Shown one piece after another: positions 1 to 36,347 of a stretch of DNA of 36,347 nucleotides. Below the pieces are notes generated by a model that was not told where the DNA came from, did no database searches, and saw only the letters and a list, made by a program, of their open reading frames with translations. The stretch comes from a virus (Duplodnaviria; Caudoviricetes). The stretch is taken from the IMG/VR virus record IMGVR_UViG_3300034072_000197, positions 1 through 36,347 of that record. One strand, given 5' to 3'. The position numbers were made by a program, and so were the translations under genes. The number at the start of each line of letters is the position of its first letter. Position 1 is the first letter of the stretch.

Positions 1-501
1 CACCCGCTTGGCTTCAGCGGTGGCGAAGATCGCCTGCTCGCGCGCAGCCTGGGAAGCGAATAGTTCAGCGGCCAGCGCCTGTGTCATGGTGATGAAGCTG
101 CCGTCCATCGTCTTCCACTGGAGGTTCGCCGGGATGCTTGCGCCCATCATCACCAGCGCAATCTGCTGCTGCTTGGAGCGCACATCGGTGTGGAACCACT
201 TACCCTGCACCAGACAGCCGCCGCTCTCTGTCAGCTCATCCCTGATCTGCTTCAGGCGATCCCAACGGATCGCTTTGCGCTCTGCGCTGGGTCGCTCAAC
301 GTAGGCGACATAAGGCGCGGTGTCGGACTCCACACGCTGATATTTCATGCCGTCATAGTCAGCAGGTGGCGCGGATTCTTCAACCTCGCTGATACCCAGA
401 GCGGGCCACAAGCTGCGGTCAGTGAAGTTTGGGTATGTCACACCGTCGATGGTGGATTTGGCGTAGACGTTGAAGCGTTTACCATTGCGAATCTGGATCA
501 T
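1..501 (-). CDS. DUF4376-like tail-associated protein (3' end runs off the window; not in the ORF track)
   Basis: Manual translation from ATG 501 (ATGA overlap with the stop of the upstream gene) is open to base 1: MIQIRNGKRFNVYAKSTIDGVTYPNF...IRWDRLKQIRDELTESGGCLVQGKWFHTDVRSKQQQ...LQWKTMDGSFITMT. The WFHTD..S and WKTMDGSF motifs are typical of DUF4376 proteins found next to tail fibres. Confidence 0.75.
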   Translation of the reverse strand, partial: MIQIRNGKRFNVYAKSTIDGVTYPNFTDRSLWPALGISEVEESAPPADYDGMKYQRVESDTAPYVAYVERPSAERKAIRWDRLKQIRDELTESGGCLVQGKWFHTDVRSKQQQIALVMMGASIPANLQWKTMDGSFITMTQALAAELFASQAAREQAIFATAEAKRV

Positions 502-2141
502 GGGTTGACCTTTGCTCGGTTGGGGTAGTCGAACTCGTCAACGAACGACGAGACCGAGAATGTGTTGCTGCCAGAGGCGTTGTAGCTGGCGCTACTGGTT
601 CGTATCTTGATGCCATTGGCAAGGCGATCAGCATGGGTGCCCCATGTCACAGCGTTGCCGTTGATCGTCATGGTGTCTGGCGTACCACCCAGCCATACAA
701 ACGGGCCGTCTGCACTGGCATTTCCAGTCAACGAGCCGCTGCTAATAGGTGTGATGCTCAGATTTGCTGTGCAGAGCGGCAGGAAGCCAGTGGGGGGCGT
801 GTAGGCAAAGGGGCGTTGGCCTGCGTTGAAGTTTGCTGTGGTCGAAAACAGCCCGACATATACAAACAAACCTTGCGGCACAGAAGTGAAGCTAGGATTC
901 GACCCTGCTGATGGGTTGCCAGTTGTGCCGTAGGTGGGGGAGCCTGCATCAAACCAAGTATTGTTCCGGCCGATCCACAAACGGTTGTTGTCTGCGTCGT
1001 AAGCAAGCTGCAAAACATCACCAGCAACAATGGAGTAATTCGTAGTTGCTTGTCGCTGAGTCCCACCGCCGCTTAAAGGCGTATTCGCGGACGCGCCACC
1101 ATAAAGACCCCAGAAGTTTGCATTCCCTGCTGGAATTACAGTCAGGCTCTTGGCAGAAGCGGCAAGCCCAAACGAAGTGATGTTGTTTGACCCTGATGTA
1201 GTTCCAATGACCAGCTCGACATAGTGTTTACCTGAAGCCGGTAGCGCAAAGGTGGATCGAGTACCCCTAAAGCTCTGCGCTGCCTGACTAACTTGCAGGT
1301 TCGCGTTGGCGTGAGTGTTCGCTGTGTCCAACGGATTCAACACCGCAAAGTTATTCGTAGGTGTGTCGTCCATCCAGTCGTAAGTGACACCAGCCGTCAG
1401 ACTGATGTTTGTAGCCGTCCAGTTATTACCGTTACCGCTGGCGTCAGCCGTCAGCGTGGTCAGGGATGTGCCATCGTTGAACGGCAGATAGAACCCGTTG
1501 GTGCCATAGGTGCCGGTGTACTTCTTAGGAACCCAGACACCGTTAGCGTTAAACTCACCGAAGGAGGTAGGATCAAGAGCTTGACCGTCGATGAAGTTGA
1601 TTTCGGAGAGGTAGCCGTCAATCTGTCCACCTGACCCAGAACCATTACGACCAATTTCATAAGTGCGTGTAGCTATATCATTCCAAAAATTATTTGCTGC
1701 GTTTTGCGCCCAAATTGTGTTTGAGGAGAACGAAGTGACCTCAACGCTGTTGATGTACATACGCGCGCGATCAGCGGCGTTTGTCGCTGTAACATCGCCC
1801 ATTACGACGATGTGGTAGTGCTCAGAGGGATCTCGTAACAAAGCAGTTGACTGCTTATTCAGAATTGTCGTGCCAGCGGAAACACATGTAAAACACAGTT
1901 GGCCGTTAGACCCCGGCCCAATAAAAAGGTAGTTCAAAATACTCCCACCAGCAGTCCCAAACCAAGTCCCCTGTCCAATAGTGCCTAGCTTTGCCCAAAA
2001 ACTAATTGTGGCCTTGCCAGAAACGGTGGGAGTCCCAAATGACCTAGACAGGTGCGCAGAAGCACTTGCACGAAAGCGAAGAGACTTTTCAATCTGGTAC
2101 GCAGCACCACCTTCAGAAAAAACAGCAGGAGGGAAAATCAT
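498..2141 (-). CDS. LamG/concanavalin-A-like plus SPRY-like domain virion protein, probable receptor-binding tail component
   Basis: 547 aa, G/S/T/N-rich. Motifs SLRF..SASAHLSR, LLRDPS..YHIVV, GYLSEINFIDGQALDPTSFGE, YGTNGFYLPF, DTPTNNFAVLNPL and NFNAGQRPFAYTPPTGF. Located in the tail module with ATGA overlaps on both sides. Confidence 0.75.
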   Translation of the reverse strand: MIFPPAVFSEGGAAYQIEKSLRFRASASAHLSRSFGTPTVSGKATISFWAKLGTIGQGTWFGTAGGSILNYLFIGPGSNGQLCFTCVSAGTTILNKQSTALLRDPSEHYHIVVMGDVTATNAADRARMYINSVEVTSFSSNTIWAQNAANNFWNDIATRTYEIGRNGSGSGGQIDGYLSEINFIDGQALDPTSFGEFNANGVWVPKKYTGTYGTNGFYLPFNDGTSLTTLTADASGNGNNWTATNISLTAGVTYDWMDDTPTNNFAVLNPLDTANTHANANLQVSQAAQSFRGTRSTFALPASGKHYVELVIGTTSGSNNITSFGLAASAKSLTVIPAGNANFWGLYGGASANTPLSGGGTQRQATTNYSIVAGDVLQLAYDADNNRLWIGRNNTWFDAGSPTYGTTGNPSAGSNPSFTSVPQGLFVYVGLFSTTANFNAGQRPFAYTPPTGFLPLCTANLSITPISSGSLTGNASADGPFVWLGGTPDTMTINGNAVTWGTHADRLANGIKIRTSSASYNASGSNTFSVSSFVDEFDYPNRAKVNP

Positions 2142-3508
2142 GCGAACGGCCCTCCAGCAGAAACCAGTACGTTAGTGCCGTCAGGACTCCAGTAGGACAG
2201 CCAATACTCGCCCGTGACGCTGATGGTAGCCAGTAGAGTCGAAGTCACTTTGGTGGTGCCCGCTGCCGCGATGGTGTAGTTCGACCCATTGACCAGATAG
2301 ATGCAGCCGCGCTGGCCCTGCGTGATGTTCGTGAATGTCAGTGTGAATCCAGCGGTCGGAGTGCAGAGAAAATCGAGACCGGCGCTCATGTCGAACGAGC
2401 CGTCGTTGTCTGTCACGGGAGTGGCGCGGGGTGAGCCTGTCCAGTTTTGGTCGCCTGCCAGCTTGGCCAATCCAGCCTCATAAGTCGGATCAATCTTTGC
2501 TTGCGTGACGCTCTGGTCTGCCGGGACGTTGATCGCCTGTGTGGAAATCCACCGGACGAACACATTATTCGTGCCGCTGGGTGGCGCGCTTGTGAACGTC
2601 AGCGTAGTGCCTGACAAGGTGTAATCGCTGACAGGAACCTGCCGAACGCCGCTGATGTACACCTCCAGGGAACCGATAGACCCAGGAGTCCCGGCCAGAG
2701 TGAATGCGGTTTGCGCGCCCGTTCCGCTGAACGACTGGTAAGGCGTGCTGACACCCTGCGCCACAGCCTGCCAGGCGCTGCCCGTGTAAACCCGCATCTC
2801 GTTGGAGCCAGAGTTCCAGTACAGGGCGCCCGTCAGCAATGCGTTGCCATCGTTGTCCAGCGTCGGGTCGCTCGCCTTGGAGCCAAGGTAGCGGTCATCA
2901 AAAGCATCGTAGGACGCCGCCGCTGCATTCTCGCTTACCAATGCTGCCGCTGCACTATCTGCCGCAGCGCTGGCCTGGTTGGGCGCGTCCACGATTGCCG
3001 CGATGTTGGCTGCCGCAGTCGTCACGTCTGACGCGATCCCGGCCACGGCGGTCACGTCGGTGCTGATGCCCGCCACCGTGATGAGGTCGGCGGTCAACTG
3101 CTCCAGTGTGGTCGTGTCCGTCGCAGGAACCTTGATGGAGCGGTCAATCTCCTCCTTGAGCTGCTGCGTCTGCATCGTCAGCAGATCGAGTGCGTTCTCG
3201 TGGGACTCGGCGGGGAATGCGTCGTTGTTCTGGTAGTCCGTCTCCTGCACGAACGGCACGTCGCGGATGATGGTCAGCTTCTCGCCAGTGGCCAGCGCCG
3301 ACACCAGAGTGACCGAGCCAGTGTCGTTGCCGACGCCCGCAACCGTGTAGTCGGTCGTGAGTGTAAGGTCGGAATCGACGCCAGCAGTCGAGGTCTTGAT
3401 GACGCGGATGTGCGTTTCGTCGAGAAAACGAAAGCCGACCGTAAACGGCCCGGTCGTGCCGGAACCAGCATACGGCCCCGATTTGTTGGTTTCAGATGCT
3501 ACGGTCAT
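2138..3508 (-). CDS. Tail fibre protein with T7 gp17-like N-terminal attachment domain
   Basis: N-terminus YAGSGTTGPFTVGFRFLDETHIRV...LTIIRDVPFVQETDYQNNDAFPAESHENALDLLTMQTQQL, then an Ala-rich coil and FDDRYLGSKASDPTLDNDGNALLTGALYWN. Follows the ejection genes. Confidence 0.85.
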   Translation of the reverse strand: MTVASETNKSGPYAGSGTTGPFTVGFRFLDETHIRVIKTSTAGVDSDLTLTTDYTVAGVGNDTGSVTLVSALATGEKLTIIRDVPFVQETDYQNNDAFPAESHENALDLLTMQTQQLKEEIDRSIKVPATDTTTLEQLTADLITVAGISTDVTAVAGIASDVTTAAANIAAIVDAPNQASAAADSAAAALVSENAAAASYDAFDDRYLGSKASDPTLDNDGNALLTGALYWNSGSNEMRVYTGSAWQAVAQGVSTPYQSFSGTGAQTAFTLAGTPGSIGSLEVYISGVRQVPVSDYTLSGTTLTFTSAPPSGTNNVFVRWISTQAINVPADQSVTQAKIDPTYEAGLAKLAGDQNWTGSPRATPVTDNDGSFDMSAGLDFLCTPTAGFTLTFTNITQGQRGCIYLVNGSNYTIAAAGTTKVTSTLLATISVTGEYWLSYWSPDGTNVLVSAGGPFA

Positions 3509-3530
3509 GGCGCCCCCAAGGATTGCTGCA

Positions 3531-3559
3531 TTCTAACTGTGTGGTGCGAAAACAACAAC
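3531..3559 (-). promoter_or_regulatory. Putative tail-fibre promoter overlapped by an operator-like motif
   Basis: Minus strand reads TTGTTG-N17-TAGAAT. Motif GGTGCGAAAACAACAAC at 3543-3559 is nearly identical to 17980-17996. Confidence 0.5.
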
Positions 3560-3561
3560 AT

Positions 3562-6500
3562 TCATTGCGCGACCTGAGACGGCGGCAGATAGAACGTTTG
3601 CCCATACTCGGTCTGTGCCCGGCGCTCCATGCGGCGCAGGAAGCCCGGATTCAGCGCCTCCTGAATGCGGTACAGGATCGCGTAGTCCAGAGCCGAGCGC
3701 ACATAAAACAGGTTCATGAACGGCGTGTTGTCCAGCAGCGCCTTGAAACTCGCCGCTGCCACATCGTCACCAGTGCGGATGCGCGTCCACAGGTCGGCCA
3801 GTGTGTCGGCCACGTTGGCCACCGGTCCAGTCATTGAGCCGGAAAGCGTTTGGCCCATGCGGTTGTACTTGCCGAACAGAAAATCACCGTACAGGCCCAA
3901 GCCGCCGCCCTGGACGAACGCCGCCGCCCATGTGTTCGGGTTGTCCAGTGGGCGCGGATTCTTGCCTCGCAGCAGATCCTTGATGCTCATGGCCGCGTAG
4001 CCCATAGCGGCAGACAGTGCCATGAACGACACCAGCCCAAGCATCTCGCCACGCCCGTTACGCATGTACTCGCCCAGCGTGTCGTAACCGCGCCCGTACA
4101 CCTCACGGCCAAGCGCGGTCTGGACAAGCGCCACCGGGAAGGATTTGAACTGCCATACGAAGCGCAGGATTTCACCAACCACGGTCCCAGGCTGAGTGCC
4201 TCGCATCAGGAACGCCCTTGCCCGGGCACCCGGCTCGATGACGGCGTGGTGCATCCGGTCAATCGTCATGGCGCGCAGTGCGCCAGCCAGATCGTCCTGC
4301 AGGTTCAGGATCGCGGCGTCTGACACCTTGCGGCCAACAGAGGTGATGTATGCCTCCATTGCCGACTGCGGTATCGTGGCTAGTCCGTCAGGCGTCATGT
4401 ACATCCTGCCGTCGGCCTGATTGAGCGGAGCCAGTCGCAGCAATTCCCACTTGCCAGCGTCAATGTTGTAAAGTTGCAACATATCCCGCAGCGAGTTTGG
4501 GAGGCCATCCCATTTCTTGCTGGAGTTCTGCGCCAGGTAGTGCGAGTGCGCCAGCGCGTAGCCGTCTCGCAAGGATTCCGTCCACCAGTTCAGGCCGTTG
4601 AGCTTGAAGAACTGCTGCATGGCCCACGACATCTTGCCGCCGATCAGGTCGGGATTGTCGAAGCGGGCATAGACCGAACCAAGCGTGGACTCGTGGAACA
4701 CGCCAAGCGAGGACAGCACCTGCTGCTTTTCGCCCTTTGCGCGGCCACGGGTGACGGCGCCGATGCCGTCCAGCACGCCGCCCAGCAGGTTTTTCTTCTG
4801 GCCGAACCGCATCTCGGCGGCATAGTTCGCCAGATCGGTGACGGACGAGATCAGCGCTCCGCCCAGCCGGGACATTGAGACCCATGCGCGGGTGTTCGCG
4901 CTGATCTTGGCGGCGGTGGCGTCACCAGGGATGTTCGCGGCGCCCGTGACGTGCGCCAGCAGGTTCTCCATCTCTTTACGCTTGGAGACGAACTGTGCGC
5001 GGCGCACCGAGTCACCACGAAGCGACTCGGCATACTCATCGAACAGCCGCTGCATGGTGGCTTCAGGATTCGTGCCCAGCACCTTCAGCAAGCCCGCCGA
5101 CTTGGCTGCGTTGTCCAGTCCGGTCAGCACCAGTTCGGCCAGCCTGCCCTGTCCGAAGCGCACGTTGTACTCGTGCGCCGCGTTGCCGTCCTTGAAATAC
5201 AGCGTGCGGCTGGCGGACACCTTCTTGGCCAGGTTCTGCGTGCCACGGAACGCGACCAGATCGCTGTCATCCGTTGGCGTCTTCATGTGCAGGCCAGCCG
5301 CAAAGTCGTCGTACATGCCGCGCAGCGAGGCCATCGGGTCGGTCTCGGAGATCAGTCCAAGGCGCACCATCTTGGCGATGTCCAGGCGCGATGACACGAA
5401 CTGCACCCAGTCGGATTCACCAGCCTCGCGGATCTTGAACATGTCGTGCGTCTGCCGTGCAATGTAGCCCTTCAGATCACGAATCCATGCACCGAAGCGG
5501 TTGCGGGTGTTGCGCGCGTCGTTCTGGTACTTGTTGATGATCTCGGCCACCTGCACGGCCTCACGCGGCAGACGATCGTTGCCAGCACCATCCTTGCCCA
5601 GATTCCACAGGGCAGCGGAGATGTCGCGGTCGAAGTCGCCAGAGGTGAACACCTTGGTCAGACCCTGCTTTTCCAGGTCAGCGATCATGCCGCCCAGCCA
5701 CTCACCCCGGAACTGTTTCTGTTCGGCCTCGACCGACATGCGGCCCCCTACCCGCTTGCGCTCAGTGCCCACAAGCAGCGCGCGGAAACCCTCGAAATCC
5801 AGGCCCGGCTTGCGGAACTGGTTGACGAACGTGGCGGCCTTCATGCGGGCATTGATGTTCAGCGCCGCGTTGCGCTTCTCGATGACGGAAGCCATCTGCA
5901 GGTTGTTCGCCAGCGTGTCTGCCGCCTGCATCGCGTCGAACTGCAGGTCATTGGCCACGTCACCAGACTGCATCGCCGTGCGTGCGGTGCGAGCTACACC
6001 GCGCAGACTCTTCACCTGCTTGCGCAGTTCACCCAGCAGATTGTCGATCTCAGCCGGGGTGATGTCGGGCAGCGCCGCACGCATGGCGGCCACGGCTTGA
6101 GCGTCGTTGTCCAGCTTGTCAGCCGCAGCACGCAGCACGCCTGCGTAGGATTTCGCGCGGGCCACGGCATCGTCGTAGGGCTTCAGTTCGTCAGCTGCGG
6201 TGGATGGGTCTGGGGTTTCGCCTCGGCTGTACGCGAGCTCCAGTGGTGCGCTGCCAGCCGCCTCGCCACGTTTAGCCACATCATGCAACGCAGCCACGGC
6301 CATCGCGCGGAAATCCGCCTCTGTCAGCGTCATGCGTTCCCGTGCAGCTGCGAACGTCCTGAACGCCCATGCACGCACGGCGGCCACAATCCGCTGCACC
6401 AGCGGCAGATCAGGCGAGTTCTGCACCAGGTAGGCCAGCTGTTCCTCGCGCACCAGGTTCATCGGCGTGTCGGCAGGCACAGCAGCGCGGGCATCGTTCG

Positions 6501-9500
6501 CCCATGACTCGCCGCGCAAGATGGCGTCGTCCAGTTCGGCCAGAACGGAGTCGAACACATCAGCGCCCAGCATCTCGCGCATACCGACGTGAACGCCGAC
6601 TTCGTGCAGAACAATGCCGCGTGCCTCGGCTTCTGAGATGTTCTCGGCCACGACATAGACTGTGCCGTCTGGCGCTGTGGCCGCCTTCACGTCGGCGGGG
6701 TGCGGGCCGCCGGGGATGTCTTTCGGGGTGGCTACGATTTGGATTTGGCCGCGAGCGATTAGCGCCTCAGACGCATCGCCAAAGGACGCCTTCAGAGCGC
6801 CATCGAGAACGGCGGACGCCTGCTGTCCCTCAATGCCGCGCGAATACAAAATGTCGTTCTTGGTCGGGTCAAACGTACCACGGTTGCCCATCGCAGATTT
6901 GACCTGCGTTTCCTCGAAAGGAATGTAGACCGGGGATACGATGCTGCCGCCGCCCTTGCCTGACCAGTCAATGATGCCGTCATAGCCAAGCGACTTGAAA
7001 ACCTCAGTCACCTTGTCAGGGATGCTCGTCCAGACATAGGAACGGTCGCTGCCTTCAGCATTGAATGCGGCAACCCAGTCGCGCAGCGTGCGGGTGTTCT
7101 TGTCCCACATGTCAGCGCCGGATTGCGCCGCCCGGCTGCGATCCTTTTTGGCTGCGGCATTCAGCGCATCAACCACTTCCTGCGGAACGTCGCTGGTGAC
7201 CAGCGGCTTCTGTATGGCGATGTAGTTTTTGTAGACAGCTGGGAACTCAAGGAATGGGCTGTCAAACTGCACGTCCTTCATGGGCATGCCAGCCAGGCGC
7301 AGCACATCCATGAACTTTTCTTCGTCGTTGAACAGCGCGCCGCTCGTCAGCCACGTTTCAACAGCGGCCTTCAGCGGATTGCCCCGACGGTCATAGCCGC
7401 GCTGGGTCTGCTTCAGTTCCCACTCGTAGGCGCCAATGTCGCCGCCACCTTCTTCGTAGATGACATTGCCGTCATCATCGGTGCGGATGTCAGGAAGCCG
7501 CTGCTCGATCTTTGTCTTCACTTCAGGCGGCAGCGAATACCACGAACGGGCAACGTCAACAGGGTTGCGCTGGCCGGGGACAGTGATCTTGAACCAGTTG
7601 GAGTAATCCTGTTCCTCGTTCGACAGGCTGGTGTCAGCCTTGCCTTGCGCGTAATTCGACGCCAGAGCAGGATCGCTGGTGTGGTATGCCATCGGCCCAC
7701 TGGTGGCGCGCTTCTTCAGGAACTTCGTGCCGACTCGATCAGGACGCTTGGTGCCATGAAACGCCTCCAACAGCACCTTTTCGCCAGTCTTGAAATCATG
7801 CGTGTTCGCTGCTTCTGATGTAACAAGCGGCGCGTCGTTCGACCACTTCGCCAGGTTCTCAGCGGCCTGCTCTGGAGTGACGCGCTTCGATCCGCGCGCG
7901 TACTTAAACGCCTGATCCCCCGCCTTGATCGTGTCGTCCAGCAGTGCCATTGCCTCGGCCTCGGCCTGCTCTGCCGCGCTCATTTCCTCCCACTTCGGGG
8001 CGGCAGCGTTACGAGCGTCCACAGCCTCAGACGCGCCAACATCAGACAGCGGGCGGTTCTCCGGTGCGAAATTCGCATCAGCGCGGGCAGCCACATCGTC
8101 AACCGTGTGCGTGGCCAGGTTCGGGTCCATGCCGACGATGGCGTCCACATCCACCTCGCGGCCATCCATCATCTGCGCCACGGATGCGCGCAGGGCGGCT
8201 TCGCGGGTTTCGGGTTCAACGAACGCGGCAACCTCTCGTGCAGGCGCTTCTGCCTGAATGGCTTCACGCTCCAGCATGGCCTCGCGCTGGGCCTCCAGCC
8301 GGTCAGCCTCAGACTCGGCAAAGTCCGCACGCTGGCGGGCCTCCATCTCGGCGATCTGGTCATCAATGCGCAGAACTCGTTCGCCATTGAAGGCGCGCGT
8401 CACCATGTCCTGCGTCATGCGAATGGCTTCATCACTGCCAGATTCGATGCCAGCAGGCAGGAACCCTTCCTCTGCCAGAATCTCGGCAATCTGGTCGTAC
8501 TCGGTCAGGCCGTCGCGCTTGACCACGCCAGGCAGTTTGCGGTTCAGGCGCAGGCCGTTCTCGCCGCCCGCATCACGGGCTAGCGTCGGGTCGATGCCGC
8601 CAGCGCGGCGCAGAGCCTGCAGCAGATCGCGCCGGACGTTCGGCACTTCTGGCACGTTTTCGACCACGGCGGCAGGCGCATCCACCCGCCCAACCGGCTC
8701 CACAATCTCAGGCATCCCAGCCCGCGCAGACTCCGGAGCAATGCCAGCCTCCAGCCGCTGCTCAGGCGTCATATCCACAGCGGCGGCCATCGTCTCAGGC
8801 GTCGGGTCGATCACGGGCGCGGCACGCTGCGCACGGTAGCGCATCAGGTCGCCCAGCGCGCCGCCAAGGGTGTGCACACCACCCCCGAAGGCCGTGCCGA
8901 ATGCGATGTTCGCCATCGAGTCGTATGCCGTGTAGTCGTCGCCAAGCGACTGGCGGCCAGCGTAGTACAGCGGCTCCAGCACTGCGGTTGAGATTCCAGC
9001 ATCAGCCGCGCCAAGCAGAGCGCGGGCGCCAGTGCGGGCGGCGAAGGTTTCACCGACTGCAGCGGTGGCGGCCACGCTTTTCAGCGTTGAAATCGAACGA
9101 GTCCACGGCACGAACGCGGTGGCTAGGTTGATCGGGTCCACCATGCCAGCGCCGAACATCGCGGCACCTCGCGCCACACTGCTCAGCTCCCAAGGTGTGC
9201 GGTTGCGCACATCCTTCACTGCGGTCAGTTCGCGCTGGCGGTCAATCAGCACGTCAAGCTGCTTCTTCGTGAACACGCCATCGGCCATGCTCAGACCGCG
9301 CAAAGTCACGCCCGACTGTTTCACGATGTCCTCTGCCTCGCTAGTGGACAGCTTCGGGCCATCCTCGGACGCCATGCGTGCCTGGATATTGGCAACCGTC
9401 ACCGGCCCATAGGACTCCATCCACGCCTCGCGCACGGCGGCGTTCATCTTCTGCATGCCAGTCGGCGCAAAGTCCTGCAGCGTGGATTCCTGGGTGCCCT

Positions 9501-9528
9501 GATCGTCAGATCCGAGGTACATCGTCAT
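3562..9528 (-). CDS. Large internal virion (DNA ejection, gp16-like) polyvalent protein with ADP-ribosyltransferase-like and zincin-like modules
   Basis: 1988 aa and last of three internal-virion genes. Helical C-terminal region typical of podovirus ejection proteins (QFKSFP, GGGLGLYGDFL, TPFMNLFY, NPGFLRRME). Internal FHGT...AYHTSDPALASNYA...GYDGII...QVKSAMGNRGTFD and VLHEVGVH motifs. Confidence 0.8.
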   Translation of the reverse strand: MTMYLGSDDQGTQESTLQDFAPTGMQKMNAAVREAWMESYGPVTVANIQARMASEDGPKLSTSEAEDIVKQSGVTLRGLSMADGVFTKKQLDVLIDRQRELTAVKDVRNRTPWELSSVARGAAMFGAGMVDPINLATAFVPWTRSISTLKSVAATAAVGETFAARTGARALLGAADAGISTAVLEPLYYAGRQSLGDDYTAYDSMANIAFGTAFGGGVHTLGGALGDLMRYRAQRAAPVIDPTPETMAAAVDMTPEQRLEAGIAPESARAGMPEIVEPVGRVDAPAAVVENVPEVPNVRRDLLQALRRAGGIDPTLARDAGGENGLRLNRKLPGVVKRDGLTEYDQIAEILAEEGFLPAGIESGSDEAIRMTQDMVTRAFNGERVLRIDDQIAEMEARQRADFAESEADRLEAQREAMLEREAIQAEAPAREVAAFVEPETREAALRASVAQMMDGREVDVDAIVGMDPNLATHTVDDVAARADANFAPENRPLSDVGASEAVDARNAAAPKWEEMSAAEQAEAEAMALLDDTIKAGDQAFKYARGSKRVTPEQAAENLAKWSNDAPLVTSEAANTHDFKTGEKVLLEAFHGTKRPDRVGTKFLKKRATSGPMAYHTSDPALASNYAQGKADTSLSNEEQDYSNWFKITVPGQRNPVDVARSWYSLPPEVKTKIEQRLPDIRTDDDGNVIYEEGGGDIGAYEWELKQTQRGYDRRGNPLKAAVETWLTSGALFNDEEKFMDVLRLAGMPMKDVQFDSPFLEFPAVYKNYIAIQKPLVTSDVPQEVVDALNAAAKKDRSRAAQSGADMWDKNTRTLRDWVAAFNAEGSDRSYVWTSIPDKVTEVFKSLGYDGIIDWSGKGGGSIVSPVYIPFEETQVKSAMGNRGTFDPTKNDILYSRGIEGQQASAVLDGALKASFGDASEALIARGQIQIVATPKDIPGGPHPADVKAATAPDGTVYVVAENISEAEARGIVLHEVGVHVGMREMLGADVFDSVLAELDDAILRGESWANDARAAVPADTPMNLVREEQLAYLVQNSPDLPLVQRIVAAVRAWAFRTFAAARERMTLTEADFRAMAVAALHDVAKRGEAAGSAPLELAYSRGETPDPSTAADELKPYDDAVARAKSYAGVLRAAADKLDNDAQAVAAMRAALPDITPAEIDNLLGELRKQVKSLRGVARTARTAMQSGDVANDLQFDAMQAADTLANNLQMASVIEKRNAALNINARMKAATFVNQFRKPGLDFEGFRALLVGTERKRVGGRMSVEAEQKQFRGEWLGGMIADLEKQGLTKVFTSGDFDRDISAALWNLGKDGAGNDRLPREAVQVAEIINKYQNDARNTRNRFGAWIRDLKGYIARQTHDMFKIREAGESDWVQFVSSRLDIAKMVRLGLISETDPMASLRGMYDDFAAGLHMKTPTDDSDLVAFRGTQNLAKKVSASRTLYFKDGNAAHEYNVRFGQGRLAELVLTGLDNAAKSAGLLKVLGTNPEATMQRLFDEYAESLRGDSVRRAQFVSKRKEMENLLAHVTGAANIPGDATAAKISANTRAWVSMSRLGGALISSVTDLANYAAEMRFGQKKNLLGGVLDGIGAVTRGRAKGEKQQVLSSLGVFHESTLGSVYARFDNPDLIGGKMSWAMQQFFKLNGLNWWTESLRDGYALAHSHYLAQNSSKKWDGLPNSLRDMLQLYNIDAGKWELLRLAPLNQADGRMYMTPDGLATIPQSAMEAYITSVGRKVSDAAILNLQDDLAGALRAMTIDRMHHAVIEPGARARAFLMRGTQPGTVVGEILRFVWQFKSFPVALVQTALGREVYGRGYDTLGEYMRNGRGEMLGLVSFMALSAAMGYAAMSIKDLLRGKNPRPLDNPNTWAAAFVQGGGLGLYGDFLFGKYNRMGQTLSGSMTGPVANVADTLADLWTRIRTGDDVAAASFKALLDNTPFMNLFYVRSALDYAILYRIQEALNPGFLRRMERRAQTEYGQTFYLPPSQVAQ

Positions 9529-9545
9529 GTGGCGTCCTTCAGTGG

Positions 9546-12263
9546 TCAGCGGTTGCCGGGCGTCATAAGCGTCGGCGGGTTGTTTCGCAGGTTCTCGATC
9601 TGCAGTTCCTGCATACGCTTCAAGTATGCATCACCGTTGCCGGTGGTCGCCGACCGCTTGAAGGCTTCCACCTCGTTGGCCGCAGCCTTCGGGTCGTTCA
9701 TGGCCGCCAACTGATCCCACGTGAAGCGCACCGGCTTGCCGCCTGCCGTGACCATCAGCTTCGTGCCGTTGTCGCGCAGAACGTAGAGCTGCACACCCTT
9801 GTCGTCGTCGGTCGTGTGCCACAGCGGGCGAGCGCGAATCTGCTCCAGATGCGCCTGCTTGGCTTCCTCCGGTGTGCGGGCGCCTGCCATGTCGGGCGGT
9901 GCGTCCACATCCTTCAGTTCGCTGACCGCGATGTTCATGCCGTTGCCAGCCACAGCCACGTTCACGGCCTTCGGGTAGCGCACGCCGTCGCGGATGTCGT
10001 AGTGGCCAAGCAGCATGGTCTGGGCGTTCTTCACGGCGTCTGCCGGATCGCGGCCAGCGGCGATCTGCTCGTAGGCCATCTTGCGCATGATCGACTCGTA
10101 ACTGTTCACCGTGCCGACCGACTGGGCGCTCATCACCGGGATCGCTCTGGCGAACTCGGTCAGCACTTCCGTGACCTGCTCCTTCACGATCTTCTGCTGG
10201 TCAGCCGTCACGGCCTTGGCCAGTTCCTCGTCCTTCACGCGGGCCAGCCGGGACACGTTCTCGCGGGCCGACTGCGATGGAAGGTTCGGGATCACCAGCA
10301 GTTCACCGCTGATCTTCCCGTCGCGCACGAGTTCCTGGAACACCTGCGGGAAGTACGTCGTGCCGTACTCCGACTCCAGCGAAGCGATCAGATTGGCGGA
10401 GTCCTCCGGCCTCGTGGCGGCCATCGCCATCTGCGCCCAGCGGTCAGCCTGCGAAGGCGTCAACAGGCGGCGTTTCTGAATGCCAAGACGCTGCTGCTCG
10501 GCCATGTTGGCATCGAGGAACTGCACGTTCAGAGACTGGCGCTCCTGCGGCGTCAGGTTCGGATTGGCCAGCTGCTTGGACAGCGCATTCACGCGCGGGC
10601 TGGTCTCGGTGGCGTACTTCACCGGGTCGGCCTCGCGCTTTTGCATCACGGAGCTTGCCGCCTGAATCTTCGTGGCACGGCGCGCGTCTGCGCTCGCGTA
10701 GCCCTCGCCAGGCTGCGGCTGCGATGCCTCGATGTCGGTGCGGATCTCGTCAAACGACTTCGTGGTGTACGCGGCGATGTCCTGCCCCATCTGGCGGGAC
10801 TTCTTGTACTCCTCGTAGATGCGCTGGCCGTCCTCGCCATAGGCGCGGGTAAAGCGCTCCGGCGCCAGCTCGACAGGTTCGACCTTGCCGTCCTGGTGAC
10901 CAGCCTGCAGGTCTTTCAACAGGCGGTCGGTCTCGGCCTTGAACTGCGCACCGATCTGCCGCACGCGGGTCTCAGCGATGTTGCGCAGCGCATACACCTT
11001 GTCCGGGTCCAGCCGAGCCGCCGTGGTGGACAGGGGCGGAACCGTGAAGCCCTGCCCAGCATCGCTCACCACGCCAGTGTCGGCGGCAGCCAGTTGCACA
11101 CCAGGCTCGCGGCGGTCCATCCCGGCGCGCTTGCTGATCTTGGACACGTAGTCTTTGGTTTCGGCAGGTGCGTACTGCAGCCAGTTCTCGCCGTGCTTCT
11201 CGACCAGAGATTCCACGCGACCGGGGCCAGCGTTATACGCGGCCAGCGCCTTCTGCACGTCGCCGCCGAAGCGCTTCAGCTGGGCGTTCATGTACGCCCG
11301 GCCAATGGCCTCGTTGTAGGCCGGATCGTTCTTGTAGCGCGTCTCGTCCCACGGCAGGCCAGCCAGGCGCGCGGCTTCAGGGCCGGTGCCGGGCATCACC
11401 TGGGCCACGCCTATGGCTCCTGCCTTGCTGGTCAGAGGCTTGCCGTCAGCGGCGAACTGCTTGCCACCAGACTCCTGACCGATCTGAGCGCGCCACAGGT
11501 CATCGGGTACTTCGCCAGCCACCACGGGCGCCACGGTGGACGCGCTGGGCTTCAGGCTGTCAGGCGTGGCCTTGGGCGGCTTCTCGCCAGGGTTCGCGGC
11601 CAGCCAGCCCTCGGGGTCGTTCTCCACGAACGCGCGCTCGCGGGCCAGCGTGTAGCGCTGCTTGATCCGCTGCGCTTCCTTGATCTTCGTGGCCTCATCC
11701 AGATCGGAGCGAGCCAGCAGCGCCTCGATGCGCCGGGTCGTCACCTGATCCAGAAGCTTCGGGTCTTGCCAGGCTGACGCGATGGTGCGCTCGTCGGCAT
11801 CCTCGGCCACAGCGCTGTCAGCCGTCAGCTTCGCCTCGGTCGCCTTTCTCTGGAAAGAATACGCGCTCGTCACGAAACGAGACTGCATGCTGGCGACCTG
11901 CTTGCGGAAATACTCCTTGCTGGCAGGCGTGGCAAGCTTGCGCTCGTTTTCCTCGGCCCACTTCAGCAAATCCTTGCGGATCGTCTCGCGCATGTCGGGG
12001 TCGCCAACCTTCCAGGCTTGCGAGCGCTCATCGAGGTTCTGCTGCCAGTAGGCGTCACCTTCAGACAGGATGTTGGCCACTTGCACGGCGTCCAGGTCGT
12101 TGGCTTCCTTCTCCTGCTGGCGGCGCATCTGATCTGCGATGCCCATGCCGATGCCGCCGATGCGCTCCAGCGCGTTGCCAATCGGGTCTGCGCCCGATGC
12201 CATAGCCACGCCGGGCAGAGAGTCCTGAACGTTCCTGCGCTGGTAGAAATTGATGGTCGCCAT
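9546..12263 (-). CDS. Internal virion protein with lytic transglycosylase (SLT) domain
   Basis: 905 aa. SLT motifs QESGG, GAIGVAQVMPGT, ALAAYNAGPGRV and ETKDYV. Position matches gp15-like ejection proteins. Confidence 0.85.
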   Translation of the reverse strand: MATINFYQRRNVQDSLPGVAMASGADPIGNALERIGGIGMGIADQMRRQQEKEANDLDAVQVANILSEGDAYWQQNLDERSQAWKVGDPDMRETIRKDLLKWAEENERKLATPASKEYFRKQVASMQSRFVTSAYSFQRKATEAKLTADSAVAEDADERTIASAWQDPKLLDQVTTRRIEALLARSDLDEATKIKEAQRIKQRYTLARERAFVENDPEGWLAANPGEKPPKATPDSLKPSASTVAPVVAGEVPDDLWRAQIGQESGGKQFAADGKPLTSKAGAIGVAQVMPGTGPEAARLAGLPWDETRYKNDPAYNEAIGRAYMNAQLKRFGGDVQKALAAYNAGPGRVESLVEKHGENWLQYAPAETKDYVSKISKRAGMDRREPGVQLAAADTGVVSDAGQGFTVPPLSTTAARLDPDKVYALRNIAETRVRQIGAQFKAETDRLLKDLQAGHQDGKVEPVELAPERFTRAYGEDGQRIYEEYKKSRQMGQDIAAYTTKSFDEIRTDIEASQPQPGEGYASADARRATKIQAASSVMQKREADPVKYATETSPRVNALSKQLANPNLTPQERQSLNVQFLDANMAEQQRLGIQKRRLLTPSQADRWAQMAMAATRPEDSANLIASLESEYGTTYFPQVFQELVRDGKISGELLVIPNLPSQSARENVSRLARVKDEELAKAVTADQQKIVKEQVTEVLTEFARAIPVMSAQSVGTVNSYESIMRKMAYEQIAAGRDPADAVKNAQTMLLGHYDIRDGVRYPKAVNVAVAGNGMNIAVSELKDVDAPPDMAGARTPEEAKQAHLEQIRARPLWHTTDDDKGVQLYVLRDNGTKLMVTAGGKPVRFTWDQLAAMNDPKAAANEVEAFKRSATTGNGDAYLKRMQELQIENLRNNPPTLMTPGNR

Positions 12264-12791
12264 TCAACGGCCTCCTGTGATCGTGCGCATGCGGCCACCA
12301 GAGCCTGTGCCAATGGCTCCAGCGCGGTCAGCGAATGCGGAATAGTTCGGGTTCGACATGGCGCCGTAGTACGAGGCGCCAGCGTTCAGCAGCGTGCCAG
12401 CCGCGTTCAGGTAGCCAGCCGTTTTCTTCTGCTTACCTTCCCAGCGCTGCATGTTCGCCTGATCCTGCAGGCCAGCGGCGCGCAGGTTGCCTTCATAGCG
12501 GATCGTGGCGCTGTCCATCTCGGCATCGTAGATCGACTGGCGCAGCATGTCGGCGTTCAGCCCGGCGCCTGCCTCGGCGCTTGCGGCCAGCGCCCTGCCC
12601 TGCTGTGCCTTGGCCTGCCTGCGCATCTGATCGTCTTGCGCAGCGGCATTCGAGCGGGCAATCGCAGCATTGGCCTCCATCGAGCGGGCGTTCGCGTCTG
12701 CGGCCTGCTGTGCAGCCTGGCCCTGCCGGATCGATCCCATCGCGGAGACAGCCGTAGAGGCCGCCATCAACATAAGTGGTACTGCTGCCAT
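12264..12791 (-). CDS. Small internal virion protein (gp14-like)
   Basis: 175 aa, A/Q/G-rich with a hydrophobic N-terminus. Lies between the GNAT-like gene and the SLT-bearing ejection gene. Confidence 0.7.
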   Translation of the reverse strand: MAAVPLMLMAASTAVSAMGSIRQGQAAQQAADANARSMEANAAIARSNAAAQDDQMRRQAKAQQGRALAASAEAGAGLNADMLRQSIYDAEMDSATIRYEGNLRAAGLQDQANMQRWEGKQKKTAGYLNAAGTLLNAGASYYGAMSNPNYSAFADRAGAIGTGSGGRMRTITGGR

Positions 12792-13222
12792 TACTTCACC
12801 CTCGCATACAAAAAACAGTCGCCTCCATCGGGGCGGTATGCCCGCATTGGCTCGGGCGTCTCCAGCGTGAATCCCAGCAGGCGCATCCAGCGGTGGCCTG
12901 CTTCAAACCCAGCATCGACCGTGGCCTCAATGCGCCGCCATTTCGCCTGCGCCAGAAACCCGGCAACCAGACGGTGGACGGTTAGCATCTGGCGGCCAGC
13001 GTCACGCGACATCAGCGCCCACGCCATTGCGCGATTGTCCCAGACTTCCACCACACCAGCGCACCCGATCACACGCGATCCGTCGGTGGCCGCGAAGCAC
13101 GGGCCAGCACGCACCAGGGACTCGACGTACTCAGGGTTTGTCATCTCCGGGCCGAAATACGCCTGCGCGTCCTGCAGCTGCAGGCTGGCCAGATGATGGG
13201 GCCGCAGGGCTTCGACCTTCAT
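12791..13222 (-). CDS. GNAT-fold protein (T7 gp13-like position)
   Basis: 143 aa with VIGCAGV, RRIEATVDAGFEAGHRWMRLLGFTLE. Located directly after tail tubular B. Confidence 0.7.
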   Translation of the reverse strand: MKVEALRPHHLASLQLQDAQAYFGPEMTNPEYVESLVRAGPCFAATDGSRVIGCAGVVEVWDNRAMAWALMSRDAGRQMLTVHRLVAGFLAQAKWRRIEATVDAGFEAGHRWMRLLGFTLETPEPMRAYRPDGGDCFLYARVK

Positions 13223-15447
13223 CGTGCGTCCTGCGTCGTGACCTGCGGGAAGATCGCCACCAGCGTGGAGGCGGTCGGCTGGGTGTTCGTGTAGATCAGG
13301 TAACAGTCGGTGCTGTAGCCATCGGGCCAGCTCACGATTTTGTCGCCCGTGTAAAGCGGAACGGCAACACCCATCGCGTCGGCTGCGGTGCGGAACTGCA
13401 GGTCGTCAAGCTGACTGTCATTGCCGCCGTAACTGCCGCCCACCGTGTTCAGGAACCGCAGCACGGCGCGGCTGATGCGCTTCGTCTTTCCCTGTGACAC
13501 GCCGTCCTGTGCGCCCGCTTCCAGACGCATGGACTTGTAGTAACACGGGCACGGCAGGCCGATCTGCACGACAGAGGCCGCACGCTGCAGCGTGATCTCG
13601 CCGCCAGTGACGGTGCGCTGCGGGTGCGGAGAGCCATCAGACAGCACACCGACCGTGCAGCCCTCCAGATGATCCAGGCCGCTGATCGTGGTGGCGGGTG
13701 CGCCGTCGTAGGTCAGGCCGCTGTCCACGTAGAACTGCGCCTCGATGTCGTCGCCGTCGCGCCACGGGCGGTCCATGTACTCGACGTAGCGCACCACGTT
13801 GCCGTCAATCGTGCGCTTCACAGAAAGCCACAGTTCAGAGCGGTCGCCCTCGGCTGCCGGGATGACGGCAATGGATTCCACCACGCCGTCGCCGCCAATC
13901 GGGTGACGGTGCCAGCCGCGCACCTTCTGCTCGTTGTTCCATGTGAACCCGATCAGCAGGCCGTCAGCGCGCATGCACCAGGCAATCGGCGTCGGCTCGT
14001 CGGCGAACACCATCTGCGTGACACCCGTGCGGGTGATGTGTTCTGACTCAACGGTCGTGTCGGTGGACTCGTAGCCGTCACTGCCAAATTCGTAGAACGT
14101 CTCGCGCGCCAGCAGGCCGGAACGCTGGATGAACAGGGTGGAGTTCCCATTTCTGACGGGCTGCATGGAGCGGCTGCCGAATTCGCTGATGGGGCGGCTG
14201 CGGCGGTTGTTCGGCCCAAGTGGGTCGCCGTTGGTCAATTCTCCAATGGCGAACTCACCGCCAGCTGTACCCACCAGCAGGTCTCGGTCAGGAACGATCC
14301 ACTGCACATCGTTGATCTTCCCGGATGACAGCGTGACCGTGAACGCGGCGTCGTCCGTCACCTGGCCATAGATGCGCGGCTGGTAGTCCGTGAAGTCGGC
14401 GGCCACGGAGAACCAGACGGTGCGGCCACGCGCCCACACCTGGCGCTCACGGTAGAACGACACGCAGGTCGGCCAGCCTTCGACGGATGACCACTCGCCA
14501 TGCGCCCAGCGCGCCGTGGCGTTGCCTGACCCCACCACCTGCGACGGCAGGCGTGACAGCACGGTGGCCGTGACCACGGTGCCAGAGGTGTAGCCAGTGA
14601 TGCGCACCCAGCCATAGCCTGGGTCTCGGTATTCCCACTGCACACCCGTGTCGCCGTCGTACAGTGCCCCCTCGGTATGAACCGGTCGGTTCGTGCCGGT
14701 CGTGGCCGTGTTTAGTGCTGAGTACGTCTTGCCATCAGACCGGCGCTCCGCTCCTGCGGAAATGGACTTGCTGACCTCCCAGGCCGGGATGGTGTTCACA
14801 TCCTTCGATTCCAGATAGAACAACGCGCCAACGTGGCCGGACTGGAATATCGAGGCCGAGGCCGTCAGCGTTATCCCGCTGCCCGTGGCTGCGCTCGCAT
14901 AGACCGTGGTGGCCGTGTCGTTCAGCGACTTCCACGGGCCGCCGGTCGGCTCGTAGGTTGTGAGCGTGAACGAGGTGGCACTGGTGCGCTGCAGGATGCG
15001 CGGTGCGTAGGACGGGTGAGCCAGGTACAGGAAGTCACCAGACTGCGCCCAGCGCAGCGTCGGCGTGCCGTCGGCGTTGTACAGGTCGGCGCTCGTGTAC
15101 GGCGTGGCCACCTCGACGGGGACGCCAGCCACCTCCAAGCGCCCTCGCACCTTCGTCACGGAGTCCCAGGTGTAGAACCGCACATACTGGTCTCCGAACT
15201 CCAGCACGTAGGCCTGGTCCACCGAATACTCGAAAGGCACCAGCAGAACGGGGCCGTCGGCGGCGTCCTTCACGGGCGCGATGTACCGCGTGCCGCCTCG
15301 GCGCACGTATGGCCCCTGAACGGTCGGGATGAAGTTCTCCAGGCGGCTGGCGGCGTTCGGATACTTGGCGTAGTCGATGCGACCATCCAGCATCGGGCTG
15401 AACTCGCCCGCATTGAGGTTGATGATTCCGGGTGATGCCTTGGCCAT
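13219..15447 (-). CDS. Tail tubular protein B (nozzle, T7 gp12-like)
   Basis: Start reassigned to ATG 15447 (MAKASPGIINLNAGEFSPMLDGRID), overlapping the TAA of tube A. Motifs ENFIPTVQG..RRGGTRY, GWPTCVSFYRERQVW, GWHRH and YVDSGLTYDG. Confidence 0.88.
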   Translation of the reverse strand: MAKASPGIINLNAGEFSPMLDGRIDYAKYPNAASRLENFIPTVQGPYVRRGGTRYIAPVKDAADGPVLLVPFEYSVDQAYVLEFGDQYVRFYTWDSVTKVRGRLEVAGVPVEVATPYTSADLYNADGTPTLRWAQSGDFLYLAHPSYAPRILQRTSATSFTLTTYEPTGGPWKSLNDTATTVYASAATGSGITLTASASIFQSGHVGALFYLESKDVNTIPAWEVSKSISAGAERRSDGKTYSALNTATTGTNRPVHTEGALYDGDTGVQWEYRDPGYGWVRITGYTSGTVVTATVLSRLPSQVVGSGNATARWAHGEWSSVEGWPTCVSFYRERQVWARGRTVWFSVAADFTDYQPRIYGQVTDDAAFTVTLSSGKINDVQWIVPDRDLLVGTAGGEFAIGELTNGDPLGPNNRRSRPISEFGSRSMQPVRNGNSTLFIQRSGLLARETFYEFGSDGYESTDTTVESEHITRTGVTQMVFADEPTPIAWCMRADGLLIGFTWNNEQKVRGWHRHPIGGDGVVESIAVIPAAEGDRSELWLSVKRTIDGNVVRYVEYMDRPWRDGDDIEAQFYVDSGLTYDGAPATTISGLDHLEGCTVGVLSDGSPHPQRTVTGGEITLQRAASVVQIGLPCPCYYKSMRLEAGAQDGVSQGKTKRISRAVLRFLNTVGGSYGGNDSQLDDLQFRTAADAMGVAVPLYTGDKIVSWPDGYSTDCYLIYTNTQPTASTLVAIFPQVTTQDAR

Positions 15448-16094
15448 TACAGGATCTCGAAACCAGAAGTGCCCAGCGATCCGTCGGCACGCACGGTGAA
15501 GTCGGTTGCGCCCTCGCGCGACTGCAGCCACGAACCCCACGACAGTTCGTCAGGTGGGTTCTCAATGGAGTCAGCGAACACGGCGCGCCTAATCGCGTCG
15601 TCGTACTGCGCGGCTGCGGCCTGCAGCTTGCCAGCGCTCTGCGTCAGGGTCTCGCAGGCTTCCATCGCCAGCTTGCAGGCCAGGGCGTCCACGAACAGCG
15701 CGTCGAACTGCGTGGTCTCGGTGACGCGAGAGACGTAGCGAATGGCCAGCGGCGCCTGCAGATTGGTGAGAATCCGGTTGCCCTCCAGCGCGAAGGGGGC
15801 CGTCTGCTTGATGCCGGTGCGCACGTAGAACTCGTTGACCTGCACCAGGCGCAGGAAGTCGCTGGGCAGTTCGTACTGCAGATCCCAACCCCAGTCGGGC
15901 GTAGCCACCAGTGCCGACAGCCGCGTGCGCTTGATGGCGAAGTTCCAGTTGTGCGCGCGGAGTTCGGCGTCCCGCGTGGCGTCGTAGATCGACAGCAGCG
16001 TGCGGGCAGGCTTGAGATTGTCATTGACTGACAGAACGGTCGCCTCGCCCAGCTTGATGAGCGCGCGATTGAAGATCGAGACTTGACTGGCCAT
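15447..16094 (-). CDS. Tail tubular protein A (adaptor, T7 gp11-like)
   Basis: ATG 16094 with a GGAG RBS. Motifs SQVSIFNRALIKLG, LRAHNWNFAIKR, YELPSDFLRL and FDALFVDALACKLA. Confidence 0.88.
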   Translation of the reverse strand: MASQVSIFNRALIKLGEATVLSVNDNLKPARTLLSIYDATRDAELRAHNWNFAIKRTRLSALVATPDWGWDLQYELPSDFLRLVQVNEFYVRTGIKQTAPFALEGNRILTNLQAPLAIRYVSRVTETTQFDALFVDALACKLAMEACETLTQSAGKLQAAAAQYDDAIRRAVFADSIENPPDELSWGSWLQSREGATDFTVRADGSLGTSGFEIL

Positions 16095-16147
16095 GGTGCG
16101 ACTCCGGGAGTGGTGTGATTGTCGCACCAGTGTTGCGAAAACACAAC
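16094..16147 (-). promoter_or_regulatory. Tail-operon promoter, two operator-like motifs and an RBS-occluding stem
   Basis: Minus strand TTGTGT-N17-GACAAT. Motifs at 16112-16128 and 16132-16147. Perfect 9-bp inverted repeat 16094-16102/16121-16129. Confidence 0.5.
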
Positions 16148-16150
16148 GGT

Positions 16151-16176
16151 AATAGAAAACGGACCCGAAGGTCCGT
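16151..16176 (-). terminator. Rho-independent terminator after the capsid module
   Basis: Minus strand ACGGACC-TTCG-GGTCCGT followed by TTTCTATT: 7-bp stem, UUCG tetraloop and U-rich tail. Confidence 0.8.
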
Positions 16177-16191
16177 CGTCTTGGTCATCGC

Positions 16192-16425
16192 TCAGATCAC
16201 ATCATCAGGATCGCCAGCTGGTTCAGCGGGCGGTGCCGGATTGCGAGGGCGCCTTGGATTGCGGAGCACCTTCACCTCAGGTTCGGCAGAGGCCGTAGCC
16301 TCCACCTTGTCCTGAACCAGCACCAGGCCATCAATGGGGGGATTGCCTTGGCCATCCCACTCCACCAGATCGCCGACCTTGATGCGCCGGTCGATGAAGC
16401 CCGGCAGGGTTGCGCGGTACTTCAT
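16192..16425 (-). CDS. Small hypothetical protein of the head module
   Basis: 77 aa with GAGG upstream. MKYRATLPGFIDRRIKVGDLVEW followed by a Pro-rich tail. Follows the cement gene. Confidence 0.7.
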   Translation of the reverse strand: MKYRATLPGFIDRRIKVGDLVEWDGQGNPPIDGLVLVQDKVEATASAEPEVKVLRNPRRPRNPAPPAEPAGDPDDVI

Positions 16426-16434
16426 CTCTCAGCC

Positions 16435-16902
16435 TCAGGTGATGTTGTAGCCGGAAGCGTAGCTGCGGTAGGCCTGGGCGTCTTTCACAAGGAAAGCGTC
16501 GAAGGCACCAGCCGTCAGCGGGCCGCTGGCCACGGTGTAGCGAACGCCGAGGTAGCGCTCGTAGGAACCAGCGGGAAGCTTCACCTTCACCAGCTCGGTG
16601 CCAGCAGTTGCGAAGCCTGCGAAGGCAATCGCGCCGGTCGAGAAGTGAACGGTGGCCGAGGTGGCCAGGTTCTCGGTGCTGTCAGACTCCAGCGTCACGG
16701 TCAGCGTGGCGTCGGAGCTGGTGTCGGTGCAGTCCACCACGGTGCGAACCACCAGATAGACATCCTCACCTGTGCCGATGTCGCGCGTGGTGTTGGTGCC
16801 CACCGAGCTGCCCAACGGGTAGAGGTCCACCACGTTGGTCGAGATCGCCGTGCTGGTGACAGCCTGGGCGTCAGAGAATTCGAGGAACTTGTCGAGCATC
16901 AT
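16435..16902 (-). CDS. Capsid cement/decoration protein (BPP-1 Bbp16-like)
   Basis: MMLDKFLEFSDAQAVTSTAISTNVVDL...ERYLGVRYTVASGPLTAGAFDAFL, GGAGG RBS, directly after the major capsid gene. Confidence 0.85.
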   Translation of the reverse strand: MMLDKFLEFSDAQAVTSTAISTNVVDLYPLGSSVGTNTTRDIGTGEDVYLVVRTVVDCTDTSSDATLTVTLESDSTENLATSATVHFSTGAIAFAGFATAGTELVKVKLPAGSYERYLGVRYTVASGPLTAGAFDAFLVKDAQAYRSYASGYNIT

Positions 16903-16917
16903 GATTGACCTCCAGGA

Positions 16918-17940
16918 TTAGGACACGGCGGTCTCGTTGTTCAGGATGGCATCGACCCGGCGGATCGGGATGCCCATGAACGAGAGTTCACCGCGGACGG
17001 GGGTGCCGAACTGGCTCAGGCCCTGCTCGATGCTCAGGGCGCTGGACGACTTCTGCAGGGCCATGACGCGCAGCAGCGAGAACACCGTGCGGTTCATGTA
17101 GAACACCGGGCGACACATACCGAACGACGGGATGCGGTCGATGGCGCGGCTCATCAGCTTGATGAGTTCGGTGGACGCGCTCGATGCCTGGGTGTCGCTC
17201 TGGGCTGCCAGGTGAGCGGTGTTGATGTTGGCGATGCGGGTGACATAGCGCCAGTCACGCAGGGCCAGGCCGCACTTCCACTGGTAGTGGTCGTGATAGG
17301 CGCGGTACTTGCCACCGGCTGGGTCGGACACGGTGTCCAGACCCAGATCGGTGTGCTGCAGACCAGCGGTGGAACCCTTGGGGTAGATGCCGTGGACGGT
17401 GTTGTCGCCCCAGCCCACCAGCCACACGGAGGTCAGCGTGGCAGCGCCGCCAGCGGAGATCACGTTCTGGCCGTTGGTCGCGCCGCTGATGGACGAGTAA
17501 CGGGGTGCCAGACCAGTGAAGGCCTCCGGCTCGGTGCCGCTGTTGCCGTAGATCAGGGTGGAGGCCATCTCCTGGTTAATGGCTTCCAAGAAGGCCATGT
17601 TCTCGGACAGGCGGAACTCGGGGGTGTTGCCGTTCAGCTCAGCCAGATCCTTGTCCACCTGACCGAAGGCTTCCAGCATGCCGCAGGTGTCATCGACCTG
17701 CACAGTGGTGGACTTCGACTGGGCAACGCCATAGTTCAGCTTGCGCCATGCCACGTCGGGCAGGCCGGTGCGAACCGTGGTGCGGTGACCGGTGGGCAGG
17801 TTGCCTTCCAGCCAGAGCATGTCGTCCAGAATGGGGTTGGACTGGTTCAGGAGTTCGACAATCGTGGCCACACGATCATCGGGGTCACGGCGCTTGGCCC
17901 AGTCGGCGAGCGTCAGCGCATTGGTAGCAAGGGTAGTCAT
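16918..17940 (-). CDS. Major capsid protein (BPP-1 Bbp17/epsilon15 gp7-like)
   Basis: LTLADWAKR, ELLNQSNPILDD, EGNLPTGHRTTVRTGLP, HGIYPKGSTAGL, LRDWRYVTRIANI and FMGIPIRRVDAILNNE. GGAGG RBS. Confidence 0.93.
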   Translation of the reverse strand: MTTLATNALTLADWAKRRDPDDRVATIVELLNQSNPILDDMLWLEGNLPTGHRTTVRTGLPDVAWRKLNYGVAQSKSTTVQVDDTCGMLEAFGQVDKDLAELNGNTPEFRLSENMAFLEAINQEMASTLIYGNSGTEPEAFTGLAPRYSSISGATNGQNVISAGGAATLTSVWLVGWGDNTVHGIYPKGSTAGLQHTDLGLDTVSDPAGGKYRAYHDHYQWKCGLALRDWRYVTRIANINTAHLAAQSDTQASSASTELIKLMSRAIDRIPSFGMCRPVFYMNRTVFSLLRVMALQKSSSALSIEQGLSQFGTPVRGELSFMGIPIRRVDAILNNETAVS

Positions 17941-17944
17941 TTGA

Positions 17945-18066
17945 CCTCCGAGTGGTTGGGCGCCGGGATGGCTGTATGTGGTGCGAATACAACATCACAT
18001 GCGTGGCGAATATACAACAGCCGTTGGATTTTCACAACATGTTGTTTTTTCACAACCACTCGGAGG
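17945..18066 (-). promoter_or_regulatory. Capsid leader: 14-bp anti-SD inverted repeat enclosing a sigma70-like promoter and four operator-like motifs
   Basis: CCTCCGAGTGGTTG (17945-17958) and CAACCACTCGGAGG (18053-18066). Minus strand TTGTGA (18037-18032)-N17-TATATT (18014-18009). Motifs at 17980, 18003, 18023 and 18041. Confidence 0.7.
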
Positions 18067-18072
18067 GCGGCT

Positions 18073-18807
18073 TTACTGCTGGTTGGAGCCGTACAGGATC
18101 TGCGCTGCACTGCGCTTGGCACCGCTCGTGGCGTTGCCCATGCCGACCGTAGCGTCGTGTTCGCCAAGACCCTTGCCGATGCCGTGCAGCAGCTGCACAG
18201 TGCCCTTGTAGCCCAGCACGGACTCCATCGCGGCAATCACGTCCTCCGCCTTCTCAGCCGGGAAGAACTGGCGTGCGGCACGGCGGGCGAACTCGTAGTT
18301 CTCCGGTGCGCGCTGGCCCCACTCGTTGTCGAGGTCGGCCTTCTCGGCGGTGTTCTTCTCGTGCAGGGCGCGGATCTCGGCCTGCTGGGCCTGCTCTGCG
18401 GCTGCGGCCTGTGCGGCGGTGAACTCGTTCCACTTGGTCGCCAGAAGCTGCGCCTGCTGGGGCAGAACGCCTGCGTCCTTGAACCACTCGGCAGCGGTCT
18501 TGGCGAACTGGCCGTCATCGCCTTCAGGCGTGGGCAGCTCGTAGGCCTCGGCGGACTCGGGCGCTCCGATCTGCTTGTAGAACGCCTGCCACTCCTCGGG
18601 TGTGGCTTCCTTGCCGGGCACCTTCAGCGCAGGCTGCTCGGTGGTCTCTGATGTTTCGGGTGCAGGCTGCGTCGGCTGGGAATCCCCGGCCCCTTCCGTC
18701 GGCGCGCCGCCATCGGGAGCAGCCTGCTGAACTGGCGCGGCTGGTGCCGCAGTGGTCGCGCCCAGCAGGTCGCTGGTTGCCGTGGTCACGGTTGCTTCGG
18801 TCGTCAT
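18073..18807 (-). CDS. Capsid scaffolding/assembly protein
   Basis: ATG 18807 with AGGAG RBS. P/A/T-rich N-terminus, EEWQAFYKQIGAPESAEAYEL, LDNEWG and C-terminal SAAQILYG. Directly upstream of the major capsid gene. Confidence 0.8.
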   Translation of the reverse strand: MTTEATVTTATSDLLGATTAAPAAPVQQAAPDGGAPTEGAGDSQPTQPAPETSETTEQPALKVPGKEATPEEWQAFYKQIGAPESAEAYELPTPEGDDGQFAKTAAEWFKDAGVLPQQAQLLATKWNEFTAAQAAAAEQAQQAEIRALHEKNTAEKADLDNEWGQRAPENYEFARRAARQFFPAEKAEDVIAAMESVLGYKGTVQLLHGIGKGLGEHDATVGMGNATSGAKRSAAQILYGSNQQ

Positions 18808-18809
18808 GG

Positions 18810-19289
18810 TCACTCCTGTTGCGCTTGTGCGCGGTACAGGGCCGCCAGGTCGTGGTGGCCCTTTTCTTCAGCCTGCTTTGCGGCGAACTCCAGACCGGCG
18901 CGGAAGCCGTCTGCACCGTTATCTGCCATGTCTGCGGCCTGATAGCCGCCAGCGGTTTTCTGTTTTCCTCCCAGAGCTGGTTCGTATGTCAATTCAAAAA
19001 TATCGGGCTTGCAGGAGTACAACTCACCCTGGACGCCGCGAATGATCCAGTCGCCCCAGGAGACAAGGTGCGCACCTTCCAGCGTTTGGATGCATAAGAC
19101 ATCGGGAAGCGGCGCGTCCATGTTCTGGCGAAACAGTGCGCCCGGCTCGCCCTCGTTCTTGTTCCACGCCTCGTTCAGCCACTCAGGCCATTCACGGTTG
19201 TCCATGCGACGCTCTTGCGTCATCTGGAACGCCTCAATAACTACTGGCTTTTTGGAAAATTTCAGTACCGCAATACCTTCGTTACTCAT
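18810..19289 (-). CDS. Conserved phage hypothetical protein (KKPVVIEA...TLEG...GDWIIRGVQGE.Y.CKPDIF family)
   Basis: Recognisable widespread phage motif set of unknown function. GAAGGGGA RBS before ATG 19289. Confidence 0.75.
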   Translation of the reverse strand: MSNEGIAVLKFSKKPVVIEAFQMTQERRMDNREWPEWLNEAWNKNEGEPGALFRQNMDAPLPDVLCIQTLEGAHLVSWGDWIIRGVQGELYSCKPDIFELTYEPALGGKQKTAGGYQAADMADNGADGFRAGLEFAAKQAEEKGHHDLAALYRAQAQQE

Positions 19290-19563
19290 CGTCATTCCCC
19301 TTCAGAGCCTGAATCTGCTCATCGGTCAGGTTGAGAATCTGCTGTATCTTCAGCCACACCTCGCGGCGGCCTTCAGCCACAGCAGTCGCATGCGTGTCGA
19401 TGTGGCCGTCCTTGGCCACGATCACGCAACTCGTGTCGGCCCGGCAGAACTCGCGCAGCTCATCGAGGATCGGCCTCGACTGCACGGGGTCTGTCTTGCC
19501 CTTGAGGAACACGGCGCGCGCGGAGTGGCGCAGCGCCCAGATTTTCGTGAACAGGTCTTCCAT
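19282..19563 (-). CDS. Bbp19-like head-module protein
   Basis: ILDELREFC...DTHATAVAEGRREVWLKIQQILNLT, located between portal and scaffold. Confidence 0.75.
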   Translation of the reverse strand: MEDLFTKIWALRHSARAVFLKGKTDPVQSRPILDELREFCRADTSCVIVAKDGHIDTHATAVAEGRREVWLKIQQILNLTDEQIQALKGNDDE

Positions 19564-19736
19564 CAGTGCAGCACCCGGTTGTTGAACTGCTCATGGAGCT
19601 TGTCCCGTAGGTTTTCCATTGCCTCGACCTCGCTGGCGCCATCGCCTACCAGGTCAGGCATGTCCTCGAAAACAGCGTGCCACCGGCCAGCCATGTCGGC
19701 GACCGGGGCGATTTCAACGTCCAAAAGGACGTTCAT
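19563..19736 (-). CDS. 57-aa HicB-like protein (not in the ORF track)
   Basis: MNVLLDVEIAPVADMAGRWHAVFEDMPDLVGDGASEVEAMENLRDKLHEQFNNRVLH. Fills the gap after the portal stop and overlaps the next start (TGATG). W.A.F.D.P....G.S..EA..NL resembles the HicB N-terminal domain. Confidence 0.55.
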   Translation of the reverse strand: MNVLLDVEIAPVADMAGRWHAVFEDMPDLVGDGASEVEAMENLRDKLHEQFNNRVLH

Positions 19737-19746
19737 GGTTGTTGGC

Positions 19747-21402
19747 TCATGGCTGTGGAAGGATGGACGGATCGTTCGGCATGCCCTGCGCGAGTGCGCT
19801 GGCTTGTGCCAGATCCTTGGCAGCCGATGCGGCTACCGGCGCGGCCTGCAGCACCTGCTCCATCTGAGCCTGTGCCGCCATCTCGGAGTCGATGGCCGCC
19901 ATTTCCTCGTCGCTGTACAGCACCTTGGCAGGCACGCCGTTCACATCGAAGATCACTTTCGCGGCCTCGTCCACGTTGATGCGCTTGTACGCCTGCGGGC
20001 CAAGCGTCTGGGCCAGCGGCGCCAACTGCTCGACGGATCGCAGGATGGCCACACCTTCCTCGGCACGGCGGGCACGCTCCAGCGGGCTGGTGTACTCGAC
20101 CTCCAGATAGCCAGCCTGCACCAGCTTCTCGGGCTTCGGCGGCAACTGTCCTGCGTCCTCCAGAATCTGGAGTTCACGGGTAATCATCGGGTTCAGGAAC
20201 TCGCTCTCGGTGCGGCTTGCGGTTGGCGCCAGCAGTGCGCCCTTTTCCTGCGCGCGCAGCATGGCCTCGGTGGCCGTCATGGACGGGTTGTCCACGAGTA
20301 TCTGGAACAGCGTGTTCCACAGCGCGTCGTTCACCACTTGGCGCTTTTGCTCCATCATCTCCAGAGAGATCGGCAGGTTCTCGCCAAACTGCATGGGCTG
20401 GATCATCTGGCGGCCCTGCTCGTCCACACCGCCGTAGTTGATCGCTGCAGGCGTCAGGCGAATGGCGTCCAGAATGCCGTCACGGTGAGCCAGCAGCGGC
20501 GGCAGGACTGCGAGCTGCGCAGCCTGGATCGTCGTGCGGTTCATCTCGTTGAGCATCTTCACGTCGGGCAGCACGGTCATCAGCGGGCTTCGGCCATAGA
20601 CCTCGCCGGGCGTGACGGTGTAGCGGCCAACGCAGTACGGGAAGGTGCGGAACCCGCCCTCCTCCATGATCGTGCGGCTATCCACGGCGATGAAGTACGA
20701 CGCGAAGTCCATGCCCCGGTAGTCGGTGCGGCGCACATCCACATCGGTGCGCGGCTTGACGCAGTGCAGGAACGGGAACTCCTGATCGGGTTTGTTCTCG
20801 GCTGCCGTGCGGATGTTCGGCGGGCACTTGTCACCCCACTTCTGCATGGCCTGGCGCGCGGTCATCCACCAGTAGCGGTGAACCATGTCAACGACGCCGT
20901 ATTCGTTCTCCATGAAGAACAGCTGATCGACCGGCACGTTGCGGTAGAACAGCCCACGGCCAGGGCGCTCGCTGACGTACAGGCCCATGTTGCCGAACGC
21001 GCCTGCGTCGAAATAGCACTCGTGAACCTGGTTGTCGAAGTTCGCGGCATAGCGCGCAGCGAACAGGCGGCGGTTGACTTCATCGAGGTAGCGCTGGACT
21101 TCCATGTCCTCGCGCAGCTCCTCGTCCACCACCTTCAGCTTGTGCCACTCCTGATTGCGCGGCGTGACCAGCGAGTGAAAGGCCGACGCGAAGCGGTCCA
21201 GCGCCAGCGATGGCGTGGCATCGAAAATCTTCTCGGTGCGCTGCTTGCCCTTCGTCACCTGCGTGGTGTGGCGGCGTTTGAACTCAGCCTTGCGTGGCGC
21301 AGCACGCTCGGCGATCTCCTCCCACACCTGCTCGAAGTGCTCACGCTGCTGCACCATGCGGGCATGGATTTCGAGGATTTCGGTCGCGCGGCTGTCTGCC
21401 AT
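19747..21402 (-). CDS. Portal (head-tail connector, T7 gp8-like)
   Basis: KIFDATPSLALDRFAS, AFGNMGLY, GEVYGRSP, LPDVKMLN, MTATEAMLRAQEK and VEYTSPL. Confidence 0.92.
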   Translation of the reverse strand: MADSRATEILEIHARMVQQREHFEQVWEEIAERAAPRKAEFKRRHTTQVTKGKQRTEKIFDATPSLALDRFASAFHSLVTPRNQEWHKLKVVDEELREDMEVQRYLDEVNRRLFAARYAANFDNQVHECYFDAGAFGNMGLYVSERPGRGLFYRNVPVDQLFFMENEYGVVDMVHRYWWMTARQAMQKWGDKCPPNIRTAAENKPDQEFPFLHCVKPRTDVDVRRTDYRGMDFASYFIAVDSRTIMEEGGFRTFPYCVGRYTVTPGEVYGRSPLMTVLPDVKMLNEMNRTTIQAAQLAVLPPLLAHRDGILDAIRLTPAAINYGGVDEQGRQMIQPMQFGENLPISLEMMEQKRQVVNDALWNTLFQILVDNPSMTATEAMLRAQEKGALLAPTASRTESEFLNPMITRELQILEDAGQLPPKPEKLVQAGYLEVEYTSPLERARRAEEGVAILRSVEQLAPLAQTLGPQAYKRINVDEAAKVIFDVNGVPAKVLYSDEEMAAIDSEMAAQAQMEQVLQAAPVAASAAKDLAQASALAQGMPNDPSILPQP

Positions 21403-21403
21403 T

Positions 21404-21616
21404 TCAGTCACCCTTCAGGTATTTCTCGATGAGGCGAGCGTTCTGCAATAGCTCGGCCACAGTTGTTGCCTCCGTCGTGGCATTCGCCAATCCAAGTGCT
21501 GCGTTTATCGCATCGCATCTTACGCCATAAGGCGAAGGCTCACCCGTCTGCTCGACAGCAATGGCTACCGCCTCTTGCTGGTCAGCCAAAAACTTAGCGA
21601 GCCTCGACTCGGCCAT
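21404..21616 (-). CDS. Hypothetical protein (70 aa)
   Basis: ATG 21616 (MAESRLAKFLADQQEAV...) packs tightly between its neighbours. Confidence 0.55.
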   Translation of the reverse strand: MAESRLAKFLADQQEAVAIAVEQTGEPSPYGVRCDAINAALGLANATTEATTVAELLQNARLIEKYLKGD

Positions 21617-21617
21617 A

Positions 21618-21821
21618 TCACTCGCCCAAGAGCTGCTTGCCAGCCACAGAGCCAGCGGTCGTGCCCATCGAGCCGGTGCCGATGGTCGCCTGCGTTCCAC
21701 GGCGGCGGCGCATGATGTCAGCAGCTGTGCGGTCCACGATCTCCTGGTTCACGGTCGGCGTCTTGACCTCGGTGATGACCGGGGCGGGCGGTGCCTTGGG
21801 CTTCGAGAAAATTCCTGACAT
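21618..21821 (-). CDS. Small virion-associated protein preceding the portal
   Basis: MSGIFSKPKAPPAP...RRRRGTQATI...KQLLGE, a pattern common just upstream of T7-like portals. GAGG RBS. Confidence 0.75.
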   Translation of the reverse strand: MSGIFSKPKAPPAPVITEVKTPTVNQEIVDRTAADIMRRRRGTQATIGTGSMGTTAGSVAGKQLLGE

Positions 21822-21829
21822 GCTGGGCC

Positions 21830-23131
21830 TCACGAAAAAATGGCGTACTCGGTCTGAGCGCGCTGCTGAATATTCGCTGCGGATTCTCGCACAGGGGCTG
21901 CAAACGTCAAAGCAAGGGCGTCTCCCAGGTCAGGTGAAGGCAAGCCTCTGGCCTTGATGTCGTCTTTCGACTCAAGCTGGATTTTGTCAGAAGCCGTGAA
22001 CCGATACGTTGGCGCGGCCAGATCCTGCTTGAGCGACAGGTCGTTCACGATGCAGCCGCCAGCGCGAATCCAGTCGCGCACCTTGAACCACATCTCAGCC
22101 CGCCGATTGGCGAAACGCGAGTCAGACGGCGATCCTCCGAACGGAACCTCGCTGACCCGGTGGCGCAACTGGCGTAGGCGGTCAATGACTCCAGCGCCGT
22201 TACCGGCGTCGATGAACACAGCGGCGGGCTGCAGTTCGTCAATGGCCTCGGCCACACGGTCAGCCAGGCTCATGTTGTCGATGCCGCGATAGACGCGCGG
22301 CTTCATCATCTGCAGGCCACGGCGCGGCACGATCACGCTGCGGTCTCCACCAAAGCGCGCGGGGTCAACACCCAGCACGATGGGCGACAGGCGAATGTCC
22401 GCAGGCTGCATCTCGCGGCGTGCGGCATCCTCAATCTCGGCAAGGCTCATGAGCTGGTCGTCGCCAGATGCGGAGAAGTCGCACAGCATCTCGCGGGCGA
22501 ACGACTGTTCGGATGAATCCTGCTTGATGCGGGCCACCTCGTCAGCATCCAACGCATTCGTGTCGTACACGGTGAAGCGCGCGGCGTGCCAGCCCTCGCG
22601 GCCATCAATGGCCTTGAAGAACAGGTCCGAGAACAGGTTCAGGCCGTTTGGCGTGCCGATGAACAGCGCCCAGCCTTTACGGTCGGCCAGCGCGGGCTGC
22701 AGGATGTCCTCCCACGTCTCTGGCTTGACCTGGGCCACCTCGTCAACCACCACGCCGTCAAGGCGCACACCACGCATCGCGTCTGGGTTGTCTGCACCGT
22801 AGATGCGGATGGTCGCTCCGTTGTGCGTAAACCGCACAAACAGTTCGGACTCGTTGATCTCGCACAGCTTGGCCGACAGGAGCGGTGCGCAACGCTGCTT
22901 CAGTCGCTGCCAGGCGATGATCTTGGCCTGCTTGAGCAGCGGCGCCACGTAGAAAAACAGGCCCAGATCCTGCTTGAAGTTCAACGCGGCGTTGACCAGC
23001 TCCATGATCGCCACCTCGGACTTACCGCCACGGCGATGCACGGCCACCACGGTGAAGCGCTTGCGCTGCAGGTGGACCTGCGCCTGCCACTGGCGAGGCT
23101 GGTAGCCGAGATCAATCGTTCGGGGCTGCAT
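21830..23131 (-). CDS. terL: Terminase large subunit
   Basis: YQPRQWQ, Walker A-like HRRGGKS, GADNPDAMRG, VVVDE, FIGTPNG, RNase H-like LGVDPARFGGDRS and SPDLGDALALTFA. Confidence 0.95.
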   Translation of the reverse strand: MQPRTIDLGYQPRQWQAQVHLQRKRFTVVAVHRRGGKSEVAIMELVNAALNFKQDLGLFFYVAPLLKQAKIIAWQRLKQRCAPLLSAKLCEINESELFVRFTHNGATIRIYGADNPDAMRGVRLDGVVVDEVAQVKPETWEDILQPALADRKGWALFIGTPNGLNLFSDLFFKAIDGREGWHAARFTVYDTNALDADEVARIKQDSSEQSFAREMLCDFSASGDDQLMSLAEIEDAARREMQPADIRLSPIVLGVDPARFGGDRSVIVPRRGLQMMKPRVYRGIDNMSLADRVAEAIDELQPAAVFIDAGNGAGVIDRLRQLRHRVSEVPFGGSPSDSRFANRRAEMWFKVRDWIRAGGCIVNDLSLKQDLAAPTYRFTASDKIQLESKDDIKARGLPSPDLGDALALTFAAPVRESAANIQQRAQTEYAIFS

Positions 23132-23417
23132 CGGGTGCCATAGGAATGCCGGTGACGATCACCATCGGGCCGCCTTCATGGCCAGAGTGCTGCACGGTCA
23201 TGGGAAGCACCTTGCCGACCAGCGACATGAACGCAGCAGGGTTCTCGTCAGCCTGCCTCTGCAGGTACTCAGCCCCGCCAGCGCCATCGAGCGCTTGCAG
23301 GATCATGTCCTTGAGCTGGCCGTTGACCTTATTGGGCACACCTTTTGGGCGCCCCTTGCCAGCGTTGGGTGGACGGCGGTTTTCAGTAGCGCTCAGTACT
23401 TTGCTGTCTTTGCTCAT
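23112..23417 (-). CDS. terS: Terminase small subunit
   Basis: GKGRPKGVPNK...LKDMILQALDGAGGAEYL...NPAAFMSLVGKVLP, directly upstream of terL. Confidence 0.8.
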   Translation of the reverse strand: MSKDSKVLSATENRRPPNAGKGRPKGVPNKVNGQLKDMILQALDGAGGAEYLQRQADENPAAFMSLVGKVLPMTVQHSGHEGGPMVIVTGIPMAPDAAPND

Positions 23418-23420
23418 GGT

Positions 23421-23693
23421 TTACTTTCCCCGCGAAGCCGCCAATTCAGCCCCACAAGCCGCGTAGCCAGCAAGGTCAACCCAGTTGTCATCGTGCGCTG
23501 GATTTTGGCTCAAACGCCCGATTTTCAGTAGCGCCAGCATCGCGGCCACGTCGTGCGGCTTCACATCGGCGCGCATGTAGGCCGACCACAGTTCAGCAAC
23601 GACGCCGAACGTGTTCTCGGGTGCGCCATGCTCGACGTTGCGATCACGCAACACGCACTCGGCGGCTCGCTCCAGGGTTTGCTTGCGGTCCAT
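23421..23693 (-). CDS. DUF6378-like protein
   Basis: ATG 23693. LERAAECVLRDR..HGAPENTF..VAELWSAY, DVAAMLALLKIGR and HDDNWVDLAGYAACG. Confidence 0.75.
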   Translation of the reverse strand: MDRKQTLERAAECVLRDRNVEHGAPENTFGVVAELWSAYMRADVKPHDVAAMLALLKIGRLSQNPAHDDNWVDLAGYAACGAELAASRGK

Positions 23694-23700
23694 GTTGAGG

Positions 23701-23730
23701 ATTCTACAAAAGGTGTGAGGTTTTCGCAAC
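23701..23730 (-). promoter_or_regulatory. Sigma70-like promoter of the packaging operon, overlapped by an operator-like motif (leaderless transcript)
   Basis: Minus strand TTGCGA-N17-TAGAAT-N7-ATG. Confidence 0.6.
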
Positions 23731-24000
23731 AACGCCGAAATGCTGTCGGGGCTCGTCCGAGCCGAAGTACACATGGCAGGCATCGATGGCGCCAGGGTTC
23801 TCGCGGCAGTATCGGTTCTCCAGTTCGGACCGTGCCATCAGCAAAGCCTTGCGAGCCCGATCCAGCGACTTGCGTTCCGCCGAAGTGTAGCCATAGGCCC
23901 GCGAGATGATGGCCGACAGCCTCACCAGTTCACGATCAACCGCCAGCAGATCAGTGCCTGCCTGGTGGTGCTGCTCAACGTTCATTGGTTCTCGTTTCAT
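23704..24000 (-). CDS. Hypothetical protein
   Basis: 98 aa with GGAG RBS upstream, co-oriented with neighbours. Confidence 0.6.
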   Translation of the reverse strand: MKREPMNVEQHHQAGTDLLAVDRELVRLSAIISRAYGYTSAERKSLDRARKALLMARSELENRYCRENPGAIDACHVYFGSDEPRQHFGVVAKTSHLL

Positions 24001-24027
24001 AGGTTCTCCGAAGTATCATTTTTATCT

Positions 24028-24310
24028 GCTGACATTGTGGCTTACGTGCGCGAATAAATATTTCCCAAAAAAAATGGAGGAGTAGAGAAAAAAAGCTATC
24101 TGTCTTTCGCACACAAGCCACAATGTCAACATTTTGGGGTGAAAACGGGTGTTTGTTGACATTGTTGACGCTTTCAGGCTCATCCGCGAAACGCATCTGA
24201 GATGTGTTCACGAGCCTTCAAACGGCGCTTTCGCTCGTCCTCGGCCATGTTTTTGAACGTCTGGTGGACCTCCGGATTGACGAAAAACTCAGAATGTTGA
24301 CGTTGTTGAC
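24028..24310. repeat. Putative replication origin: inverted repeat around an A-rich spacer plus GTTGAC iteron-like copies
   Basis: 23-bp arms 24028-24050/24108-24130 (3 mismatches; perfect 14-bp core TGACATTGTGGCTT) flank A-tracts. GTTGACRTTGTTGAC occurs at 24155-24169 and 24296-24310. Lies at the primase 3' end. Confidence 0.6.
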
Positions 24311-26759
24311 TGAACGTTTCGACGTGTGGAGCGATCCAGCCGTAGTCCTCCAGGGCTTTCAGAACCCGCTGGCGGCGCCATTGATCCATGCCTCGCCACT
24401 GCCGATAGGCACTCACCAGGTCGCGGTTCTTGAGTACCTGAACCTCCTTGGCGAGTATGTATACGGCAATCCAGCGAACGTGTTCCAGGTCGGATGCCGA
24501 TCCCAGAATGTCGGTGTAATACGACAGCGCGTGGGGCAGTAGGAACTTGCGCATCAGGGTTTCCACGCGCTCGGCGGTGGCGCCTGAAACCTGCTGAGTG
24601 GTGGGGTAAACCGAGCGGCTGGCGCACTCGATGGTGTGAAAAGTCAGCAGCAGGCGGGCGAACAGGCCAGCCCATTTGCCAAGGTGGGACTTCAGACCGC
24701 CAGGCAGTGAGCCGAAGGTGATGAGCTCGTTGGCGAACTCGGTGATGCGCTCGCGGACAATGTGGGCAGGCTCAGAGAGGGTGACGACCTCGCCGCTGGG
24801 CACGATGGAATGCAGATGGTCGATGAGCTGGCCGTAGGCGCGCTTGACTTCGGCGTCCTCTGGGCGGTCCTGCTCACCTCCTGAGTTCTCGCCCATGATG
24901 ACCATGAAGCGCTGCATCAGGCCGTCTTCACCCATGTTGGCGGCCACGCGCTTTATCATGTCGGGCTGGATGCCGCCGACCATGCAGGCCGACCAGTTCG
25001 GAATGCTGACGTTGCCACGCATCACGCGATCCACCATGCGGTGCCCGCCGTTGTAGATCTCCAGCCAGTGAGCACGGTCCTTGTTGGCGCCCTTGCCGCC
25101 GTTGTAGGCATCCATGCTGCCGAACCAGCCCGTTAGTTCGTCCTGCACACAGAGAACGCCACGGCTGTTGTGCTTCAGGATCTCGGACAACGCCTCAATG
25201 GTCACGTCCTCCACGATCAGCCGCTCAAGCGTGGGCTGCTCTGGCGGTTGTGGCACGGGTTCCTCGTTGCGCTTGGCGGCCTTCTTTTCCTCTTTCCAGG
25301 CTTCGAGCTGCTGCTGGTACGCGCCCAACTTCTTCTCGTTGTCCTCGCACAGATCCTTGTTGATCTTCTTCAGGCGGGAGATCGCGCGCTTGAGGCTGGG
25401 CGACTTGCGCACGGACGGCGCGCCGACAATGGCGCACCACAGGCGGGCAGACTCGCGCCAACCAGTTTCATGGCGCTTGGGTTGAATCTCCAGGCCATCA
25501 TGGATCACAGCAGCGCAGGCCACCAGCGCAGGGATTGCGATCATGGCTGGAGACACACCCAGCAGCGCAGCCTGGTCGAACGCATACGCCTCAATAACCT
25601 CGGGCAGCATGCCGGGCCGCAGGGCTGGCACGGGCGTCTCGGCAAACAGGTTCAGCGGCGCACTCCACTGGGTTTCGACAGACTCACCGATGGGTTCGTA
25701 GTCGGGCACGGAGTCTGGTTCGTGTTCGGGTTCATCGACTGGCGCCAGATCGCTCGGCGGCTTCGGGTCTTCAAAGCACATCCGCACAGCGTCCAAGCCT
25801 TCGGCCACATGCAGGTCGTTGAAGTCCGTGCCGTTGCCACGGTCCACAGCCCACAGCGGCACAGCAACCAGCGCGTTCACCTGCGTGGCGGCATCGATCG
25901 CAGCTGCCATACCGGGATTGCCCTCGGTGAATGCATCGTCGTCTGCCGCGATCACGATGCTGGCCGTCGGCAGGGCTGCACGGATCTTCTTGGCAACATG
26001 CTCCAGGTTTCCGGAGTCGAACGCCACGACGGTGCAGAACCCCGTGGCCATATGGATCGACACACCCGTGGCGTAGCCCTCGCAGATCACCAGAGTGCCA
26101 TTGCGGTCAGGCTTGCCCAGCGTGGTGTATGCGCCCAGCTTCGGCGTGCCGGTCAGGTATTTTTTGGTGCCATCCGCGTGGATGACCTGCAGGCCGACCA
26201 GTGCGCCGGGGCCGTGGCGCAGCGGCACGAGGAGCATATCGCGCAGCGTGCGGGCGCCGATGCCTGAGAGCTGCTTGCGGGCCAGGTAGTTGTGGGAGCG
26301 CTCCTCTGCCGGGTGTGCTGCAGCCCACATCTTGGCGGCCTTGGCTGCGGCTTCAGCGGCCAGGCGCTCGTCCTCGGCCTGCTCCTCTTGCAACCGTTGT
26401 TCTCGCGCAACACGGCGGCGCTCGACTTCAGCAGGATCGATGGGCTTGCGGTCAGTCTCTGAGGGTTTCCAGCCGCCTTCCTTGGCCAGCGACACCAGCG
26501 TGCCAATGGACGCCTTGCGCGATGAGCCGGAGGAACGGCAGGACTTCCACACGTCACGAGCTGCGCGCGCGTCGTAGTTGCCAGCCGACTGGCTCCACTG
26601 GTCCCACGCATCGAATGCAACCTCGCCGAACTCGTCTTTCAGGACGAATGCGAGCTTCACCCATGTGTCGCGGTCCTCTACGCCGCGAACGTAGGACAGC
26701 ATGCGCTCTGCCGTCTCCAGAGAGATGGGGTCACGCGACCCCTGTGTGTTCTTATTCAT
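24180..26759 (-). CDS. Primase-helicase: PriCT-2 + TOPRIM + DUF3987 (YfjI-like) P-loop domain
   Basis: DRDTWVKLAFVLK...WDQWSQSAGNYD (PriCT-2); ICEGYATG, VVAFDSGNL, IAADDD and TDFNDL (TOPRIM); GAPSVRKS, EDVTIEAL, QDEL, GGIQP and DGLMQRF (DUF3987). Start set at ATG 26759. Confidence 0.88.
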   Translation of the reverse strand: MNKNTQGSRDPISLETAERMLSYVRGVEDRDTWVKLAFVLKDEFGEVAFDAWDQWSQSAGNYDARAARDVWKSCRSSGSSRKASIGTLVSLAKEGGWKPSETDRKPIDPAEVERRRVAREQRLQEEQAEDERLAAEAAAKAAKMWAAAHPAEERSHNYLARKQLSGIGARTLRDMLLVPLRHGPGALVGLQVIHADGTKKYLTGTPKLGAYTTLGKPDRNGTLVICEGYATGVSIHMATGFCTVVAFDSGNLEHVAKKIRAALPTASIVIAADDDAFTEGNPGMAAAIDAATQVNALVAVPLWAVDRGNGTDFNDLHVAEGLDAVRMCFEDPKPPSDLAPVDEPEHEPDSVPDYEPIGESVETQWSAPLNLFAETPVPALRPGMLPEVIEAYAFDQAALLGVSPAMIAIPALVACAAVIHDGLEIQPKRHETGWRESARLWCAIVGAPSVRKSPSLKRAISRLKKINKDLCEDNEKKLGAYQQQLEAWKEEKKAAKRNEEPVPQPPEQPTLERLIVEDVTIEALSEILKHNSRGVLCVQDELTGWFGSMDAYNGGKGANKDRAHWLEIYNGGHRMVDRVMRGNVSIPNWSACMVGGIQPDMIKRVAANMGEDGLMQRFMVIMGENSGGEQDRPEDAEVKRAYGQLIDHLHSIVPSGEVVTLSEPAHIVRERITEFANELITFGSLPGGLKSHLGKWAGLFARLLLTFHTIECASRSVYPTTQQVSGATAERVETLMRKFLLPHALSYYTDILGSASDLEHVRWIAVYILAKEVQVLKNRDLVSAYRQWRGMDQWRRQRVLKALEDYGWIAPHVETFSQQRQHSEFFVNPEVHQTFKNMAEDERKRRLKAREHISDAFRG

Positions 26760-26789
26760 GCCCTGGTCAATGAACTGGCGACGAAAGGT

Positions 26790-26847
26790 GGGGCGGGCCT
26801 CGCCAGGGTCGGCCCTTGTCATTCGGTAGCTAGCCGGATCAAGCCCC
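26790..26847 (-). ncRNA. Putative cloverleaf (three-way junction) leader RNA upstream of the primase, c4/CI-antisense-like architecture
   Basis: Outer stem GGGGC/GCCCC, hairpin AUCCGG-CUAGCUA-CCGAAU, linker GACAA, hairpin GGGCC-GACCCUGGCGA-GGCCC. TATACT -10 box at 26859-26854 would start transcription at about its 5' end. Confidence 0.5.
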
Positions 26848-26894
26848 GGAATCAGTATAAGCGAATTTTCTGTGGTGATGCGAAATTCTCAACG

Positions 26895-27011
26895 TCAAAA
26901 CGGCGCATCGGGGAGATTCGGCGGCGTACGCGGCTGGCGCTTTGGTTTGTACGGCACAGGCTTATAGACCGGGAACGGCCAGTTGTTGGGTGCGGGGTGC
27001 GGGTAGTTCAT
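26895..27011 (-). CDS. 38-aa proline-rich peptide (not in the ORF track)
   Basis: MNYPHPAPNNWPFPVYKPVPYKPKRQPRTPPNLPDAPF. Fills an intergenic gap; TACAAT lies 6 nt before the ATG and there is no SD. Confidence 0.55.
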   Translation of the reverse strand: MNYPHPAPNNWPFPVYKPVPYKPKRQPRTPPNLPDAPF

Positions 27012-27063
27012 GCTGTGATTGTATGCGTTTAACTCAACACAACAGAATGCCCACGCAGAACAC

Positions 27064-27387
27064 TCAGGAATCCACCAGCCTCACCGCATCCTCAACCGAC
27101 CGGGCAACGCCAGCGATTGCGCCGCGCGCCCGCATGGCATCGATGAACCGCTGCTGTTCTGGCCGTATGCGCCCGGTCGGGGTTTTCACTTCGATGTAGA
27201 ACGCCTTGGAATCCTCGCGGCGGTGCCCGAACAGGTCGGAGAACCCGGCAGGCAGACCAGTGGAGACTGGCCGCCCGTCCTTCGTGAAGAACAGACCGAC
27301 GTTCGCGCGCGCGACGAAGTGCCCAGCCGCCGACAGCGCGACCATTATCTGGCGCATCAGGTCGCCTTCAGTCTTAGGTTTTTCCAT
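27064..27387 (-). CDS. VRR-NUC domain nuclease (resolvase-like)
   Basis: TEGDLMRQI, RANVG, GLPAGFSDL, FYIEVKTPTGRIRPEQQRF and GVARSVEDA (PD-(D/E)xK). Start ATG 27387. Confidence 0.9.
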   Translation of the reverse strand: MEKPKTEGDLMRQIMVALSAAGHFVARANVGLFFTKDGRPVSTGLPAGFSDLFGHRREDSKAFYIEVKTPTGRIRPEQQRFIDAMRARGAIAGVARSVEDAVRLVDS

Positions 27388-27634
27388 GCTGGCGATTATG
27401 TGAGTGAACCAGCCGCACGAGGTCGGCCAGTTGGTTGCCTGCCGCATCGCCTCGGCGCCTGGAGACCTTGGCAAGATACTCGCGCCGCTGGTCTTTCGTT
27501 GGCAGCGACAGCACGAACTGCGCCTCGCACTCAGCGCGGAACGCCTCGCAGAACGAACACACGACGGCGCCCGTCACGAGCGTGACCGTCGGCCCGGTCT
27601 CCAAGCGGTTGCAGCCTAGGCAGCCGTGATCCAT
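27374..27634 (-). CDS. Hypothetical protein with CxxC motifs
   Basis: CLGC, CSFC and EAFRAECEA...RREYLAKV..RRG. TGATG coupling at 27634. Confidence 0.65.
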   Translation of the reverse strand: MDHGCLGCNRLETGPTVTLVTGAVVCSFCEAFRAECEAQFVLSLPTKDQRREYLAKVSRRRGDAAGNQLADLVRLVHSHNRQHGKT

Positions 27635-27735
27635 CAGTACCCCCAAATCATTCGGCCAGCGACCATGCCAGCGACCAGCCAGAACAGGCCGTAGAGAACC
27701 AGAATGCTGGCCATCATCAGTGCTTCGTCACTCAT
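27634..27735 (-). CDS. 33-aa single-pass membrane peptide
   Basis: MSDEALMMASILVLYGLFWLVAGMVAGRMIWGY with a strong AAGGAG RBS. Its stop overlaps the next start. Confidence 0.6.
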   Translation of the reverse strand: MSDEALMMASILVLYGLFWLVAGMVAGRMIWGY

Positions 27736-27767
27736 GTGAATGTCTCCTTGTTGGTGTGGTTTTCGCA

Positions 27768-29186
27768 TCACACAGCGCCAGCAAACCGACGCTGTTCCTT
27801 CGCTTGCCGTGCCCTTAATACCGCGCGCGCCCACAATGCGGGCCTGGCATAACCGCGAGCCTTCCCCAGCGCGATCAAGTCTGCCTCAGTCTGGGCGCGG
27901 CCTTGCATCACGCGGTGCTCTTTCTTCGCCGCCTGCGCAGCGATCTCCTTGAGCTCGCCGTCCACCTGCTCAATCACGCGCTTCTGCGGCTCAAATTCAT
28001 GGCCGCACAGGCAAAAAGTCGCCCGCGAGTCAACGACGGCGAAGCACTTCGGGCAGGTCTTAACCGACACCTCGGACTTCTGCTTTTTCTCCTTCGGCCC
28101 CGCGCCGTCCAGCGTCCACTCGCGTTCATCGGTCGGCATGCCGTGGCGATCTATATTTCCTGCGTGGTCGAGAATGATGCAATCCGGCTTGCCAGGATGC
28201 GTGCGCAGCCCTCGGCCAACCGACTGGAGGAACTTCACCACAGACTGCGTTGGCGCCAGCAGGATGATGCACGACACGGCAGGAGCATCGACGCCAGCGA
28301 CCCAAAGCGCGCAGTTGCACACCACGTCGATCTGGCCGCCCTGCAGCCCGGTCAGCGCAGCGTCACGCTCAATCGGGTCGGACTCACCGGCGATGGCCAC
28401 GGCCCGGTAGCCAGCAGCGCGGAACTCGGCAGCCACGTGCTGGGCGTGTTCAATCGAGACACAGAACGCCACAGCCGGGCGGCCATGCGCCAGCTTCTGG
28501 TAGTGCGTGACAGCCGACCCGGTGATCTTCGGCTTATCCATCGCATCGCGCAGATCGCCCTGGTTGAACTCGCCAGCCGTGGTGCGCACGCCACTCAGGT
28601 CTGGAGTGCTGGGCGCGAAGTAGCGAATCGGCGCCAGCAGACCCTCGTCAATCAGATCCTGCGTGCCACAGGTCTCGATGATGATGTCTGACACCTCGCC
28701 CATGCCGCGCGAGTCCAGACGCCGCGGGGTCGCGGTTAAGTGTAGGAGATGCGCGCCGCCAGGCTGCCAGAACTTCGGCCCGGCCTTGGCCCACTCGAAA
28801 ATCGTCTGGTACGTCTGGGCCACCGCCAGATGCGCCTCGTCCACGATGATGAGATCCGGCGGCGTGTACCGATCCAGCCTGCGCACGAGCGTCTGCACCA
28901 TAGCCACCTGCACCGCCTGGCGACGGTCTGAGATGACGCCGGATGCAATCCAGCCGTGCGGGATGTTCTCGGTCAGCAGCCGCGCAGACGTGGCCTGCAG
29001 CAGCTCCTTGAGGTGAGCAAGGAACCACACACGCTTACCCTTGGCGAGCGCGCGGCGGATGATCGTGGCGCTGGTGTGGGTTTTCCCGAAACCAGTGGAG
29101 GCGCGCAGGATCGGCGCCTTGTAGCCCTGCTTGTACGCGGCAACGATGTCGTCAACCGCCTTCTGTTGGCGTGGGCGCAGGCTCAT
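27768..29186 (-). CDS. SF2 DEAH-box helicase (RadD/YejH-like) with C-terminal Zn ribbon
   Basis: LRPRQ, STGFGKT, IIVDEAH, LTATP, QSVGRGLR, ILDHAGN and CPKC...CLCG. ATG 29186 overlaps the upstream stop. Confidence 0.92.
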   Translation of the reverse strand: MSLRPRQQKAVDDIVAAYKQGYKAPILRASTGFGKTHTSATIIRRALAKGKRVWFLAHLKELLQATSARLLTENIPHGWIASGVISDRRQAVQVAMVQTLVRRLDRYTPPDLIIVDEAHLAVAQTYQTIFEWAKAGPKFWQPGGAHLLHLTATPRRLDSRGMGEVSDIIIETCGTQDLIDEGLLAPIRYFAPSTPDLSGVRTTAGEFNQGDLRDAMDKPKITGSAVTHYQKLAHGRPAVAFCVSIEHAQHVAAEFRAAGYRAVAIAGESDPIERDAALTGLQGGQIDVVCNCALWVAGVDAPAVSCIILLAPTQSVVKFLQSVGRGLRTHPGKPDCIILDHAGNIDRHGMPTDEREWTLDGAGPKEKKQKSEVSVKTCPKCFAVVDSRATFCLCGHEFEPQKRVIEQVDGELKEIAAQAAKKEHRVMQGRAQTEADLIALGKARGYARPALWARAVLRARQAKEQRRFAGAV

Positions 29187-29371
29187 GCGAACCTCGCCTG
29201 CCGAGAGCGGTACATAAAGCAAGTCGATCCTGGGACTCGCTCAAGCATTCCAGCTTTAGCTAGGCGGCCAAGCTGGGCGTTGACCGTTTTTGAACCCGCC
29301 CGTTTAGCAATGACTCGCGGCAATTCAAAGCGCTCAAAGCTGATGATCTTCAGCAGTTGAATGTCTGTCAT
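29183..29371 (-). CDS. Small winged-helix-like protein
   Basis: 62 aa, GAGG RBS, TVNAQLGRLAKAGMLER pattern. Confidence 0.55.
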   Translation of the reverse strand: MTDIQLLKIISFERFELPRVIAKRAGSKTVNAQLGRLAKAGMLERVPGSTCFMYRSRQARFA

Positions 29372-29411
29372 GCGCAACCTCACCAGGCGTTGCATTCAGT
29401 GCGGCGCATGG

Positions 29412-29645
29412 TTACGCCTCAACCACAGCAGCGCCCTCGATCAACTCGGAGGCGGTCAACTGCACACCCTTCTCGCGGGCGAGTTCCAGCAGACGGAGCT
29501 GGTGCGTGGACGGCACACGGCCATCCAGTCCACCCTTCGCTGCAGGAGCACGCCATCGGTAGATCGTGGATGGGTCCAGGTTCATCAGACGGGCCAGCGG
29601 ACGCAGGCCACCAAAGCGGGAGATAACAATGTCGGCGGGTTTCAT
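29412..29645 (-). CDS. Cro-like HTH regulator
   Basis: VISRFGGLRPLARLMNLDPSTIYRW...GRVP, divergent from the CI-like gene. Confidence 0.8.
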   Translation of the reverse strand: MKPADIVISRFGGLRPLARLMNLDPSTIYRWRAPAAKGGLDGRVPSTHQLRLLELAREKGVQLTASELIEGAAVVEA

Positions 29646-29759
29646 AATTCACAACGGTGTTGATACAAGCGCAATTATGCAGGAATCTCAACGCTGTTGC
29701 AATCGTGGCACCGTTTCTGTATTTTCCAGCGCACGCCATAGGAAACCGCTGGATAGCCC
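29646..29759. promoter_or_regulatory. Divergent immunity region with three tandem operator-like 17-mers and the cro promoter
   Basis: 17-mers at 29659-29675, 29676-29692 and 29696-29712. Minus strand TTGCAA (29702-29697)-N17-CATAAT (29679-29674). Confidence 0.7.
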
Positions 29760-30350
29760 ATGCCCGTCAACACGCGATGGTTTCAGGACAGGCTTTCAGA
29801 CCGGGGCATGTCGCAGCGCGGCCTTGCCCGCGCACTCGGTCTGGATGCCGCCGCCGTCTCTCTCATGCTGAGGGGCAAGCGGCAGATGAAACTGACGGAA
29901 GCGGCAGACATTGCGCGCCTGCTTGGCGTGCCAGTGGACGACGTACTGGCCAGCGCTGGTGTCAGGCTCGACAGTGGAGGCGCAGAGGTGCCGCTGGATG
30001 GCTACATTGACGGCGCAGGTGAATTCCATTTCGAGCGCATGGGCAGCGTACCGCACCCGGGCGCAGGCATTCCGGTGGACGTGTCGGCGGTTCAGTGCCG
30101 CACGGCAGGCTCGCCACTGGCGCACATGGATGGCTGGCTGTTGTTCGGCCACGCCAAAGGACCAGCCTCAGGAGTACCAGCCGACGCCATAGGCCGCATG
30201 AGCTGGTGCCGCCTGAAGAATGGCGTGATCTTCCTGGCCGCGCCAACGAGGTCTTACCACCGTGGTAAGTGGAACCTCGACGGCCCAGCGGCATCATCGC
30301 GCGATGTTGAGCTGGAGTGGGCAACCCCGGTGATTCTCATCGTTCCCTAG
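29760..30350 (+). CDS. CI-like repressor (XRE HTH plus degenerate S24-like C-terminal domain)
   Basis: GMSQRGLARALGLDAAAVSLMLRGKRQMKLTEAADIARLLGV, linker VPLDGYIDGAGE, beta-rich C-terminal domain. Confidence 0.85.
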   Translation: MPVNTRWFQDRLSDRGMSQRGLARALGLDAAAVSLMLRGKRQMKLTEAADIARLLGVPVDDVLASAGVRLDSGGAEVPLDGYIDGAGEFHFERMGSVPHPGAGIPVDVSAVQCRTAGSPLAHMDGWLLFGHAKGPASGVPADAIGRMSWCRLKNGVIFLAAPTRSYHRGKWNLDGPAASSRDVELEWATPVILIVP

Positions 30351-30351
30351 T

Positions 30352-30431
30352 GTTGCGTGTTGGCAACGCGGGTAAACGATAGTCTGAATGTGTTGCGGTT
30401 TTCTCGCTGATGGTGTTATTATCTCAACACC
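30352..30431 (+). promoter_or_regulatory. Early rightward promoter with operator-like motifs
   Basis: TTGCGG-N18-TATTAT with an extended TG. Motifs at 30352-30367 and 30412-30428. The 21-mer 30411-30431 is identical to 34841-34861. Confidence 0.65.
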
Positions 30432-30447
30432 TTAACGGAGAATCGCA

Positions 30448-30702
30448 ATGCAACTCGTGACATTCAAGACCACCACAGGCACCGGCTGCGGCAAGGTGCT
30501 TTGCCAGTTCGAGCGCTGGGCTGACGGGTATTTCGAGGTCGTCGGCATCTGGGCTGACACCGAAGCCGCTGGCCCGCAGATTGAAGTCGGGCAGTACATG
30601 TCTGACAGCCAGATCGAAGACCTGCGTATTCAGGCCCGCGCCGAGTACATCAAGGATTGTGAAGCAGCGAAAGAGCATGCCGACATGGCGCATGCGGAAT
30701 GA
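30448..30702 (+). CDS. Hypothetical protein
   Basis: 84 aa with GGAG RBS, first gene after the promoter. Confidence 0.7.
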   Translation: MQLVTFKTTTGTGCGKVLCQFERWADGYFEVVGIWADTEAAGPQIEVGQYMSDSQIEDLRIQARAEYIKDCEAAKEHADMAHAE

Positions 30703-30713
30703 AAGGAACGATG

Positions 30714-30986
30714 ATGAGTAAGCACACACCTGGGCCGTGGTCATATTTACCAGGAAATGGCCCAGCATTGCACCCTGCCGTTCAGAGAGGCACCGAAGGC
30801 GGATTCATCGTTCAAGGATTGAGCCGTGAGAGCGAAGAAGCAGACGCCCGCCTGATCGCCGTCGCGCCTGAGATGCTGGCGCTTCTTGAGCGTTGGGTAT
30901 CTGACCCTGAAACGATTTCACCGAACTCAATCGTTGAAGACGAAACAATTGCCCTGATCGCCAAAGTAACCGGAGAAGCCAAATGA
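30714..30986 (+). CDS. Phage hypothetical protein (KHTPGPW...ARLIA.APEML family)
   Basis: MSKHTPGPW...ADARLIAVAPEMLALL...ALIAKVTG with AAGGA RBS. Confidence 0.75.
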   Translation: MSKHTPGPWSYLPGNGPALHPAVQRGTEGGFIVQGLSRESEEADARLIAVAPEMLALLERWVSDPETISPNSIVEDETIALIAKVTGEAK

Positions 30987-31174
30987 ATCCACGTAGCAGC
31001 AGTTACCACGAGCGCGCACACCGCAGCCTGGAATCAGCGTTTGGCCCGTACCAGCGTTACGGCCTCGTTGAGAAACATGACCCAATGCCAAAGGCTGACA
31101 AGATCGTGCTGGCGGTGAGCATCATCGCCGCCGTTGTCCTGATCTGCGCCGTTTCTGTGGGGTGGATCGTATGA
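30983..31174 (+). CDS. Small protein with C-terminal transmembrane helix
   Basis: 63 aa, IVLAVSIIAAVVLICAVSVGWIV, ATGA overlaps on both sides. Confidence 0.7.
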   Translation: MNPRSSSYHERAHRSLESAFGPYQRYGLVEKHDPMPKADKIVLAVSIIAAVVLICAVSVGWIV

Positions 31175-31581
31175 GCGCGCAGCACACACAGGGCCGGCTG
31201 TATATCCGCACTAATCGTCATCCAAACACTGACGGCACGGCTTGGGGTTGGGTTGACCTATATGAGCCAGGAAGCATGAGGCAGGCCAGCCCGCCTGGAA
31301 TGCACATTACATGGTCAAGAGGACAACAGTCTGAAGCCAACGCCCGCCGCCTGGTGGCCTGCTGGAATGCCTGTGAGGGCATCAGCACCGAAGCGCTGGA
31401 GCGGTTAGTCAACACCATCGACAGAGCGTATGTGTCACTGCAGGCCCAGCGCGACAAGCTGCTGGCGGCGCTGGAGGTGATGCTGCGCAACTACACCGCA
31501 GTGCATGACATTGGCGACGTTGAAATGCAGCCAGCCATCTATCAGGCCCGCGCCGCCATCGCTGAAGTGAAAGGCAACTGA
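31171..31581 (+). CDS. Phage hypothetical protein (ANARRLVACWNACEG family)
   Basis: MSAQHTQGRL...EANARRLVACWNACEGISTEAL...QRDKLLAALE...ARAAIAEVKG. Confidence 0.75.
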   Translation: MSAQHTQGRLYIRTNRHPNTDGTAWGWVDLYEPGSMRQASPPGMHITWSRGQQSEANARRLVACWNACEGISTEALERLVNTIDRAYVSLQAQRDKLLAALEVMLRNYTAVHDIGDVEMQPAIYQARAAIAEVKGN

Positions 31582-31582
31582 C

Positions 31583-32533
31583 ATGGCCACCCAAATCATC
31601 CAACCCAGCAGTCAGGAACACTGGCTCCAGATGCGCACGCAGGACGTAACGTCCACCGAGTCCGCAGCGCTGTTCGGCATGTCGCCCTACGTGACGCACT
31701 TCGACCTCTGGCACCGCAAGCGCTCAGGCGTCGTGCCTGAATTCACCGTCAACGAGCGAATGAAGTGGGGGAACCGCCTGGAGTCGGCCATCGCCCACGG
31801 CATCGCCGAGGAACAGGGCTGGGAGATCCGTCCCATGAAGGAGTACATGCGCGATCCCGACGCGCGCATGGGCAGCTCGTTCGATTTCGTCATCACCAGT
31901 CTGGGTGAGCCTGTCCACTTGGAGATCAAGAACGTGGACTATCTGGCCTTCAGAGATGGCTGGATCGAACACGACGACGGCACGCTGGAGGCCCCTGAGC
32001 ATATCGAAATGCAAGTCCAGCACCAGATGGCCGTCAGCGGATTCAAGCGCGCGTTCATCGGCGCCTTTGTGGCTGGCAACCGTGGCGTCGTCATCGAGCG
32101 CCATCGCGACGAGGATGTGATCCGCGCCATTCGCCACCGCGTGTCCGAGTTCTGGCGATCCATCGAGGACAACCGCGAGCCGGAACCCGTGATGCCTGCC
32201 GACGCCGAGGCCGTCATCCGACTGAACCAGTACGCCCAACCGGGCAAGGTGATCGACGCCAGCGGTGATGCGAATATCGCTGCACTGGTGGAGGAATACC
32301 GACAGGCCAGCAACGCCGAGAAGAACGCAGCCGAAGACAAGGAAGTCGCCAAGGCGCGGCTGCTGGAAGCCATCGGTGACGCCGAGAAAGTCATGCTGCC
32401 AGGCTTCACCATCAGCGCCTCGATGATTGCTGAAACGCCGCCGACACTCATCACGCCGGAGATGGTCGGCCAGTCCTACGGTGGGCGCAAAGGTTATCGC
32501 AACCTGCGAGTCAACGTAAAAAAACAGAAGTGA
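31583..32533 (+). CDS. YqaJ-like viral recombinase exonuclease
   Basis: WLQMRTQDVTSTESAALFGMSPY, WGNRLE, SSFD, LEIKNV and QVQHQMAV. Upstream of RecT. Confidence 0.9.
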   Translation: MATQIIQPSSQEHWLQMRTQDVTSTESAALFGMSPYVTHFDLWHRKRSGVVPEFTVNERMKWGNRLESAIAHGIAEEQGWEIRPMKEYMRDPDARMGSSFDFVITSLGEPVHLEIKNVDYLAFRDGWIEHDDGTLEAPEHIEMQVQHQMAVSGFKRAFIGAFVAGNRGVVIERHRDEDVIRAIRHRVSEFWRSIEDNREPEPVMPADAEAVIRLNQYAQPGKVIDASGDANIAALVEEYRQASNAEKNAAEDKEVAKARLLEAIGDAEKVMLPGFTISASMIAETPPTLITPEMVGQSYGGRKGYRNLRVNVKKQK

Positions 32534-32545
32534 ACGTGTTATTCA

Positions 32546-32572
32546 GTGTTATACTGATGCGGAATTCTCAAC
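32546..32572 (+). promoter_or_regulatory. Extended -10 promoter and operator-like motif before the recT unit
   Basis: TGtTATACT (-10 at 32550-32555) followed directly by GATGCGGAATTCTCAAC (32556-32572), one mismatch from 26877-26893. Confidence 0.6.
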
Positions 32573-32585
32573 ACAAGGAAGCAAG

Positions 32586-32816
32586 ATGGCCAACATTGAA
32601 GTCAAGGAGTTCTCAAGAACTTCATCGCTCCACGTCAATGCGCTCAATAGCCCGACGTTTGGCGCGCTCGTTACTCTCAGCCAGAACTCTGGCAGCCTGT
32701 CATTCACGTTCTGCATGACGCCAGAGCAGGCCCGCTACATGGCGTCCGCCCTGATGGCTCAGGCCGCCAAAGCAGATGCCGCCGCAACCCCCGCAACCAC
32801 CAAGGAAACAGCATGA
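32586..32816 (+). CDS. Hypothetical protein
   Basis: 76 aa with AAGGA RBS and an MTPEQAR motif. Confidence 0.7.
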   Translation: MANIEVKEFSRTSSLHVNALNSPTFGALVTLSQNSGSLSFTFCMTPEQARYMASALMAQAAKADAAATPATTKETA

Positions 32817-33646
32817 GCAACGCACTCGCAGAGATTCGCCCGGCCATCGAGAAGATGGCCCCTCAGTTCAAAGCCGCCCTGCCCGCACACATCCCGGTTG
32901 AGCGCTTCGTTCGCACCACACTGACCGCCGTGCAGACGAACCCGGAACTGATTAACGCCGACCGCCGCACTCTGTTTGCGTCGGCCACCCGCGCCGCGCA
33001 GATGGGCCTGCTGCCTGATGGCCGCGAGGGCGCCATCGTGACGTTCGGCGGCAAGTGTCAATTCATGCCGATGCTGGGCGGCGTGCTGAAGCTGGTGCGC
33101 AACTCTGGCGAACTGGCTTCGATTGACGCCCAGATCGTTTACAAGAACGACAAGTTCACCTACCGACCGGGCATCGACCTGGTGCCAGCGCACGAGCCGG
33201 ATTGGTTCGGTGACCGAGGCGACATCGTTGGCGTGTACGCCGTGGCTAAGATGAAGGACGGCGCTGCCTACGTGGAGATCCTGTCCAAGAAGCAGGTGGA
33301 GCAGGTGCGCAATGTGAGCCGCGCCAAGTCATCCGGCCCGTGGGTGACGTGGTGGGACGAGATGGCCCGCAAGACCGCCATTCGCCGACTGGCTAAGCGC
33401 CTGCCGCTGTCCACCGATCTGGACGGCGCACTGGCCGAGGACGACGATCTGTTCATGCCGCCTGAGCCTGTGGCGCAAGAACAGACACAGCAGGCACCAG
33501 AGCAGGAAGCCGCACCGCGCCGCCCATCTCGCCTGCAGAAAGTCGCCGAGGCCGCGCCTGAGCCTGCCGTTACGCCGCTGGACGATGACGGCGTGATCGA
33601 CGTGGACGCCACGCATATGGCTGAAGAGGCTGACAGCCCGATCTGA
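32813..33646 (+). CDS. recT: RecT-family single-strand annealing protein
   Basis: ALPAHIPVERFVR, AAQMGLLPDG, GVLKLVRNSG, SGPWVTWWDEMARKTAIRRLAKRLPLS and an acidic tail. Confidence 0.93.
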   Translation: MSNALAEIRPAIEKMAPQFKAALPAHIPVERFVRTTLTAVQTNPELINADRRTLFASATRAAQMGLLPDGREGAIVTFGGKCQFMPMLGGVLKLVRNSGELASIDAQIVYKNDKFTYRPGIDLVPAHEPDWFGDRGDIVGVYAVAKMKDGAAYVEILSKKQVEQVRNVSRAKSSGPWVTWWDEMARKTAIRRLAKRLPLSTDLDGALAEDDDLFMPPEPVAQEQTQQAPEQEAAPRRPSRLQKVAEAAPEPAVTPLDDDGVIDVDATHMAEEADSPI

Positions 33647-33653
33647 CGATTAA

Positions 33654-33729
33654 GGGGGAAAGCGGATGCTGACCGAATAGCGTGGCTGGAGCGCGAGTAG
33701 TCCAGTGCATCAGACGCAGCGAGTACCCC
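33654..33729 (+). ncRNA. Putative structured RNA between recT and the excisionase-like gene
   Basis: GGGG(G)AAA-GC-GGA-UGC-UGA...UCA-GAC-GCA-GC-GAGUA-CCCC nested pairing, internal hairpin CUGGA/UCCAG, and a GAA/AGUA loop-E-like internal loop. Confidence 0.4.
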
Positions 33730-33752
33730 ACCCAAATAACCAGAGGAACACC

Positions 33753-33989
33753 ATGACAAACACATTCACCATCCGCACCGACAACCTGCCCAGCGTCCTC
33801 GATGACAAGCTGCTGACCACTGACCAGATGGCAGAGCAGCTTGGAATTCACCGCACTACCGCCGAAGCCTGGCGCTCCAAGAACATCGGCCCGGACTGGA
33901 TCAAGCTCGGCACTGGCCGCCGCAGTCCTGTGCGTTACCGCCAGAGCGCTGTGGACAAGTATCTGGCGAGCATGGAGGCACGGAAATGA
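33753..33989 (+). CDS. Excisionase/AlpA-like HTH DNA-binding protein
   Basis: GAGGA RBS. LLTTDQMAEQLGIHRTTAEAWRSKNIGPDWIKLG...VRYRQSAVDKYL. Confidence 0.85.
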   Translation: MTNTFTIRTDNLPSVLDDKLLTTDQMAEQLGIHRTTAEAWRSKNIGPDWIKLGTGRRSPVRYRQSAVDKYLASMEARK

Positions 33990-34321
33990 AGACGGATCGA
34001 GAACTTTTGGAACTGGCGGCAAAGGCAGCTGGTGTGCCGTGGGAGGGAGTGCTTCGTGACGACGGCGTATTTGTCCACGAAGGTAGGCAATGGAACCCAC
34101 TTGAAGACGACGGCGATGCGCTGCGGCTGTCGGTGAAGCTGAACATTGACATCATGAACGCCACGCCGAGCGAGGACGGCAGCGAAGGGCAAAGCGTGAC
34201 GTTCCCACTCCGAGGAGATTACGGCGCGATTACGGAGTGGCACGACACGACATACGGGAAGTTCGCAGCCACCCGCCGCGCCATCGTTCGCGCCGCCGCC
34301 GAGATCGGAGCGGCCCTATGA
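33986..34321 (+). CDS. Conserved phage hypothetical protein (WNPL.DDGDALRL family)
   Basis: TDRELLELAAKAAG, WNPLEDDGDALRL and ATRRAIVRAAAEIG. Confidence 0.75.
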   Translation: MKTDRELLELAAKAAGVPWEGVLRDDGVFVHEGRQWNPLEDDGDALRLSVKLNIDIMNATPSEDGSEGQSVTFPLRGDYGAITEWHDTTYGKFAATRRAIVRAAAEIGAAL

Positions 34322-34806
34322 AAAAACGCCGCCGCCAGCCAGTACCAATCTACACCTACACGCTTCTGGACGAGCTGGCCGCCAGCCCGACTGAGCCTCT
34401 GCCTGCTGAGATACGCAGCCACCAACTGACGAGGATGTGGGCTGGCCTGCACCAGATCGAAACATCCGCAGAGCCAACCACCGACGACTGGCGCGTGTGT
34501 TCCGACGCGGTGAACCTGCTGGAAACTCTCATCACGCAAGGCGTGTGCGAGGACACACAGGGGCTGCTGATGGACGCCATCACAGCGCTTGCACTCGCTG
34601 GCCGCAGACACAAGGCAGGTGGGCACATCAGGCTCGACGCAGCAGGCATCCAGGCTGTGCGCGCAGTGCTGGAGGATTACGCAGCTGTGCTGGAAGTCCT
34701 GCCCGCCAGAACCATGATCCGCTGCCACCGCCTGACAGAGCGACGCATCCACGAGATCATGACAGGCCGCAAGAAGCCGCACGATGTCGAAGTAATGGAC
34801 TTATAA
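34318..34806 (+). CDS. Hypothetical phage protein
   Basis: ATG 34318 (ATGA overlap, GGAG RBS). DDWRVCSDAVNLLE and IQAVRAVLEDY. Confidence 0.7.
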   Translation: MKKRRRQPVPIYTYTLLDELAASPTEPLPAEIRSHQLTRMWAGLHQIETSAEPTTDDWRVCSDAVNLLETLITQGVCEDTQGLLMDAITALALAGRRHKAGGHIRLDAAGIQAVRAVLEDYAAVLEVLPARTMIRCHRLTERRIHEIMTGRKKPHDVEVMDL

Positions 34807-34809
34807 AAT

Positions 34810-34861
34810 CGTGTAAAAAACAACACATGCGTGAGTAAAGTGGTGTTATTATCTCAACACC
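34810..34861 (+). promoter_or_regulatory. Second early promoter/operator copy
   Basis: TGGTGTTATTATCTCAACACC (34841-34861) is identical to 30411-30431, in an AT-rich gap. Confidence 0.65.
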
Positions 34862-34881
34862 AACAACACGAAGGAGAGAAC

Positions 34882-35262
34882 GTGAACACTGAATCCGAGA
34901 ATAAAGCTGCGCTCATCAAGAAGATGCTTGCGCGCAAGCCGTGGAGTACAGCGATAGATATTTCGCGGTCAACCGGCTTTAATGTCAAGACTGTCCGCAA
35001 CCATCTTTCAAATATGCACATGCTTGGCCGTGTTGATTTGAAGCGCCAAGGTGGAATCCCTGTGTGGGCCATCAGTGAAGATCGAGCAGCAGCGGCGCCA
35101 AACGTGGCAGCGCCTCGCCGGATAAATGTGATGTCTGGCGACTATGCCTGCCCCGAGCTGCGCACCGATCTGCCGCCTGCACGCATGGCTGCGTTCAGCA
35201 TGCCCAGCCGCATGGGTGACAAGCTGTTTTACCGCGACGGGCGGGTGGAGGTGGTGCAATGA
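34882..35262 (+). CDS. Winged-helix domain protein
   Basis: GTG 34882 after AAGGAG. STAIDISRSTGFNVKTVRNHLSNMHMLGRV and C-terminal AFSMPSRMG..L.YRDGR. Confidence 0.7.
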   Translation: MNTESENKAALIKKMLARKPWSTAIDISRSTGFNVKTVRNHLSNMHMLGRVDLKRQGGIPVWAISEDRAAAAPNVAAPRRINVMSGDYACPELRTDLPPARMAAFSMPSRMGDKLFYRDGRVEVVQ

Positions 35263-35564
35263 GCGCGCAGCAAAACCTGGCGGCGACTGTGTTCGTCTAT
35301 CGCCGCCGCATCGACGGTCGAATCCACGCCGAGTACATCGAAACCGCAAGGGTGATGAAGGATTCCCCCGACTGGGAACACCTCGCTACCCTGGAGCCGC
35401 GCATGTGGATTCAGGCGCACTACGACGCAGTAACCCAGAGCGACAAGCTGCTGGCGGCGCTGGAGGCGGTTACGGACGCGCCGGAAGGACATGATCTAAA
35501 TAACGGCGACGTTGCTGCAATCAACAACGCCCTCGCCGCCATCGCTGAAGTGAAAGGCGCGTGA
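35259..35564 (+). CDS. Hypothetical protein sharing both ends with 31171-31581
   Basis: MSAQ...QSDKLLAALE...AAIAEVKG, ATGA overlap. Confidence 0.7.
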   Translation: MSAQQNLAATVFVYRRRIDGRIHAEYIETARVMKDSPDWEHLATLEPRMWIQAHYDAVTQSDKLLAALEAVTDAPEGHDLNNGDVAAINNALAAIAEVKGA

Positions 35565-35830
35565 TGCCTAAGAACCAAACATTCAGACCGATCTACGTGG
35601 ACAGCTTCAGCGGATCGGCAGCCTCACTACCACCCAGCCGGAGAACGCCAGCAGGCGTGCTTGCAGCTTTATCCAAAGACCCACGCATCAGCACGTTTGA
35701 TATGAGCGAGCTACTTTGGCTGCGCGGCTGCATCGACGCTCTGAAACGTACTGGACGGATCACAGAGGACACATCCGAGCCATACCCGTGGCACAAGTTC
35801 AACGTTGTTGAAGCGAAAGGCGGTGTGTGA
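35564..35830 (+). CDS. Hypothetical protein (possible winged helix)
   Basis: TGATG-coupled on both sides, 88 aa. Confidence 0.65.
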   Translation: MPKNQTFRPIYVDSFSGSAASLPPSRRTPAGVLAALSKDPRISTFDMSELLWLRGCIDALKRTGRITEDTSEPYPWHKFNVVEAKGGV

Positions 35831-36144
35831 TGGGCACAACAACACAAGCCGTAGTCACTGACTACACATTTGGCGCGCTGAAGGTGCGCGTCAAAGGCCT
35901 TGGCGTTTACTTTGGCGGCGAGCATCTGCAGGCCGAATGCGACAAGCTCTCCAAGGAAGAGCTGCAGGCCGCAAACCGTGAAGCCTGGAAGCAAAAGCGC
36001 CAGGCCTCCAGGCAATCAGCCCGCATGGCCAATGCAACCGCCTATGGATGTACGCCGCACGACCGCGCCTGTCAGCACTACGACGTTGCGAGTGTGGTGT
36101 GCCGGGAAACGTGGAAGCGGATAGCGCAGAAAGGCGGTGTGTGA
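35830..36144 (+). CDS. Hypothetical protein
   Basis: TGATG-coupled on both sides, 104 aa. Confidence 0.6.
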   Translation: MGTTTQAVVTDYTFGALKVRVKGLGVYFGGEHLQAECDKLSKEELQAANREAWKQKRQASRQSARMANATAYGCTPHDRACQHYDVASVVCRETWKRIAQKGGV

Positions 36145-36347
36145 TGAGCAACACCAACACAGGCGGGCCAGCGTTTCCGGTTCCGGCTAGCTGCGGCCAA
36201 GAAGAAGGCATGACCCTGCGCCAGTATGCGGCGATCAAGCTGCGCGTACCCTACAGCGGGGACGCATGGCTGGACGCGATGATCGAGCAGTCACTGCGTG
36301 ACGATTTCGCGGCCAAGGCGATGCCGGTACACATGGCGGCGCTTTCA
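36144..36347 (+). CDS. Phage hypothetical protein (GGPAFP...GMTLR...FAAKAM family), truncated by the window end
   Basis: Manual translation: MSNTNTGGPAFPVPASCGQEEGMTLRQYAAIKL...SLRDDFAAKAM. Confidence 0.75.
   Translation, partial: MSNTNTGGPAFPVPASCGQEEGMTLRQYAAIKLRVPYSGDAWLDAMIEQSLRDDFAAKAMPVHMAALS

Follow-up and report, generated by a model that had tools for sequence, protein, structure and literature searches.

A conserved three-way-junction leader RNA before phage primase genes is a probable diverged variant of a catalogued RNA kind, with a predicted translational mechanism

The window, by which we mean the whole stretch of 36,347 nucleotides analysed here, is a linear virus record that is 94% complete. 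By PHROGs, its gene content includes terminase, head, tail, RecE/RecT-like, repressor-like and excisionase-like functions. No integrase is found in the window despite the repressor-like and excisionase-like genes, and one may lie in the missing 6% past the right end. The leader RNA considered below is flanked by a VRR-NUC-type nuclease gene and by a primase-helicase gene (Table 1). The primase itself is a mosaic: one related protein (P0041) is 92% identical across the N-terminal 41% and has a different helicase domain, and another (P0003) is 80% identical across the C-terminal 82% and has a different N-terminus.

Table 1. Features of the primase gene and its leader in the window; a second range gives the opposite side of a stem
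Feature	Position	Strand	Basis or remark
Primase-helicase, 859 aa (PriCT-2, Toprim, DUF3987)	24180..26759	-	Pfam, PHROGs, N-termini of homologues, starts in relatives
Site 2, CCAGGG	26761..26766	-	pairs loop positions 3-8; separated from the AUG by 1 nt
Site 1, UCGCCAG (putative decoy)	26775..26781	-	pairs loop positions 5-11
Pyrimidine-rich linker from P1 to site 1, 8 nt	26782..26789	-	7-12 nt in 44/52 relatives
Three-way-junction RNA, 58 nt	26790..26847	-	covariation in relatives, RNAalifold, model R1
P1	26847-26843 with 26794-26790	-	5 bp
P2	26839-26834 with 26826-26821	-	stem of the three-way junction
P2 loop, CUAGCUA	26827..26833	-	YUNR U-turn motif, self-complementary UAGCUA; predicted kissing loop
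P3	26815-26811 with 26799-26795	-	stacks on P1, no linker
P3 loop, GACCCUGGCGA, 11 nt	26800..26810	-	complementary to both downstream sites
-10-like hexamer, TATACT	26854..26859	-	spacer of 6 nt to the first G of the RNA
Operator-like imperfect palindrome, 17 bp	26877..26893	-	upstream of the -10 box; predicted

The primase start is the AUG at 26759, and close homologues begin at the equivalent position. Another AUG, at 26822, lies inside the RNA junction in frame with the primase and is used by one database gene call (P0002, P0041). By hand arithmetic, the codon equivalent to it is out of frame in the relatives L001, L152 and L164 (67, 65 and 61 nt to the start, respectively), and in other relatives it is GUG, CUG or CCG. 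Because this codon is shifted or mutated in relatives, and because homologues begin at the equivalent of 26759, the leader region is non-coding. A preliminary description of this DNA had kept open a primase start at 26822, with the region coding; that option fails, since the equivalent codon is not conserved in frame.

Folded to minimum energy, 26847-26790 gives the three-way junction of Table 1. The preliminary description had placed the TATACT box, the 58-nt junction, its loop, both complementary sites and the AUG, and all of these coordinates were correct. It had also described the two pairings as mutually exclusive, and they are: they use loop positions 5-11 and 3-8, which share bases, so a single loop can engage only one site at a time. 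Taken singly, the sequence does not fold more stably than shuffled versions of itself, whether as the 58-mer (z = 0.08) or over 121 nt (z = 1.41), and the evidence for the fold therefore comes from relatives.

In L001, whose primase is the closest relative (66% identity), the leader recurs with one P3 pair flipped and both sites retained. A first, loose pattern returned about 120 loci, all of them noise except L130, which carries a different P3 loop with correspondingly different sites. Structure-agnostic patterns were run over viral contigs, metagenomes and GTDB; 110 matches passed a pairing filter, 53 were distinct over the core plus 50 nt, and removal of one that has no P3 (L186) left 52 copies, many of which are close relatives, so that counts over them are not counts of independent events. 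Later scans added further copies (L318, L341, L351 and L392). Across 39 aligned cores, 99% of cells are paired, with changes on both sides in 5/5 P2 pairs and in 3/3 outer P3 pairs; the covariation score of these 39 sequences was reached by 0/500 shuffles and approached by no slid register, and RNAalifold recovers the same three-way junction from the relatives unprompted. The original claim of a cloverleaf leader is thus backed by its relatives.

Since P1 and the junction bases had been preset by the search patterns, a second set of 80 class B primase loci was drawn through protein homology alone. A model of the RNA (R1), which gives the window copy 76 bits and finds no other in the window, detects the RNA in 19 of these 80, each time just before the start; three more have a form with a short P2, and most of the others have a plain hairpin. 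All told, 58 of the 80 loci have neither an R1 match nor the short variant, so the RNA is dispensable in many relatives. An alignment of 15 rows (14 protein-found copies and the window) shows the 9-27 pair changing from A-U to G-C in six rows and the fifth P1 pair flipping in two, and U6, G8 and G28-A29-C30 are invariant throughout it. A tRNA-like reading (acceptor-like P1 plus ACC) was rejected because the ACC is not retained in protein-found copies, as was a k-turn-like tandem GA at the junction, because 9-27 acts as a Watson-Crick pair. Set against covariation of this strength, the reading that the region is coding or its fold a product of chance, for which one might cite the in-frame AUG adopted by a gene call and the ordinary stability of the single sequence, is so improbable that it can for practical purposes be set aside.

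The RNA is single in 39/39 records and always lies directly before a gene. The primases encoded downstream fall into five or more architectures (PriCT-2, Toprim, Prim-Pol, DUF927 and VapE-type); behind other copies are Dam, N6/N4 and C5 methylases and two ORFs that have no Pfam match. As the RNA precedes many unlike primases and three kinds of methylase, it probably does not take the regulated protein as its ligand. Methylase genes directly behind the RNA occur in G019 (~32400-32870; L283:12416-12873), L185, L201 and L157, and the one in G019 lies between RNA and primase and overlaps the primase start, which suggests insertion into a leader-primase unit.

Carriers among described phages proved hard to find. 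Four leader variants compared by blastn with 50,697 annotated phages gave one 26-nt chance match and nothing else, R1 matched neither five annotated phage loci with related primases nor L002, and no cultured carrier was found. Six of the seven pattern matches in GTDB were coding-sequence look-alikes lacking the fold; the seventh, on a 6-kb contig of a Polaromonas MAG (L226), is a true copy, and R1 found no other in 150 further genomes of that MAG's order. There are also other elements at the same position. In many class B primase loci (among L415-L444), a GC-rich plain hairpin with a U-run stands immediately in front of the ribosome-binding site, at the place taken in others by the three-armed RNA, and the two look interchangeable. 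In L476, L477 and L480 (~780-880, plus strand), class B primases are preceded by a different element of variable inner length, with a G-run and AAA at its opening and GUACCCCC at its close, for which Rfam gave no match at E <= 0.05.

The P3 loop falls into six classes among the 52 copies (24, 22, 2, 2, 1 and 1). Two Watson-Crick loop-site helices of at least 5 bp lie within 60 nt downstream in 41/52 copies, and loop-site pairing reaches p <= 0.05 against 200 dinucleotide shuffles each in 39; the remaining 13 (L201 and 12 copies of class B) fail against shuffles when Watson-Crick pairs alone are counted, and these rely on G-U pairs. In the window, the best two helices (7 + 6 bp) exceed 200/200 shuffles of the 60 nt downstream (p = 0.005). 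Loops placed on leaders of their own class score 10.2-14.0, against 5.2-11.5 on other classes, with one inversion (the D2 loop scores 11.5 on class A leaders versus 10.5 on its own) between two classes that share most of the loop. Inspection by eye of the short variants L455, L473 and L481 revealed a seventh loop class, again with sites to match. The claim of two loop-complementary sites at the primase start is upheld by this covariation of the loop with both sites across six classes, and the covariation among leaders of homologous primases that had been proposed as a check on it was found.

The loop uses its 3' end for site 1, which is located 7-12 nt after P1 in 44/52 copies; pairing with site 2 is shifted to the 5' side of the loop, and 0-9 nt lie between the end of site 2 and the start in 51/52 (the geometry script mis-assigned L130 and placed the start of L193 one base off). 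In class A, which includes the window, site 2 abuts the AUG and is not a normally spaced Shine-Dalgarno sequence, whereas in the other classes it overlies the first part of a Shine-Dalgarno sequence (GAGG or GGGG); it falls within the ribosome footprint. Helix energies in the window are -11.1 kcal/mol for site 1 versus -10.0 kcal/mol for site 2, and in several class A copies pairing with site 2 is at least as strong as with site 1. Linkers of 30-38 nt occur in five copies, and the insert folds out as a hairpin in L211 and L147. There is also a natural variant with a masked decoy (L176:264-300, minus strand; also L205), in which a 21-nt insert after P1, carrying a copy of the 3' half of the loop, folds with site 1 (z = -3.2). 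A search of the window for other trans targets of the form CCAGGG-(N)-ATG found one, at 4925 (plus strand), opposite a long minus-strand gene. Judged from its sequence, the leader is likely to be an RNA switch acting on translation of the initiator, and we consider it highly likely that the P3 loop, by whatever route, governs translation by acting at site 2.

The catalogued RNA that the leader most resembles is int-alpA, a motif reportedly due to Weinberg et al. 2017. It is entered in Rfam as RF02996 and typed 'Gene; sRNA'. The accessible part of the main text of PMC5737381 does not name int-alpA, and in the accessible parts of PMC12370729 and PMC13612085 it appears just as a table entry or in gene names. 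The supplement to Weinberg 2017 may already describe the loop-tail pairing of int-alpA; a described function for an int-alpA-type leader was not found in the literature, of which few subscription papers were covered. The window RNA does not match RF02996 at the gathering score (35.8 bits) or at E <= 10, nor do 16 relatives at E <= 0.5, and the short-P2 variants L473 and L455 score 33.9 and 33.0 bits, just below the cut-off. For comparison, 90 int-alpA loci were taken from three samples of 151 genomes, 30 loci each, 89 of them above the cut-off. One contig (G215:C26 2650-5157) has three int-alpA matches within 2.5 kb.

In both int-alpA and the leader family, hairpins P2 and P3 branch from a three-way junction that is followed by a pyrimidine-rich tail; J1/2 is of the UAG type, and the P2 loops are of the CUGAUCC, UAGCU-type and GACG kinds. 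By eye, in most of the 90 loci, the int-alpA P3 loop, like that of the leader family, matches one site after the pyrimidine run and a second at the ribosome-binding site, here the Shine-Dalgarno sequence. That said, the two differ in several respects. P1 has 5 bp in the window RNA and 8 in int-alpA (a few relatives, L246 and L451, have an 8-bp P1), J3/1 is absent from the window RNA and 2 nt long in int-alpA, and J2/3 is GAC(A/G)N in the leader family (GACAA in the window) versus GAAAA. Class A loops target CCAGG beside the AUG, whereas int-alpA loops target AAGG-type Shine-Dalgarno sequences; unlike int-alpA, the window RNA has its own -10-like box directly before P1, and the genes downstream of the leader family are primases and methylases. 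Of 33 family loci, 13 had their RNA picked up at E <= 1 by a model (R2) built from 19 int-alpA copies alone; the best E-value was 0.001, two further matches were off target, and the window copy was missed. R1 matches 0/26 int-alpA or short-variant loci. Given the bridging variants near the cut-off and the layout, P2 loops and two sites held in common, the leader RNA appears to be a diverged int-alpA-like subfamily, probably of the same ancestor, though it falls below the score for formal membership.

The other loop of the junction has a different property. The P2 loop fits YUNR in 52/52 copies and has a palindromic centre in 50, being broken in L137 and L154; the centre alternates between GAUC and AGCU, with all four bases changed, and no covarying partner of this loop was found within 120 nt downstream of the 52 copies. 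By hand count, 49 of the 90 int-alpA P2 loops contain a palindromic 4-mer, 35 have GACG and 6 have neither. The palindromic cores are eight (GAUC, AGCU, GGCC, CAUG, CGCG, UGCA, UCGA and AAUU), and 17 of the 23 distinct P2 loops other than GACG are palindromic. A random 7-nt loop contains a palindromic 4-mer about 23% of the time, so that with each core counted once (8/14) hand arithmetic gives p ~0.006. Many of the predicted P2-P2 kisses would be merely 4 bp. In murine leukaemia virus (MuLV), according to the accessible part of PMC5874298, GACG tetraloops make loop-loop contacts, and palindromes and GACG tetraloops are the two loop types that pair its RNA copies; YUNR loops, in what is available of PMC6562991, present bases for fast RNA-RNA pairing. 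The P2 loop keeps its self-complementarity yet cannot pair with itself within one molecule, and this conservation points to pairing between two copies of the RNA.

These observations can be assembled into a self-dosing brake on primase translation, which we favour tentatively, at just under an even chance. Transcription would begin at or just before P1, and in the nascent leader the P3 loop would first pair with site 1 in cis, forming a pseudoknot over the stacked P1/P3 helix. This pairing would leave site 2 and the start codon free, so that primase could be made while the RNA is scarce. As copies accumulate, either as leaders or as short products ending in the U-run, two of them would kiss through their P2 loops, and the P3 loop of the docked partner would cover site 2 and shut translation. 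How much primase is made would thereby depend on how many phage transcripts or genomes the cell contains. Several findings weigh against such a brake. The short RNA is a prediction, a terminator scan of the window called none after P1, and the U-run is just 3-5 nt; the palindrome is lost in the copies named above and in the 6 int-alpA loops of neither type; the long-linker variant L176 masks site 1; and most class B primases do without the RNA.

The switching could also take place within one transcript, the loop moving between site 1 (open) and site 2 (closed) as a purely cis two-state switch or timer. Such a device would keep basal translation low or confine it to a brief period, with the P2 loop serving folding or stability, and it would suit the fixed linker and site spacing as well as the occurrence of one copy per record, always directly before the gene. 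We consider it unlikely, though deserving real weight, because it leaves unexplained why P2 is self-complementary through eight different cores, and because nothing visible would toggle the two states. Rather less probable is a riboswitch-like or protein-toggled arrangement in which the junction binds a small molecule or host protein that chooses between the pairings: the invariance of U6, G8 and G28-A29-C30 speaks for it, but the invariant bases are few, P1 length and junction differ in int-alpA, and the palindromic loop would not be needed, so that we regard this as quite improbable.

The data are compatible with either sign of the effect, and formation of a dimer could as well switch translation on. 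A lone loop would then rest on site 2 (off), and a second copy would hold the loops on site 1 (on), by analogy with the short form of IsrK, an RNA of Gifsy-1. An activating dimer draws on the same sequence evidence as the brake, has the precedent of IsrK, and would accord with those class A copies in which site 2 pairs as strongly as site 1 or more so; yet site 1 is made first and is the stronger in the window, favouring an open default, and we think this version improbable, if slightly less so than the ligand-toggled one.

Parallels to the two-copy brake exist in other systems. IsrK, in the accessible part of PMC4825925, is a 5' element present in the mRNA that may act on its own mRNA in trans, like the window RNA, and is a precedent for a short isoform acting in this way; it possesses a terminator, and its activation works by refolding and by way of an upstream ORF, whereas the window RNA has a two-site loop target and a self-complementary loop, and Rfam scans gave no match of the window RNA to IsrK. 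The repZ leader of ColIb-P9 (IncI), as far as PMC4705826 is accessible, likewise has a loop that pairs with a short site near the ribosome-binding site of an initiator gene, and competition sets the initiator dose. There, the pseudoknot activates and needs a leader peptide, and the competing Inc RNA is an antisense transcript of the other strand; the window RNA has two sites, its predicted partner is a copy from the same strand, and no conserved leader peptide of the IncI/IncB type was found, the sole upstream AUG being conserved neither in frame nor in identity. Both loop types of the retroviral dimer-linkage region (the palindromes of MuLV SL-A/B and the GACG of SL-C/D, as given in the part of PMC5874298 available) occur at P2 of the superfamily, but they serve dimerisation of a genome for packaging, the window RNA is an mRNA leader of a dsDNA phage, and the likeness is an analogy only.

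Extended to the whole int-alpA superfamily, the brake would be a portable, RNA-only counter. A dimer formed through the self-complementary or GACG loop would put a second P3 loop on the ribosome-binding site that the decoy-held first loop leaves open; phages could in this way sense their own transcript or genome number and cap their primase, and the loop sequences would be private channels between co-infecting phages. We advance this wider reading with more reserve than the brake itself and regard it as possible rather than probable. The int-alpA kind is in any case extended to a subfamily missed by Rfam, before replication initiators of mostly non-integrating phages, and an orphan Rfam motif gains a concrete, testable mechanism. 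If the two-copy model is true, it represents feedback control through homodimerisation of an mRNA leader, for which no description in phages was found in the literature (few subscription papers covered), and it offers synthetic biology a programmable part of 60 nt that limits dose. If the cis switch alone is true, the leader nonetheless counts as a new element controlling phage primase translation.

The preliminary description had compared the RNA with the branched antisense RNAs of phages P1, P7 and P4. The likeness is that C4 of P1/P7 (RF01695) and CI of P4 are branched phage RNAs whose loops act on two short targets and control replication or antirepressor genes; the P4 CI targets are seqA and seqC in the summary accessible in PMC4825925. 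Membership in a c4/CI-type family is not borne out: none matched the window RNA at the gathering score or at E <= 10, a search against Rfam returning for the window just chance matches at that threshold, and the C4 antisense RNA and c4-2 models matched neither the window nor the relatives tested. C4 rows in the accessible part of the Weinberg 2010 supplement (PMC2864571) are ~85 nt, with a long closing stem and P2 mostly capped by a tetraloop. P4 CI is processed out of a longer precursor and has a target on either side of it, whereas both targets identified for the window RNA lie downstream. Unlike CI, the window RNA appears to be the 5' end of its transcript; it begins 6 nt after the -10-like box, leaving no room on that transcript for an upstream target.

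The alternative offered originally, an RNA switch or a trans-acting immunity RNA, has come apart into its halves. The switch is supported by a loop that covaries with both sites; general immunity is not, because a tyrosine integrase is present in 1/39 carrier records and in 1/11 near-complete ones (G034), and lysogen immunity cannot be the general function when 10/11 near-complete carriers are without one. The same 11 have no serine recombinase (0/11) and no ParA (0/11), and six encode HTH_3 (6/11); two class B genomes encode DNA polymerase A. A C4/CI-like RNA that is released from the leader and silences incoming relatives in lysogens by termination could use the loop classes as specificity groups, and might suit the window, with its repressor-like and excisionase-like genes, or the integrase-bearing G034. 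Against the scarcity of integrases, recombinases and ParA, the polymerase of class B carriers, the unmatched Rfam C4 and the downstream position of both identified targets, we judge it very improbable.

There remains the matter of how the leader is transcribed. A -10-like hexamer (A2, T6, at least 4/6 matches) precedes 50/52 copies, with a spacer of 6-7 nt in 39/52 (the best of ten spacers, as raw counts). A simple sigma-70 scan did not call a promoter before the RNA in the window, there being no -35 at 16-18 nt, and a consensus scan of 26500-27200, of a kind that cannot exclude one, found no promoter-like site on the plus strand from which a counter-transcribed RNA of the IncI/IncB type might start. 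The operator-like palindrome of Table 1 has a near-identical 17-bp copy at 32556-32572, beside another TATACT box, and a weaker one at 29678-29692, between divergent HTH genes; with search patterns derived from these same sites, their chance counts are partly circular. A similar box lies upstream of the RNA in many relatives; in G019 it recurs over a second -10-like box (2 matches versus 0.09 expected, one by construction). Repressor control of the leader promoter is plausible from this arrangement. The suggestion that the RNA controls the initiator independently of CI consequently finds no support, because a candidate operator sits at the promoter region's upstream edge and has a counterpart next to a second early promoter.

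Two identical 20-nt stretches, promoter-like and palindromic around TATTAT, lie at 30411-30430 and 34841-34860 (plus strand), with a CTCAAC half-site common to the boxes at 26877 and 32556; together with the 17-bp boxes they likely make up a repressor regulon. The symmetric 17-bp box has additional matches at 4191-4207, 8063-8079, 8987-9003 and 21498-21514, within late genes, and at 27022-27038, in the same intergenic region as the RNA.
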